DNA of 64,000 bases from contig JBGAHS010000004.1 of the NCBI GenBank assembly GCA_044226015.1, positions 384,001 through 448,000 on the forward strand. The letters are read 5' to 3'. Below, in pieces: positions 1 to 64,000 of the stretch. How positions within the stretch are numbered: the stretch's first letter is position 1; each line of letters starts with the position of its first letter. The translations under genes and the position numbers were made by a program. The notes under the pieces were generated by a model. It was not told the DNA's origin. It worked only from the letters and a program-made list of their open reading frames with translations, and did not search any database. This DNA comes from Candidatus Obscuribacteraceae bacterium. Lineage in GTDB: Bacteria; Cyanobacteriota; Vampirovibrionia; Obscuribacterales; Obscuribacteraceae.

Positions 1-190
1 TTGCGAAGTAAGCAGTATATATAAAGGGTGCGCTCCAGAACATGAACTGAGAAGCAGTTTTACGGGTTAGTAACGGGTCTGCAAGCTCATTTCCCTTTAA
101 GCTTTGGGCTGATACGGGATTCCAAGGTGATATTCTTCTTGTGAAGCTGCTCTACGTCGGCCGCTTCATTTACTAACCAGGGTAAAAATA

Positions 191-2023
191 ATGAGATCAG
201 CTTCTGATTGCCGCGCTCGCTTCTTCTCAGCGTCGCTCTTGGCTATGTTGGCATTTGCTACCGGCAGTAGCGCTTTCGCGCAGTACCAGCATCTGCCAAA
301 GTTTGAGCAGTCTTTCCAGAACCTGCCTGGGCATCCAGACCCCAATTCTCAATTCGTCGTTCTGAACTCTGGTGTCGCATCGATTGCAGCCCAGAGATTT
401 CCGCTGCCCAAAGACACGTTTACCTACAACTTAGCGGGAATGACAGTGTTTCCCTATTATCAGGCTTCGCCTGAACTTAAAGAGTTCTTGAATAATGCAA
501 CTACATTTGGTGGCATGCCTTTAACGGCGTTTCCGACGCAGCCAAATTTACCTCAATTCACCTTGCCTCAGACTGATACCATCAGATTTAGCGTTCCGAT
601 TCCAAAAATTCGAGAAAATCGCGCATCTGCTATGAAGATGGCAATGAAAGATAAGCGAATGAAGGACGAGATACCGTGGATGGTAGCTCACGAGGGTGGA
701 CAAGCTTTTGGTTTGCCTGGTGATACTGAAGCTCTGGTTATTGTGAAGCAAGGTTCGATGTTCGGTGCCTGCGCATCGAGAACAATGGTATTGCGCTGCG
801 GAACTATGTGGGTTATGACAGGTTCACGTCCAGCGGCAGTTATCACCAAATACGGTGCGGTTGGTGTTCGTCCAAATAGCATTGCAGCCATCGAGCAAAC
901 CTGGTTCAACAAGGTAACTGCGGCAGATTTGTACGGTCAGCCGCTAGAGATTCAGCTAACTGCCGGAGACAAACCTGCGTTGAAGGAAATGGCTATTAGC
1001 AAACTGACAGTAGAGAAAGGAAAGGAATTGATCTTTTCGGATTCTGCAGTAGCAAGCTCAGGAACCTCAGATTTCGCTGATTCCGGGAATGCAGAAGTCA
1101 TCTCCGAACTTAAAGATGTGAACAAGGTTCTTCCTGATTTGAAGATTCTCAAGGCAAAAGTTGATGCTGATGCATCAGCATTTGTTTCTGAATTAAAGAC
1201 TATCAATCCGCCATTCTCGAATCTGAAAATGAGTACTGATTACTCAAAAATGTTCCAGGAATTCGGCATAACTGCCAAGATGCGTCGCGAGGAAATGAAG
1301 CGTCAAGACCTGATGAAGAGCAACATCGCAAGCAAGAATGCCGTATACAAAGTGTCTATGGATTCGAAATACTACGTGCCCGTGTATTCAAAAGCTCAGG
1401 AAAAAGGTCCACAAATTTTTCCGAATGTTGCTGAAGAGTTGAATACAGTGAAGCTAGCAAAAGGCATCGCTAAAATTCTCGGAACTTGTGACTTGAAAGC
1501 TGATGCAAATGGCAAGCCAATCATGACTACAGGTGAAGCCGTTGTTGCCGTTTCAGAGCCAGTTTTAATGGATCTGGCAGACTGCAGAGTCTGGATAAAT
1601 GGAGGCGCAGTTGCTCAGCTCGCAGCGAAAAATGACATTGTGATTATTCGCAATTTGAGTGAACAACGCGCAAACAGCGTTAAAGTGAAGGTTAAAGGGC
1701 GCAACATCGAACTACCAATTGGTTCTGAAATCGTAGTGGCTAAATCAGCCCCCGAACTTTTCACTGAGCTGAAAAATGATGGAGTCGAACGTCGCAACGT
1801 TCACAGCATCGAAATCTCTGATGGTTCGGCGATGATCAATAAGAGCGATGTTCGTCTTACCACTTTGATGCAATACAGCCCAATATTGCGCAAGCTTTAT
1901 AAGAGCCAAGACCTCAACGATAAGAAATTGGTTGCGCAGCTGATGAAGACAAACGTGGCACTAAATATGGTGGCGCCTGCTCAAAATTACAGACGTATGG
2001 CTGGCTTACCAGCTAGTAACTAG
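191..2023 (+). CDS. Secreted hypothetical protein with two beta-rich (FecR-like) modules
   Basis: 610-aa ORF; N-terminal signal peptide (..TGSSAFA/Q); two beta-strand-rich segments resembling FecR-type repeats. Confidence 0.75.
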   Translation: MRSASDCRARFFSASLLAMLAFATGSSAFAQYQHLPKFEQSFQNLPGHPDPNSQFVVLNSGVASIAAQRFPLPKDTFTYNLAGMTVFPYYQASPELKEFLNNATTFGGMPLTAFPTQPNLPQFTLPQTDTIRFSVPIPKIRENRASAMKMAMKDKRMKDEIPWMVAHEGGQAFGLPGDTEALVIVKQGSMFGACASRTMVLRCGTMWVMTGSRPAAVITKYGAVGVRPNSIAAIEQTWFNKVTAADLYGQPLEIQLTAGDKPALKEMAISKLTVEKGKELIFSDSAVASSGTSDFADSGNAEVISELKDVNKVLPDLKILKAKVDADASAFVSELKTINPPFSNLKMSTDYSKMFQEFGITAKMRREEMKRQDLMKSNIASKNAVYKVSMDSKYYVPVYSKAQEKGPQIFPNVAEELNTVKLAKGIAKILGTCDLKADANGKPIMTTGEAVVAVSEPVLMDLADCRVWINGGAVAQLAAKNDIVIIRNLSEQRANSVKVKVKGRNIELPIGSEIVVAKSAPELFTELKNDGVERRNVHSIEISDGSAMINKSDVRLTTLMQYSPILRKLYKSQDLNDKKLVAQLMKTNVALNMVAPAQNYRRMAGLPASN

Positions 2024-2073
2024 TCAGAGGCGGTAGAATTCAGAAATAGTTTGCTTAGAACTTTATAAGCAAA

Positions 2074-2400
2074 CTATTTTTTCTTGTTTGATTCAAAGAT
2101 GTCAGTTACATCTTTTGGCACTGGACCTTTCTCAAGAAAATTTGTAAGGTCATATTCAATTACGGTGATGATTTCGGGGGGTTTTGGCCAGGGCAGAGCC
2201 CAACCAATGAACCAGATCAACGGAAACGCCAGTATATGGGCGCTCAGGGCTACCGCAAATGCCTCAGCGAGTGTCGAATACTCTTCGAACCAGAAGCGAA
2301 ATTTCTTTGACAATATATGGCTAAGTGATTCCCGTTTGGCCGGAAATGTATGAGTCACTTGAGTCTCCGAAGGTTTCGCTGAATTACGATTGAAAAGCAC
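2074..2400 (-). CDS. Small single-pass membrane protein (TonB-like N-terminal anchor)
   Basis: 108 aa; hydrophobic segment AFAVALSAHILAFPLIWFIGW followed by PWPKPP; start uncertain. Confidence 0.6.
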   Translation of the reverse strand: MLFNRNSAKPSETQVTHTFPAKRESLSHILSKKFRFWFEEYSTLAEAFAVALSAHILAFPLIWFIGWALPWPKPPEIITVIEYDLTNFLEKGPVPKDVTDIFESNKKK

Positions 2401-2434
2401 GCTGGTGATGAACCGTTCGCTGAAATGATAGTAT

Positions 2435-3439
2435 TTGAGTCATATAGTTAAGAATACAATGAACATGATTTCGTTGCGTTCTCTAGTTTTGATACCGCTT
2501 TCTCTCCTGTTGCTGACTGGTTCGGCGCCGGGCAGGGCTGCTGATGGCAATTTGAAAAGCTCTCAGGCTGATGCAGTCACGGAAGAATCGCCAGGGGCAG
2601 TTCCAGCGGACCCTTCTGCGCCGTCAGGCAAGGTTTTGGAAGGTCCTGGCAAGCTGACCGAAGAGGCGGCACCCGATCCTGTGGCAGAGGAAGACAAGCC
2701 GAAAAAGAAACGAGGACTCTTCGGTCCAAAGAGCAAAGAGTCCGAAGAGACGGCCGAAGAGAAAGAGGCTAAGCCAAAAAAGGGTGACCCTCCGCCTCCG
2801 ACGGCTGCAGAGATAGCCGCCGCCGAAGCTGCCGCTGAGCGCGCTAAGCTGCTCAAAGGCATGCGCACTCCCTTTAATACATCAAATAGCGAGTCAGCGG
2901 GCGATAATCCTGATTTCGGCGCAGTCTCTTTGCCTACGCGATCTCTGCGCTCGACGCTGTCGCAAAGGCTGGTTCCCAATCGGGTTTATTTGCCAGGCAA
3001 GATGATTATAGGAAAGCCCCATGAGTTCGTAGTAAAGGGGAAGCCTGGAAGTCAGGTCGCTGTGGCAATGGCAGATAAAGATGCCGGAGCTAAGCCCATT
3101 AAGGGGCGTGAAATTAGATTGGGGGCTGACCGTAAGCTTGTAGCTGCGGGAACCATTCCCGAGACGGGCATTTTGACGTTGATTGTCGATATGCCTATTC
3201 AAGGTGACTTGATCGGGTTACCAGTGTTTTTTGAGACTGTTATCTGGCAAAAACCTGATTTTTCGGACCTTGAAATCGCAAGCCCTGTAAAATCTGAAAC
3301 GGTAGCTGAGTTCGCTGACAAACCGAATGCTGTTGTTGTCGCAGGTGAAGCTGGTTCAAAAGGGCGTGCAATCAAGTTTGATACATCCATGCCGGCCTAT
3401 CAAAGAGGAAACCCAAACATCCAATCGGGGAGACTATAA
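2435..3439 (+). CDS. Exported hypothetical protein with low-complexity Glu/Pro/Lys linker
   Basis: 334-aa ORF; signal peptide; true start may be ATG 2459 or 2465; 8 bp upstream of next gene. Confidence 0.75.
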   Translation: MSHIVKNTMNMISLRSLVLIPLSLLLLTGSAPGRAADGNLKSSQADAVTEESPGAVPADPSAPSGKVLEGPGKLTEEAAPDPVAEEDKPKKKRGLFGPKSKESEETAEEKEAKPKKGDPPPPTAAEIAAAEAAAERAKLLKGMRTPFNTSNSESAGDNPDFGAVSLPTRSLRSTLSQRLVPNRVYLPGKMIIGKPHEFVVKGKPGSQVAVAMADKDAGAKPIKGREIRLGADRKLVAAGTIPETGILTLIVDMPIQGDLIGLPVFFETVIWQKPDFSDLEIASPVKSETVAEFADKPNAVVVAGEAGSKGRAIKFDTSMPAYQRGNPNIQSGRL

Positions 3440-3447
3440 GGAATACA

Positions 3448-4935
3448 ATGCAATTTGTTCTGATACCACTAGACAATCGTCCCGTCACCTATCAGTTCCC
3501 TCAGATGATTTGCAAAGTCGCTGGAGTGCCAGCTCTTGTGCCGCCACTGGAGTTGGTTGGTTCCCTTACCGCGCCAAGTCGACCCGGTGGACTCAGCGAA
3601 TGGCTGAGTGAAATGGTGAAGAGTCGGCAACCTGACCGTCTTCTGGTTTGCCTTGATGGTGTCATATATGGTGGCTTGATTAATTCGAGAAGGGGTGAAG
3701 AGAGTGAATCTGAAATTCTGAATCGCCTCAAAGAAATTTCGGTTTGGAAGAAGCTCAGCACTAAGCCTATGTCAGTTTATGCGCAAGCAAGTATTATGCG
3801 CATCTCGGACAATTACGACAATACAGAAGAGAAGAAGTATTGGTCACGTTACGGTCGCGAGATTTTTCAATGGTCTGAACTCTTGCACCGAAACAGTATT
3901 GGTATGAAGGTGCCGCAAGGTAGCCTTGCACTTGCTGAATCAAGAATAGAGCCAGCTGTGCGCGATGATTATTTGAAAACAAGAAGACGCAACTTCAATG
4001 CCAACAAGCGATTATTAGACCATGTGGCAAAAGGCGAAATTGATTTCCTTGTATTTAGTCAAGACGACTCAGGCGAGTACGGATTGAACGTTCATGAGCA
4101 AGATAAGCTGCTCAAATCAGCAGCAAACCTCGGCATATCTCGCAAAGTTATGTCTTACCCTGGCTCGGACGAAACCCTGTTGACTTTGTTGGCACGAGCG
4201 ATACTGGAAACAAGTGGAAGAAAGCCTACCGTTTCATTGCAATTCTCATCGGAATATGGCTCGCGAACTCCCAGTAATTACGAGGGGCAGACTGTAGGTG
4301 AAACGGTAGAGCAGCAAACCCATGCGGTTGGCCTGGTTCTTACTAATGAAGATGACGCCAATGTTGATCTTCAATTAATTGTCCACTCACTGGAGCACAG
4401 GCAGGGCGACCACATTCAAGTATCCGGACAACACGCAGATTTGAGATTGTTGAACAGTGGGGAAGCTGTAAGACGCTGCATAGAACTGCTGGAGAAGGCA
4501 ACTAAACCGGTAATACTTTGCGATGTTGCTTACGCAAATGGAGCTGACCCTGCGTTGATTTCCGAGATTTTGAAGAGACCTGCGTTGCTGAAAAAACTCT
4601 GGTCTTTCGCTGGTTGGAACACCACAGGTAATACCGTTGGTTCTGCGCTTGCTTTGGGTGTAGCTCGCTGGTTTTCTGAAATTCAAGGGCATAATGATTT
4701 GCGAGAAAAAGCGTTTCAAGAAGCTATGTTTGTCAGATTTGCGGATGATTGGGCTTACCAGACTCAGGTTCGCTCTCAATTGAATGGACAAGCTGTGCCT
4801 GATGGGAAATTGGCAGAACTCATGCGACCTTATCTGGCTGAAATAGGCTCCGCAAGTGGTTGGCACATTCCTTCAGTGCACGTGTCTTTGCCGTGGCAAC
4901 GTACTTTTGAGATTGAAGTTGCCGTAAAAAACTAG
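3448..4935 (+). CDS. DUF4127 family protein
   Basis: Motifs IPLDNRP, D..IYGGLINSR, QDDS..YG, YPGSDE, DVAYANGAD, FAGWNTTGNTVG, DDWAYQ, LPWQRTFE. Confidence 0.9.
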   Translation: MQFVLIPLDNRPVTYQFPQMICKVAGVPALVPPLELVGSLTAPSRPGGLSEWLSEMVKSRQPDRLLVCLDGVIYGGLINSRRGEESESEILNRLKEISVWKKLSTKPMSVYAQASIMRISDNYDNTEEKKYWSRYGREIFQWSELLHRNSIGMKVPQGSLALAESRIEPAVRDDYLKTRRRNFNANKRLLDHVAKGEIDFLVFSQDDSGEYGLNVHEQDKLLKSAANLGISRKVMSYPGSDETLLTLLARAILETSGRKPTVSLQFSSEYGSRTPSNYEGQTVGETVEQQTHAVGLVLTNEDDANVDLQLIVHSLEHRQGDHIQVSGQHADLRLLNSGEAVRRCIELLEKATKPVILCDVAYANGADPALISEILKRPALLKKLWSFAGWNTTGNTVGSALALGVARWFSEIQGHNDLREKAFQEAMFVRFADDWAYQTQVRSQLNGQAVPDGKLAELMRPYLAEIGSASGWHIPSVHVSLPWQRTFEIEVAVKN

Positions 4936-4950
4936 TTCGGGCTGCGAATT

Positions 4951-6264
4951 TCAAATAGGCTGCAAGAAATCGTGGAAGAGCATCTTGTTAACGAAGTCGA
5001 ACGATAGCAGCAATGTCAAAACCGCGCTCAAGATCAATAAAGGCGTCACTATTATTCCTATCTTGAAAAACTCTGCTGCACCGACGTTCTCTCCTTTTTT
5101 CCTGGCTGAGCTTATTACAAGCATAGTGGCTAATGAGCCAGCCACAGTAATATTCGGTCCGAGGTTGCACCCCAGGAGAGCTGCATACTGGTCTAGTGAT
5201 GAGGCTTGAGCCTTTCTTAAAATTGAAATTGCTAGAAGCGCCATTGGAATATTGTTGATGATGTTGCTACCAAATGCGGTGCCAGCGGTGAGAGAAAAGG
5301 TATGTGCGATGGGTTCTTTCCCCATGTTCTGCATGAGATTGGCAGCGAAATCGTTCAAACCCAAATTTTCTATTCCACGAATCACGACAAATAGTCCTGC
5401 TACAAATGGGAAGAGCGACCAGGCGATTTCTTTGCTTATCGATTTATCCAGGCGCTTCCTTGCCAGCCCCACGCCCAGCATGAGAAAGACGCCACCGAAC
5501 GCAATGACAAATGGCTCTATGTGCATCAATGAGCCGATGAAATAGCCGATAAGTACCAAAATCAATGTAATAATGCTGCAATTGAAAAACACCCTATCTC
5601 TAATGGCACTTGATGGCTCTGGAAGGTTCGTGGTATCAAACTCTGCAGGTAAGTCTGCCCGGAATATCCAGGTAAAGACTAGATAGTTAATAAGCAAAAC
5701 AGCTATTTGCGGAAGCAACATGGTCAGTGTGAATCTAGCAAAAGAGAAATGAAATGCACCCTGAAAAAGTAGGTTGGTAAGGTTGCTCACCGGCAAAAGA
5801 AGTGAGCCTGTGTTTGAAACAAAAGCACAAGAGACCAAGAATGGGTGCGCCTTTAGCTTGAGCTTCTGCACAAATGACACGACTATAGGCGTTAAAATCA
5901 CAGCTGTGGTATCCAGCGACAACAGCGAAGTGATCAAGCCGCCTAAAATGAATACATTGCGGAAAAGGCTGCGGGTGCTTCCTTTGGCAATCTTTGCTGA
6001 GTGAATCGCAGCCCATTCGAAAAATCCTGCTTTGTCTATTAAAGCCGAGAGCAAGAGCAGGGCGAAAAGAAAGAACATTACATTTGAGCCGGCGCGTACC
6101 TCTTGCAGCGCTTGAGAAATCGACACTAGCTGAAACAGAAGCATCAATGAGGCACCAATCACGGTAGCCCATGCTTCATGCAGTCCTTTTGGACGAGCCA
6201 AAACGAGAAACAATGTGATAACGAAAATTGCAAGAGTCAGTGGTATCGAATAGTTTGCTGTCAC
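4951..6264 (-). CDS. ArsB/NhaD-family membrane transporter (arsenical pump-like)
   Basis: ~11-12 TM segments; LSLDTTAVILTP, SNTGSLLLPVSNLTNL, NIINNIP, GCNLGPNITVAGSLAT motifs. Confidence 0.85.
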   Translation of the reverse strand: MTANYSIPLTLAIFVITLFLVLARPKGLHEAWATVIGASLMLLFQLVSISQALQEVRAGSNVMFFLFALLLLSALIDKAGFFEWAAIHSAKIAKGSTRSLFRNVFILGGLITSLLSLDTTAVILTPIVVSFVQKLKLKAHPFLVSCAFVSNTGSLLLPVSNLTNLLFQGAFHFSFARFTLTMLLPQIAVLLINYLVFTWIFRADLPAEFDTTNLPEPSSAIRDRVFFNCSIITLILVLIGYFIGSLMHIEPFVIAFGGVFLMLGVGLARKRLDKSISKEIAWSLFPFVAGLFVVIRGIENLGLNDFAANLMQNMGKEPIAHTFSLTAGTAFGSNIINNIPMALLAISILRKAQASSLDQYAALLGCNLGPNITVAGSLATMLVISSARKKGENVGAAEFFKIGIIVTPLLILSAVLTLLLSFDFVNKMLFHDFLQPI

Positions 6265-6507
6265 TGCTCGTTCTCGTGTTACTTTCGAATTTTTTCTTGC
6301 CTTTAGTGCAAGTCAAACCATGTCGAAATGGATTATATCTGATTGGAACAGTCGTTTATCATGTGTCGGCGTCTTTTGGAATTTGCTGATGAAACATTGG
6401 TTCATTCACTATCGTCATCATTTTCGGTTGGCCGCTGTTTGAAAAGTTGCAGTGATGGCTATAATGGACTCAAGCGTTTAATCAGAGAGTTTTTGCCCTT
6501 GACGAAG

Positions 6508-7656
6508 ATGCGTAGTGACAAATACAGAAGAGCGATATCTCTTTTCGTCTCTATGCAGGCGCTTTTTTTTACTGCTGCACCTCTGGGGGCTAAAACCAAG
6601 CCAGTCCCCGCGCCTCCTGCTGCTCAGGAAGAGCGCGGCGAGTCCTGGGAAGTGTTGGATAAAAGGTTTAAAACTCAAGTCTATCAGCTGAATGTGGGTG
6701 TCAAAATTCATCTCAGAGGAGGTCTTTATGCGCACCTCGCTGATAAATCACCGAAATATGGTTTTGCCGTATTCTCTACATCTACCGACGATAAAGGCTT
6801 TCGGGTTGTGGGGTCGGGCTCTTCTTTTCCGATAAAAACTTCATTGAACGACCGTACCTATTTTCTGACAAATCGACATGTGGTCGACAGCAGCAGTGGG
6901 CTCGGTGGTGAGTGCGAGCGCTTCTTTGCTGCAATGCGATTGCATGCTCAGCAAACTGCTGGCTTCCAAGATCAAGAAAGTCGCTTCAAAGAACTATTGA
7001 ACATAGTCAATTTCTCACAAAAGAAAGAGCTGAATTTCGCTGAGCGAATTACGTACCAAACAACTGTCGATGCGATTTGGGATACTTATGAAAGCCATCT
7101 TTCTGTGAGAGTAGATCCTAATCGTCAGCAGTTCAGCAAGTATCTTGCTATGGCAGGTGTAGATGTGGAAAATGGTTATTTCCTCCACTCTGCTGGACCT
7201 GTTACACAGCAAGCATTGCAAGCGCAATTACTCAAGGTTGCTAAGTCTGAAGCTGAGCCTGATTTAGCAGTCCTCTGGGTTCCTAGTACAGCTCTTCCAA
7301 AGTTGGAATTCGAAACCTCTGAGCCATCTGAAGGGCAGGAAATTCAGGTAATCGGCTATCCGCTGGCTTCTGATCAAATTGATTTCGACTCCGGATCCTA
7401 TTACGCTCCTACTTTCAGTACTGGAAGAATCAGCCGTGTGGCGCCCAGGCTTTTGCAAGTGGATGCTCCTGTATCCGTGGGAAATAGTGGCGGTCCGGTG
7501 GTCAATCAGCGCGGAAAAGTCGTTGGTGTAATTGTTCGTCGCGCGAGCGTGCAACAGAAACTTGGTGGTTCTGTGATACAGACAGAGTTGCCAAACTTTG
7601 GTGGAGCCATAACTGTTTCCTCTGTAAAGAGTTTTGCGCCAGAGTTGTTTCGCTAA
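6508..7656 (+). CDS. Trypsin-like (S1C) serine protease, exported, no PDZ domain
   Basis: Triad TNRHVV / PDLAVL / GNSGGP; ORF open from 6343 but ATG 6508 gives a signal peptide. Confidence 0.85.
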   Translation: MRSDKYRRAISLFVSMQALFFTAAPLGAKTKPVPAPPAAQEERGESWEVLDKRFKTQVYQLNVGVKIHLRGGLYAHLADKSPKYGFAVFSTSTDDKGFRVVGSGSSFPIKTSLNDRTYFLTNRHVVDSSSGLGGECERFFAAMRLHAQQTAGFQDQESRFKELLNIVNFSQKKELNFAERITYQTTVDAIWDTYESHLSVRVDPNRQQFSKYLAMAGVDVENGYFLHSAGPVTQQALQAQLLKVAKSEAEPDLAVLWVPSTALPKLEFETSEPSEGQEIQVIGYPLASDQIDFDSGSYYAPTFSTGRISRVAPRLLQVDAPVSVGNSGGPVVNQRGKVVGVIVRRASVQQKLGGSVIQTELPNFGGAITVSSVKSFAPELFR

Positions 7657-7743
7657 GCAGAATGTCAAGCTGTTCTTTTCCAGCTTCTCATCTAGAATAG
7701 GTCTTGTACAAAGATTGTTTCCAAGAGAAACGTAGGAAAGACT

Positions 7744-9699
7744 TTGACTAAGTTCCGAACCATTTTGCTCATTGGCGTTTTGGCCCTGATAGTGGCAGCT
7801 TGCAAGACTGCCACCGTAATTGATACCAAGAGCGTGAAATTGAATACGAGCACGTCAACTGATACTTCTGTCGAAGCCGAGTTAGTCCAAAAGGGGCAGC
7901 AAAATGTTTCGTGTTCGCAAGCACCTGGACCTTACGAGACCATTGAGAAGGACTCTGAGCAATGCAAACAAGGCCGTTTTCCGCCTGGAAGTCACGGCGG
8001 TAAGTTGGTAGTTGCCACCGTATCTGGTGAACCAAAAACTGTAAACCCCTGGGTGGCAGAAGATGCTTTGTCGCAAGAAATGAGCAATCTGATGTTTCGC
8101 GGGCTGGGTGATATCGATGAATTTACCGGTGAAATCATACCTGACTTAGCTGTTGAGATTAAAGAAGAGCCCGACCATCTCACCTATACTACTACGTTGC
8201 GCAAAGGGCTTCGTTGGTCTGATGGTGAGCCTATCAGCGCCGATGATGTCGCGTTCACTTGGAACACAATAGTAGCTCAAGGATTTGGCAATCCCAATAT
8301 ACGAGAGGCTGCTCTGGTTGATGGCAATTTGCCTGTTTGCACTGTCGAAGGTGAGTTAACAAATAAGTTCGTCTGTAGCAAACCGTCTTATCCTTTCAAG
8401 CGTGTTCTTGCCACAATTAGGATTGCTCCAAAGCACGTCATCGAGCCAGTTGTGAACTCCAGAGATTCGCGTGCCGACTTTCAAAAACTATGGGCGTTCG
8501 GGCAAGATCAAAGTCATATGGTGAGCAACGGACCGTTTTCGTTGGTTGATTTTGCCCCAGGCGAGCGCGTTGAATTCGCAAGAGCCAGTTCGTTTTACAT
8601 GATCGATAAAAACGGCAGTACACTGCCATATTTGGATCGTCTGGTTTATATCATTCAGCCCGAAGCCGGCTCTGTTGTTTTGAGTTTTGGTAAGAAGGAA
8701 GCTGACATCGCACAATTTAGACCTAAGGATAAATCTTGGATTGAATCTCAGCAGAAAGAGCAAAACTCTAAGGTATATGATCTAGGACCTGCCAGCGTTA
8801 CCACGTTTCTCGTGTTTAATATGAACCAGAGAACTGAAGCACACAAGAAGAAAAATCTTGTGGATTTGTCAAAGAAAGAATGGTTCAACGACCTGAACTT
8901 CAGGCAAGCGATAAATCATGTAATCGATAGAAAAGCTGTCATAGACAGTTTCTACAAAGGGGCTGCATCTCAAATTGTTAGCACCGAGCCTGCCTCATCT
9001 CCTTATTTCAACAAAGCACTTAAAGCAATTCCTGTAAATCTAAAAGAAGCCAGTGCACTGCTTTCCAAATCGGGGTTTGTACAGAAGGCTGATGCTTGCT
9101 ATGACAAAAATGGAAAAAAAGTTGAGTTCACCCTTTCCTATCTTAAAGCGAGTAAGTTCTACCAATCGATGGCTGAGCAGATCGTGAAAGATCTGAAAAC
9201 TCTGGGTATCACCGTCACTCTTGACCCCGTCGAGACAGCGGCTGCACAAGACCTATTGTTGGCCAGAAAAGCATGGGAAGCTCAGCTATGTATGTTCAGT
9301 GCAGACCCGTTAGAGCCGTCGTTAAGTTCAAATCTATACAAGTCTACTGGTCGCCTACACCTTTTCGACCAACGAGAAGCTGATTGGAAGGGCAATATCG
9401 TGGTTGATGATATTCGCCCGTGGGAAAAGCAAATCGATGACATTTACGATCAAGCCGCTTCAGAGTTTGACAAGGAAAAGCGCAAGGCATTGTTTTTTGA
9501 ATCGCAAAAGGTTATCTACGAGCAGGCGCCATTTATTTATTTGATTAGTCCAGATGTTGTCTTAGGTGCACGAAACACTGTTCGCAATTATTGTCCGACT
9601 CCTTTGGCGCAAGCATCATACGGCTTGCACAATGTAGAAGAGGTTTATATTGATTTGAGTCAACAGCCGCAAGAGAAGCCTGCGGAGAATAAGCAATGA
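7744..9699 (+). CDS. ABC transporter substrate-binding lipoprotein, family 5 (oligopeptide/nickel type)
   Basis: Lipobox IVAAC; LRKGLRWSDGEPISADDVAFTW signature; NGPF; FRQAINHVIDR. Confidence 0.92.
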   Translation: MTKFRTILLIGVLALIVAACKTATVIDTKSVKLNTSTSTDTSVEAELVQKGQQNVSCSQAPGPYETIEKDSEQCKQGRFPPGSHGGKLVVATVSGEPKTVNPWVAEDALSQEMSNLMFRGLGDIDEFTGEIIPDLAVEIKEEPDHLTYTTTLRKGLRWSDGEPISADDVAFTWNTIVAQGFGNPNIREAALVDGNLPVCTVEGELTNKFVCSKPSYPFKRVLATIRIAPKHVIEPVVNSRDSRADFQKLWAFGQDQSHMVSNGPFSLVDFAPGERVEFARASSFYMIDKNGSTLPYLDRLVYIIQPEAGSVVLSFGKKEADIAQFRPKDKSWIESQQKEQNSKVYDLGPASVTTFLVFNMNQRTEAHKKKNLVDLSKKEWFNDLNFRQAINHVIDRKAVIDSFYKGAASQIVSTEPASSPYFNKALKAIPVNLKEASALLSKSGFVQKADACYDKNGKKVEFTLSYLKASKFYQSMAEQIVKDLKTLGITVTLDPVETAAAQDLLLARKAWEAQLCMFSADPLEPSLSSNLYKSTGRLHLFDQREADWKGNIVVDDIRPWEKQIDDIYDQAASEFDKEKRKALFFESQKVIYEQAPFIYLISPDVVLGARNTVRNYCPTPLAQASYGLHNVEEVYIDLSQQPQEKPAENKQ

Positions 9700-9908
9700 A
9701 CAATGAAATGAACCTGGGATTTATTGTTCCTGCGGTCATCGCTGTTTGTGCCGCTGTTTGGACTGTGTTGATAGCTTTTCGGTGGAAAGGGGATAAGTTT
9801 CTCTGCGACACCTGTCGTTTTAACAACGAAGAGGATTGCAAGAAAACAGAACGTCCTCGGGCCGAAGTTTGTTATGCATATCGTGAAAAAACTGATATGT
9901 TGAAATGA
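9696..9908 (+). CDS. Small membrane protein with four Cys
   Basis: 70 aa; ATGA overlap with upstream gene; TM helix then CDTC-x7-C-x10-C. Confidence 0.75.
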   Translation: MNNEMNLGFIVPAVIAVCAAVWTVLIAFRWKGDKFLCDTCRFNNEEDCKKTERPRAEVCYAYREKTDMLK

Positions 9909-9929
9909 AGCTGGCGGTAGCCAGCTTTT
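9908..9929 (+). terminator. Putative intrinsic terminator
   Basis: AAGCTGGC-GGTA-GCCAGCTT hairpin ending in a T run, directly after the stop codon. Confidence 0.6.
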
Positions 9930-9966
9930 GGTGAACTTGAATAAAACACCCTCGCAACAACGAGGT

Positions 9967-11394
9967 TTAGTCGTCTTCTAATTCGTCTTTCGCTTTGATG
10001 CGTCCTGATTTAATAGCAGCCAACAAGAGTGCATGGTCTCGCTCAACCTGGTCCGCATAATTCAATGCAAAGTCTGTGACCGCAGCGTCAAAGCTTGCAT
10101 CTTCCAGTCCACCAAGATAACCACTGATGGTGGCGGCATCACCTGATCTTGCATGTGCTCTTGCAAGAACATAACCCATCACCTCTGCGATTTCGATAGT
10201 CTGTGGACCTTCCCAGAGTTCGGGATCGGGCTTCACTTTTGTATCGCGCAATTGTCTAATATAGAAGTGTTTGCCGTTGTCGAACTTTGTCCAACCTAAG
10301 AAAATGTCGCTGGCTGATTGAATAATTCTCTGCCCTTCTACGACTCGCTGACCTCTGTTTTCAAAACTGCTCTTACCTACGTAAGGCTGCAAGACTGATT
10401 CTCTTGCTTCTTTGATTTGCAGGAGGAGTGGCTCATTGTCTGGTGCGAGCATGAGTGCTACTGCGCAGAGCGTTCCTACGCTACCAATGCCAACAACTTT
10501 AATCGCTACGTCTTCGAGTCTGTATCGGTTAATCAGTCTTCTCTTATCTTCCTGAAGAGATTCCTTGTACAGATCGAACGCTTTCTCAATTTGCCCAGCG
10601 AAAATTTTTCCGTCTGCACCCTGCATGTGATACATGGTTGGTGGTGTGTCTTTGAAAACAAATCCACCGCCCGAGCGCTCTGCAAATTTTGGAAAGTAGT
10701 AATCCTGAATTGTGCGCTTTAGTTCCTTCTTCAGTCGGGCTTGTCGTTTTTTCTGCAAATCTTCATCTGAAGTTCTTTCTATGACGCTTTGCCAATCAAC
10801 TCTTTCATACCAAATATCGAGAATGCTCATTCGAGAGAATTGAGTGATCTTCTGTCGATAGGCACGAACAACTGCTTCTGCAGCCATTGCTTCGTATTTT
10901 GGTTTCAACCCGTTTTCTCTTGCAGACAGAACGAAACTTACGGCTAGCCGCTTCACGTCCCATTCCCATGGTGCAGGAAGCGTTTCATCAAAGTCGTTAA
11001 TGTCAAACATGATGTTTCGTTCTGGCGTCGCGAAGGCGCCAAAGTTCAGAAGGTGACAGTCTCCGCATGCTTGAACTGGAATGCTTGTGTTTGCAAATGA
11101 GCCGAGGTCCATTGCCATCAGTGCTGCAGCACCCCGATAAAAAGTGAAGGCAGACTGCATCATTCGTCCATAGCGCAGGGGAATTAGTTCCTCAAGCCTG
11201 CCTTCATTTGAAGCTTCTAGCACTGCTATTGGGTCTGGTCGATTGACCGGAACTCGCCAGCCAGCGTGTCCGCTGTGCGGCTTGGCGACCGCAATAGCCT
11301 TTCCTCGGGCGCGCCTGTCATCTCGTGGCGAGAGTGTGGCGTCATGGAGAAGTGCTTCTTCGTCCGTAAACTTGTGAGACTTATCGCTACTCAC
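9967..11394 (-). CDS. DUF2252 family protein (kinase-like fold)
   Basis: RYGRM..SAFTFYRGAA, CGDCHLLNFG, FDINDFDE, KVVGIGSVG, LARAHARSGD; start moved to GTG 11394 behind GAGAGGA RBS (ORF open to 11595). Confidence 0.92.
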   Translation of the reverse strand: MSSDKSHKFTDEEALLHDATLSPRDDRRARGKAIAVAKPHSGHAGWRVPVNRPDPIAVLEASNEGRLEELIPLRYGRMMQSAFTFYRGAAALMAMDLGSFANTSIPVQACGDCHLLNFGAFATPERNIMFDINDFDETLPAPWEWDVKRLAVSFVLSARENGLKPKYEAMAAEAVVRAYRQKITQFSRMSILDIWYERVDWQSVIERTSDEDLQKKRQARLKKELKRTIQDYYFPKFAERSGGGFVFKDTPPTMYHMQGADGKIFAGQIEKAFDLYKESLQEDKRRLINRYRLEDVAIKVVGIGSVGTLCAVALMLAPDNEPLLLQIKEARESVLQPYVGKSSFENRGQRVVEGQRIIQSASDIFLGWTKFDNGKHFYIRQLRDTKVKPDPELWEGPQTIEIAEVMGYVLARAHARSGDAATISGYLGGLEDASFDAAVTDFALNYADQVERDHALLLAAIKSGRIKAKDELEDD

Positions 11395-11639
11395 AGATTG
11401 TTCCTCTCTTCGTCGACTCCTACTAAGCTTATTCCAATTGCGGCAGCAAAAACAACGCTTGAGGAGTGTTCTGCAAACCCTTGAAATGTGCATTTTTAAT
11501 TTTGAGCTTTTAAGTCGGCTTTGAAACTGTCCTCCTACAAAGCTGCGGGCGGTTAAGTCCAAATGGAAGTCAAACTTTGTCAGAGCTAATAACAACTCTG
11601 TTAGTAACTTTTACTAGTGCCTTGTACCACCGCTGGAAA

Positions 11640-11838
11640 CTCTTGCAGGCTGCTTGCGTAACTCTTGCTGGATGGATACGAAGCTCTAGCAAGGTGGTTA
11701 GGTAACTCTTGATGGCTGAATGCTCTTGCAGGCTGGTTGCGTAACTCTTGCTGGTTGGATACGAAGCTCTTGCAAGCTGGTTACCGTTACTCTTGCTGGC
11801 CGGTTACGCTTGGATGTACTTTTGCTGGATGCGGTTAG
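11640..11838. repeat. Degenerate tandem array of nine ~22-bp units (core CTCTTGCWGG) with 83-bp higher-order repeat
   Basis: Unit starts at 11640, 11662, 11684, 11706, 11723, 11745, 11767, 11790, 11819. Confidence 0.9.
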
Positions 11839-11866
11839 TGTCTTCTCCGGCGCTTAGCTGATCACA

Positions 11867-11947
11867 TTGAGTTCTCAGGAAAATTTAAATCGGTACCGTT
11901 TGAGTTCTCAGGAAAATCTATGCCGGTTGGGTTTTCAGGAAAATCTA
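11867..11947. repeat. Three direct repeats, consensus TTGAGTTCTCAGGAAAATCTA
   Basis: Copies at 11867, 11900 and 11927 with few mismatches. Confidence 0.9.
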
Positions 11948-12007
11948 CTTCGGGTAGGTTTTGTTTGAAACCTTATATATAGATGGTATCGCAGATGATG
12001 GCACGTT

Positions 12008-12179
12008 TAAAATGAAGCAAGCCTCCCTGCCGGTTCACCCACCGGACCCAAAGAGGCTTGATCCTATTACTTTGTGTTATCACCTAGATCGATAACGAAA
12101 GTTGACTGCCGCAGTTTGTTGAGATTTTCCGGGGAACACTTAGTGGGGTCCCCGCGTTCAGCGGTGTCATCAACCTCGT
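12008..12179 (-). ncRNA. Candidate structured non-coding RNA (~170 nt)
   Basis: Promoter-like sequence upstream; hairpins CCGC/GCGG, GGGGA/UCCCC, GUUAUC/GAUAAC; long 3' hairpin AAGCCUC..CCGGU-GGGUGA-ACCGG..GAGGCUU followed by GCUUCAUUUU; no ORF in the track. Confidence 0.55.
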
Positions 12180-12185
12180 AATTTC

Positions 12186-12214
12186 AATATAGCAGCTTGT
12201 CAAGAATCCGTAAA
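12186..12214 (-). promoter_or_regulatory. Sigma70-like promoter
   Basis: TTTACG-17 bp-TATATT with extended -10 TGc; predicted +1 at ~12179. Confidence 0.55.
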
Positions 12215-12340
12215 GTGGTTTGGAGAAATTTCTTGAAAGCCTCATGAATGCCGGATTTGGTATATGCGAGGCATATCCGCATCGCTGAAAATTTTCTGGT
12301 CTCTGTCTGAAACGTAAGCGTCAAAAAAGTCGCTTGTTTA

Positions 12341-15300
12341 TCAAGCTTGCTTTCCTTCCTTATCTAATAAGGCAAGGAATAGTTTTACTATGCGGGGATC
12401 CCATTCTTTGCCAGCACCTTGCTGCAAAATCTGTACCGCCTGACTGGTGGGTAGCGCTGCCCTGTATGGGCGGTCGCTCGTCATTGCAACAAAGGCATCA
12501 ACGACCGAAATAATCCTTGATTCAAGAGGAATGTCATCGCCCTTTAATCCCCGTGGATAGCCCGAGCCGTCCCAGTGCTCATGGTAAGACTCGACTACGG
12601 TTGCCACTCTATGAAGGTGCTTGGCGGGTTCGAGAATTTTAGCCGCAGTAATTGGTGCTGTTTCGATCAATTTCCACTCGTCGGCAGTCAGTGGACCGCT
12701 CTTGCGCAGAACTTCTTCATCAACAATTACTTTACCAAGATTGTTCAAAACGGCAGCAAGTGAAATTACTGTAGTATGGTCTTTCGATAGGCGCAAAGCC
12801 TGTGCTATGCGGCTTGCATATTCTGCTGCTCTTGGTGAACGGTCGTCGTTGTAGCCATCTTTCGAGGAGACAGCTTTGATAACGTTGCCGAGCATACCCA
12901 GAATTCCGTGTTCTGCAATCATATGCAAATCGGTGATGGCCGACTCAATGCGTTGGGCGACTCCTGCGCCGTTCGGCTTCATTGATGGCATGGTTGGTGG
13001 CTGCGGTACTGCAGGTGGTGCAGGCTTCGCTGCTTCTTTCTTTGGTTCGTCGGTCGTGCCAGTGGCTCCGGCTCTCTTCGAATTGAAGACCTGATTTCTG
13101 CCATTGCCTTTGGCGAGGAAAAGGTATTTGTCAGCGAGTTCAAGTAAGCGCACTTTATCTTGAGCATCTGAAGGGAATGTCGCGACGCCAACTGATGCTG
13201 TGATTTTTCCCATACCAAGTCTGGCCGCTGTCGCGTGATTGATTTTTCCTTCTTCCAGTTTTGCTTGAATCTTCTCCTGGCAATCTGGTGATTTGAATTT
13301 CTCGATCGTGCTTTCTCTGATGCTCTGGCAGATTCGTTCTGCTACCACAAGCGCAGCATTCGAGTCGGTTTCTGGCAATAGAACAACAAACTCTTCACCG
13401 CCAAATCTACCCACAGTGTCAACGTCACGAACACACTTTTTGACAATGGCTGATGTATGTTTTAACGCCACGTCACCATTGAGGTGGTCGAGAGTATCAT
13501 TGACGCTCTTGAAGTGGTCGAGGTCGAGAATGATGAATGAGCAGGCGTGACCGAAGCGCTGGTGACGATCTAATTCCTTATTGAGCTGTTCTTCGAAGTA
13601 GCGCCTGTTGTAGAGTCCGGTAAGTGCGTCAGTGATAGCCTGGCGTTCTACCTTCTCGAAGAGTTCTTTGTGTTCGACTACTACCGCGACGCGATTTAGA
13701 AGGTCTTGAATCATACGCATATCAGGCAGTGATGGAGGTTTCTGCATGGATGACACCATGCATAGAGCACCTTTCAGGCTGCTTCCTTGTCTTAAAGGAA
13801 ACAGCATCGTGAGCTGCATTGACTCAGGGATTTCAACTTCGAGATCACCCATATTGTTTTTCAAGTCAGCCGCACTCAACATCAATGCTGGCATTGGCTG
13901 CGAGAGTAGATCTGGATGGCTCAATGCATCGTACTGTGCGGTGAAGAGATTACTCGCCATGTGTTGCAAGACAAGCGAATTCTCTTCGGTCGATAAGGTA
14001 CCTGCACATTGTGCTTCTGTGAACTTTTCTTCCAGTGAGTCCCACATTGCCACTGCCGCTAAACCTAACTCAAAATGCCGAGCCAGTTCGGAAACCAGGG
14101 TCTGCAAAATTGGATTTACTTCCTTCAATGACTGTTGAATCTGCTCAGATACAGTATTGATTAGAGTTTCTCTGCCCCATTGCTGACGAATTTGAGCGTT
14201 AGCTTGTTCAGCTCTGATAATTGAGGCAAGGTTACCCGCTACTGTTAGTGCAAGTTCTCTGTCCTGCGGGCGCAGCATTGGGCTGCCTTGTTTTCTTCGC
14301 CAGAGACCCATTACACCGAGCTTTTCGCCTTCCGATATAAGAGGAATGATCATGGCGGTGTCATGTCCAAAAAATGGATCGCCGCGCTTGCTGTATTCTA
14401 TATTTACTGTTTTCAGTTTTCCATTTTCAAAAACCTGTAAAAATGGATTTTGTTTATGAGCAAATGGAATATTTTCAGAATGCTCTTTCTCGGAAATTTG
14501 AGGAACAAGCATGTATTCCTCTTCGTTGAACAGATAGACCTGCGCAGAAGTGAAGTTGGTGTGGTCCGCGAATAACTTGATCGCTTCTTCAATTGTTTTC
14601 TGGGCGCGTTGACCCGCAGACTCTCGGAAAATCGTAGCGATTTCGTTAACGATTTTCATTTCGTTAGCGTCTTGTTCGATTCGCATCAAGTCGAAAGACT
14701 GCTGTACAACAAGAGACAGTACTTCAGAGACGCTTTGTAGAACTGCACCGTCCTGGTCTGTCCACTCTCTAGGTGTACCGCTTTGCTGTAACTCAATAAA
14801 ACCATGGAAGATACCACGGCTTCTAACCTGTGCTACCAGGCGTGCCCTTGCGTCTCCAAGTTCAATGAGTGCCGCTAGAGTAGGAGACATTCTTCTCAAC
14901 TTTTGATCTTGCAGCGTGTCTGGAATTCCGATAACACCAGCACCAGTTTCGTCAGGGAAGCGGGAGAGGAACTCAGAGACTATGGCGGTTGTCTCTTGTG
15001 CTCCGAGATTTGCGCCTTTGAAGCAATAGTGTCCATTCTGTGCAAACTCGTTTGTGACAACGAGTTGGTCGTCCACCACTTGCCAGATTAAACCGCGGTC
15101 TGAGCGACTGACTTTCGTCATTTCCTCAACTGCTAAATCCAAAATTGCTGGCAGGTCGCTGGAAATGCGCAGCTGTCCGATAATGTCTTTGATGATTTTT
15201 TGAGCATCAGGTGCAAAAACCGAACGCACTTCTTGCGTGATATTTGTCCATGCTTCGCGCAGCGATTGAATGTTTCGGTTGCTCTTTCTATCGGGTGGTG

Positions 15301-16483
15301 CAATTCCCGCGAGCTTCGCATCCATTGGGTCGGGACCCGCTGGAGGCTGTAAGGCACCGCTGGCGGTGATACTCTCGAAATTGAATTCTTCTTCAAGGAG
15401 GCTGGGGTCGCCGAAAACGTTTCCGCCCATGTCGGGATCATCTTCTGCCGCAATGGGTCCAGCCCCGGGCTTTCCATGATTGCCACCATTACCATTTCCG
15501 CCATTTCCTGTTCCTTCGCTAGTTGGTCCTGGTTTGCTGATAACAGTCTTGGAACTTGGTCCAACCAGGTCGTCGATGGCGCTGGAGTCTAGAAGTGATG
15601 ATGCCCCACGCTTAGGCACTTCGCCCGTGGGTGGATGTGTGCTTCGACCTGTCGGTCGAGGCTTTGCTGGCGGCGGCACCTGCCGTGGAATGGGCGGACC
15701 CGGCGGTGGCGGCGGTACGTTCGTAGGTCTCATCATCGAGACTTCGCCTGTGTCACCAGGCCTGACTACATGTTGAGGGTGTCGCAAGGAAGCGGCATTG
15801 TTCGAACCGATTGCCGCGCTTGGAGTCATCAAAGGGTCGGTATTAGCACCTGGTCGAGGAACTGTTTCGATGGCTCCTTCACCCCGGAAAGGCATACCAG
15901 GCAAGGGGGGCGGCGTAGACCCCGGCACTGCTCGTTGTTTGACCACGGGCCAGTCATTGCGTATGCCAGAAACGAAATGCGGCGCTGTAACTGGGTTTCC
16001 GACGTGCGCTTTTGAGTCATCGAGCCGATTTGACTCAGGAAGGTCGATGTACTGCCAGAGCGAGGTCATCGCCTGGTAGGCGCGCTTAACAATGTGCGGG
16101 TCTATCGAACCAACGCACTGGAAAACTCTTTCGGAGCCGCTCTCGTCTGAGCAATGTCCATAAACTACCATCGAAATGCCCTGGCTATGAACCAGAAAGC
16201 AGAATTCGTCTTGCTTATCGTGATTGTTTTCGGAAAATATCGATACGCGAACAGCGTCGCGAGTTAAGGTTCGAAACTGGTTTGCCTCTGGTATCAACCA
16301 TTTTGCGTCTCTGGTTGACCAATAGACGATTACTGGTGACAGTCCATGGAAAATGACGCTTTCTTCAATTCTGCGGAAGAATGGCAGAAATTCTTGTGCC
16401 ACGAGACTGCTGAGCGGCAGTGCACCAGGACCTGCCTGCTGCACGAGCATCATGAATAGCTGTGTTCTCGCCTGCTCTACCAT
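12341..16483 (-). CDS. Multidomain diguanylate cyclase: DICT-like sensor, Pro-rich linker, ~3 GAF, GGDEF, degenerate HD-GYP
   Basis: TDALTGLYNRRYF, DLDHFKSVND, RDVD I-site, GRFGGEEF; HEHWDGSGYP and DAFVAMTSDRPYR; start likely ATG 16483 (ORF open to 16510). Confidence 0.9.
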   Translation of the reverse strand: MVEQARTQLFMMLVQQAGPGALPLSSLVAQEFLPFFRRIEESVIFHGLSPVIVYWSTRDAKWLIPEANQFRTLTRDAVRVSIFSENNHDKQDEFCFLVHSQGISMVVYGHCSDESGSERVFQCVGSIDPHIVKRAYQAMTSLWQYIDLPESNRLDDSKAHVGNPVTAPHFVSGIRNDWPVVKQRAVPGSTPPPLPGMPFRGEGAIETVPRPGANTDPLMTPSAAIGSNNAASLRHPQHVVRPGDTGEVSMMRPTNVPPPPPGPPIPRQVPPPAKPRPTGRSTHPPTGEVPKRGASSLLDSSAIDDLVGPSSKTVISKPGPTSEGTGNGGNGNGGNHGKPGAGPIAAEDDPDMGGNVFGDPSLLEEEFNFESITASGALQPPAGPDPMDAKLAGIAPPDRKSNRNIQSLREAWTNITQEVRSVFAPDAQKIIKDIIGQLRISSDLPAILDLAVEEMTKVSRSDRGLIWQVVDDQLVVTNEFAQNGHYCFKGANLGAQETTAIVSEFLSRFPDETGAGVIGIPDTLQDQKLRRMSPTLAALIELGDARARLVAQVRSRGIFHGFIELQQSGTPREWTDQDGAVLQSVSEVLSLVVQQSFDLMRIEQDANEMKIVNEIATIFRESAGQRAQKTIEEAIKLFADHTNFTSAQVYLFNEEEYMLVPQISEKEHSENIPFAHKQNPFLQVFENGKLKTVNIEYSKRGDPFFGHDTAMIIPLISEGEKLGVMGLWRRKQGSPMLRPQDRELALTVAGNLASIIRAEQANAQIRQQWGRETLINTVSEQIQQSLKEVNPILQTLVSELARHFELGLAAVAMWDSLEEKFTEAQCAGTLSTEENSLVLQHMASNLFTAQYDALSHPDLLSQPMPALMLSAADLKNNMGDLEVEIPESMQLTMLFPLRQGSSLKGALCMVSSMQKPPSLPDMRMIQDLLNRVAVVVEHKELFEKVERQAITDALTGLYNRRYFEEQLNKELDRHQRFGHACSFIILDLDHFKSVNDTLDHLNGDVALKHTSAIVKKCVRDVDTVGRFGGEEFVVLLPETDSNAALVVAERICQSIRESTIEKFKSPDCQEKIQAKLEEGKINHATAARLGMGKITASVGVATFPSDAQDKVRLLELADKYLFLAKGNGRNQVFNSKRAGATGTTDEPKKEAAKPAPPAVPQPPTMPSMKPNGAGVAQRIESAITDLHMIAEHGILGMLGNVIKAVSSKDGYNDDRSPRAAEYASRIAQALRLSKDHTTVISLAAVLNNLGKVIVDEEVLRKSGPLTADEWKLIETAPITAAKILEPAKHLHRVATVVESYHEHWDGSGYPRGLKGDDIPLESRIISVVDAFVAMTSDRPYRAALPTSQAVQILQQGAGKEWDPRIVKLFLALLDKEGKQA

Positions 16484-16682
16484 GGCATCCAATCGCCAAG
16501 TACACGCCAACTGCCAATTGGGTTAGGGATTGCCACTTTCCCCCCCACACCCCTCGTACCCTGGATTCTTTACAGCTAATCACAATCAAGCCTTCTAGCT
16601 GCGTAGAACTTAACAGAAGCTGTCGAGCGCTTGTGAACATGGCTTACCTGGTAGACAATATGAACAAAGCAGGTGAGAGATA

Positions 16683-17339
16683 ATGACTGAGACTACTTTG
16701 AGCCCTTCGGTATACCAGGAAAACCTTGAGTTCTGGCAAAATGCCTGGAATATGGTGAAAACGCCGTACACTCAAATGCCGCCCTTAACCTACATTCCGA
16801 GAATTCCGGCTGCAATTGAGTCGAAAAAGTCTGAGCCCGTTTTAGACCTTGGTTGTGGAAGTGGCTGGTTGAGTGTTTATTTGTGCCGCAATGGTTTTGA
16901 CGTTCACGGAGTCGATGTTGCTGAACATGCTCTTGAACTCGGACGTATGTGGGCTGAAGAAGAGAAGTTGCCGATAAAGTTTAAGTGCCAGGATATTTCG
17001 TGTTTGAATTATCCGTCTAGTTTCTTTGGAAGCGTAGTTGCTAATTCGATTTTCGAGCATCTGACTTATTCTCTTGCCGAAGAAACAGTTCACGCTCTGC
17101 ACAAAGTTCTTCAGCAAAATGGGCTGCTTGTTGCCTGCTTTGACTGGGTTGGAACTGGTGCCGGTGAATTTTATGAACTGGAAGACGGCACTCATGTTTA
17201 CACCGATAAAGGACGCCGCGGCATGATGTTGCGTTCATTCTCAGACGCTGAAATTCGCGAGTTATTTTCAGCATTCAAAATCCACGTGCTCGAGCCAGTT
17301 AGCGAACTCACGCGAATTCTAGTCGCAGAGAAAATATAA
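16683..17339 (+). CDS. Class I SAM-dependent methyltransferase
   Basis: VLDLGCGSG motif I, VHGVDVA motif II. Confidence 0.9.
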   Translation: MTETTLSPSVYQENLEFWQNAWNMVKTPYTQMPPLTYIPRIPAAIESKKSEPVLDLGCGSGWLSVYLCRNGFDVHGVDVAEHALELGRMWAEEEKLPIKFKCQDISCLNYPSSFFGSVVANSIFEHLTYSLAEETVHALHKVLQQNGLLVACFDWVGTGAGEFYELEDGTHVYTDKGRRGMMLRSFSDAEIRELFSAFKIHVLEPVSELTRILVAEKI

Positions 17340-17354
17340 GCTGGTTCTAGCATT

Positions 17355-18392
17355 TCAGCTTTTCTGCGAAGACTTTTTCTGTGCCGTTTTGGGAGCTAAT
17401 TGATCGGCAAGCGTGTTTCGTTCCCAAAAAACTGAGTCTGCAAAACCCTGAATGCGTTTGTCCTTATCGGCTGCTAGAAGTCGCTTCTCTGCCAACAGGC
17501 AGTAAGTTTCATCTATGTCGCAGCCCAGATAATTTCGCCCCAGTTTTTTTGCCACCACAGATGATGTACCGCTTCCCAGAAACGGATCCAAGACAAAATC
17601 ACCAGGGTTTGAACTGGCAAGAATCAATTTTGCTATCAACTTTTCGCTCTTTTGTGTCGGATGATCAGTATTCTCGGGCATCGACCAGAATGGAATGCTG
17701 ATATCAGTCCAGATGTTAGAGGGAAACGTATCTCGGTATGAGCCGTCGCGTCCTTCGCTCCAATCTTTAGGCTTACCTTCTTCGTTTCGATAGGGAGCAA
17801 TAACTTTGCGGCGGAGTTTCACTTGCTCGACATTGAATGTATAGGTATCACCCATGGTGCAAAACCAAATGTCTTCGCTTGCATTTTTCCAGTTGGAACT
17901 TGCACCTCGACCCTTTTCTCTTTCCCAGCATATTCTATTGCGCACGATAAAGTGCTTTGAGGCTGCTGCATAAATGGAAACTGAACTGTACCACTCGCCA
18001 CAAATGTAAATGGTGGCAGTGCTTTTCAAACAATGCTTCAAAGACTCGAAGGTTTGCTCAAGATATTCCTCGTATGCTTCCACACTGCGTCGAGCGAACT
18101 TAAGACTTCGAAAGTCTTTTGTGAGGTTGTAGGGCGGGTCAAGAATAAGTAGATCAACGCATTGGTCGGGCAGATGTTTAGCAAGGTCAGAGAATGATCC
18201 ATTGAAGGTCTTATTTTGAATTTGCGAGAGTTTTGCAAACCCTTTGCCAAGCTTCAGGTTTGATGGTAAAAGCAAGCGTCCCTTGAGTCCGGGTATTTCC
18301 TCAGGACTTAGATTCAATGTCTTATTCTTTGGCGAGCGAGTCTTGCTTGCACTTGCAGTCGCTACCTTGGAACTCCCTTTAGCCTTTTTCAC
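17355..18392 (-). CDS. Site-specific DNA methyltransferase (N6-A/N4-C, beta class)
   Basis: Motif IV LDPPYN precedes HPTQK and motif I VLDPFLGSGT. Confidence 0.92.
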   Translation of the reverse strand: MKKAKGSSKVATASASKTRSPKNKTLNLSPEEIPGLKGRLLLPSNLKLGKGFAKLSQIQNKTFNGSFSDLAKHLPDQCVDLLILDPPYNLTKDFRSLKFARRSVEAYEEYLEQTFESLKHCLKSTATIYICGEWYSSVSIYAAASKHFIVRNRICWEREKGRGASSNWKNASEDIWFCTMGDTYTFNVEQVKLRRKVIAPYRNEEGKPKDWSEGRDGSYRDTFPSNIWTDISIPFWSMPENTDHPTQKSEKLIAKLILASSNPGDFVLDPFLGSGTSSVVAKKLGRNYLGCDIDETYCLLAEKRLLAADKDKRIQGFADSVFWERNTLADQLAPKTAQKKSSQKS

Positions 18393-18393
18393 T

Positions 18394-19497
18394 TCAGTCT
18401 GCCTGCTCAGGAATAAGTTGGGCTGCCTTCGCAGGTAGTATCAGAAACTTGTTTTGCCCAGTTGCGTGTGCGGCACCATCGTTTGTTAAAGATGCCTTCC
18501 AATGAACGTCGTCAGCGATCTTCAAATGATAATCGCAGGTGTCACCCTGAAAGCTCCTATGCAGTATTTCAACTGGAAAAACGTTAGTGAAATCATCGGC
18601 TTGCGAACGCTCATCAGAAAGAACGTAATTGTAGCTACGCATCCAGACCGTAACACGAGTTCCAAGCGCCAGGCGTTCGAAGTCGGACTGAGGTTGGCAC
18701 CATATATTCAAGCCGCGTGCAGTCTTAACCTTACAATACGGTGCCTTTAATTCTGAAATTTCGCCGTTGATGAGATTCGTCTGACCTATAAAGTCAGCTA
18801 CAAAGGGAGTCTTCGGACTTTCGAAAATCTTTTCTGGGCTGTCCAGTTGTTCGAGATTGCCCTGAGAGAGAACTGCTATTCGATCTGAGAGTGCAAACGC
18901 TTCATCTTGATCGTGAGTAACCATCACGAAAGTTGTATTTAGTTCTTTTTTGAACCTCGCCAATTCGGCATGCATCTCAACTCTTATTTTTGGGTCAAGG
19001 GCAGACAATGGTTCATCTAACAGCAGAACCTTAGGCTTATTCACGATGGCTCTAGCGAAGGCAACTCTCTGTTGTTGCCCACCGGAAAGCTCCTTTGGGA
19101 ACCGTTTGATGATATGAGGCAGGCGCACCAGACTTAGTGCCATCTCTACTCGGGCTGCAATTTCCGATTCCGGGCAGGCTTTTGACATTCGGAGTCCAAA
19201 AGCTATGTTGTCGAAAATGCTCAAATGGGGAAAGAGCGCATAACTTTGAAACACCATATTTACTGGTCGTTTGTGAGGCGGAACGTGGCTCACGTCCTGC
19301 CCCGCAATATGAATCGACCCGGAACTGGGAAACTCGAAACCGGCTATCATTCTCAGTAAGGTCGTCTTGCCACAACCTGATGGACCTAAAAGGCTGAAAA
19401 ACTCCCCTTCATAAATTTCCATGTTGACGTTATTTACAGCACGAGTTCCTTCGAACTCTTTGCAAACATTTTTCACTTCAACTATGGCTTTGCTCAT
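18394..19497 (-). CDS. potA: Spermidine/putrescine-type ABC transporter ATP-binding protein
   Basis: GPSGCGKTT, VNMVFQSYALFPH, LSGGQQQR, LLLDEP, C-terminal TOBE-like region. Confidence 0.85.
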   Translation of the reverse strand: MSKAIVEVKNVCKEFEGTRAVNNVNMEIYEGEFFSLLGPSGCGKTTLLRMIAGFEFPSSGSIHIAGQDVSHVPPHKRPVNMVFQSYALFPHLSIFDNIAFGLRMSKACPESEIAARVEMALSLVRLPHIIKRFPKELSGGQQQRVAFARAIVNKPKVLLLDEPLSALDPKIRVEMHAELARFKKELNTTFVMVTHDQDEAFALSDRIAVLSQGNLEQLDSPEKIFESPKTPFVADFIGQTNLINGEISELKAPYCKVKTARGLNIWCQPQSDFERLALGTRVTVWMRSYNYVLSDERSQADDFTNVFPVEILHRSFQGDTCDYHLKIADDVHWKASLTNDGAAHATGQNKFLILPAKAAQLIPEQAD

Positions 19498-21113
19498 GTT
19501 TCAGATTTGCCTTTCATCTCGCGAATCTGAAATGCAATTTGAAGGTTCAAGAGTACCTCGGGGGAGTCGATATCGACTTTGAGCAACTCCGCTATTTGTT
19601 CAAGGCGATATCGCATCGTGTGACGGTGGATAAACAGCTCTTTTGCAGCAGAGTTCAAATTGTAAGCTTGTTCCAAATAGACTTTGAGCGTTTCTACCAA
19701 TTCCGTTTCCCATTCAGCGTCGTAGGACTCTAATGGTGCCAGATGCTCCTCATAATAACGGTCGAGTTCTGGGTGATCGAACATAAGATATAGAATTCGC
19801 TTCACACCCAGATCACCATAGCTGGTGACGAACTCTTTTTGACCGTGTGTCATGTCTCCAGTGATAAGAGCCTGGCGAGCCTCTTTGTATGCATCAGGAA
19901 TGTCCATGAGGGTCGGCGCCAGACGGCTTACGCCCATCTGTATTTTTACACCATCCACCTTCTCTTTGATGTTCTGCTTAAGCTCTTCTGCATAGTCTTG
20001 CCACTTCATGTCTTCTTTTTTCTCGACGGGCAAAACAAAAACGGTTACGTCTTCCATTTCGAGCATAGCCTGTCGCTCTTCGTTCCAAGACAGTTTCTCC
20101 ACCAGGTGGTCGGGAGTGATTCTTAGAGCCAAAACCAAACTACCATCGCATATATCTAGCCCAAAGTACTGTTCAAGCCGCTCCATATCGCTGCCAGCGA
20201 GTGGGTGGCCCAATAGCAAGTCTTTGAGCAGACTTCGATGAGTCAGAGTACTAACTGCAAATTGTCGGCGGCTCTGACCAAGATCTACCAATGCTGCTAG
20301 AACTGCTGGTCTTAGATACTCAGCTAACAATTCCTCATCGTCAGAGGGTCTCATCATGATCGAGAAGTAACCAACTACGGTGCCACCAAGAATGATTGGT
20401 GCCACAAGTCTGCGACCTACTCGAATTGCATCGAGTACCGACTCAGGGTCATCATACGAGCGCAATTCTCGGTTCAAAGCTTCGGCTAACTCTTCTGTCA
20501 GAGTCTTTTGTTGGTTTGGTGGAGTCGGACCCATGTTATTTGCGGCGAGAATCTTAAAATCTGCAGTTTCCACGCAACAGGGGCGTTCTAACTGTTCGGA
20601 CAGCGCATCGACAAGGTCATCCAGACCCTGCTCAATGACGACCCTAACGAAATATGACTGCAATCGAGCGCTCGCTTTTTTTACCTCATTCAAATAAGCC
20701 GAGCGAACTTCTTCAATCAACTCCATGCTGTCTTCCAGGCAGGTCAGCAGAATCAGCGGTGTGTTGATTGACTTGCAGTGTTCGATGACAGGTTCAATCT
20801 CAACGTCGAGTTCGGGAAGCACCTGATTTCGGTTGCCACTCCCTTTGGTGCTGGTGCTGCGACTAGAACTTACGGGTTGAATGACTATAAGTCCGCTCAT
20901 ACCCTTCAGAGATGGCAGTTCTTGAACAGAAAGGGTGCTTGCTTTGATCAAGCAGAGGCTGCCAACTTTCTGACCACCGTAGAGAGTCGCTACTACCTGT
21001 GTGATCGGCCTGTCAAGAAACTCTTTACCGCACAAAATTTTTGCTTCCGAGAGCGATTCAAGATCCAGAAGTCTCTTAAGTGTTGGTTGCAGCGGTATGC
21101 GATTTGAGCTCAT
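19494..21113 (-). CDS. PucR/CdaR family transcriptional regulator
   Basis: C-terminal HTH: LVETLKVYL..NLNSAAKELFIHRHTMRYRLEQI; ATGA overlap with potA. Confidence 0.9.
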   Translation of the reverse strand: MSSNRIPLQPTLKRLLDLESLSEAKILCGKEFLDRPITQVVATLYGGQKVGSLCLIKASTLSVQELPSLKGMSGLIVIQPVSSSRSTSTKGSGNRNQVLPELDVEIEPVIEHCKSINTPLILLTCLEDSMELIEEVRSAYLNEVKKASARLQSYFVRVVIEQGLDDLVDALSEQLERPCCVETADFKILAANNMGPTPPNQQKTLTEELAEALNRELRSYDDPESVLDAIRVGRRLVAPIILGGTVVGYFSIMMRPSDDEELLAEYLRPAVLAALVDLGQSRRQFAVSTLTHRSLLKDLLLGHPLAGSDMERLEQYFGLDICDGSLVLALRITPDHLVEKLSWNEERQAMLEMEDVTVFVLPVEKKEDMKWQDYAEELKQNIKEKVDGVKIQMGVSRLAPTLMDIPDAYKEARQALITGDMTHGQKEFVTSYGDLGVKRILYLMFDHPELDRYYEEHLAPLESYDAEWETELVETLKVYLEQAYNLNSAAKELFIHRHTMRYRLEQIAELLKVDIDSPEVLLNLQIAFQIREMKGKSET

Positions 21114-21345
21114 GAAGTAGCCCGTCCGAAGCTTATGATCTGAACCTATTTTACCTCTTTCGACGGATGTCCTCCACTTTGGAGTGATATCACCAGTGGA
21201 GGCAAAATTAAAATTTGAAAGAATTCAAATTTTTTTGCTCTAGGGTATTGAGCTTGACAAGTCTTTGAGACAAAATTAATTCATTCAACTTCCAACTCCT
21301 TTTCCCCCATCCGCGGACCTTCCGCGCGCTAGCAGGTATTTATTA

Positions 21346-21507
21346 ATGAGTCAACATGTAAAGAGCTTCGAGGACAGATTGGCTGGTTTGTTCGAGCGTA
21401 AGGCAGAAGAATTCTCTCGTTATTCTGCTGAACAATCCTCTGCAAACGTTGTTGCAAGACAGCTTGCGGATTTATATAAAGATCTAGCGAACATGATGCG
21501 TCGTTAG
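21346..21507 (+). CDS. Small protein, 53 aa (below ORF-track cutoff)
   Basis: MSQHVKSFEDRLAGLFERKAEEFSRYSAEQSSANVVARQLADLYKDLANMMRR; AGCAGG RBS; TTGACA at 21255; terminator downstream. Confidence 0.75.
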   Translation: MSQHVKSFEDRLAGLFERKAEEFSRYSAEQSSANVVARQLADLYKDLANMMRR

Positions 21508-21551
21508 AAAACGAATACTTTTACTAGTTCCTAATCAACCTTTACCTTTTT

Positions 21552-21587
21552 CTCGATCCACACATCCGTGTGGGTCGAGTTCTTTTT
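21552..21587 (+). terminator. Intrinsic terminator
   Basis: CTCGATCCACAC-ATCC-GTGTGGGTCGAG then TTCTTTTT. Confidence 0.7.
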
Positions 21588-21665
21588 GGGCTTGCGTATT
21601 TCCACCCTACCGATGGGCTGAGCTAAACGGTAGACTGTCCTTGACTACTTTCGGGATTTTAGTCG

Positions 21666-21917
21666 ATGCAAGAAGTGTTTTGCTACTTTATCGGGATATT
21701 GGTAGCTGCTGGTGTAACTCTGATGATTGCGTTTCCAGATTTCTTGACTCCTCCTTTGGAGAAAAAGAAAAAGCGGTTTACTGGAAGGCATTGGGGTGGT
21801 TATCACGATTCCAAATCGATAGAACATATCGACAAAAATGAAGGCGTTGAGGTCGGTCGACCAGCCAAGCCGTTGCGTTACACAGCTGGTGGAACCACCT
21901 ACGCCCGTGGCAAATAG
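21666..21917 (+). CDS. Small single-pass membrane protein
   Basis: 83 aa; N-terminal TM helix then basic KKKKR; hairpin follows. Confidence 0.7.
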   Translation: MQEVFCYFIGILVAAGVTLMIAFPDFLTPPLEKKKKRFTGRHWGGYHDSKSIEHIDKNEGVEVGRPAKPLRYTAGGTTYARGK

Positions 21918-21942
21918 CCTTTTCCAATCCTTTGCCGTTAGC

Positions 21943-21982
21943 AAGCGCCTGCTCTCAGCCAGGTGCGCTTGGTTTTTCTTTT
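21943..21982. terminator. Putative terminator between convergent genes
   Basis: AAGCGCCTG..CAGGTGCGCTT followed by GGTTTTTCTTTT. Confidence 0.5.
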
Positions 21983-21986
21983 CAAT

Positions 21987-23687
21987 CTAGGGTGAAGGCT
22001 TAGGAAGCGAGTCTTCCGAAACGAGCCTGCCAGAACTTAATGTGTCCAGGCTGATGACCCCGATATCGCGCAGCAATTGTACTTGAGCTTGATTGAAAGT
22101 CAAAATTGCATCTGCGCGATTAATCAGTGATTGCGTCCATACCTGCTGAGCTTGCAGCACGTCAATGTTTGTACCAACTCCGTTAGCCAGACGAACACGA
22201 GCAAGACGCAGCTGCTCGCTGGAAGATGCCACCGCCCGTGTGGTCACATCTATTTGTTTCTCTGCTACCAGGCTGTTCAGATAGGATGTTCTGACCTGGG
22301 TCAAAACATTCATAAACTGCTGGTTTGCAGTCAGCATTGCAGCTCGGGCGAGGTGTTTTGAAGACTGCACATTACCTACGTTAGGAACGCCAAGGTTGAA
22401 ATAATTCCAGTCAACTTCGAAACCGATAACATAAGACTTACGCATCTGGCGCTTCACCTGTCTCGGTGGGTTGAACTGTCCTACCACTGGGAATTGTGTT
22501 GTTTGTCCAAATTGTGGTGGAGTGATTATGTCTCCAGAATTCACAGAACCTGGCACGATACTTGTGCTGCCTGGCTGTACCCTGTAGCCAGGGCCGAGTG
22601 TGGCACCACTGCCGGTGTAGCTGCCGAAAAATTGAATTGATGGATAGAGTGGTGCTGCAGCGACTTGAATTTGTCTGCGAGCGGCCAGTCTCAATTGTTC
22701 GTATTGTTTCAGTTCAGGACGATGTTTCACCGCCAATCTTAGCAAGCCGTTGATGTCCATTTTTGGCTCTATCAATCTAACTTTTCGAACCTTTGTGTCC
22801 ACGCTCATCAAATTGGCGCCGAGGTCCAGGTTGAGTGAATTTGCCAGATTGATGGCTGCTGTTCTGAAAGCTACTTCCTGATTTAGCAAGTTTTGTTCGT
22901 CTGTTGCTAATTGCGTGTCAGCCTGCAAGACACCGAAGTATGTTCCGGTTCCGGCGCGTTCCAGCTGTTGGTTCAGTACAAGCTGAGCGCGAGACGTTTC
23001 GACTGCTCTTACGCGAATTTCAAGGAATGCTTGAGCTCTAACAAGGTCATAATATTGCTTTGACACCGTATTTAGTGTGTCGTTGATACTTGCTCTGAAT
23101 TGAGATTTCGCTGCCAGATAATTATGCTTCTGCAACAAAGCACCAAAGACAACGGCGCCACCCTGAAACCCTGTGTAATTGAAGCCGGCGTTCGCTGTTA
23201 CGAACGGAGTAGCGAAACTTGATGGAATGATGCCACCAACTAGAGTCGAGCCTGCTTGAAACACACTTCTGTAACTCATCAGAGCATTGGGAAGGAACCT
23301 ACCTAACGCACCAATCAACAACCATTTTTGCGATTTCATTTGTTCGTTGCTAATGCCAATTGCAAGATTGTGCAGCACCGCAAAATTGATAACATCTTTT
23401 AGCGTGACTGGCTGGTTGTACACAGCTTCCAATCGAATTGTTGGCATGCCTTTCTTCAGAGGCATAAGTTCATTCAAAGCCGGAAGTTTGAGGTCGCTCT
23501 CTTCTTCCATTCTGGTGTCAGCCACATCTGGACCAACATTCCGTGGGAACGCCGGCTGAGGTGGTCCTTGTGGGTAGTCGCTAGCACCAGTCTGTGCCAC
23601 CGCTTTTGATGGCGATATCATGCACGTCAAGAGTAAGCTCAGCCCCAGATGGGACCATGTTAGACGTTTGATTGCGAGGACAGACAT
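21987..23687 (-). CDS. TolC-family outer membrane efflux protein
   Basis: Signal peptide; two OEP repeats (YYDLVRAQ..; RVRLANGVGTNIDVLQAQ). Confidence 0.9.
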   Translation of the reverse strand: MSVLAIKRLTWSHLGLSLLLTCMISPSKAVAQTGASDYPQGPPQPAFPRNVGPDVADTRMEEESDLKLPALNELMPLKKGMPTIRLEAVYNQPVTLKDVINFAVLHNLAIGISNEQMKSQKWLLIGALGRFLPNALMSYRSVFQAGSTLVGGIIPSSFATPFVTANAGFNYTGFQGGAVVFGALLQKHNYLAAKSQFRASINDTLNTVSKQYYDLVRAQAFLEIRVRAVETSRAQLVLNQQLERAGTGTYFGVLQADTQLATDEQNLLNQEVAFRTAAINLANSLNLDLGANLMSVDTKVRKVRLIEPKMDINGLLRLAVKHRPELKQYEQLRLAARRQIQVAAAPLYPSIQFFGSYTGSGATLGPGYRVQPGSTSIVPGSVNSGDIITPPQFGQTTQFPVVGQFNPPRQVKRQMRKSYVIGFEVDWNYFNLGVPNVGNVQSSKHLARAAMLTANQQFMNVLTQVRTSYLNSLVAEKQIDVTTRAVASSSEQLRLARVRLANGVGTNIDVLQAQQVWTQSLINRADAILTFNQAQVQLLRDIGVISLDTLSSGRLVSEDSLPKPSP

Positions 23688-23688
23688 C

Positions 23689-24243
23689 TTATTTCACGAG
23701 TCTCTGAACAGCCTTGAACTGTTCAGTACCTGATTCTCCGAGCATTTCGAAGAGCGCCATTTCTACACATGATGGTACTGCTCCAGACGAGATCATTTTT
23801 TCCCATCCCATGTCTTTGTTGCGCTGCGAACGGCTAGCAATTGCATCAGCAACTACGTGGACAGTGTAATCATTTGCCATCAACGAATGCGTTGTTTGAT
23901 TAACGCAAACGTGCGCTTCTATTCCGCAAATTATTACTTGATTGCGACCAATGCTTTCCATCATCTCGAGGAATCCCGGAGCATCGCCACAGCTGAAGGA
24001 AGTTTTTTCAAAATATTTGTGCTCACCCAAGCAAGCCGCGATTTCTGCAATCGTCTTTCCCAGCCCTTGTGGATATTGCTCAGTGAGAACAACCGGCACT
24101 TTCAATATCTTTGCAGCTTCTGCAAGAATTGTGATGTTTCGAGTAAGGTTGTCGAGATCTTTCAGCTGTTTTCGGAAACTCTCCTGAACATCAACGATCA
24201 AAAGCATTGCTTGCTTGCTGTCTAGAACTCGCGGATGGCGCAT
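23689..24243 (-). CDS. Isochorismatase-family hydrolase (YcaC-like)
   Basis: LLIVDVQE, TEQYPQGLGKT, EKTSFSC, GIEAHVCVNQT. Confidence 0.93.
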   Translation of the reverse strand: MRHPRVLDSKQAMLLIVDVQESFRKQLKDLDNLTRNITILAEAAKILKVPVVLTEQYPQGLGKTIAEIAACLGEHKYFEKTSFSCGDAPGFLEMMESIGRNQVIICGIEAHVCVNQTTHSLMANDYTVHVVADAIASRSQRNKDMGWEKMISSGAVPSCVEMALFEMLGESGTEQFKAVQRLVK

Positions 24244-24471
24244 ATTTCAAGATTCCTACTGTAGACTTTTCTTAAACAAAAAAGTGGTCCTGGCAGCTTC
24301 AAAGCATAGCATTACGAGCCTATAAAAGACCCATTTTACGAACCTGTTAGTTTCGTTTCTCTGCGTAATGTGTGACAGTCTGCATGCCGCAAGGCTATGC
24401 GCCGGCTAAAGAAGATATTAGTGGTTAATGTCCAGTAACTTGGCCGTCTTTGTGGTATAAGTTCCTCTTGT

Positions 24472-24544
24472 GGGGCGTTAGCGCAGTTGGTAGCGCGCAT
24501 CAATGGCATTGATGAGGTCACCGGTTCGACCCCGGTACGCTCCA
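24472..24544 (+). tRNA. tRNA-Ala(GGC)
   Basis: Cloverleaf: acceptor GGGGCGT/ACGCTCC with G3-U70; anticodon arm CATCA-ATGGCAT-TGATG; T-loop TTCGACC; CCA not encoded. Confidence 0.97.
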
Positions 24545-24693
24545 AAACTTTTCGGGGCAATTTCAAGCAGGCACATCTCAAGGTGTGAGTTTTAGCGCGA
24601 ACTTTAGCGCGAGCTTTTTGTAGCTAATGGCAACTTGCCACAGTTCTTGTGTCCGGTTGTCTGCAGCAATAAATCTCTAACGCTCGTTGTTAG

Positions 24694-25509
24694 TTAATAA
24701 CCAGCTGACGATAGTTCCAAACCGCCAGCAACTTTGTCTGTTCTTGCAACACCTGACCTTACCGTTCCATCCGGGTCAAGCTCAAGCCAGCGGTAGCCAG
24801 GCGGAACAGCGTCCACTCCAAAATCGTCAGAGGCTGCTTTGAACTGCACGCAAGTCGAAGGCGTCGCCATCAACAGTTTCTGCTTATGTCGTCCATTGAA
24901 CTCCTGGTGAACGTGCCCCCAGAGCACTGCTTTGACATTCGAGTAGGCATCGAGTAATTCGAGAAACTCGCTACCGTTTTCCACACCAATTTGATCCAAC
25001 CATTTCGCTCCCATCGGAACGGGATGATGATGCATGCATACAAGCGCATGTAGGTCTGGTTGTTCGTCGAGGCAGCTTTGTAAGAAGTCAAGCTCACTTT
25101 GCTCAAGTCGCCCGCCAACCTCGCCTTCAACTTGCGAATCAAGCAGGATGATTTGCCAGTTGCCTTTGACCAGCTGACGGCTCGCGTCGAAGTGTGATTT
25201 TTCATGTATCAGCCCACGCGTCATTTCTTTGCGCTTGTCGTGGTTGCCAGGCAGAAAGTAGCAAGGCGCACCGGCATTCGAAAGAGCGACTGATAATCGA
25301 TGGTAGGACTCTTCCGTTTCATCCTGAGAGAGGTCGCCAGTAATGAGATAAAAGTCTGGAACCCCGCGATTTGCCAGAGCCAGCCTGTACACCTCAGAAA
25401 AACTCGCAAAGGTATCCACGCCAAGCAATTTGCCGGTCGCATCCTTAAAAATATGCGTGTCGGTAAATTGTAAGACTTTTAGGGTTTTATCCTTGCCTGA
25501 CAGGCTCAT
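24694..25509 (-). CDS. cpdA: 3',5'-cyclic AMP phosphodiesterase (metallophosphoesterase)
   Basis: DTH, TGDLSQD, PGNHD, HHHP, GHVHQ, TPSTCVQF motifs. Confidence 0.92.
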   Translation of the reverse strand: MSLSGKDKTLKVLQFTDTHIFKDATGKLLGVDTFASFSEVYRLALANRGVPDFYLITGDLSQDETEESYHRLSVALSNAGAPCYFLPGNHDKRKEMTRGLIHEKSHFDASRQLVKGNWQIILLDSQVEGEVGGRLEQSELDFLQSCLDEQPDLHALVCMHHHPVPMGAKWLDQIGVENGSEFLELLDAYSNVKAVLWGHVHQEFNGRHKQKLLMATPSTCVQFKAASDDFGVDAVPPGYRWLELDPDGTVRSGVARTDKVAGGLELSSAGY

Positions 25510-25602
25510 CCAGTCTCCCCCGAAAACTTTGACCCCTTCTTCGCCTTTTTCCCTGTTTTTACTATTTCTATGCGATTTCGACAGATTATCTAAGGATAAA
25601 AT

Positions 25603-26553
25603 GTGAGTGTGGTTAAGACTAGCAAGAAATTGAAACCCAGATTTATTATCATCATAGCCCTAATCTTGGGGCTGGTGTTGTGTTTTGGGAATTACTTGCA
25701 ATATTTGCCCGAGCAGCTGGCGCTTGTCTCCCTAGATGTAAGCAAACCCGACAGCTATGAGTTCAGGTCCTTTGACGAGTTGCTTCGCAGCCATGTGAAG
25801 TACGGGCTGATTGATTATCAGAAGCTCAAGTCCGACCCCAATTTTAAGCTTGCTATTGATGAGCTTGCTCGGACTAGCCCGGCTAAACTCACGGGACGGA
25901 TGGAGCAGCTCTGTTTCTGGATAAACGCCTACAATTTGGGGGAGATCAAGAGTATTGTCGATCATTACCCGAGTAAAGAGCAAAGTGGGCGCAATCTTGC
26001 ACATCTGACTGTGGGTGGAAGGATTTTTACGCTGGCCGAAATAAAAGAGGAAATGCTTGCTGAGAAAATCATTCTGGTTAATTGGAAGGCAATTTTTCTG
26101 CTTTGCAATGGTGACATAAGCTCACCCCGCATCAGTACTCACGCTTATCGACCCGGCACTCTAAATGAAGATGCTGAGCGGGCATACAAAATGTTCGTGT
26201 TGAGTCGACTGAATTATCATATCGATGAGAAAACAAAGACATTCTTCGTTTCGCCATTTTATTTGTGGAACAACAGATTTTTTCTGCACGACTTCTCCTC
26301 GGTTTTCGAAATGGTAAATAATTCTCTTCCGCCGCAGAAGCAGTTGGATCTCAATGCTGTTAGTAAGTCGTACATGTTGGCTTACGATCGCAGAATCAAC
26401 GACTTGCGCTATTACTATCTGGCAAAAAACGAGTTCGAAGCAAAGCTGAAAGCTGAGCAAAAGCTGGAAGAAGAGTTGAGTAAGCAAACGCAGGCGTCCA
26501 TAAGAGAGCAAATAAAGAAACTCGACATGAGAGATGTGCCTGCTCGTGATTAA
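25603..26553 (+). CDS. DUF547 domain protein
   Basis: GLIDYQKL, FWINAYN; N-terminal TM helix; canonical IHFALNC...CP motif degenerate (AIFLLCNGDISSP). Confidence 0.8.
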   Translation: MSVVKTSKKLKPRFIIIIALILGLVLCFGNYLQYLPEQLALVSLDVSKPDSYEFRSFDELLRSHVKYGLIDYQKLKSDPNFKLAIDELARTSPAKLTGRMEQLCFWINAYNLGEIKSIVDHYPSKEQSGRNLAHLTVGGRIFTLAEIKEEMLAEKIILVNWKAIFLLCNGDISSPRISTHAYRPGTLNEDAERAYKMFVLSRLNYHIDEKTKTFFVSPFYLWNNRFFLHDFSSVFEMVNNSLPPQKQLDLNAVSKSYMLAYDRRINDLRYYYLAKNEFEAKLKAEQKLEEELSKQTQASIREQIKKLDMRDVPARD

Positions 26554-26592
26554 CGCTATTATTGTCGGATTTCTAGAGAAAAGGACTGCGGA

Positions 26593-28590
26593 ATGAAAAT
26601 ACGGGTCAAGTCGGCACTATCATTTTTTCTTTCGACCAGTTTCTTTATGACGGCGATTAGTGCTTGCGCGCAGTTAAGTCCAAAAACGGCAAATCAGGCT
26701 CAAAGAGCTTCTTCAAGTCTAGAGTCTACAAAAAAAATTGCGCTGGCTGATCCCGTTCCGTCCGAACCGATTGGCAAATTAAAAGATGGTATTTTGCTTG
26801 TCTATCCACGTGGTGAAAACAATAACAAGATTGACGCGAGCAGCACATTTCTGGTGGGAACACTGAAAGACGGGCGTGCGCTCACCTGCAATGGGCAAGC
26901 TGTAACGGTAAACGCCGATGGTTATTTTGCGCATGTTGTAAAACTGAACTATGGAACTAACGATTTTACGCTTGCAATTCCGGGAAAAGAAGCATTGGGG
27001 CTCAAAATTACGGTGGAAAGACCCGCACCGGCAGCGCCTCTCACTGAGTCTACTTTTAACATCTTGCCAGAGTCTCTTGAACCGAAGGAAAATATTGGTG
27101 TCAGCACAGGTGACATCTTGCAGTTTGCTGCCAGAGCAACACCGGGTTCTCAGATGTCTGTTCTTTTCGGACCCCATGCTATAGCAATGCATCCGGCGCT
27201 AACAAAGCAAGGAAAACATCCCGCTGTCAATCTGGGACTAGACACTGCATTCGGTGTCAGCTTTCAGCGCTCTCCAGCTGCCGTGAAAGACCTTTATCTG
27301 GGCTTTTATAAAGTTCAAGCCAGCGATGATTGGAGCAGAGTTTCGCCTACCTTCGTTTTGAAAAGCGGACCGAAGCAAATCAAGGCTAAAGCTAAAGGTA
27401 CGCTTAGTACTGTAAAACAACCACAGCTTATGCAAACAGCTCATTCAAATTGCATTGTGCGCCTCGGACCTGGGGCCGCTAGAACTACTCCACTTCCAGA
27501 AAATGTTCGCATGGTGGCCGACGGGTTCAAGGGGGACTGGTGGCGGTTTGAACTCTCTTCGGGTAAGCACTGTTGGATCAATAAGGAAGACGTGGTGGCT
27601 GATGATGACAGCACTGCTTTTCCTCAGTCACGCGTCAGTACCATAAATATGGGCACTGATGATTATGGTGCCACCATTTCTGTTCCTCTTACGCAGAGGT
27701 TGCCCTTTCAAATTGAGCAAGATTTGCGAGGGAAAAAACTCTTGTTGCATATTTTTGGTGCTACAGCTGATACCGATTTTGTCACCAGCGATTTAGCTAA
27801 GCCGTCAGATTCTGCTGTGGCAAAACTCATCGATTTCCTTTCGTTCAAGCAGAAGGGTGATAATCACTACGAACTATCCGTGCAACTGCTGAACAGTCAT
27901 CAATGGGGATTCTGGGCTGATTACAAAGATAACACTCTCGTATTACATGTAAAAAATGCTCCGGCGGTCGACCCCGATTCCGGAACAATGAAAGGCTGCG
28001 TCATTTGTGTTGACCCCGGTCATGGTGGCAAAGAAATTGGATCAATTGGTTGCTCTGGCGTCAAAGAAGCAACAGTGAATTTTCAAATCGCTGATAAGCT
28101 GCGTCAGGCACTCGAGTCAATGGGCGCCAAAGTGCTCATGACGAGAAAGGGAGATGATTTTGTCTCTCTTCAAGATCGAGTTGATATGGCTATCGCAGCT
28201 AAGGCAGATTTGTTGATCTCTGTGCACAATAATGCATTGCCTGATGGACGTGACCCATTGACTGAGCACGGCACCTCTGATTACTGGTATCATCCACAGT
28301 CTGTAGAGTTCGCGAGGCTGGCGCAGAAGCAGTTAGTACAAGCCAGTGGTTTTAAGGACTTTGGTAGTCGCTTTCAAAATCTAGCACTCTGTCGGCCAAC
28401 TCAAATGCCTGCCGCACTAATGGAAATTGGGTTTATGATTAACCCCGATGAGCTTTCGAAATTGCAAGATTCGCAGTTTCAGACGACCATTGCTCGTTCG
28501 ATTGCAAATTCCGCCAGGAAGTATGTTTTCGACAAAGTGAAAGAGCAGCAAAAATTGGAAGCTGCAAACAACAATACTGATTCTCAATAA
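26593..28590 (+). CDS. N-acetylmuramoyl-L-alanine amidase (Amidase_3) with N-terminal accessory domains
   Basis: VDPGHGG, KE, ISVHNNA, LMEIGFM zinc-amidase motifs; signal peptide. Confidence 0.92.
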   Translation: MKIRVKSALSFFLSTSFFMTAISACAQLSPKTANQAQRASSSLESTKKIALADPVPSEPIGKLKDGILLVYPRGENNNKIDASSTFLVGTLKDGRALTCNGQAVTVNADGYFAHVVKLNYGTNDFTLAIPGKEALGLKITVERPAPAAPLTESTFNILPESLEPKENIGVSTGDILQFAARATPGSQMSVLFGPHAIAMHPALTKQGKHPAVNLGLDTAFGVSFQRSPAAVKDLYLGFYKVQASDDWSRVSPTFVLKSGPKQIKAKAKGTLSTVKQPQLMQTAHSNCIVRLGPGAARTTPLPENVRMVADGFKGDWWRFELSSGKHCWINKEDVVADDDSTAFPQSRVSTINMGTDDYGATISVPLTQRLPFQIEQDLRGKKLLLHIFGATADTDFVTSDLAKPSDSAVAKLIDFLSFKQKGDNHYELSVQLLNSHQWGFWADYKDNTLVLHVKNAPAVDPDSGTMKGCVICVDPGHGGKEIGSIGCSGVKEATVNFQIADKLRQALESMGAKVLMTRKGDDFVSLQDRVDMAIAAKADLLISVHNNALPDGRDPLTEHGTSDYWYHPQSVEFARLAQKQLVQASGFKDFGSRFQNLALCRPTQMPAALMEIGFMINPDELSKLQDSQFQTTIARSIANSARKYVFDKVKEQQKLEAANNNTDSQ

Positions 28591-28625
28591 AAATAGCTCG
28601 CCGGGCAGCATGGCGAGCTATTTTT
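28589..28625. terminator. Bidirectional intrinsic terminator
   Basis: AAAAATAGCTCGCC-9 nt-GGCGAGCTATTTTT between convergent ORFs. Confidence 0.85.
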
Positions 28626-28648
28626 ATTGAGAATTTCAGAATTACTGA

Positions 28649-28837
28649 TTAATCATGTTGCGACGGAGGCAGAGGACCCAATGGGTCCATCTTGAAGCAG
28701 CGTTCTAATTCGATGCGATATTCAAGATTGGTTAGTGCTTCGTCTGAGTAAAACTCGTCTTCCCAATAGCTTTTCTCCCGTCCCCAGAGTTCTTCAATGC
28801 GCTTGGACAGATGGGATGGCAAACTATTATTATTCAT
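28649..28837 (-). CDS. Small hypothetical protein
   Basis: 62 aa; AGAGGA RBS; terminator downstream. Confidence 0.65.
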   Translation of the reverse strand: MNNNSLPSHLSKRIEELWGREKSYWEDEFYSDEALTNLEYRIELERCFKMDPLGPLPPSQHD

Positions 28838-29130
28838 AATCCTCTAATTTCTAGGTTGGCTGGCAGGGACAACTAAAAATGATGTACAAGTTCGATTGTA
28901 TTCAGATATTACTAAATCGCAATCCTTGACTATCTTATAAACCATTATCCCACCTACGTTTGCAGGATCAATTATGCTTAGAAGAAGAATACGATCGGTT
29001 GCATATGCTCATTTCATATCAGCCATATCGTAAGAGTGAGTGATCGACTTCTATGAGAAAAATTACTGGAAGCAGTGTTAGAATCAAAAGATATCAAGAA
29101 AATTGACAGCAATATCGTGAGACCGGAGAA

Positions 29131-29433
29131 ATGATGAATCTCAAGCTCAGGCTAGAAAGACTTTGTGAGCAACGGAGTTGGTCCCGATTGCACTTTACCG
29201 ACGGAAGCTTTGTCACCGGTCGCATGCTGCGTCTCGGGCATGATTATGTCGAGCTTGAGACTTATGGTGACGACGATAAGCCAGGCGACAGAAACTACTC
29301 CAAACACTTGATTCCCATTGGCTTGATTAAAATGGTGACAGTCGAGTCTTCTGCTTTTGGCGAAATGGAGCGGCGCCGACTCTCCTTTCTTGCACAAATG
29401 GAAACTCAAGAAAGTACTTCCGAATTTGATTAA
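29131..29433 (+). CDS. Hypothetical protein, probable Sm/LSm-like fold
   Basis: GGAG RBS; Sm1-like RLHFTDGSFVTGRMLRLGHDYVEL and Sm2-like HLIPIGLIKMVTV. Confidence 0.65.
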   Translation: MMNLKLRLERLCEQRSWSRLHFTDGSFVTGRMLRLGHDYVELETYGDDDKPGDRNYSKHLIPIGLIKMVTVESSAFGEMERRRLSFLAQMETQESTSEFD

Positions 29434-29482
29434 GTCGGTTTAGAAGCTTAGTGAACAGAGCATCTTAAGAAGCTGAATCTAA

Positions 29483-30949
29483 TCAGTCTTTTTTGATGTC
29501 TTCTGGTCGTATAGCTGGAAATCGAGATGTTGCTTCTATGTTTCTGTTCTTTTTGTCAGCAACATAGCCTTCTATATTCCTTTGTTGTGGGCGTGCCACG
29601 CACAGTGCCCCATCAGGAACAGGTTTTGTGACAACGGTTCCTGCTGCAACCATAGCCTCTTCGCCAACAAACACCGGAGCGACGAGAACTGCGTTGCAAC
29701 CAGTGCTTGAGTTGTTTCCAATCACAGTTTTTGATTTCTTACCGCTCAGCCTGTCGTAGTTGGCCGTGAGAGTTCCTGCGCCTATATTTACGTGATGTCC
29801 GAGGGATGCATCTCCGATATAACTAAGGTGAGAAACGTTGGTGTTGTTTGAGATTTGGCTCTTTTTGATTTCCACAAAATTGCCTATTCTGCAGTGCTCA
29901 GACACCAGAGCTTGCTCTCTCAAATGTGCAAAGGGTCCGACTTTGCAGTGAGAAGCTATTTCCGAGTTAATAACTACACTGTGCATCACATGTGTGTGCG
30001 AGCCAATTTTGGCTGGTCCAGTTATTTGAGTATTTGGTCCAATCACGCAGGATTCACCGATTTCAACTTTTCCAGTTATGTAGCACCCTGGTAAAACTGT
30101 GCTTTCCTGTCCGATTGTGACTTCAGGAGCAATCCAAGTGCTGCTTGGGTCAACGATAGTGACACCAGAGTCCAGCAGTAGTTTTTCAATTACCTGGTCA
30201 TGCATATGTTGATTGCATTCCATCAGGTCTTTTCTGGAGTTGATTCCCGCAACTTCGCGCCAGTTAGATGGTGCATCTGAAATCTTGAATTGCTTTTCGC
30301 GAGACCAGGCGAGCAAATCGGTCAAATAGTACTCTTTTTGCTGATTGTCGTTTTTGAGAGCGTAGAGACCTTCTTTGAGTGTCGGCCACTCAAGGCAATA
30401 AATTGCCGGGTTGATTTCTTTGATGCGCTTTTGCTCTTCGGTGGCATCTTTGTGTTCAACAATGGCGGCAACAACTCCGTCGCTGTCTCTGACAATTCGT
30501 CCGTAACTCTTCGCGTCATCCACTACTGTTGTGAGCAGGCTGAAGGCTGCCTCATTGTTGAGGTGGGCGTAAATCAAACCAGCTAGCGTTGTGTCGCTTA
30601 GCAGAGGGCAGTCAGCAACACTCACTAAAAGTGCACCTTCAAAACTTTCCAGAGAGGGAGCCACCTGCATCAGCGCATGACCCGTACCCAATTGTGGACT
30701 CTGTAAATGAGTGCTCCACGGGGTCTTTGGTGGGTTCTTCTTCAGATAGTCCTCTACCTGATCTGCTGCATGTCCAATCACTATATGAACGTGCTCAAGG
30801 TCTAACGAATCAATCGCTGCCAGCAATCGTCCTAAAATCGGAATTCCAAGAACAGGATGAAGTACCTTTGAGAGATTTGACTTCATCCGCTTCCCTTGTC
30901 CGGCGGCTAAAAGAACGGCTCTGACTGGCTTCTTATATCTATTGCTCAT
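29483..30949 (-). CDS. glmU: Bifunctional UDP-GlcNAc pyrophosphorylase / glucosamine-1-P N-acetyltransferase
   Basis: LAAGQGKRMKS..SKVLH, QLGTGHA, EYYLTD, GPFAHLR, GNFVEIKKS, HLSYIGDA, NIGAGT..ANYD. Confidence 0.97.
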   Translation of the reverse strand: MSNRYKKPVRAVLLAAGQGKRMKSNLSKVLHPVLGIPILGRLLAAIDSLDLEHVHIVIGHAADQVEDYLKKNPPKTPWSTHLQSPQLGTGHALMQVAPSLESFEGALLVSVADCPLLSDTTLAGLIYAHLNNEAAFSLLTTVVDDAKSYGRIVRDSDGVVAAIVEHKDATEEQKRIKEINPAIYCLEWPTLKEGLYALKNDNQQKEYYLTDLLAWSREKQFKISDAPSNWREVAGINSRKDLMECNQHMHDQVIEKLLLDSGVTIVDPSSTWIAPEVTIGQESTVLPGCYITGKVEIGESCVIGPNTQITGPAKIGSHTHVMHSVVINSEIASHCKVGPFAHLREQALVSEHCRIGNFVEIKKSQISNNTNVSHLSYIGDASLGHHVNIGAGTLTANYDRLSGKKSKTVIGNNSSTGCNAVLVAPVFVGEEAMVAAGTVVTKPVPDGALCVARPQQRNIEGYVADKKNRNIEATSRFPAIRPEDIKKD

Positions 30950-31051
30950 ATGATCGATGTTTGTTGGGGATGCACTAATTCAGCCACCTATCGTACAGGA
31001 CTGCCAATCTCAAAAGAGACTCTTTTAGTTTTCCCTCAGTAATTTTCAATA

Positions 31052-31092
31052 AAAGGAAAGAGGTTTGACCAGTGGTCAAACCTCTTTCCTTT
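31052..31092. terminator. 20-bp perfect inverted repeat (terminator-like)
   Basis: AAAGGAAAGAGGTTTGACCA-G-TGGTCAAACCTCTTTCCTTT. Confidence 0.8.
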
Positions 31093-31190
31093 ACTATGGC
31101 CGCAGCGTCGGTGCTGCCCCGACGGGCTCGATCCCTCAAACCCCTCGCCTGGAGATACTGCGGATGTGTGCAATCGAAATCGCGATTACT
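31052..31190 (-). ncRNA. Candidate structured RNA upstream of glmU
   Basis: GUAAUCG/CGAUUGC hairpin; three-way junction closed by CCGCAG/CUGCGG containing CGUCGG/CCGACG and AUCUCCAGGC/GUUUGAGGGAU helices; terminal hairpin. Confidence 0.5.
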
Positions 31191-31276
31191 CTTATAGTTT
31201 TACCTCATTTCCAGGAATATTGTCGCTTCTAAGCCTTCCGTTAATATTTGTGTAAACGAATGTATTGTTGGACTGA

Positions 31277-31813
31277 TCAAATGTACTGAATGAGTGAGAG
31301 TAAGAATGTCGATAAGCCAGCTAGACCAAGTAGATTCAAGATTGTAATAGCAAGCTCATCTGAGCTTTCGGAAGAATCTAGATTTAGAATTCCGTCCAAT
31401 TTCCACTTAGAGGCAGATAGACGTTGCAGCTGTTCTTCGAGTTCCTGAATTTTTTCTTTTGAACGTTCATTTTCAATTCTGAGTGTTATTGCCTGCGCTG
31501 CAGTGAAGCGTAGGTCAGGTAGCACTTTAAGCTGTTGGTCGCGCTCATGAACCATTCCATTTAAATATCCAATGAATAACATGGCTCGCTGTAATTTGGA
31601 GTTCGTCACATCGTTACGCAACTCAAGTAAGTCAATTTTCGCTTGCAGCTCTTCCTTTATTATGTCGAATTTTTCGGAGTCGGAAATTATCTCGACCCAT
31701 GGAATTGTCTTTTGCTTCGGCTTGCTGCCAGAACCAAACAAATATTCGAGGGAATCTAAATCGACATCATCAGCAGCTGGAAGGTGAGAAAGGTGCGCTT
31801 GCGTAGTAATCAT
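31277..31813 (-). CDS. Hypothetical coiled-coil protein with C-terminal membrane anchor
   Basis: 178 aa; heptad-like segments; hydrophobic C-terminus. Confidence 0.7.
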   Translation of the reverse strand: MITTQAHLSHLPAADDVDLDSLEYLFGSGSKPKQKTIPWVEIISDSEKFDIIKEELQAKIDLLELRNDVTNSKLQRAMLFIGYLNGMVHERDQQLKVLPDLRFTAAQAITLRIENERSKEKIQELEEQLQRLSASKWKLDGILNLDSSESSDELAITILNLLGLAGLSTFLLSLIQYI

Positions 31814-32268
31814 CTTTTAACTCTCGATGTGGTTTGGCCATATTATGGGTCGCACGATCGATATTGTCCAGAACATTTTATCTGTTGCTGGACATTCTCG
31901 GGAACTCTCTGTGTTGGTGGCTGCGCTGTAAATGCTTATGTGTCAGGCGATTTGAAGATCTCACCTTCTATCCCTATTAGCATGAGAAGCCAAAAAGTTT
32001 TTTTCTTGCGACTCTACAGCTAGTACCACTTCGACTGGTATCGCCCATAGAACTAGTATCGAATAAGACACCAAACCTGAAAACATGGATCTTCTCTTGG
32101 CAGGCTCTGGCTCGTGAAGATAGAGTTGCTAGATCCTTTTCCACCGTTAAAGGTCCTTGATATGTTTTCTTAGTTTGTGACAGAATCTTATCGGACAAAG
32201 CGACTTGCCCTCTATCGTATTACATTGAATCTTGTAAGCTGCTTGCTTTTGCAGGAAAGAGGTCTCAT

Positions 32269-33252
32269 ATGATTTTAGTTACTGGTGCTGCAGGCTACAT
32301 CGGCAGTCACTTCGTACGAAAGTACCTTAGCTCGGTTCCTGATGGCAGCGTTCTTGCTGTAGACAACCTGAGCGCTGGTCATATTGAGAGTTTACCCTTG
32401 AGCGATCGAGTCATTTTTCATCAATTAAACGTGGGCGACAAGGAAGTGCTCAGCGAATTGATGAAAAAGCATCAGATTGAAGCAGTGGTGCATTTTGCTG
32501 CCAGCATCTTTGTCGGAGAGTCACAAAAGGATCCATTCAAGTATTTCAACAACAATCTTGGACAGACAATGGCACTTCTGGAAGCAATGAGTCTGGCTAA
32601 CGTCAAGAAAATAGTGTTCTCTTCAACCTGTGCAACTTATGGTGACCCGCTTCAGGTGCCAATGACAGAGACACATCCACAAGTTCCTATTAACGCATAT
32701 GGTCATACTAAGTACATGGTTGAACAGATGCTTTATTCACTGCACGAGACTCTGGGCTTCTCATTTTTTGCGCTTCGATATTTCAATGCTGCCGGTGCTG
32801 ATGACAATGGCGAAATAGGTGAATCTCACGACCCAGAAACGCATCTTATTCCTAACGTATTTCGAGCCATCAGCGGAAAGTTAGATTGTCTTGAAGTTTA
32901 TGGTGATGACTACGATACTCGCGACGGGACGTGTATTCGCGATTACATTCATGTGTATGATCTTGCCAGTGCTCACATAGCTGCATTAGACCTCCTTTCT
33001 AAAGGATCTTATGCCGAGGGGATAAATCTTGGCACCGGCCATGGTGCCTCAGTTAAAGAAATAATTGATGCTTGCAACGAGGCGGCCGGAAAGACTGCGC
33101 CCATGAAATTGTTTCCGCGAAGATTTGGCGATGCGCCCGTCTTGGTGGCTGACTACGCCAAAGCTAAGAAAGTATTGGGATGGTCTCCACGTTATGAGCT
33201 CAAGACAATAATTAAGTCTGCCTGGAACTGGGAACTTAATCGACGATATTAA
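32269..33252 (+). CDS. galE: UDP-glucose 4-epimerase
   Basis: TGAAGYIGSH, HFAA, FSSTCATYG, YGHTK, LRYFNAAGA, GESHDPETHLIP, DGTCIRDYIHV. Confidence 0.96.
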   Translation: MILVTGAAGYIGSHFVRKYLSSVPDGSVLAVDNLSAGHIESLPLSDRVIFHQLNVGDKEVLSELMKKHQIEAVVHFAASIFVGESQKDPFKYFNNNLGQTMALLEAMSLANVKKIVFSSTCATYGDPLQVPMTETHPQVPINAYGHTKYMVEQMLYSLHETLGFSFFALRYFNAAGADDNGEIGESHDPETHLIPNVFRAISGKLDCLEVYGDDYDTRDGTCIRDYIHVYDLASAHIAALDLLSKGSYAEGINLGTGHGASVKEIIDACNEAAGKTAPMKLFPRRFGDAPVLVADYAKAKKVLGWSPRYELKTIIKSAWNWELNRRY

Positions 33253-33318
33253 ATGCCATGCAGCGCATGCCTCTGCCGTGTACAATGCTAGATCTGTGAA
33301 GGCGCAGAGGAATTAAAT

Positions 33319-34200
33319 GTGAAGCCAAGAACCTTTTGCCAGCAGCTTTTGCCAAAAACGGCGGCTTTTGCACTGTCTCTGTTGCTAACGATATTGCAAG
33401 CTGGAGGCGCAATTTCTGCGCCTGCCAAGAAGCCTGCTGGCAAAGCTGCTGCTGTCGGTGGAGCTCCTTACCCTCAGTGTCTTTACCAAGGTTCTAAGGT
33501 TGCAAGATGCATACCCCAGTTCATGCCTCTGAAAATCTGCATTTCACCGGGCATAAGTCTCGACGGTGCGGGTAGCGATCCTACAAGCGGGGGACCCCTC
33601 GACAATGTGGATAACGTGGCTGGTTGGCCGGAATTGGTTTACCAAACAAAAAACAATCCCGAACTCTTTAACAATCTGAGTCAGGCTGAGGGTTACAACG
33701 ACCAGATGTGGCAGGCTGCTGCTCAAGGAATAAATCAATGGAAACGATTTCAAAGTGAGGGGCTTTTCAATTTTGAGGTCACGGACAACCCTGATGGAGC
33801 TGACGTTTACGTTTTCTGGACGCACCATTTTGTGAATAAGCTAGGGTTAGGTCTTTTTGCAAACGACATTCGTGGGTATACGTCGAAGCATTTACTTCCG
33901 TTTTCTGCTATATCAAATGCGCTGAATGCTGGCAATTCTGACCTCATAAACAGAAGTCGTCGACCCATAGTAATGATTCTGCGAACGACCGACCTTACTG
34001 GTTCTCAGTCTGTGCCAATGCCTCTGAATAAACTTGTCTCTGCCGCTGCTCACGAGATGGGACATGTGCTGGGAATTGATGGGCACAGTTTGAACAGAGT
34101 TGATTTGATGAGTGTTAATTATGGCGCAGGCCAAATATCAGGAAATGATGCTGCGTCGATTCGCTATCTCTATCACCGTAACCCCGACCTGGTACCCTGA
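33319..34200 (+). CDS. Secreted matrixin-like (metzincin) zinc metalloprotease
   Basis: HEMGHVLGIDGH and Met-turn DLMS; signal peptide. Confidence 0.88.
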   Translation: MKPRTFCQQLLPKTAAFALSLLLTILQAGGAISAPAKKPAGKAAAVGGAPYPQCLYQGSKVARCIPQFMPLKICISPGISLDGAGSDPTSGGPLDNVDNVAGWPELVYQTKNNPELFNNLSQAEGYNDQMWQAAAQGINQWKRFQSEGLFNFEVTDNPDGADVYVFWTHHFVNKLGLGLFANDIRGYTSKHLLPFSAISNALNAGNSDLINRSRRPIVMILRTTDLTGSQSVPMPLNKLVSAAAHEMGHVLGIDGHSLNRVDLMSVNYGAGQISGNDAASIRYLYHRNPDLVP

Positions 34201-34210
34201 GGCTGCAAAA

Positions 34211-34843
34211 ATGCGTAGCTCAGGCATTAAAACAGGCACTCGCAAATCGCTGACCAGCCAGGCTTGGGATGGAGTGGTCGTTTTCCTTTTCAGAACAATC
34301 ATTCCGTTGATTCCCATTTTAGGTCTGGCTTATGTTTGCTCTATGATCATCAATGCCGAAGTACAGGGTGTATACGTAGGAAGCATTCCGGGAAACGGTG
34401 CCTTGAAGATAGAAATCAGCGAAGAGAGTGATCGACTTTCTGGCTTTGCGACTTTGCGCACAAAAGAACGGTACAAAATCGTTGACGGGAAAATGCTCGA
34501 CGATAACAAGTTTAAGCTGCAGTTGCAGGCTGATGATGCCACTGCAATTGGTGGCGTTAGCGCTCATTCCGACAAGGCATCGGTGTCGCATCAACTTGAA
34601 GAGGTACCGGCGGGCAATGAGAGTGCTGTACCTAAAAACCTTAGTGGCTCAGTTATTACAGAAGACGAAAAAATAGGTCCTCTCATTTCCATTGATGGCT
34701 CATTTAGTTTCGGAACTATGAATGCGCAAATCAGCTCTGAAGGGCAAAGTATTCCCTTTGAGGCGAAACGGAATGCTTTTTCAGCTCTGTTTGGATGGCG
34801 TTGGTGGAATCGAACTTTGCGTTATTTCGGCATGAAGATTTAA
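34211..34843 (+). CDS. Hypothetical membrane protein
   Basis: ORF open from 34112; ATG 34211 avoids overlap; one N-terminal TM region. Confidence 0.65.
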   Translation: MRSSGIKTGTRKSLTSQAWDGVVVFLFRTIIPLIPILGLAYVCSMIINAEVQGVYVGSIPGNGALKIEISEESDRLSGFATLRTKERYKIVDGKMLDDNKFKLQLQADDATAIGGVSAHSDKASVSHQLEEVPAGNESAVPKNLSGSVITEDEKIGPLISIDGSFSFGTMNAQISSEGQSIPFEAKRNAFSALFGWRWWNRTLRYFGMKI

Positions 34844-34865
34844 TTTCGAATCTTGCTGTGCATTG

Positions 34866-35990
34866 CTATTTTTTCTTTTTTGAATCGCAAACTTCGCCGG
34901 CTTCCATAATGACTTTTTTTCTGGCTTGCTCTTTCTTCTTGCTTGAACCTCTGTTCATCAATTTATCTCCACTGTTCAGTGCTTTCAAACCATTCCAGTA
35001 GGGGCTGGTTTTTAGTTTTGCAAGGAATACATCTATGAATTCGTTCGGTCCACCTGCAGCGCAATCATTGTTCTTTGTTTGATCGTTGCAGATCAGCGCA
35101 GTTTTGCCTGCCGGCCAGGCTTTTCTGCAGAGTTCCCAGGCTTCGTTCGCGTGACCTGTGTAAATCAAATCGATCATTCTACTCCAGAGTTCAGAGGAGA
35201 GGCTGAAGCCCGTTCCGTCATTTGATTTGAAGTCCTTGTTATACTCGGCTATCTCTTTTTTGGTCTTTTCTATTAGTGCGTTTAGCTCTTTGTCGCTGGG
35301 TTTAGGTGTGCGCATCAAATCCAGCGCGACCGTAAACTGTGTTCTAGACGGGCGCAGGATGACTACGCCGGCTGGCGAGCCTGCAAATGATGTGTTCCAG
35401 TAAGCGAAGGTGAAGTCTGGACCAATGGCTTCTACTTTGTTATCTCCATCAATGTCAGCGAAAGCAAACGTACCATCTCTTGCGACAATGCTGCCCCACA
35501 AGTGATTCTTTCTATCCAGGCTGTACACCTTGTATGTATAACAACAGTGTGCGCCACCACTCCATTCTTCGAGAATAATTTCAGCTTGGCCATCACCGTT
35601 GATGTCAACGAAGGGATTTTGAGAACGTTTGTATTTTGAGCCCACTACGTTGTACAAGCTGCGATCCAATTTCAATCGCATGCTCTTGTCAGTCGCATTT
35701 GTGATTGGGTGGACGAGCCATCGCTGATTGTCGCTGGCTGAGGATGTTTCCGAGAAGACCGTGCGCTTCCCTCGCTTCACAGTTAAATTGGATAGAGTGT
35801 CGTATTCCAGTGTTGGAATATATGAATAGATGCCTGATCGATATGGCTTCTTTGCTACGTCTCTGTCCTTTTGGAGCTCGTCATAAAACTTGTCCACTTC
35901 TTTTGTTTCGTCAGGTTCGATATTTGCGAAGGCAGGCGCGCTTGCAAGTGCAAGTAATGGCAATATGTACTTTCGATATCTTTTTAGCAT
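34866..35990 (-). CDS. Secreted hypothetical protein with Ca-binding DxDGDG-like loops and GGAHCC motif
   Basis: Signal peptide from ATG 35990; DINGDGQAE, WSGGAHCC, DIDGDNKVE. Confidence 0.75.
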   Translation of the reverse strand: MLKRYRKYILPLLALASAPAFANIEPDETKEVDKFYDELQKDRDVAKKPYRSGIYSYIPTLEYDTLSNLTVKRGKRTVFSETSSASDNQRWLVHPITNATDKSMRLKLDRSLYNVVGSKYKRSQNPFVDINGDGQAEIILEEWSGGAHCCYTYKVYSLDRKNHLWGSIVARDGTFAFADIDGDNKVEAIGPDFTFAYWNTSFAGSPAGVVILRPSRTQFTVALDLMRTPKPSDKELNALIEKTKKEIAEYNKDFKSNDGTGFSLSSELWSRMIDLIYTGHANEAWELCRKAWPAGKTALICNDQTKNNDCAAGGPNEFIDVFLAKLKTSPYWNGLKALNSGDKLMNRGSSKKKEQARKKVIMEAGEVCDSKKKK

Positions 35991-36255
35991 GAATTGAAAA
36001 GTGTGTACTCCCCCTAACTTTTGATATATCCATTGAAGCATTGATGGGATCTGATTCTGTATGTTCTACGTAAAGAGATCCGAAAATATGAGTAGCGGTT
36101 CTAAGAAACAAATCGAGATTAAAAAATCATCGTGGGAATTGAAGATCCTTTTCAGCTGCAGCAGCTAAATATGGGCGTAGAATGCTAACAGAATCAATTG
36201 CTCTGTATATTGATCTGCCACTTATATTTTGTTCCATTCCTTCAGCAGGGATTAG

Positions 36256-37596
36256 ATGCCAGCATTTACGGAAGAACAAGTAGTTAACTTTGCGCCTGAT
36301 GAAAATTCAATCGTGGCAGGCCGTCAATTAGCGTATGCGACGAACTGGGCAAGTCTTGGAGCAAACGAAGTGGCTCTCTGGGGAGAGTGTAAAGGCTCTG
36401 GTTCCAAACCATATCAAGCTTGTATCGATATTGCGGGAGCCGCATTCAAGTGCTCATGCCCAAGTAGAAAAATTCCCTGTAAGCACTGTATGGCATTGAT
36501 GTATCTCAACATGAAAGACAGTGCTTCTTTTGCATCAGAAGCACCATCATGGGTAGAAGAGTGGCTGAAGAGTCGGGAAGAGCGCGCCGAAAAGAAGGCT
36601 AAGAAGGCTGAGGATGCAGCGCCTGTCGACCCTGTCGCTAAAGCAAAGCGGCAGGCGAGTCGACATTCAAAGGTGGAATCAGGGCTGAATGACTTCAGCC
36701 TCTGGTTGCAAGACCGCATTCGGCAGGGCTTTTCTGGATTGGACGCGCAGTCCTACCAATTTTGGGAAAAGCAAGCGGCACGGCTAACTGATGCTCAGGC
36801 TCCTGGTCTGGCGAGGCTCTTGCGCTCGTGTGCTGGTATTCCAAACTCCGGGGAAGGCTGGCAATCGCGATTGATAGAACAATTGTCGTTTATGCATACG
36901 ATTGTTGAGGGATTTCAAAACATCAATGAGCTCCCGGAAAATGTGCAGCAAGATGTTCGAGCTGCAATTGGTTTTGCGGTGAGCCAGGAGGACGTTCTTG
37001 CAAAGCCCGGACTGCAAGATATTTGGCATGTGTTAGGTCAGAGAGTTGATGCGGAGGACAAACTTCGAACACAGCGAACCTGGCTTCGTGGTGAAAAGAC
37101 AGGGCGTTGGGCTTTGATTCTCAGTTTCGCTCATGGCAATGCTCCACTTGATAGTTCATTCAGTGCGGGCTCTTCATACAATGCAGAATTGTGTTTTTTT
37201 CCAGGAAACTATCCTATTAGAGCTCTTCTGAAAAGCAAGGCTGATACCAAAGATGGTATCGCAAGTTTGAGAGGCTATGCTCATTCTGAAGCTTTCCTCG
37301 AAGATTATGCTCTTGCACTGTCTTGCAACCCTTTCATCGAGACTTTTCCCGTATCGATTGAAAATGTAAGAGCCGTTCCTGCTCAAGAAGAGCTTCTGAT
37401 TATTGACTCAGAAAACAAACTCATTCCCTTGAGTCGCTCAAGCGAAGGTCTCAAATGGCATGTGCTTGCTCTTTCCGGAGCTTATCCATTCAGTATATTT
37501 GGCGAATGGAATGGACGCAGACTGATGCTTTTATCGGCTGTTTGCGACGGAACATTTTACCGGCTTGATAGTAAGGCGGTGCCGAGTGTCACATAA
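36256..37596 (+). CDS. SWIM zinc-finger protein (YehQ-like position in operon)
   Basis: WGECKGSGSKPY and CSCPSRKIPCKH SWIM motif; RLTDAQAPGLA. Confidence 0.9.
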   Translation: MPAFTEEQVVNFAPDENSIVAGRQLAYATNWASLGANEVALWGECKGSGSKPYQACIDIAGAAFKCSCPSRKIPCKHCMALMYLNMKDSASFASEAPSWVEEWLKSREERAEKKAKKAEDAAPVDPVAKAKRQASRHSKVESGLNDFSLWLQDRIRQGFSGLDAQSYQFWEKQAARLTDAQAPGLARLLRSCAGIPNSGEGWQSRLIEQLSFMHTIVEGFQNINELPENVQQDVRAAIGFAVSQEDVLAKPGLQDIWHVLGQRVDAEDKLRTQRTWLRGEKTGRWALILSFAHGNAPLDSSFSAGSSYNAELCFFPGNYPIRALLKSKADTKDGIASLRGYAHSEAFLEDYALALSCNPFIETFPVSIENVRAVPAQEELLIIDSENKLIPLSRSSEGLKWHVLALSGAYPFSIFGEWNGRRLMLLSAVCDGTFYRLDSKAVPSVT

Positions 37597-39175
37597 GGAT
37601 GAATTGATATCAGTGGCAATTCTTGGCACTGAGCAACAGGGGCTTCCCGATCTGCTTGGATCTGGCGACTTAACTGCGAAGCTTGAGGCACTGAAACTAA
37701 AGCGTGAAAAGCTGGGACGTGAACGAGCCTTCCTTCATTTAGCTGCACTCGTCTGGCTATATGAAAAATCGGGTCAAGTTTTAGAGACCTATACTGAAGA
37801 GTTGCCAGACTTACCCGCACCACCTGAATACAAAGAACTTGTATCCCCACCTGCCAAAACCTTGTTGCGCAACATACTCGATGCCAGGCAAACGGAGCTA
37901 TTACAGGAATGGCTGAGCCTGGCAAATAAAGCTGAGAAAAGACTGCCTCACGATATGGTGTGTCTCTTGCTAGATGCAGCAAAGAAAGATGAATCATTGC
38001 AAGAACACGTAAAAGAAGTTATCGGAGAGCGTGGTAAGTGGTTGGCTCAGTACAATAGCGAATGGGCCTACATTAACGGACTCAGAACTGCGCAAAAATT
38101 TTCGACAAACGAGCAAACAATTCAAGAACAGTGGGACTTTGGCAGTCTCGACGAGAGATTTGTGGCACTTAAGACAAAGCGCAAAGTTGATGCGAGAGCT
38201 GCTCTCTTCCTATTGCGTTCCACATGGAAAGATGAAAATTCGAGCAACCGTGCGCGACTTGTTGTAGCCCTTGAAGAGGGGCTCTCTATAAATGATGAAG
38301 AGTTTTTAGAAAACGAGGCTCTCGACGACCGATTGAAGGAAGTGCGAAACAAAGTACAAGACTTGCTTTTCAAAATTCCAGCTAGTCGCTTGAACGAGAG
38401 ATGCACACTTCGTGCCGTAAACTGTATCGCCGAAATAAAAGAGCCAAAGGAAAATATCTTCGCAAAATTGGTTGGTGGACGCGGAACCAAGCGCTTTGAG
38501 ATTCTCGTGAATGTTCCTGATGATGTAGACAAATCAATTGTTCGTGACGGGTTCGTACAGAAACCTGTTCACGCTCAGCTCGGTGACAAAGCCTGGGCAC
38601 TCCTGCAGATTTTTTCCATGGTAGACCATCGTAGCTTGCTGGCAAAATACAATCTCTCTGAAAGGGAATGGATTGAAACCATACTCGGCTCCGAGTGGAA
38701 GAGTGCTCTATACAAAGGATTAGAAGCATCTGTTATACGCTTTCAGGACCATGGCTTTGCGCGTTTGTTATTTGAATTTGGAAATCTTGAACGACCCGAC
38801 ATTTTGTTTGGCTTGCTGAATTCTGCTGAGCAGGAAGCTGTTATTACGCGCCTGGTTGAGGAACGTCGATTTTCGCTTGGTGATTACGGACAGTACAGCG
38901 GAAGTGCGCTGCAGCTGCTGTTCTCAACGAGAGGTAGATGGTCAGAAGAGTTTTCGAAGGTCATTCTTCGTTGTATTCGAACACATATCATGCAAAAAAC
39001 GACGGCAGTTATCTGGGGCGCACCGATGACTCAAATCGGAAACTATTTGAATTTGGATGTTTGGAACTCGGTCGCAGATACATGGACTACTGGTTCGGTA
39101 GACCCCGTGCTGACGCCGATGATCAATAATCTTGATTTACGCAAGCGCATTGGTAAGGCTTTCCAGGAAACTTGA
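37586..39175 (+). CDS. DUF5691-like alpha-helical protein
   Basis: AILGTE, GERGKWLAQYNSEW, GLSINDEEFLE..LDDRLKEVR; GTG 37586 overlaps SWIM gene end. Confidence 0.8.
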   Translation: MSHKDELISVAILGTEQQGLPDLLGSGDLTAKLEALKLKREKLGRERAFLHLAALVWLYEKSGQVLETYTEELPDLPAPPEYKELVSPPAKTLLRNILDARQTELLQEWLSLANKAEKRLPHDMVCLLLDAAKKDESLQEHVKEVIGERGKWLAQYNSEWAYINGLRTAQKFSTNEQTIQEQWDFGSLDERFVALKTKRKVDARAALFLLRSTWKDENSSNRARLVVALEEGLSINDEEFLENEALDDRLKEVRNKVQDLLFKIPASRLNERCTLRAVNCIAEIKEPKENIFAKLVGGRGTKRFEILVNVPDDVDKSIVRDGFVQKPVHAQLGDKAWALLQIFSMVDHRSLLAKYNLSEREWIETILGSEWKSALYKGLEASVIRFQDHGFARLLFEFGNLERPDILFGLLNSAEQEAVITRLVEERRFSLGDYGQYSGSALQLLFSTRGRWSEEFSKVILRCIRTHIMQKTTAVIWGAPMTQIGNYLNLDVWNSVADTWTTGSVDPVLTPMINNLDLRKRIGKAFQET

Positions 39176-39217
39176 AACGTTTCAGAGTTTAGGATTTAAG
39201 AGGAGATTGATAGAACA

Positions 39218-40312
39218 ATGGCTAGTTCAGAGCTTATGGAGATTCTTCGCCAACATGCCGAACAGCAATTCGCAGAAGAATTAGCTGAGCTTGCAAAAAA
39301 CGATAAGCGACAGCGCCCGCCTAACTGGAAGCTTTCTCCACAGGCAGTGTCCACTTATATTCTAGGTGGAACGCTCGATAATGGTTTTGAAATTACTCCG
39401 AAGTATATAGGCAAATCACGAGTGGTTGAGATTGCTATCGCGACTCTCGCTACAGACCGTGCCTTGCTTCTGTTGGGAGTGCCCGGAACTGCTAAAACAT
39501 GGTTATCTGAGCACCTGGCTGCTGCCATCTCTGGAGACTCATCCTTGCTTGTGCAGGGGACTGCTGGAACGTCTGAGGAATCGGTGCGCTATGGTTGGAA
39601 CTATGCTCGGCTACTTTCGGAAGGTCCCAGTCTGAATGCGCTGGTGCCATCGCCAGTGATGCGCGGAATGAAGGAGGGCATGATTACTCGAATTGAGGAA
39701 TTGACCCGCATTCCAGCAGATGTGCAAGATTCATTTATTACTATTCTCTCTGAAAAGACACTTCCAATACCTGAGCTGAATGAACAGGTTCAAGCTGTGA
39801 AGGGTTTCAATGTTATTGCAACTGCCAACGACCGAGACCGCGGTGTGAATGAATTATCTAGCGCCCTGAAAAGGCGATTCAACACGGTTATATTGCCGGT
39901 TCCAGATACACTTGATGAAGAAGTCGAAATCGTTCGTCGCCGAGTTGAAGCGCTCGGGCGTGCTCTGGAAATTCCAGCGGAGGCACCAGCTCTGGAAGAG
40001 GTTCGCCGCCTGGTCACTATCTTCCGTGAGTTGCGAAATGGTATTACCCAAGACGGTAAGACGAAAGTTAAATCTCCCAGTGGAACAATGAGCACTGCTG
40101 AAGCCATCTCTGTCGTCACCAATGGGCTCTCACTTGCAGCTCACTTTGGCGATGGAAAGTTGCAAGCAAATGACCTGGCAGCTGGAGTCATAGGAGCAAT
40201 CGTGAAGGACCCTGTGCAAGATAGAGTCGTTCTAAAAGAATATCTTGAGACTGTGGTGAAAGAACGGCAAGACTGGAAAGATCTGTATCGTTCTTGTCGA
40301 GATTTAGCATAA
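39218..40312 (+). CDS. MoxR-family AAA+ ATPase (YehL subfamily)
   Basis: GVPGTAKT Walker A, RIEELTR Walker B, IATANDRDRGVNELSSALKRRF, YGWNYA. Confidence 0.93.
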   Translation: MASSELMEILRQHAEQQFAEELAELAKNDKRQRPPNWKLSPQAVSTYILGGTLDNGFEITPKYIGKSRVVEIAIATLATDRALLLLGVPGTAKTWLSEHLAAAISGDSSLLVQGTAGTSEESVRYGWNYARLLSEGPSLNALVPSPVMRGMKEGMITRIEELTRIPADVQDSFITILSEKTLPIPELNEQVQAVKGFNVIATANDRDRGVNELSSALKRRFNTVILPVPDTLDEEVEIVRRRVEALGRALEIPAEAPALEEVRRLVTIFRELRNGITQDGKTKVKSPSGTMSTAEAISVVTNGLSLAAHFGDGKLQANDLAAGVIGAIVKDPVQDRVVLKEYLETVVKERQDWKDLYRSCRDLA

Positions 40313-40322
40313 AGGTCTCGAC

Positions 40323-42851
40323 GTGGCTGCTGAGGATAGGGTCAATATTTTTGGAATCAGGCACCATGGGCCTGGTTCTGCCAGAAGTTTGCTTGCAAGT
40401 CTGAATAAGTTGCAACCCGATTGCATTTTGGTAGAGGGACCACCGGAAGCAAATGACCTTCTGCAGCATCTTGCAAATGCAAATTTGAAGCCACCTGTTT
40501 CATTGCTGATTTATGCAAGTGATGATTTGAAACGTGCTGTTTACTACCCCTTCGCAGTTTTTTCGCCTGAATGGCAGGCCCTCAAATTTGGCGTGAAAGC
40601 TGGCATTCCAGTTCGGTTTATGGATCTGCCAATGACTAATTGGTTTGGTCTAGACAAGCAAAAAGATGACGAATTAAAAAATAGCGAATCGCAAGCTGGG
40701 CTTGCTACTGATGATACCAAATCTGGTGGCGATATTGCAGCCAGCACTGATGCCAGAATAGGACTTGAAGATATAGAGAAGAGTGACATTACGGACGAGA
40801 GCGTGAACGAAAGCGACGCTATCGTAGAGGATAACTCGGCTGACGCAGGGGCTGACGAGACGGATGCTTCCGAGTCAGATGCTCCGGAGGCTGATGCTTC
40901 AAATCCGCAGCGAAATGAACTAAAGCGATTGAGGAAAGACCCGCTCGGTTATTTTGCAAGGCTTGCTGGCTATGAAGACAGTGAACGCTGGTGGGAAAAC
41001 CTTGTTGAGCACAGGCGGCAAGACCTTGATGTGTTTGATGCCATCGCAGAGGCAATGACTGCTTTGCGTACAGAACTCAAAGAAGATGAGCTAATAGGAA
41101 CTGACGTTGACCCCCTGCGTGAAGCACATATGCGTCAGATGATTCGCGCGGCTATTAAGGAAGGTTGTCAGCGCATTGCTGTGGTGTGTGGAGCGTGGCA
41201 TGTTCCTGCACTGAAGAAAATGCCCAGTGCAAAAGAAGATCAGTCGCTGCTGAAAGGGCTGGCTAAGATGAAAGTGCAAGCAACGTGGATTCCCTGGACG
41301 CATTCTCGACTTGCTTTCTCCAGTGGTTATGGTGCCGGCATTGAATCACCAGGTTGGTATCATCATCTTTGGACCTGCACGGAAAATGTCGTGGAAAAAT
41401 GGTTGATCACCGTAGCGCGACTTTTGCGCGCGGAAGATCTCGATGCGTCCTCCGCACACGTAATCGAGACAGTGAGACTTGCTGAAACCCTGGGCAGTAT
41501 GCGGGGGCTTCCGCTGCCAGGCCTGAATGAGATTTCTGAAGCCATCAAATCAGTGCTCTGCTTTGGAAGCGATGTTCCGATGCAGATCATCCACGAAAAA
41601 CTTGAAATTGGAACAATGATGGGCGAAGTTCCATCAGAGCTTCCCGGCACACCATTGCAGAAGAATGTAGAAGCTGAACAAAAGCGTTTGAGAATGCCTG
41701 CTCAAGCTGCTGAGAAAAATTACGATTTAGATTTGCGAAATGCTAACGACCTTTCTCGAAGTCACATGCTGCATCGTTTTCTCATTCTGAATATTGACTG
41801 GGGAAACAAGGTCGACGTCAGCGGTAAGAGCGGAAGCTTTCATGAATTCTGGGCTGTGCGATGGCTTCCAGAATATGCAATCAAATTGATTGAAGCCAGT
41901 GTCTGGGGAAAAACTCTCGCAGAAGCTGCAGCTGCGTTTGCTAAAAACGAAAGTGACAAGGTCGTTGAACTTTCGCAATTAATCCACATTCTCGACAAGG
42001 TTTTGCTTGCTGATCTGCCAGATGCTGTCGATCACGTAATGGATCGTGTGCAAACAGAAGCGGCTGTTGCTGTTGATGTGAAACATCTGATGGCGGCATT
42101 TCCTGCACTGGTTCAGGTCGCCAGATATGGCAACGTACGTAAGACTGACTTGCAATCGGTTAGCAAAATTCTCGATGGTCTGGTGAGTCGCATTTGTGTT
42201 GGACTCGCCCCAGCTTGTTCTGCTATTGATGCTGATGCTGCGGAGGAAATGTACGAACACTTAATGAAGGTCAATGCCTCCGTTGGTTTATTGCAGAATG
42301 CTGAGCACAATAAATTATGGATGGATACAATGCAATATATCGCTGACACCGAAAATATCAGTCCCCTTATAGCAGGGCGCGCCTGCCGCTTACTCTTCGA
42401 CAGACGGCTGATGGAAAGTGGCGAATCGGCTCGCAGGTTTGGACTGGCATTATCCACCGCTGGTGACCCTACTGATGGTGCCCTGTGGGCAGATGGATTC
42501 TTGCGAGGAAGCGGGGCTGTTTTGATTCACGACAGCGATTTGCTCGATGTTGTAGATCAATGGGTGCGTCAGCTTCAAGAAGAGAATTTCAAAGAGATTC
42601 TGCCGCTACTGCGCAGAACCTTTGCGACGTATGCTCCGCCTGAGCGCCGACAGATCGGAGAGCGTATTGCCAGAACTGCTGGGCGAGTCTCTTCCAACAA
42701 GTCTGGCTCAAGCACTAGCTTACTTTTGAACAAAGAGCGTGGGGAAAAGATTCTTCCTATTTTGGACAAGTTATTGGGACTTTCTCCGATTGAAAAAGTG
42801 TCGGACCCAAATACTGACTCTCAGCTGTCAATAATGAAGGACCTCTTATGA
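40323..42851 (+). CDS. DUF5682 family protein (YehM-like)
   Basis: FGIRHHGPGSA, LVEGP, YPFAVFSPEWQA, REAHM, VCGAWH, SGYGAG..SPGWY. Confidence 0.9.
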   Translation: MAAEDRVNIFGIRHHGPGSARSLLASLNKLQPDCILVEGPPEANDLLQHLANANLKPPVSLLIYASDDLKRAVYYPFAVFSPEWQALKFGVKAGIPVRFMDLPMTNWFGLDKQKDDELKNSESQAGLATDDTKSGGDIAASTDARIGLEDIEKSDITDESVNESDAIVEDNSADAGADETDASESDAPEADASNPQRNELKRLRKDPLGYFARLAGYEDSERWWENLVEHRRQDLDVFDAIAEAMTALRTELKEDELIGTDVDPLREAHMRQMIRAAIKEGCQRIAVVCGAWHVPALKKMPSAKEDQSLLKGLAKMKVQATWIPWTHSRLAFSSGYGAGIESPGWYHHLWTCTENVVEKWLITVARLLRAEDLDASSAHVIETVRLAETLGSMRGLPLPGLNEISEAIKSVLCFGSDVPMQIIHEKLEIGTMMGEVPSELPGTPLQKNVEAEQKRLRMPAQAAEKNYDLDLRNANDLSRSHMLHRFLILNIDWGNKVDVSGKSGSFHEFWAVRWLPEYAIKLIEASVWGKTLAEAAAAFAKNESDKVVELSQLIHILDKVLLADLPDAVDHVMDRVQTEAAVAVDVKHLMAAFPALVQVARYGNVRKTDLQSVSKILDGLVSRICVGLAPACSAIDADAAEEMYEHLMKVNASVGLLQNAEHNKLWMDTMQYIADTENISPLIAGRACRLLFDRRLMESGESARRFGLALSTAGDPTDGALWADGFLRGSGAVLIHDSDLLDVVDQWVRQLQEENFKEILPLLRRTFATYAPPERRQIGERIARTAGRVSSNKSGSSTSLLLNKERGEKILPILDKLLGLSPIEKVSDPNTDSQLSIMKDLL

Positions 42852-44035
42852 ACAATCCTGATGACGATGAGCGCGTTCGCCGCTGGCGACTTTTGCTTGG
42901 TGGCAATCAAAGCGATGGTACTGGATGCTCGTTGTCTGGCACAGATCTGAGCATGGATAATTGCCTCAGTGCTCTTTATGATGCTGAGCTTGAGGAAGAG
43001 CGAAAAGGCAAGTCACGAAAGTCGGGGCTTGGTGCTTCCGCACCAAACGTGGCTCGTTGGCTTGGTGACATTCGCACTTACTTTCCTGTTTCAGTGGTGC
43101 AGGTGATGCAAAAGGATGCTCTTGAGCGCTTGAACATTCAGCGCATGTTGCTTGAACCAGAGCTACTCGCGTCTGTAGAACCTGATGTGAATCTTGTGGC
43201 AACACTTATGACGCTCTCTCATGCAATGCCGAATAAGACAAAAGAAACCGCGCGGCTTGTGGTCAGGCGTGTTGTGGAAGATCTTCTAAAGCGTCTAGAA
43301 AACAAAACCAGGCAGGCCGTCATCGGTGCCATTAATCGCGCGAATAGAAATAACCGTCCTCGTCATAATGAGATCGATTGGAACCGAACCATTCGAGCCA
43401 ATCTGCGACATTATCAAAGAGATTTTCGCACCATTATTCCAGAGCGACGCATAGGGTATGGGCGCAAGCGCTCTTCAATGCAAGACATTATCTTGTGCGT
43501 AGACCAGAGTGGTTCAATGGCTACATCTGTGGTTTACTCAAGTATTTTTGCTGCGGTACTGTCCTCTATTCCTGCTTTGCGCACGTCTCTTGTTGTGTTT
43601 GATACTGCGGTTGTCGACCTGACTGAGAAGCTTCAAGATCCTGTAGAAGTCTTGTTCGGTGTTCAACTTGGTGGGGGCACCGATATCAATCGTGCATTGC
43701 AATATTGCAAGCAACTGGTTCGAGTTCCTTCTGAAACTGTGTTTGTTTTGATTAGTGATTTGTTTGAAGGCGGCAACAATGATGCAATGCTAAAGTGCAT
43801 GGCGTCTATGGTTCAGTCTGGAGTGAATGCAGTAGCTTTGTTGGCTTTGAACGATGATGGTGCTCCCTTGTATGACCACAACAATGCTGCTGCTTTTGCA
43901 GCTATGGATATTCCATCTTTTGCTTGCACGCCCGACCTCTTTCCGGAACTCATGGCTACAGCGTTAGCGAAACGGGATATGCATCAGTGGATTGCGGCAC
44001 AGGAATTGATTGTTTCGCGTGCTAAAGACAAGTAA
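42848..44035 (+). CDS. VWA domain protein (CoxE/YehP-like)
   Basis: RRWRLLLG, IDWNRTIRANL, MIDAS DQSGSM..GGGTDI..LISDL; ATGA overlap. Confidence 0.93.
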   Translation: MNNPDDDERVRRWRLLLGGNQSDGTGCSLSGTDLSMDNCLSALYDAELEEERKGKSRKSGLGASAPNVARWLGDIRTYFPVSVVQVMQKDALERLNIQRMLLEPELLASVEPDVNLVATLMTLSHAMPNKTKETARLVVRRVVEDLLKRLENKTRQAVIGAINRANRNNRPRHNEIDWNRTIRANLRHYQRDFRTIIPERRIGYGRKRSSMQDIILCVDQSGSMATSVVYSSIFAAVLSSIPALRTSLVVFDTAVVDLTEKLQDPVEVLFGVQLGGGTDINRALQYCKQLVRVPSETVFVLISDLFEGGNNDAMLKCMASMVQSGVNAVALLALNDDGAPLYDHNNAAAFAAMDIPSFACTPDLFPELMATALAKRDMHQWIAAQELIVSRAKDK

Positions 44036-44073
44036 TGCGGCGAGATCTTCTGAATCGCCGCATTTCTTCTTTT
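44034..44073. terminator. Terminator closing the SWIM-VWA operon
   Basis: AATGCGGCGA-11 nt-TCGCCGCATT then TCTTCTTTT. Confidence 0.7.
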
Positions 44074-44088
44074 GACTATTCAGTTGAT

Positions 44089-44988
44089 CTACCAGTGTTT
44101 CAAACGCGCTAAGTGCTCGTTAATACCTTTGACTAGCATATCTTTCTGCGCTGATTCTTTTACCTTGGCTAGAACTTCAAGAGCTGAGTTCAAGTTCTTC
44201 TTTGCCTTGCCAAAGTTGTTGACTGCAAAGTAGTTTGAACCAAGATTCGCATAGGCACTAGCGTACTGCATGATGATATTGTCTACGAACTCACGATTTG
44301 GCACCTTCGCATCTGGTGTCACTTTGTTGAACGATTCCATTCCTTGCTGGAAGTATTCGATTGCACGCTCGTTCCAAACAATTGCGCTATGCGAGTCACC
44401 AAGTATTTGTTGCGCCATTCCAATGTATGCACAAAGAGGAGCTAGATTCTGATCCTTTTTCTTTGTTGCATCATATTCTTGCGAGCCAAATGCAATGAGT
44501 TCTTTCCACTGTTGCTTGTTTGCCATCATAGCCATCTTGCCTTGAGATGCCCACGCAGTGCTTCCGGGGAAAAACTTTTTGTATTTTAGTGCGATGCTGC
44601 AGACCATTTCTTGCGCGTGAAATGCTTGAAGTTGACTAGCTAACATTGCCACGCCAGCGAATGATGCCCAAATAATTCCTCTGAGAACGAAGCCCAGCAC
44701 GACGGTTACAACTGTCAACCCGACCACTGTCAGCCAATCTACTGGTGAGTGCTTAAAAGCAGTGACGAATCCTTGCGACAGGAGGTAAGAAGAACCAACA
44801 AGAAGAACGACACCGAAGCTAAGCCCACCAATAAATATGGACTTGCACAGCTTGTCTTGCTTGCCAGGCTCCGCTGGAATTTCTGGCGGCTTAGGCATTT
44901 GAGTTTTTGGCATAACTTGTTTCTGCACTGTTTGGCGGCGGTAGTTCTGTACTTTAGGCATCGTCGGCAACCCCTGGGATACGAACAT
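44089..44988 (-). CDS. Membrane protein with C-terminal TPR-like repeats
   Basis: 2-3 TM helices; ASAYANLGSNYF..FGKAKKNLNSALEV. Confidence 0.75.
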   Translation of the reverse strand: MFVSQGLPTMPKVQNYRRQTVQKQVMPKTQMPKPPEIPAEPGKQDKLCKSIFIGGLSFGVVLLVGSSYLLSQGFVTAFKHSPVDWLTVVGLTVVTVVLGFVLRGIIWASFAGVAMLASQLQAFHAQEMVCSIALKYKKFFPGSTAWASQGKMAMMANKQQWKELIAFGSQEYDATKKKDQNLAPLCAYIGMAQQILGDSHSAIVWNERAIEYFQQGMESFNKVTPDAKVPNREFVDNIIMQYASAYANLGSNYFAVNNFGKAKKNLNSALEVLAKVKESAQKDMLVKGINEHLARLKHW

Positions 44989-45148
44989 AATCTTATCAAG
45001 AGAACCACTTGTGAACCCTTTTTCTCAACTCATAATTCTCAAAACTAAGACTGCGCAAGGACAGCTGACGTTAAGACTTGTTTCAGGCAATAGTCAGAAC
45101 TAACTTCCCCGTGAATCTCTTAAAAGTGCTTGGACGGTGCGTAGTAAC

Positions 45149-45844
45149 TTAGTGTCCTTCGATAGCCAGCAAATTTGGGGCAATGTTCAGCTTTGCTGGC
45201 GAATCCTGAAGTGCGTTGATGAGGAGGACTTTTTCTTCCTTACTTATTCCTGCGAGCCTTATTCGGAGAGTCTTTTTCTCTCCTGCTCGAATCACTATTT
45301 CTCCGGCTCCGGGAATCGCAGCGTGATTGACGTAATCGACCTCCAATATTTCATTCCAAAATGTCGTTTTTGACGCGCTGTTTAGTTTGATTCCTTCTCC
45401 GTTCAAGATGACTTTTGAAGCAGTTCGTGATGCAAAAAATAGAGTACACAGAAGAAGCAGCACTGAAAGCGCAACGCTACCAAAACCCAACCATTCTACT
45501 GCCTGGTGACTGGTGGCTACGATTGTTTTGATTATGGGATAAGTAGTGTTGCCTTGAACCCAAGCTGGACCTACAGTTTGGGTCGCACTCGTAATAGGGT
45601 ATGCTTCAATCTCTGCTTTGACGAACGAGTATTTTTCTGGAAGTTTGAGATCGCTCAAATTCCATCCGTCCTGTGAGCGCAGAATCTCGGCTATCTCTCT
45701 GTTCGGCGTTATCACTTGAAGGTAGCAATAAAGTGCAGCAAGAATTGAAAGTGCAACAATTAACCAGTGCTGTCCGTTTCTCGGACTGGGCGCATGCGGA
45801 TTGTAATTGACAATAATTTGTTTGTCGTTCGTCATCAAGTTCAC
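45149..45844 (-). CDS. Hypothetical membrane protein (possible bacterial PH-like C-terminus)
   Basis: Two TM helices; VILNGEGI..TFWNEILEV pattern. Confidence 0.65.
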   Translation of the reverse strand: MNLMTNDKQIIVNYNPHAPSPRNGQHWLIVALSILAALYCYLQVITPNREIAEILRSQDGWNLSDLKLPEKYSFVKAEIEAYPITSATQTVGPAWVQGNTTYPIIKTIVATSHQAVEWLGFGSVALSVLLLLCTLFFASRTASKVILNGEGIKLNSASKTTFWNEILEVDYVNHAAIPGAGEIVIRAGEKKTLRIRLAGISKEEKVLLINALQDSPAKLNIAPNLLAIEGH

Positions 45845-46143
45845 CGGCTATTAGAGTCAATGGTATCACTCGCTTGCAGGAAGTTCATCGCGCAGAAGTC
45901 AGGGAAACTTCTGCGGCTTGTAAAGCTGCGTGGATCTCTTAAGTGTAGCTAAGAAAGTAAAGAATCGGCTCCTTATCAATGCGGGGCGAGAAGCTTTCTT
46001 ATGCATCCGTAAATCGGTGGATGTCAGTATCTCTTTGCCACTATTAAATTGAACAAAAAACAAATACTATTTCTATGTATCCCATACTGACCGCTTGGAA
46101 ACATCGTAGTTCCGCGGAGTCCAAGGTTCACGAAAGGAGACGT

Positions 46144-46911
46144 ATGAATACTCGTAACAAGGCTATCGTCGCACTGGGTCTCATGGCTGGTCTCTCGCAA
46201 TGTCCGATTGCAAGTGCTCAGGCTGTCGACCCGGTGACTGCCATTGCTTACAGGCTTGCACCTATGGCTCTGCCACTTGCTGCAAGTGTGATATCAGCTG
46301 CGGTACCAGTGGTAGCGAATACAACCTTATTCGGCGCGCGGGCATTTGCTCTGACGGTGCGTGCTGGCTCACTTTTACCAGCATATGCCAAAGAGCGAAT
46401 GGGCGAAATTCCAAGACCTCACTTGTTTCACAGAGACCCAGAGGCGCCAGCTCCTAAGGTCGCCTATGTGCCAAAGGGTAAAGTCTCTGACGACAATCCT
46501 TCCAAGGACATTCCATCCGAAGCGAGTGCAGTTGCCGACCCATCCTGGTCTACTAAACTTACCGATGTCTCGCCTGCCAATGCCGAAACAGAGTTTGCTA
46601 AGAGTAGCGTAAGTGCTGTTGTACAAACTGAACAGGGACAAGCTCTAACAGAGACAACGTCTGCTGCTGGTACCGTAGATGGTTCCACTATTCAGGAAGC
46701 ATTCGCTGAGCCAGGTCCGGCTCTTCGGGGTGTACCGGAATCTGCTGAGACAGCAGAGCCTGCAGCAAAAGCCACTGTTGAACCAGCTCAGGTGGAACGC
46801 GTGCAGGTTCGGGTAAACAAGAAAGAGCCTAGCTATTCCTCGGCAGATGTACCAGTGGTGATGCACAAGGCTAAATCGGATGGTCACGGCGGCTGGTTGC
46901 GCGCTGACTAG
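46144..46911 (+). CDS. Exported hypothetical protein, Ala/Pro/Glu-rich
   Basis: AAAGGAGA RBS before ATG 46144; signal peptide. Confidence 0.7.
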   Translation: MNTRNKAIVALGLMAGLSQCPIASAQAVDPVTAIAYRLAPMALPLAASVISAAVPVVANTTLFGARAFALTVRAGSLLPAYAKERMGEIPRPHLFHRDPEAPAPKVAYVPKGKVSDDNPSKDIPSEASAVADPSWSTKLTDVSPANAETEFAKSSVSAVVQTEQGQALTETTSAAGTVDGSTIQEAFAEPGPALRGVPESAETAEPAAKATVEPAQVERVQVRVNKKEPSYSSADVPVVMHKAKSDGHGGWLRAD

Positions 46912-49106
46912 TTTTTGATATTCATCGCCTTTTTGAGAAATGCCCATTTGCTGGCATATTCTTCGATTTGTTGTGTACGTGCTTTTTCGAATCCATGCCC
47001 TCCATCACCGGCATGCCCTGCTCTTGCACCAACATAGAGAAGCACTGCATTCTTTTCGTTTGCCTGAGCGCGTTGTGCGGCAGCAGTGAACTTAAAGCTA
47101 TGGGAGGGAATGACTCTATCGTCATTTGCTTCTGTCATTGTCAGAACCGCAGGCAGTCCAACGCCTCGCTTGAGATTATGCAATGGCGAGTACTTTAGAA
47201 AATTCTGGAAGTCTTTTGGATTTGAAGGATAGCCGTATTCCTGCTGCCAACTTGCGCCTGGTCCAATTTGAGGGAAGCGCAGCATGTCGAATAGTCCAAC
47301 TTCAGGAATCGCAGCCGCGAACATGTCCGGACGCTGTACGAGAGTTGCTCCGACTAGCAGTCCACCATTGCTGCGTCCGCCGATAGATAACTTGCTTCCG
47401 TTTGTGTATTTGTTATCGATTAAGTACTGCGCGGAAGAGATGTAGTCATCAAATACATTTTGTTTGTTTACGCCCGTTCCACCTTGATGCCATTTCTCGC
47501 CGTATTCTGCACCTCCACGCAGGTTTGAAACCACCAATATGCCACCATCTTGCAGCCATGGAATGTTACCGTTGTCGAACACCGGAGTTCTATTTATTCC
47601 AAACCCGCCATATCCGTGTAGGTAAGCAGGGTTCTTTCCGTCTAATTCCAAACCTTTCTTATGAACTATGAAAAGATGCACGGGGGTGCCATCTTTGCTT
47701 TTACAGACCTTCTCTTCCGTGACGAAATCATTAGGGTTAAAGGATGTAGGTTTTGATTGAAATTCAGTGTGAGTATTCCCAGTGGATGCATCGCATTTAA
47801 TCACCATATTTGGTGTCGTGAAGTTTGAATAGGTAAAGAAAAAATCCTTATCTTTGTCGGAACCATTTATGCTTCGTACACTGCCTCTCCCTGGGAGATC
47901 GATGTTTTTGATTAGCTTTCCATCAGTGTCGAAGAGTTTCAATTCGCTGCAGGCATCGTTAAGATAGTGAGCAAGAATTTTTCCGCCGACCATTTTTGTT
48001 TCGAGCAGTAGATCCTTTGTTTCTGGAATAATGTCTTTTGACTCGCCAGTCTTTTCGTCAACCAGAACAATTTTATTGTTCTGTGCATTTTTATTGCTCA
48101 TCAATAAGGTGCCGCTGTCAATGTTTGCAAGTACTTCAGGGTGAGAGCCTATGGAAACACTCGGTTCTCTTTTTTCAAATGAAACACCCTTCGGTAGCTT
48201 TGTTGTTTCCTTCTGCGCTTGAATGTCATAAATGACTGTTCGTGTTTTGTCTTGTCCGCAGTCAGCATAGTTAAACTTCGCGAAGTTACCGTCATTTGAA
48301 ATCGTGACGTTGCGCACAATGCCGTGCCCGTCTGCACTGAGTTTGCTTGGGGCGAGAATCGTTCGGGGCTTGTCTCCCAAATTGTCCATCACACAGAGTT
48401 CAGGCTGCTCTTTCTTTCCATCTTGCTTCCACACATAATATTTGTCGCCCTGCTTCCACATATCGCAACGCTGCTCGTAGTCATAAACCTTTTCGAGGCG
48501 CTGCAGCAAATCCGCACGTTGTGGAATGCCCGCAAGATATCGCTCTGTTAAGTCTGTTTGCTTTTTTACCCAGTCTTTTGTTTCTTTTGAATCGGTTTTT
48601 TCCAACCACTGGTAAGGGTCAGCAATCTTGCTTTTGCCATAGCTGTCCTCATAATCGAATCGTTTTGATTCAGGGTAGGTTTCCTCTTTTCCATTGATTT
48701 GAAGCTTGGGCAGTGGACCATTATCAGGAATCTCTTGCGGAATCTTAACAGGCTTTTTGTCCGCTCCATCATTCGGCTTGTTTTTGCGTTCGGGATTGGT
48801 CTTGTCTGTCTTATCTTTCTCGTCCTGCGGGGTCTCATGCCTGTTCGGCTTCGATCTCAGTCTGTCGAAAAATCTGTCTAAGTTTATGAAATTGAGCTGG
48901 GAATCATTAGCCCGACGGTGGCAATCAGTTGTTCTTACGCTTCTAGGAAATCCGCTTAAAGACTCACCTTTATTTACGGGAGCTGCAATGTCGAGGAAGC
49001 TGAGTTGATCGCCCTTGGGATTAGCAGCAAAAAACTCTGTTAGAAGCTTCTCTTCCGCAGAAATGGAATCAGATTTGCTTAAATTCTCAGCAGGAGGCAC
49101 AGTCAA
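46908..49106 (-). CDS. Prolyl oligopeptidase (S9A) family serine peptidase
   Basis: DPYQWLE, SKDGTPV, GYGGF, RGGAEYGEKWH, GRSNGGLL (Ser), DDRV (Asp), AGH (His). Confidence 0.93.
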   Translation of the reverse strand: MTVPPAENLSKSDSISAEEKLLTEFFAANPKGDQLSFLDIAAPVNKGESLSGFPRSVRTTDCHRRANDSQLNFINLDRFFDRLRSKPNRHETPQDEKDKTDKTNPERKNKPNDGADKKPVKIPQEIPDNGPLPKLQINGKEETYPESKRFDYEDSYGKSKIADPYQWLEKTDSKETKDWVKKQTDLTERYLAGIPQRADLLQRLEKVYDYEQRCDMWKQGDKYYVWKQDGKKEQPELCVMDNLGDKPRTILAPSKLSADGHGIVRNVTISNDGNFAKFNYADCGQDKTRTVIYDIQAQKETTKLPKGVSFEKREPSVSIGSHPEVLANIDSGTLLMSNKNAQNNKIVLVDEKTGESKDIIPETKDLLLETKMVGGKILAHYLNDACSELKLFDTDGKLIKNIDLPGRGSVRSINGSDKDKDFFFTYSNFTTPNMVIKCDASTGNTHTEFQSKPTSFNPNDFVTEEKVCKSKDGTPVHLFIVHKKGLELDGKNPAYLHGYGGFGINRTPVFDNGNIPWLQDGGILVVSNLRGGAEYGEKWHQGGTGVNKQNVFDDYISSAQYLIDNKYTNGSKLSIGGRSNGGLLVGATLVQRPDMFAAAIPEVGLFDMLRFPQIGPGASWQQEYGYPSNPKDFQNFLKYSPLHNLKRGVGLPAVLTMTEANDDRVIPSHSFKFTAAAQRAQANEKNAVLLYVGARAGHAGDGGHGFEKARTQQIEEYASKWAFLKKAMNIKN

Positions 49107-49299
49107 TCCCTATTGACCAGCCGCCGAACCACACCCTATTAGTAGCTGAACTTTGTGGAATTTTCGTTTATTCAGTGCTGTCGGGCATCCAAAGACTTGT
49201 ATGCAAGTTAATCTTTCTGATTGGTCGCCCAGATAACTTGTGATGCTTCGAGATGCTGATGCTTGAGTGTAAAATAGCGTTGGCGTTGAGATTGAAGAA

Positions 49300-50628
49300 T
49301 TGAAGAAGCGACCGTTTAGCCTCATATCGTTTCCCTATGCTTGTCTTCTGGTGTACTGGTTCCTCTTTGCTTTGTTTGGGCTTTTGAGCGAACTCGTGCT
49401 GCCTCCTGCTCTCGTTTTTAAGAAAGATGGCAAAATCGCAATTGCTGACTTCATTTGCTTTTATGAAGCCGGAAAAATAGCTGTTCAGACTGCATTTCAG
49501 AATATCAGTATCTACGATTACAAGATGCAGCTGGACGAGTTGAACAGAATTATTTCTCCGGAAAAAAGCGATCTTGTTTTTGCCATTCCATATCCTCCGC
49601 CTTTCTATCTCTCGTTTGTTCCCTTCAGTTTGCTATCTTTGTCCAATGCATTTCGAGTCTGGTTGGCGATATCACTTTGCTTTGGTACTGCCGCAATAAC
49701 CGCATTATTGAAGTTGCGTGGAAACTTCAGTCGGCTATCAATTTTCATGTTTATTTGTGCTGCATTTGTCAGTATTCCATCACAAATTACGCTCTCAATA
49801 GGGCAGCTAGTCTGGTTTAACCTGGGTCTGCTTTCAGGTTTTGCATATTGTTCTTTGAAAAAACGAGATGTTCTAGCTGGAATCTTTCTGGCTCTCAGTC
49901 TTCTGAAACCAACACTTGCTCTTTTCGCCTTTGTATATTGTCTGGCCGCGAGAAGGTGGCGGATTGTCTGTTCCACTCTGATAACTTATGCGATTTTTGC
50001 TTCGATATGCGTATGCACCTTCGGCTTGAAGTCATGCCTTGATTATCTGCCGTACGTTGCTGCAGCCTCTAGCTCGCCGCTTTTCTTTGGTTTGACTTTG
50101 GAAAGCCAGGCTAATTTGCATGCAATGTTTGCACTATTTCTCCCACGAAATATCGCAAGTCTACTTGCCTATGCAGGGCTGCTTCTTGGACTGGCTCTGG
50201 TCTGTTATGTTGCAAACCAGCAGCGCAAGCAGATTGGTGAGAAGTCTGAGCTGATGTGGAAGTGGGGGCTCGCGTTAACACTGGTAATGTGTCTTTTCTT
50301 CAGTCCTCATGCGCATTTTCCGGATGGACTTTTGCTTGCGTTAAGTGCTGCCCTGACACTACCCACGGTGTCTTTTGTTGAATCGATTAGGATGAAGGGG
50401 GCACTCGGCGTCTGGTCTAGAACGCTGATTTGCTACTCTCTGGTAGGCTTCTTCGTTCTAATTGCGGCTGGGTTTATTTATCAGGTTAAGCCGATAGTAC
50501 TGTTTTTGTTGAACGCAACGCTCTTATCTTCAGGGCTGCTGTACTTTTCTCAGTTAAGCGCAGGCACGAATAATCAACCAATCTCAGGACTTCTTGATTC
50601 CGATGAACCTGATTCCAACCTGGTTTAG
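49300..50628 (+). CDS. GT87-like (DUF2029) polytopic glycosyltransferase
   Basis: DFICFYEAG, PYPPPF, GQ, LKP motifs; many TM helices. Confidence 0.8.
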   Translation: MKKRPFSLISFPYACLLVYWFLFALFGLLSELVLPPALVFKKDGKIAIADFICFYEAGKIAVQTAFQNISIYDYKMQLDELNRIISPEKSDLVFAIPYPPPFYLSFVPFSLLSLSNAFRVWLAISLCFGTAAITALLKLRGNFSRLSIFMFICAAFVSIPSQITLSIGQLVWFNLGLLSGFAYCSLKKRDVLAGIFLALSLLKPTLALFAFVYCLAARRWRIVCSTLITYAIFASICVCTFGLKSCLDYLPYVAAASSSPLFFGLTLESQANLHAMFALFLPRNIASLLAYAGLLLGLALVCYVANQQRKQIGEKSELMWKWGLALTLVMCLFFSPHAHFPDGLLLALSAALTLPTVSFVESIRMKGALGVWSRTLICYSLVGFFVLIAAGFIYQVKPIVLFLLNATLLSSGLLYFSQLSAGTNNQPISGLLDSDEPDSNLV

Positions 50629-51369
50629 TTGATTTGCCGCACAAAGCCTGCTTTCCCATTCATATAGTCGTTCGCTCTGTTTCTCGCTTATATCCTCTTG
50701 AAAGTACCGATAGAGATATGGCAAATCAAGTTCGAGTACTGTAGTGAATTTCTCTTTCAGCAAAGGCATAAACTCAGTTGAACGAAGAACACCATGCTGC
50801 TCGTGGTGAGAGCGTAAATCTGCAAGCAGGTCTTGCGGAATTTGCCCATTCTCGAGCTTTGGTCCGCGGCTCTTGCCCGCTTCGAGATCTGCAAGGACCA
50901 GTGACTTAACCCCGTAATAGAACAATGCTTCTCGCGTTTCAATGCGTTCTATGGCGAAGTCGTCCAGTATTAATTTCCCGCCGTTTTTCAATAGCTCAAA
51001 TGATTTTTCAATTGCCTTATGGGGCGGGTGAATGTGATGAAGCGAGCGACTGAACAGCAAGCAATCAAATTGTTCTGAATGGCTGAATTCGAGAAAATCA
51101 ACAAGCTTTGTCTCAACACCATTCTCTGCTGCCTCCGCTACTGCATCTGCATTGCCATCGATCGCAAGCACATTAAAGCCCTTATTCAACAGTGGTTTTG
51201 CAACGCATCCAGTTCCACTGCCGACGTCGAGTATGCTTGCACCTGTCTTGAGTTGACTTGAAACAAAATCTGCGGTTTGTTCTGCGCCTAGATTTCTCTT
51301 GTTAAAATCAATTTTCTGCTTGCGACAATCTTCGTGTCTGTGTTCGTGAATGTGACCCTGCGTATGCAT
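50584..51369 (-). CDS. Class I SAM-dependent methyltransferase
   Basis: ILDVGSGTG, FDCLLFSRSLHHI, LKNGGKLILDD. Confidence 0.88.
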   Translation of the reverse strand: MHTQGHIHEHRHEDCRKQKIDFNKRNLGAEQTADFVSSQLKTGASILDVGSGTGCVAKPLLNKGFNVLAIDGNADAVAEAAENGVETKLVDFLEFSHSEQFDCLLFSRSLHHIHPPHKAIEKSFELLKNGGKLILDDFAIERIETREALFYYGVKSLVLADLEAGKSRGPKLENGQIPQDLLADLRSHHEQHGVLRSTEFMPLLKEKFTTVLELDLPYLYRYFQEDISEKQSERLYEWESRLCAANQLNQVGIRFIGIKKS

Positions 51370-51405
51370 TGCGCTCTCTCTAGAGTTTGTTTGAATAGTA
51401 GAAGA

Positions 51406-51777
51406 CTACTTTGTCGGTTCTCCAAGGACTTTCTTGCACTCCTCGAGTAACTGCACTGGAACAAAAGGCTTGGTGAGTACGGAAATCACATTCAAATTAT
51501 CATACTGTTTGAGTTCGTCAGTTTCGGTTTTTGCCGTGACAAAGATAACAGGAGCATTTGAACCTTGTTCACGTAGTTTTTTTAGAGTCTGCGCCCCGTC
51601 GAACCCTGGCATTATGAAGTCCAGCAAGATCAGCTTGGGCTGCTCTTTTAAGGCTACCTTCAGTGCCTCTGCGCCATTGACTGCGGAGAGTACTTTGCAG
51701 TCCCAGTGGCTCTCAATTGCGTTTTTTGCAATGATTCTAATCGTTGCGTCATTGTCTACCATTAGTACGATGAACAT
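51406..51777 (-). CDS. Stand-alone response regulator receiver protein
   Basis: VDND, LLDFIMPGFDG (phospho-Asp), FVTA, KPF. Confidence 0.92.
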   Translation of the reverse strand: MFIVLMVDNDATIRIIAKNAIESHWDCKVLSAVNGAEALKVALKEQPKLILLDFIMPGFDGAQTLKKLREQGSNAPVIFVTAKTETDELKQYDNLNVISVLTKPFVPVQLLEECKKVLGEPTK

Positions 51778-51941
51778 GATTTCCTCGTTTCAGAAGATGT
51801 TTGATGAAATAGCTTTGATGCGTATGAGCTAAACATATTGCCAAGATTCAACAGTTTTCCATTATGATTACTGCCCTACTAGAGTTTTGATCAAATGCTA
51901 GCATTAACTAGCACAAATGTGGACGTTGCAAGAGTTGCATT

Positions 51942-53312
51942 GTGTCAAATTTAGCCGCTGAAGAATTTAATAGCAGAAGTGAACATGTCGAAAAGCCTAA
52001 CTGGCATGTACTTCTGGCGACATGGTTGGGTGGCATGTTCGATGGCATGGACTCCTCCATATTTGCGATTGTTCTCTACCCTTCTTTGTCAGAAATGCTT
52101 CATACAACCTCACATTCAGTGGTTGGGCTTCATGGGTCTTATGTGGTTGCAGTCTTCATGTTGGGTTGGGCGCTTGGTGCAATCTTATTTGGAGTACTAG
52201 CTGATTACATTGGCAGAGCGCGTACTATGACATTGACCATCCTTCTCTATGCACTCTGCACAGGGCTCTGCGCTACCGCGCATAACTGGTGGGAACTGGC
52301 AATCTATCGGTTCCTTGTAGGTGCTGGTATTGGTGGCGAAATGGGCATTGGAGCTGTGATGTTATCGGAGTGCTGGCCCAATAAGTCACGAGTCTTTGCC
52401 ATAGGAGCAATGGCTAGTTCGCTGGGCTTTGGATACATGGCTACGGCGACGTTGAATCTTTTTCTAGGGCATCATGGCTGGCGTTGGTTGTTTGTAGCAG
52501 GCGTTGTACCGGCGTTTCTCACTGTCTACATTCGAGCGAAACTAAAAGAGCCAGAGCAATTTGTTCAAAGCCAGGCGATGATCGCCGCTGCAAAATCTAA
52601 GCCTGTGGAGTCAAGAACAGAGGATGAACACCGGCTGCTTAGAACAACAATTCAAGAATTGTTCGAGCCGGCAAATCTCAAGAAAACATGGCTCTTAGTT
52701 GCTTTGACCAGTACCGCAATTATTGGATGGTGGGCTGTTCTTGCCTGGATTCCCGCATGGATAAATCAACTGACCGGCCAGCTTGCGGTCGAGCAACGTA
52801 GCATTGCCATGTTCTTCAAAGACACTGGAATGATTCTCTCTGGTTTTGTCGGTTGTTGGGTCATCAGCAAGCTTGGTTACAAGCGAACGACTTTGCTCAC
52901 TTTCGTGCTTGCTTTTCTTTCTTCAACAGGAATGTTCTTGTTGAACAAAACCTATAGCACATCGCTGCTTTGCTGGATTCTGTTGGTTGGTTTTTGGTGC
53001 CATTTACCATTTGTGGTTTTGTGGAGCTACATACCAGAGTGCTTTGAAGCGAGAATTCGAAGCACCGCATTTGGTGTAGCCTTCAACCTGGGAAGATTCG
53101 CTGCAGCTGCGGCCGCATTGCTCAGCGGTAACCTGATTACAATTTTTGGCGGGTCATATGCAATGGCCGCCTCAAGTATTGCCAGCATTTATTTGCTAGG
53201 GTTGATTCCCACCCTGTTCATGCCAAAAACATCAGGAACAATGCTTTTGAACCGACGGGAATCTTCTGTCACCCTTGAGGCGCCTGAAGGAGCTCAAGCT
53301 AGCGAAGCTTGA
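51942..53312 (+). CDS. MFS transporter (sialate/aromatic acid/cis,cis-muconate-like)
   Basis: GVLADYIGRAR motif A, RFLVGAGIGGE, PECFEARIRSTA; 12 TM. Confidence 0.92.
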   Translation: MSNLAAEEFNSRSEHVEKPNWHVLLATWLGGMFDGMDSSIFAIVLYPSLSEMLHTTSHSVVGLHGSYVVAVFMLGWALGAILFGVLADYIGRARTMTLTILLYALCTGLCATAHNWWELAIYRFLVGAGIGGEMGIGAVMLSECWPNKSRVFAIGAMASSLGFGYMATATLNLFLGHHGWRWLFVAGVVPAFLTVYIRAKLKEPEQFVQSQAMIAAAKSKPVESRTEDEHRLLRTTIQELFEPANLKKTWLLVALTSTAIIGWWAVLAWIPAWINQLTGQLAVEQRSIAMFFKDTGMILSGFVGCWVISKLGYKRTTLLTFVLAFLSSTGMFLLNKTYSTSLLCWILLVGFWCHLPFVVLWSYIPECFEARIRSTAFGVAFNLGRFAAAAAALLSGNLITIFGGSYAMAASSIASIYLLGLIPTLFMPKTSGTMLLNRRESSVTLEAPEGAQASEA

Positions 53313-53347
53313 TGTTTTTAGTCTGGTCTATGATCTCTAACTACAGC

Positions 53348-53989
53348 TTATTTGCTACTAAAAGCTTCTTTCAAAGCTGTTCTAGCGGCCAATTCTTTTC
53401 TGAGTGTGACCAAAATATCTTGTTCACGTTCTAAGCGCAGTTCAGTGTCTTCCATTTCGAGAAGCGTCTGCTGTTCTTCAGTTAATCCATAAACGCTTCC
53501 AGCAACCCAGTACGAGAGCTCAAGCGGATCTGTCGGCAGGTCATCAGGGAATTCGATGTTTTTGTCAGACAGCTTCGCAGACAATTTCACAACATCTCGC
53601 AAAACTTCCTTGAGTTCGGTCGCTTTTTCCTTCAAGTCTTTATCGGTAGGATTATCGTCTATCCACTCGACCTGCCCGATTATGTATGGCTTTTCCTGAT
53701 TAACATGAATCAGTCTGAATCTTTGTTGTCCAACTGTCATCAAGTTCATCCGCCCGTCTTGCAGCCTTTTGCAATTCACTATTACTGCTGAGCATCCATG
53801 TTTTGCTGGTTCGCCGGTGGATGGGTCGATCATCACGACGCCGAATCTCGAATCAGTCTTGAGGACGTCATTTATCATCTCTCTATAGCGAGGCTCGAAA
53901 ATGTGCAGCGGTAGCCATCCTCCCGGAAAGAGAACAACTTCGGGAAGTGGGAACAGTGGGATTGCCTCCGCCCAACTGGATGCGACCAT
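53348..53989 (-). CDS. LON peptidase substrate-binding (N-terminal) domain protein
   Basis: PLFPLPEVVLFPG..LPLHIFEPRYREM, DGRMNL..GQQRF. Confidence 0.92.
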   Translation of the reverse strand: MVASSWAEAIPLFPLPEVVLFPGGWLPLHIFEPRYREMINDVLKTDSRFGVVMIDPSTGEPAKHGCSAVIVNCKRLQDGRMNLMTVGQQRFRLIHVNQEKPYIIGQVEWIDDNPTDKDLKEKATELKEVLRDVVKLSAKLSDKNIEFPDDLPTDPLELSYWVAGSVYGLTEEQQTLLEMEDTELRLEREQDILVTLRKELAARTALKEAFSSK

Positions 53990-54166
53990 TTAATGTCTCC
54001 AAAACATAGGGTTCACATATACTCTAGCAAGTTTTATGCAGCGCTTGCTCGATTCTTATCATAAGCGCCTCATTCCTTATACTTCCCGCTTTATTTCAAA
54101 ATTCAGGTTAAATCTGAGCTGTTCATTTTGGGTGACTGTAATCAGATTGTGTGCATAATATTCCGT

Positions 54167-55828
54167 ATGGACACTAATGTCGAAAGTTCACTTACCAAAG
54201 AGCCTTGGGGTCCTTATGAGTTAAGGGCGAATCCCCTTGCGATTCTTCGCTTGTCTCTGGGAACAGCCGGGGCGATTTCGACTGCGCTTCTAATTCCAGA
54301 CATTTTTTCCTTACTTCCAACTGCGAACGATTCATTTATCCTGCTCAGTCGCGCGATGGGACTCTGGGGCTACTGCTACGTTCTCTGGACGACCGGCTTC
54401 ATGTGTATCTTGCACATGGTGAGAATTTTTGGCGGGCGTATTCTACTTGATGAGAATGGAATGAAGCTGGGGCGGCTGGGGAAACCGATTCCATGGCGCC
54501 GTATTGAGGCAATTACTGTTACAGAGCGCAGCCTCTTTGCCAAGCTTTTCTTTGTGCCTGCTTATCTTTTGACCCTTCATTACCAGAATGAAAAGGGAAA
54601 ACGTGTCAGCAAGCAGATTGCATCTTTTCAGTACTTAAAACGAGAGTTCTTTTCACTCTTCTTTCATATAGCTAAGCGCGGATTGAACGTTGAGCCCTGG
54701 AGTCTCGATGTCTTCTTATTCAATGATAGTGGCAACAAGCAACTTCGCAATATCGCACAAGAAGGGCGAGTGAAGCGTGTCTTGCTAACTGCTCTAATTA
54801 CTTTTGGGTTATTTTCTTTCCTGGGAAGGAAGGCTTCGGTCAACTATACCTTTAATATGGGCAACAAGGAATTTGCAGCTGGTCATTATGACCGGGCTAT
54901 TTCATTCTATAGCACCGCATCTGGTATCGAATTCAGTTTTGCGCCAGCGTGGGATAGACTCGCACGGTCTGAATTTAGAATCGGTGATATAAGTGCTGCC
55001 GAAGAGCACTGGAAGGAAGCTCTTAAATGGAAGCCTGATTTTGTTGAATCTAAATTAGGTCTCTCGAAAATATACATGCTCGAAGGTCGGCTCGAGGAAG
55101 CTCAAAAATTGGTGAGTTCTTCCGCAAGGTTGGCTCAGCTTGACGAAGCTGTCTATATTAATGATGCTCAGCTAGATTCAATAATCGGAAAAAACAGAAG
55201 TGCCATCGACAAGCTCGAGAACTTCATAAAGCAAAAGCAGGGTCGCGAGCAAGCTATCTGCATTCTCGCGCGCTGTTATATGAAGGAAGGAGAGTTCGCA
55301 CGTGCGCAACAGCTTTTAGACTCCAACCCTGGACTGTTGCAAAATTCTTTTTCTAGACCATTTTGCATCATGGTTCTGGCAGAACTAAGTATTGCCCGTG
55401 GTGACTTTAAGAATGCGGCTAACTTGCTTCGCCCTTTGAGAATGCAATCTCAGCATGACCCTGAGCTGTTGTTAGACTTAGCGCACCTGGACCTGGCTGC
55501 GGGTAAGTATGCTGAAGCAGACAAGAAGCTTGACCTTGCTGAGAAAATCAACAAAGACAATCCGTGGCTTAGTTTGATGCGCGCCAGGCTTGCAATGGCT
55601 AGTGGCTCAAGCTCGGCCGATTTCTATATTACCAGAGCTAGTAATTGGAAATTACCAGATGCTTGCTTATTGGCGGCTGTTGCCGAACTTTATTTGCGCA
55701 ATGGTAATCTCAGTGAAGCTGAGAGTTGTTCTAAGAAGAGCCTTGCTCTCGATCCGCAAAATCTCATTGCGCAAAAGGTGATGAATGAATTGAAATCGTC
55801 GACTCCTATTAAAAAAGGAGAAACGTGA
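54167..55828 (+). CDS. Membrane protein with PH-like domain and C-terminal TPR array
   Basis: TM helices; LDENGM..IPWRRIEAI; multiple TPRs; ORF open from 54128. Confidence 0.8.
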   Translation: MDTNVESSLTKEPWGPYELRANPLAILRLSLGTAGAISTALLIPDIFSLLPTANDSFILLSRAMGLWGYCYVLWTTGFMCILHMVRIFGGRILLDENGMKLGRLGKPIPWRRIEAITVTERSLFAKLFFVPAYLLTLHYQNEKGKRVSKQIASFQYLKREFFSLFFHIAKRGLNVEPWSLDVFLFNDSGNKQLRNIAQEGRVKRVLLTALITFGLFSFLGRKASVNYTFNMGNKEFAAGHYDRAISFYSTASGIEFSFAPAWDRLARSEFRIGDISAAEEHWKEALKWKPDFVESKLGLSKIYMLEGRLEEAQKLVSSSARLAQLDEAVYINDAQLDSIIGKNRSAIDKLENFIKQKQGREQAICILARCYMKEGEFARAQQLLDSNPGLLQNSFSRPFCIMVLAELSIARGDFKNAANLLRPLRMQSQHDPELLLDLAHLDLAAGKYAEADKKLDLAEKINKDNPWLSLMRARLAMASGSSSADFYITRASNWKLPDACLLAAVAELYLRNGNLSEAESCSKKSLALDPQNLIAQKVMNELKSSTPIKKGET

Positions 55829-56346
55829 TGGATACTGCTAAAGCACTTATGATTCTTTTCGTTCGCTGTTTGTTTCTATCTCTTGCGCTTGCCTACCTGA
55901 TGGCTTTTATTGAAGGGCTCAGAACTATGGGGAACACTCCGTTTATGTTTCCCTTTACTGTGCCGCAAACACCACGTTTGCTTACGTCCACTGTGCTGAA
56001 CGACCCTCTTGCGCTTGCGATCGATAACTTTTTGTACGCTTACAATTGTGCATTTCCAGGTGCCTGTAGATTGGGAAATGGAATCGGTTTGTTAGCAGGT
56101 GCTTTCTGGTCTTTGCACAGCACCAGTGTAAAGCCATTTAATGGAAAGCCTGCCTATGTTGAACGATGTGTAATTGGATTGCTGGCAGGATTCATAATTG
56201 GTTCTCGTATGATGTTTATGCTCAGCAGTAGACCCTATACAGTACTTGATGCAGGCATCATTGGTATGCTTTCATTTTGTGTTTACTTGCTACTGGCAGC
56301 CAGAAAGCCTGTGACTCCCAAAATCCCCATAGTCCCGTTTCGTTGA
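55825..56346 (+). CDS. Hypothetical membrane protein
   Basis: 173 aa; ~4 TM; GTGA overlap with upstream gene. Confidence 0.7.
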   Translation: MMDTAKALMILFVRCLFLSLALAYLMAFIEGLRTMGNTPFMFPFTVPQTPRLLTSTVLNDPLALAIDNFLYAYNCAFPGACRLGNGIGLLAGAFWSLHSTSVKPFNGKPAYVERCVIGLLAGFIIGSRMMFMLSSRPYTVLDAGIIGMLSFCVYLLLAARKPVTPKIPIVPFR

Positions 56347-56409
56347 ACCGGCGTTCACAGATAGTAAACAAAGATAGTATATAAATTGAAGATGTCTTGA
56401 AAAGGTGAA

Positions 56410-57096
56410 GTGATTTTCGTGCACATCAAAATTCAGAACTTATCAAAAACCTATGCCGAACATGAAGTGAAAGCTCTCACGGACGTGAGTCTGGGTTTCG
56501 AGCGGGGCGAGTTTGTGGCAGTGATGGGTCCAAGCGGCTGCGGCAAAAGCAGTTTGTTGAACATCATCGCTGGAATTGATAGAGCGAGTTCTGGACATCT
56601 TTTTATTGGCGACACAGACATTACCACTCTGTCCGATGCAGAGTTGACTAAATTACGGCGAGACAAAATTGGTTTCGTTTTCCAATTTTTTAATTTGTTG
56701 TCAACGCTGACTGCAGGTGAGAATGTGGCTTTGCCGCTTGAGTTGGCGGGACAACTCTCGAGCAAAGAGATTCGGCTCCGGCGCGACGAGATGTTGGAGA
56801 AAGTTGGATTGTTGAAACGTTGTGATTTCTACCCTTCACAGCTTTCGGGCGGTGAAATGCAACGCATTGCGATTGCTCGTGCAATTATTCACAAGCCGGA
56901 GTTAATTGTTGCAGATGAGCCTAGCGGCAATCTCGATACTGAAAATGGTCAGCAAGTGCTAAACCTTTTTTCTGAGCTGTGTAAAGAAGGTAATCACACG
57001 GCTATAATGGCAACGCATAGCCTGGAAGCCGCTGAAATAGCCAATCGCACTATTCACTTGAAAGACGGAAAACTTTTGGAGTCGAGCAGAAAGTGA
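56410..57096 (+). CDS. ABC transporter ATP-binding protein (LolD/MacB/AttE-like)
   Basis: GPSGCGKS, IGFVFQFFNL, LSGGEMQR, ADEPSGNLD. Confidence 0.93.
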   Translation: MIFVHIKIQNLSKTYAEHEVKALTDVSLGFERGEFVAVMGPSGCGKSSLLNIIAGIDRASSGHLFIGDTDITTLSDAELTKLRRDKIGFVFQFFNLLSTLTAGENVALPLELAGQLSSKEIRLRRDEMLEKVGLLKRCDFYPSQLSGGEMQRIAIARAIIHKPELIVADEPSGNLDTENGQQVLNLFSELCKEGNHTAIMATHSLEAAEIANRTIHLKDGKLLESSRK

Positions 57097-59663
57097 ATGC
57101 TTTTTTTCTTCTTTTTCGTCGCTTCATCTGGCGTGATTTGCTCAAAAACAGAGTGCGGAGTACTTTAACAGTTCTGGGAATCGCTCTCGGTGTCGCTGTG
57201 ATGTTGGCAATTTATCTTGCAAATAGTACTGCTTTAGGCAAGTTTCAAGAGAGCATAGACCTTGTTGCCGGAAAGTCGAATATGGAAATACGTGCTATTT
57301 CCGAAAGTGATCTGAACGAGCAAGTACTCGCTTCGCTTCATGAGCTCTGGGACGAGAATGTAAAGTTCACTCCCATTATCGATCAGCTTGCAATTGGTGC
57401 CGAGTCGCCACATGAGGTCATGCAAGTTCTTGGAATTGATATTTTTGCTGACTATGCTTTTCGTAGCATGAAAATTGATCAGAAGTCTCAAGACTCATCT
57501 GGACTGGGTATCTTCAAAGAGAATCATGCATATGTGGGCGAAGCTATAGCCCAACGCTTTCACCTGAAAGCTGGCGATTCGTTCAAGGTTTTGATTAATG
57601 ACTCAGAGCAAAAGCTTTTTGTCGAGGGCATAATCGCAGCTGAAGGCGTCGGAAAGGCTTTCAGTGGCAATGTGATGGTGATGGACATTGGTTGTGCGCA
57701 GAAATTGTTTTCTATGCCAGGAAGAATTTCTCGTGTGGACATGATTGTTCCCGATGCAAAATTTGACGCGGTAGAAGCATCGCTGAAAAAAAGGATTCCC
57801 CCAGGTGTGATAGCTGAGCGACCACAGCGGCGCGGGCAACAGGTCGAAAAAATGTTGAAATCGTTTCAGTACAACCTGACTGCGCTCAGCCTTATTGCCT
57901 TGCTGGTTGGAATGTTCTTGATTTACAACACCATGTCAATTAGTGTTATCAGAAGGCGCTGGGAAATTGGCACACTGCGTGCTATCGGCTTGCCTGCGGT
58001 TGAAATCTTTTCTCTATTTGCGCTAGAAGCTGCCGTGCTTGGAGCAATCGGATCGGCTCTGGGTCTAGCACTGGGAGTGTTTTTCGCTCAGTTCGCAGTG
58101 AAAGCCGTTGCTGGCACAGTGCAGACTATGTATGCGGATCAACCCGGCACAGGTTTGGTGGTGAGTTCGCTGGTGCTTGTGCTTGCTTTTGTCGGGGGAA
58201 CTCTTTTTACCGTCGCAGCTGCAATCGCGCCTGCGATCGAGGCTGTCTCAATAGCGCCAGCAGAGGCCTCAAGAAGGGCTTCGTATGAGCGCAAAGTACA
58301 ACGACTGGCTCCGCTGCTTACATTGATAGGAATCACCCTTTATGTTGTGGCGATGATATCTGCAATGCAAAAGCCTATTGCTGGCTTCCCTTTCTTTGGG
58401 TACTTAGCTGCAGCATGCGCGGCGTTTGGAACTGCCGCATTCTCGCCGCTGATTCTGGACAAAGTGCTAAAGACCCTTTCAATCTTACTTGAGAAAATTT
58501 TGGGCACAGAAGCTCGACTTGCTGCTCTCAGCTTACACGGAGCGCTCGGTAGAAGCTCTGTCACAGTCGCATCATTAATGGTTGGCATATCGATGATGGT
58601 GAGCCTGGCAATTATGATTGGTAGTTTCCGCCATACGGTAATTACCTGGGTTGAGCAAACATTGAAGGCAGATTTGTGGATAGAGCCGGTGTCTCGCAAG
58701 AGCAGTAGCCGCACTGGACGCTTAGCACCAGATGTGGTGAAAACCATTCGCAGAGTTAGTGGTATCGATGCCGTTGACGCATTTTTGGATTTTCCGATTG
58801 AATATGATGGAGACCCATGCAACCTGGGTGCTGGTGAACTGGACGTTATGCGAACGCATGGCAACTTAATGTTTGAAAATGGCGAGCGTTCATCAGAGGT
58901 ACTGAATAGAGTTGACAGAAAGGATTCTGCAATCATCTCAGAGAGCTTTTCAATTAAGCACGGGAAACACAAGGGTGACATCCTGACTTTGAATTCTCCA
59001 AGTGGTCCATTCAACGTGAAAGTAGAAGGTGTCTATTACGACTATGCCAGCGACACCGGTTATATCGTTCTTGGTAAAGAGTCGTTTGTGAGACATTTTG
59101 GCGAACGGCAAGCTACGACCCTGGCAGTCTTTTTGCAGAAGAATCAGAATCCCGAAGCTGTGCGGGCTGACATTCTCGAGCAAATTCCTGAGAATACTCG
59201 ATTGATCATACGTACCAATAATGAACTCAAAACTGAAGTGCTTCGTGTTTTCGATAAGACTTTCTCAATAACTTATGCGCTGCATGCAATTGCAATTACG
59301 GTTGCAATTCTTGGAGTTATGAATGCCTTGTTTGCGCTTACAATGGAGTCTCGTCGTGACCTGGGTATTCTCAAATACCTTGGTGCTTCTGAAATCCAGG
59401 TCAAGAAACTTGTTTTGGTACAAGCCGGAATTCTGGGCAGTTTGGGAAATCTTGGCGGACTCATTCTGGGTTTTGTGTTGTCTTTCCTTCTTATCCATGT
59501 CATCAACAAACAATCGTTTGGTTGGACAATTCAACTGGACATACCAGCTGAGTTTCTGTTGGAATCGTTTGCATTGATTTTCTTTTGTTCTCTGGCTTCG
59601 GGGTTCATACCTGCTGGCATTGCAGCGAAAACGCCAGCACCAGAAGTGGTTCGGTCCGAATAG
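57093..59663 (+). CDS. FtsX/MacB-like ABC permease with duplicated domain (AttF/G-like)
   Basis: LTVLGIALGVAV, FLIYNTM..SVIRRRWEIGTLRAIG, HVINKQSFGWTI. Confidence 0.9.
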   Translation: MNAFFLLFRRFIWRDLLKNRVRSTLTVLGIALGVAVMLAIYLANSTALGKFQESIDLVAGKSNMEIRAISESDLNEQVLASLHELWDENVKFTPIIDQLAIGAESPHEVMQVLGIDIFADYAFRSMKIDQKSQDSSGLGIFKENHAYVGEAIAQRFHLKAGDSFKVLINDSEQKLFVEGIIAAEGVGKAFSGNVMVMDIGCAQKLFSMPGRISRVDMIVPDAKFDAVEASLKKRIPPGVIAERPQRRGQQVEKMLKSFQYNLTALSLIALLVGMFLIYNTMSISVIRRRWEIGTLRAIGLPAVEIFSLFALEAAVLGAIGSALGLALGVFFAQFAVKAVAGTVQTMYADQPGTGLVVSSLVLVLAFVGGTLFTVAAAIAPAIEAVSIAPAEASRRASYERKVQRLAPLLTLIGITLYVVAMISAMQKPIAGFPFFGYLAAACAAFGTAAFSPLILDKVLKTLSILLEKILGTEARLAALSLHGALGRSSVTVASLMVGISMMVSLAIMIGSFRHTVITWVEQTLKADLWIEPVSRKSSSRTGRLAPDVVKTIRRVSGIDAVDAFLDFPIEYDGDPCNLGAGELDVMRTHGNLMFENGERSSEVLNRVDRKDSAIISESFSIKHGKHKGDILTLNSPSGPFNVKVEGVYYDYASDTGYIVLGKESFVRHFGERQATTLAVFLQKNQNPEAVRADILEQIPENTRLIIRTNNELKTEVLRVFDKTFSITYALHAIAITVAILGVMNALFALTMESRRDLGILKYLGASEIQVKKLVLVQAGILGSLGNLGGLILGFVLSFLLIHVINKQSFGWTIQLDIPAEFLLESFALIFFCSLASGFIPAGIAAKTPAPEVVRSE

Positions 59664-59728
59664 TCCTCTTGTCGCATGCCCAGCACGAGCATTCCGCCCT
59701 CTATTCGAATGAAGTAATGCGAGGAAAA

Positions 59729-60919
59729 ATGAAGTTTCAAGTCTTTCAAAAAGTTGAGCGTAAGGCAATTTCTACAAGATTTATTGCATTAGTTTGTTTT
59801 TTGCTTCTATCACTTATGAGTATTGCCGCTAGCTTGCCTGCCGCTGAAAGAGCTAATGGACCCATCAAGATCCGAGATATGGAAGCTTCGAAAATCTATG
59901 AACAAGCCCTTCCTGGGTATAAGTATCGATTTCCTGAAGATCATTACTCTCATGACCGATACAGAACTGAGTGGTGGTACTACACCGGTCATTTGAAAAG
60001 CGAAAATGGAAAAGAGTTCGGTTTTGAATTGACATTTTTTCGCTCTGCAAGCTCCGTTGAAGGTGGTGTTAAGACAGGCGCCTGGAGCCTCAACAATATA
60101 TACATGGCTCATTTTGCTATAACCGATATTGATGGCAGAAAATTCTTCAATGACGAGAAACTCAGCCGAGCCGGAGTTGGAAGTGCCGGGGCTAGTCAAA
60201 CTGCTTGCAAGGTTTGGACGGAAAACTGGAGTCTAGATCGCTCGGGCAAAACTCATAATATTCGAGCTGTGGACGGGGAGTACTCTCTGCAACTGGCTCT
60301 AGATGAGGCAAGCGAGCCTGTAATTCACGGTGAAAACGGTGTAAGCCAAAAAGCGTCTTGCGTAGGTTGTGCGTCACACTACTATTCTTTTACTAGAATG
60401 CCCGCAAGAGGCACATTGAAGTTCAACGGAGCAAGTTTCAAGGTCGATGGCGAAGCCTGGATGGATCATGAATTTGGCAGCAATCAATTGACTGCTGAGC
60501 AAGTGGGGTGGGACTGGTTTTCCTTGCAGCTTGATGACAAAACTGAGCTTATGCTCTATGCGATGAGACTCAAAAACTCCAAACTCGATCAGAATTCATC
60601 TGGTACCAGTGTGAGCCAAAAGAAAGTTCAACATCTTCGCTTGAGCGATTACACCATCACCGCAACTAAGCAGTGGAAGAGCCCTCATACTGGTGGCGTC
60701 TATCCCGCCGGCTGGCATGTGATTGTTCCCAGCCTTAAGTTAGAGCTTGATCTTGAGCCAGAGCTTGCCGACCAGGAACTGGTAAGTCATCGCAATGATG
60801 GCATTTCTTATTGGGAGGGTGCTTGTTCTGTGAAAGGCAAAAAGGATGGCAAAGCCATAACTGGCAAGGCGTACGTAGAACTTACCGGATACAACAAGAA
60901 TTTTCATATGAATATTTAA
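59729..60919 (+). CDS. AttH/CrtC-like secreted lipocalin-domain protein
   Basis: FPEDHYSH..RTEWWYYTG, AWMDHEF, GWDWFSLQL, YWEG, YVELTGY; GAGGA RBS before ATG 59729. Confidence 0.88.
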   Translation: MKFQVFQKVERKAISTRFIALVCFLLLSLMSIAASLPAAERANGPIKIRDMEASKIYEQALPGYKYRFPEDHYSHDRYRTEWWYYTGHLKSENGKEFGFELTFFRSASSVEGGVKTGAWSLNNIYMAHFAITDIDGRKFFNDEKLSRAGVGSAGASQTACKVWTENWSLDRSGKTHNIRAVDGEYSLQLALDEASEPVIHGENGVSQKASCVGCASHYYSFTRMPARGTLKFNGASFKVDGEAWMDHEFGSNQLTAEQVGWDWFSLQLDDKTELMLYAMRLKNSKLDQNSSGTSVSQKKVQHLRLSDYTITATKQWKSPHTGGVYPAGWHVIVPSLKLELDLEPELADQELVSHRNDGISYWEGACSVKGKKDGKAITGKAYVELTGYNKNFHMNI

Positions 60920-61013
60920 CGACGCATATATCCTTTGTGCATTCGTTAAAGAGCACTGATTCACGTAGCGTTCACACAGCCTGGTAATAATTCAAATTGG
61001 TTTAGTATGCGCT

Positions 61014-62567
61014 GTGAAGAGCAAAGAATTCATGGAAGAGAAAGTTTTAGTTTGGTTTAGAAGAGATCTTCGACTGGAAGATAATGCTGCTCTGATGGCT
61101 GCCATCGCCAGTGAAAAAAAAATTGTGCCCGTATTCATCTGGGAACCGGCTGAGGAGAAACCGTGGGAACACACCGGGGCGGCTCTGGTTTGGTTGCACT
61201 TCTCATTGAAATCTTTAGGTGCATCTTTGAAGGAGCGAGAAAGCGGGCTATTAATCAGGCAAGGGAAATTCTGCGATGTGATTTCACAGCTTGCTGCTGA
61301 GTTCAACGTCAAGGAAGTTTATTCCAACAAAATATACGAGCCTGCTTGGCTGAAGAAAGACGAGAAAATCCAAAAAGACTTAGCCAAGAAAGACATTTCA
61401 TTTAAGTTGTTCCCTGGGGCCCTGTTGTTTGACCCTTTCACGGTTCGTACGCAGCAAGATAATCCCTTTCAAGTTTTTACCGCTTTCTGGAAGTCGTGCA
61501 TGGCTAAAGACTCCAGTCCGCCACCGCCTGTAGAGGCGCCAAAAAAGATTCTCAGTCCAAGCAAAGTACATAATGAGTCCGTCGATGCCCTGAATTTCCT
61601 ACCTCAAATACATTGGGACACGGGTATCAGAGAGTCTTGGACTCCCGGGGAAGACGGTGCCCACAAAGCGCTTGAGGATTTTCTGGATGGTGTCGTAGAT
61701 GACTACAGCATTGGGCGGGATGTTCCTGGTGCCATCGGAACATCGAGACTCTCCCCTCATTTGCATTTCGGAGAGATTTCAATTCGCCGTGTCTGGCACG
61801 GCGTAGCTGATGCTTACACGCGGCAAAGCCATCTAAAGAAGCCGACTCAATCTGTACAGATGAGATTGACTTTGGGTGTGTCGCCAAAATCTGCACCTGC
61901 TGAAAGTAAAAAGGCTAAAAAGAAAGAAGTAGAAACCAACTCATTCCATGTTTATTTGAAAGAGCTCGGTTGGCGCGAATTCGCGCATCATGTACTTTGC
62001 AATTTCCCTCACACAGCAACTGAACCTTTGCGGGAGGACTTTGCTAAGTTCCCCTGGAAAGGTAATCGTAGTCATTTGAAGAAGTGGCAGAAAGGGCAAA
62101 CTGGCTACCCGATGGTTGACGCCGGAATGCGAGAACTCTGGCATACAGGTTGGATGCATAATCGCGTGCGAATGGTGGTGGCATCATTTCTGGTGAAACA
62201 TTTATTGCTTCCATGGCAGGCCGGCGCACGTTGGTTCTGGGATACTCTTGTTGATGCCGACCTTGCAAACAACACATTGGGGTGGCAATGGAGCGCGGGC
62301 TGTGGTGCCGATGCTGCACCGTACTTCAGAATCTTCAATCCTATATTGCAAGGTGAAAAATTTGACCCACGCGGAGTTTATGTTCGCAAATGGGTTCCAG
62401 AACTTAAGAAACTGCCAGACGAGTATATTCATCGTCCCTGGGAAGCTCCAGAAGACGTTCTCAGAGCTGCCGGGGTCGAGCTTGGAAAAAACTATCCCAA
62501 ACCGATTATTGACCATGGTTTTGCTCGGCAGAGGGCGCTAGAAGCATTGTCCGAAATCAGAAAGTAA
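61014..62567 (+). CDS. phrB: Deoxyribodipyrimidine (CPD) photolyase, class III-like
   Basis: WFRRDLRLEDN, TSRLSPHLHFGEIS, GQTGYPMVDAGMREL, GWMHNRVRM, WFWDTLVDADLANN, DAAPYFRIFNP. Confidence 0.93.
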   Translation: MKSKEFMEEKVLVWFRRDLRLEDNAALMAAIASEKKIVPVFIWEPAEEKPWEHTGAALVWLHFSLKSLGASLKERESGLLIRQGKFCDVISQLAAEFNVKEVYSNKIYEPAWLKKDEKIQKDLAKKDISFKLFPGALLFDPFTVRTQQDNPFQVFTAFWKSCMAKDSSPPPPVEAPKKILSPSKVHNESVDALNFLPQIHWDTGIRESWTPGEDGAHKALEDFLDGVVDDYSIGRDVPGAIGTSRLSPHLHFGEISIRRVWHGVADAYTRQSHLKKPTQSVQMRLTLGVSPKSAPAESKKAKKKEVETNSFHVYLKELGWREFAHHVLCNFPHTATEPLREDFAKFPWKGNRSHLKKWQKGQTGYPMVDAGMRELWHTGWMHNRVRMVVASFLVKHLLLPWQAGARWFWDTLVDADLANNTLGWQWSAGCGADAAPYFRIFNPILQGEKFDPRGVYVRKWVPELKKLPDEYIHRPWEAPEDVLRAAGVELGKNYPKPIIDHGFARQRALEALSEIRK

Positions 62568-63671
62568 TTACTGAACCTTTCCTCTTGTGGAAATGCGCGT
62601 AATTGTTTCAAGCTTTCCTTCGCGCATGCAATAGTAGTTTTCGTGAAGATTTACTGTGGTGTCGATGTGGCTAGGTACCAGAAGAACCTTGTCTCCGATT
62701 TGCAATTTTAGCTTACCGTCAGCTGATTCCAGAACACCGTGCTCGTCGCCTGCAGGGCGGTAGCTCACTCCCTGATATTTTGAATGCGGGCGGGCGTTGC
62801 CGCTGTCAGTCGAAAGCGATTTCATTCCTGCGTCAATAACTGCCCGATTTTCGACAGGCTTGCTTATCACAGTTGATAAAACATAAAGAGCTTGTCCGAA
62901 GCCTTTCCTGCCTGAGTCTGAGTAAGCCGAGTCCATGAAAATGAAAGAGCCTGCCTGAATTTCAGTGACGCCTTTAACTTCAGCGCACAACTCAAAAGTG
63001 CCTGTGCCGCCAGTGCTTACAATCTGAATATCGAACCCATTATTGCGCAAGAATTCCGCTGTCTCTGTCAGCTTGAGCATTGATTCTTTGCAGAGTCTCT
63101 TTTTCTCGGTTTCATCGGGCATCATTTGAAGATGCCCTTCATATCCCTGAACTCCAATAAGTTGCAGGTTTGGCATTGTCTTGATCAAATTGGCTAGTTC
63201 TAGTGCTTCTTCTTTTGTCTCGACTCCGCAACGGTTTTGTCCGACATTCAAATCAACCAAAACCTGAAGCGGATGGTCAGATGTTTTTATTTTCTCACCG
63301 AGCTGTTTGGCACCATATGTACTATCAATTACAACTTTTAGATTTGGGTTTCTCGTAGCGAGGCTAAGTAGTCGACTGAGCTTCGGTTCGCCTACAATTT
63401 CTGTGGTGATGAGCATGTCGTCCACACCCGCTTCCATCATAATTTCTGCTTCGCTAACTTTAGCAACACAGATGCCAATCGCACCTTCTTCGATCATCTT
63501 TCGAGCGAGCCCCGGCGATTTCGCCGTTTTTAGATGAGGCCGAACATTGAGCCCAAGGTTCTTCGCCTTGTTCATCAACGTCTTGATATTTTTGTCTACT
63601 ACATCTAGCTCGACAACGAGACACGGCGTATCGAGTCCGTCAATCTCAGTTCCCACTTCTGGCGTAAACAA
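62568..63671 (-). CDS. DSD1-family PLP enzyme (D-threonine aldolase / D-serine dehydratase-like)
   Basis: LDTPCL, RPHLKTAK (PLP Lys), GYEGH, TGGTGT, QAGSFIFMD, DEHG, PSHID. Confidence 0.9.
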   Translation of the reverse strand: MFTPEVGTEIDGLDTPCLVVELDVVDKNIKTLMNKAKNLGLNVRPHLKTAKSPGLARKMIEEGAIGICVAKVSEAEIMMEAGVDDMLITTEIVGEPKLSRLLSLATRNPNLKVVIDSTYGAKQLGEKIKTSDHPLQVLVDLNVGQNRCGVETKEEALELANLIKTMPNLQLIGVQGYEGHLQMMPDETEKKRLCKESMLKLTETAEFLRNNGFDIQIVSTGGTGTFELCAEVKGVTEIQAGSFIFMDSAYSDSGRKGFGQALYVLSTVISKPVENRAVIDAGMKSLSTDSGNARPHSKYQGVSYRPAGDEHGVLESADGKLKLQIGDKVLLVPSHIDTTVNLHENYYCMREGKLETITRISTRGKVQ

Positions 63672-64000
63672 GCGTTTATCTCCTGGCTATCCGAAACGTC
63701 TATATGTTAAAGGAAGACCAGTCAAATTTGTTGGCTTTGCAGTTTCTTGGCAAGGCTTATTCAGATAACATTTCGGGGCTAGGCTGGTAAAACGCGTAGA
63801 TTTAATCTTACAGATGTCCTTGGCAAGTTGCTCGGTTGCTGATTCCAATGCTCCTTCGCTCTAGCTGCCCTTTGACCCTGACTCTAGAATTGTGCTCGTG
63901 ATAAATCATGGTGGCATTCGTTTTTGTGCTGTTTAGTAAAGCCCCGTTATCAGTTCTGCCAGAGCGGGAATTCAGTAGATAGGCAGGTTTACTGTATGTA

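Follow-up and report, generated by a model that had tools for sequence, protein, structure and literature searches.

A family-conserved candidate structured RNA and genome-specific repeats between a GGDEF-HD and a DUF2252 gene of Obscuribacteraceae

The interval and its flanking genes

The interval lies in a window of 64,000 nucleotides (the whole stretch of DNA analysed, to which all coordinates refer unless another contig is named) between two minus-strand genes recognized by Pfam matches, a GAF-GGDEF-HD gene (12341-16510) and a DUF2252 gene (9967-11394). As the congener proteins begin at the matching place, the DUF2252 start is most likely the GTG codon at 11394, the Pfam match beginning further in; from there to the end of the GAF-GGDEF-HD gene at 12341 the gap is 946 bp. 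An earlier note, made from the letters alone, had read in this gap of about 950 bp a promoter, a structured RNA segment, a triplet of direct repeats and a 22-bp array, all of which are present in the sequence, and had proposed that the parts act together.

Several smaller features surround these elements. An alignment of four spacers gave a short minus-strand element (11429-11440), about 35-45 nt before the DUF2252 start and common to three congeners, which is possibly a promoter element of that gene. At the other end of the gap an imperfect inverted repeat (window 12245-12285), between the GGDEF-HD stop codon and the RNA promoter, is possibly the terminator of the GGDEF-HD gene. Beyond DUF2252 a plus-strand gene (9696-9908) encodes a 70-residue membrane-anchored four-cysteine protein that has no Pfam match. 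It belongs to a conserved type of 60-90 residues with one membrane helix and four cysteines; in many genomes of the family its gene is the last of a peptide ABC transporter operon.

Conservation, promoter and predicted fold of the RNA

The predicted stand-alone non-coding RNA of about 170 nt (12010-12180, minus strand) was recognized by conservation, and its ends were inferred from the promoter and the 3' hairpin. A covariance model, R1, was built from 19 sequences and used with a match threshold of E<=0.1. It matched 88 of 103 genomes of the Obscuribacteraceae-level family, 87 of them at E<1e-9, whereas the weak 88th match lacked the 3' hairpin. Homologues were 166-241 nt in length and were nearly always present as one copy per family genome, this genome having exactly one. 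None of three sister-family genomes matched the model, and the sole match among 140 other genomes of the phylum (E=0.095) lacked the 3' hairpin and was not a credible copy. When DNA of the locus was searched against 60 relatives the RNA part alone was matched, once per genome, in 27 of 36 genomes of the same family and in none of 24 others. The exact 3'-end pattern was found in 63 stretches among 185,579 species genomes; by their titles, which are the depositors' labels, 42 were Obscuribacterales or Melainabacteria, seven cyanobacteria, seven only "bacterium" and seven other taxa. A 16-nt loop pattern allowing one mismatch was too loose for copy counts. Viral contigs gave no matches to the RNA hairpin or to the repeat, and the 48 metagenome loci found all lay on contigs longer than 1 kb, which makes them uninformative on transcription. 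Fifteen of the 103 family genomes had no R1 match and, as five of these that were 90-95% complete were still empty on deeper search, the RNA has probably been lost or much changed in some family lines. In three RNA-less genomes nothing was found behind the GGDEF-HD orthologue.

The anatomy of the RNA was studied in 51 distinct homologues aligned to the model, from which duplicates, near-duplicates and cut copies had been removed. Because the 3' module was the means of finding most homologues, its high conservation is partly built in and overstated; 16 further members found by the model include loop variants and copies that lack GGAG. The predicted sigma-70 promoter (12186-12214, minus strand), identified by a motif match and conserved in homologues, consists of a -35 box TTTACG (12214-12209), a 17-nt spacer and an extended -10 box TATATT (12191-12186). 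It is the only sigma-70-like site on the minus strand of the interval, where 1.0 would be expected by chance. Among the 51 homologues the best hexamer just upstream was TATAAT in 31 cases, agreed with it at five of six positions in 15, at four in four and at three in one, and TTG stood at -35 spacing in 35 of the loci. In 24 of 51 homologues the promoter spacer (window 12192-12208, minus strand) carries CTTG about one turn past the -35 box; this may be a regulator site, and its similarity to the core of the 22-bp array is probably due to chance. A small peptide translated from the Shine-Dalgarno-like GGAG and an NUG codon in the hairpin was considered and rejected, since the frame behind GGAG ran from 1 to 100 codons, with one stop at codon 2 and one frameshift. 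Given this variation the RNA was considered non-coding, and we regard the locus as very likely a transcribed non-coding RNA.

The RNA segment folded with a z score of -2.9, and two of 200 shuffled sequences were as stable. The predicted 5' domain (12098-12177, minus strand) has an imperfect closing stem, an asymmetric bubble and an apical hairpin (12154-12130). With the apical helix enforced, the medians over the 51 homologues were 19 closing pairs, 7 + 18 nt in the bubble, 24 nt in the apical hairpin (range 18-37 nt) and 95 nt in span, and at least 14 closing pairs were formed in 46 of the 51. A variable linker hairpin (12076-12096, minus strand), also from the predicted fold and with a linker column conservation of 0.41, leads into the 3' module (12018-12065, minus strand), which alignment and covariation resolve into a purine-rich lead-in, a 12-bp stem, a 3-nt bulge, a 5-bp stem and a GNGUGA loop (12040-12035). 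This module is likely to be a terminator and a protein handle. The U-tract is uneven, with at least four U residues in 6 nt in 31 of the 51 homologues. Its lower stem was 99.8% paired and both sides had changed in 8 of 12 pairs. For the whole structure 96% of the cells were paired and 15 of 24 pairs had changed on both sides, which none of 500 shuffles equalled, in an alignment fitted to the structure and composed of related sequences. As there were 25 G-U and no A-C wobble cells among 867, the fold was assigned to the strand of the promoter.

The 5' domain is less certain than the 3' domain, because single 5' domains were only weakly stable (median z of -0.5, with 6 of 46 below -1.5) and because alignment folding recovered the 3' hairpin alone and not the 5' closing stem. 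The arms of the predicted rod paired with their own partner at -19.1 kcal/mol (n=51) versus -14.1 kcal/mol (n=2256) with the arms of distant homologues, defined as less than 60% identical, a comparison in which kin are not independent; the own partner was the best in 9 of 51 cases and within the top tenth in 29. Column conservation was 0.48 and 0.64 for the two bubble strands versus 0.90-0.95 for the paired apical stem, and the 18-nt bubble strand is accessible in the predicted fold. A pseudoknot between loop and bubble (GUGA with UCAY) could form in 29 of 51 homologues and was set aside; it showed no covariation, as the loop hardly varies.

The usual upstream neighbour of the RNA is the GGDEF-HD gene, found there in 42 of the 48 loci having at least 600 nt of upstream sequence (of 43 matches in total one was downstream). 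On the other side DUF2252 follows in only 4 of 51 loci, all within this genus, the gene for the small membrane protein is convergent with the RNA in 28 of 51, with its stop codon no more than 100 nt from the hairpin in 13, and the remaining loci have unrelated same-strand genes. The coding region of the convergent small gene never overlaps the RNA hairpin, the distance being 1-1361 nt; its 3' UTR could do so. The comparison with relatives thus agrees with the view that no flanking gene explains the RNA locus and shows an RNA gene that is conserved together with a promoter of its own, but neither the repeats nor the adjacency to DUF2252 is family-wide.

The two repeat sets behind the RNA

The 22-bp tandem array (11632-11835), found by repeat search, is specific to this locus. 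It consists of nine imperfect units from 11640 to 11819 having a CTCTTGC-type core and spacings of 22, 22, 22, 17, 22, 22, 23 and 29, and contains a nested 83-bp duplication of 89% identity. That the units are 64-96% alike and contain a nested duplication argues against an assembly artefact. The genome contains 756 tandem arrays in all, this one included, of which 197 are intergenic and at least 80 bp long; the 22-bp array has no second copy in the genome and none elsewhere among the 197 loci compared. The spacer between the RNA and DUF2252 is 647 nt here, versus 166-257 nt in three congeners that retain both genes. Their spacer contains neither the triplet nor the 22-bp array and has only the short element before DUF2252 in common with that of this genome, and one congener carries a different array there. 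Most simply read, the repeats have expanded locally in a weakly constrained spacer.

The triplet had been taken for a local operator, but the genome-wide motif search places it in a dispersed family. Its three 19-21-bp direct repeats, at 11869, 11902 and 11929, are decayed half-units (11867-11948, with one full core at 11891-11917) of a family of dispersed 50-69-bp units centred on a GGTACC palindrome, for which the genome has 265 core matches in 56 clusters. Matches to the repeat arm numbered 75 in this genome and zero in 103 relatives, and palindromic cores numbered 134 here and zero in seven congeners. By crude gene calls, 12 of 20 intergenic arrays of the family lay between convergent genes compared with 366 of 2189 gaps overall. 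The work reveals a burst of palindromic tandem repeats specific to this genome. In PMC3733652, REP/BIME and REPIN elements are described as species-specific, intergenic, palindromic, clustered in tandem and often situated between convergent genes. The triplet family is alike in being a species-specific intergenic palindrome present in many clusters, but differs from the elements as presented there in being centred on GGTACC and in having a consensus without the terminal GTAG or CGTC tag (PMC3733652). A Y1 (RAYT-type) transposase, PF01797, was not found in this genome. Among the repeated palindromes GGATCC occurred in 27 arrays and GGTACC in 20; over the whole genome both words are under-represented. 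The sub-families of repeats cluster by region, each region having its own variant (C1 240-870 kb, C7 555-793 kb, C4 69-125 kb and C6 51-73 kb), which suggests local spread.

The composite system of the earlier note is not supported by these distributions, the RNA being family-wide and both repeat sets being found in this genome only. The inverted match of 15 of 19 positions between the RNA (12121-12139) and the plus-strand repeat is present as read, but such identity is common by chance. It was attained in 6 of 48 comparisons of an RNA with its own 700-nt flank and in 35 of 288 cross-genome comparisons (12%), the mean best identity being 13.9 and 13.8, respectively. A link between the RNA and the GGTACC repeats, in which the repeats at some 56 loci would derive from, or be paired by, the apical-stem/bubble segment, is thus improbable, even though some scores favour it. 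The match of the RNA to the repeat profile had a nominal p of about 0.003, and relatives showed no counterpart of it. An ungapped repeat profile gave 19.4 bits and ranked it first of 60 homologues, none of 600 random windows or 300 shuffles scoring as high, and a profile HMM ranked it first of 67 and gave 5.8 bits, a score that 7 of 2000 shuffles and 10 of 3000 windows reached. Near-matches to its 16-mer numbered 100 versus 21 for the reverse. However, the match was chosen post hoc and covers 16 nt only, and the 35 cross-genome cases are unrelated pairs. One congener gave no cognate excess for its own segment (63 matches versus 63 for the control) and, although a second gave 58 versus 29, the same segment gave 61 versus 34 in a non-cognate genome. 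Moreover, a hairpin ties up half of the RNA segment and a terminator-like hairpin precedes the repeats, so that a duplex of -15.8 kcal/mol would have to open a hairpin of -12 kcal/mol and would need transcription to continue past the terminator. Finally, the repeats are missing from 103 relatives, most of which carry the RNA. A small residual likeness of the RNA segment to the repeat family remains. Still less likely is a protein-binding platform made by the repeats and regulating the RNA or DUF2252. The CTCTTGC core recurring at a two-turn spacing of 22 bp and the CTTG of the promoter spacer would suit a bound protein, but both repeat sets are missing from the same spacer of three congeners, one with a different array, the repeats follow the RNA and stop about 190 nt or more short of the conserved DUF2252 element, and the genome holds hundreds of unrelated arrays. 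We therefore consider it probable, with good confidence, that the RNA and the repeats are functionally unrelated.

Identity and proposed function of the RNA

Rfam gave nothing at gathering level in the window, and at E<=10 the interval and 20 homologous loci gave only chance-level matches; RF00013 (6S RNA) had no match at E<=10 in any of these. SRP RNA, RNase P RNA and tmRNA were dismissed as identities because each scores over its Rfam cut-off elsewhere in the genome. Sponges of the CsrB/RsmZ type have several GGA loops and go with a CsrA gene, whereas this RNA has one GGAG only and CsrA (PF02599) was not found in the 92% complete genome. A Y RNA has an end-paired Ro60-binding stem and a Ro60 gene nearby; here no Ro60 gene was among the neighbours, PF05731 (TROVE) was not found with that query and Rfam gave no match. 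Type I antitoxins overlap, or are strongly complementary to, a small toxin mRNA, and this assignment failed in that there was neither coding overlap with the convergent small gene nor a cognate pairing excess.

The closest comparison is with 6S RNA (SsrS/SsaA, RF00013), which the RNA resembles in its length of about 170-200 nt, its own sigma-70 promoter, its single copy and a stem-bubble-stem plan in which structure is better kept than sequence. The central bubble between two helices is here a predicted one (19-bp stem and 24-nt hairpin, apical helix enforced). The RNA is nevertheless not a canonical 6S RNA: it fails in RF00013 score, end-pairing and arm length. Its 5' and 3' ends do not close a single rod, the fold having two domains; the apical arm of only about 24 nt leaves no -35-like arm in the usual orientation; and there is an extra conserved 3' hairpin. 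The real 6S RNA is encoded on another contig (C6 800550-800755, minus strand) by a locus with a weak RF00013 match below the cut-off that is conserved in 20 of 40 relatives and folds as a rod. Full-length RF00013 matches, again below the cut-off, were obtained in 14 of 15 orthologous loci, and the divergent RNA adjoins a tsaE-like gene and topA, upstream of both. Judged by sequence, this locus is the family's 6S RNA, which had been unannotated and is thereby placed. According to PMC8876501, a 78-nt piece of 6S-1 consisting of the bubble and short arms retains polymerase binding and the templating of pRNA, with ten-fold lower affinity. Ms1 of Actinobacteria is presented in PMC9130861 as a lineage-restricted structured RNA that binds the RNA polymerase core and has additional terminal hairpins besides a central bubble. 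Our RNA is similar in being a lineage-restricted structured RNA with a predicted central bubble and an extra terminal hairpin, but Ms1 is 230-300 nt long and actinobacterial (PMC9130861), whereas the present RNA has no Rfam match and is a candidate for polymerase binding. A literature search found no description of this RNA and nothing pairing "Obscuribacter" with "non-coding RNA" or "Melainabacteria" with "6S RNA"; the supplements of large structured-RNA screens, which lay outside that search, could hold the motif. The RNA thus seems to represent a new family within a known class of molecules and is well supported as a gene. It is an uncatalogued family-wide structured RNA, with homologues in 87 genomes, from the uncultured, non-photosynthetic sister group of the photosynthetic cyanobacteria, and it comes with predicted ends and a testable fold.

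We consider the best explanation of the locus, with a probability of roughly 0.5, to be a family-conserved trans-acting RNA that binds protein by its shape, together with unrelated repeats that grew later. Transcription would start near 12180 from the sigma-70 promoter, and the RNA would fold into a 95-nt rod interrupted by an asymmetric single-stranded bubble, followed by a linker that is dispensable and a long 3' hairpin with a bulge. This hairpin would end and protect the transcript, perhaps also serving as a second handle for a protein, and the RNA would act in trans through a protein that recognizes its shape. The two repeat sets would have grown subsequently in the spacer behind the RNA, without a part in its function. 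Recognition by a protein is favoured, if somewhat narrowly, over base-pairing, as the geometry is steady and the paired residues are conserved, whereas the accessible strands are poorly conserved.

Alternatively, the RNA could be a base-pairing sRNA in which the 3' bubble strand or GGAG serves as the seed for mRNA or other RNA targets and the 3' hairpin is merely a conserved terminator. In its favour, sRNAs are usually laid out as promoter, structured body and terminator, and the bubble strand of 18 nt is accessible and contains UCAY in 29 of 51 homologues. We find this reading unlikely, though worth keeping in mind, given that the accessible strands are less conserved than the paired ones, that GGAG is absent from some members and that the mRNA of the convergent small gene showed no pairing excess within its own genome (-57.3 versus -58.2 kcal/mol, 29 loci). 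Least probable is action in cis, as an attenuator or riboswitch for DUF2252 or as an antisense transcript into the convergent operon. The succession of promoter, 95-nt domain, linker and terminator would fit, and the gene upstream encodes a c-di-GMP enzyme. Termination riboswitches and T-box leaders precede a constant gene on their own strand and can refold into an antiterminator. Here the downstream gene differs in identity and strand among loci and no riboswitch family scores in Rfam. A fold that does without the 3' hairpin is less stable by at least 21 kcal/mol in every one of the 51 homologues, which leaves no room for an antiterminator. As the downstream gene varies and there is no hairpin-free alternative fold, the RNA is not a leader or attenuator.

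Within the preferred reading, a protein-binding RNA acting in trans, RNA polymerase is the leading single candidate for the partner, a tentative choice made by analogy. The bubble would mimic an open promoter, as in shortened 6S RNA. If polymerase is indeed bound, 6S RNA and Ms1 would be joined by a third type of promoter mimic. A more specific version, which we think doubtful, is that of a second compact promoter mimic titrating an order-specific form of polymerase such as one with the second RpoB; in it the 19-bp closing stem would take the place of the upstream duplex and the short hairpin that of the downstream one, opposite to 6S RNA. No specific tie of the RNA to that protein emerged, as the second RpoB also occurs in genomes where the RNA was not found. 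In this genome the second, divergent RpoB gene lies on contig C11 (704580-708776), and such a gene is present in most genomes of the order.
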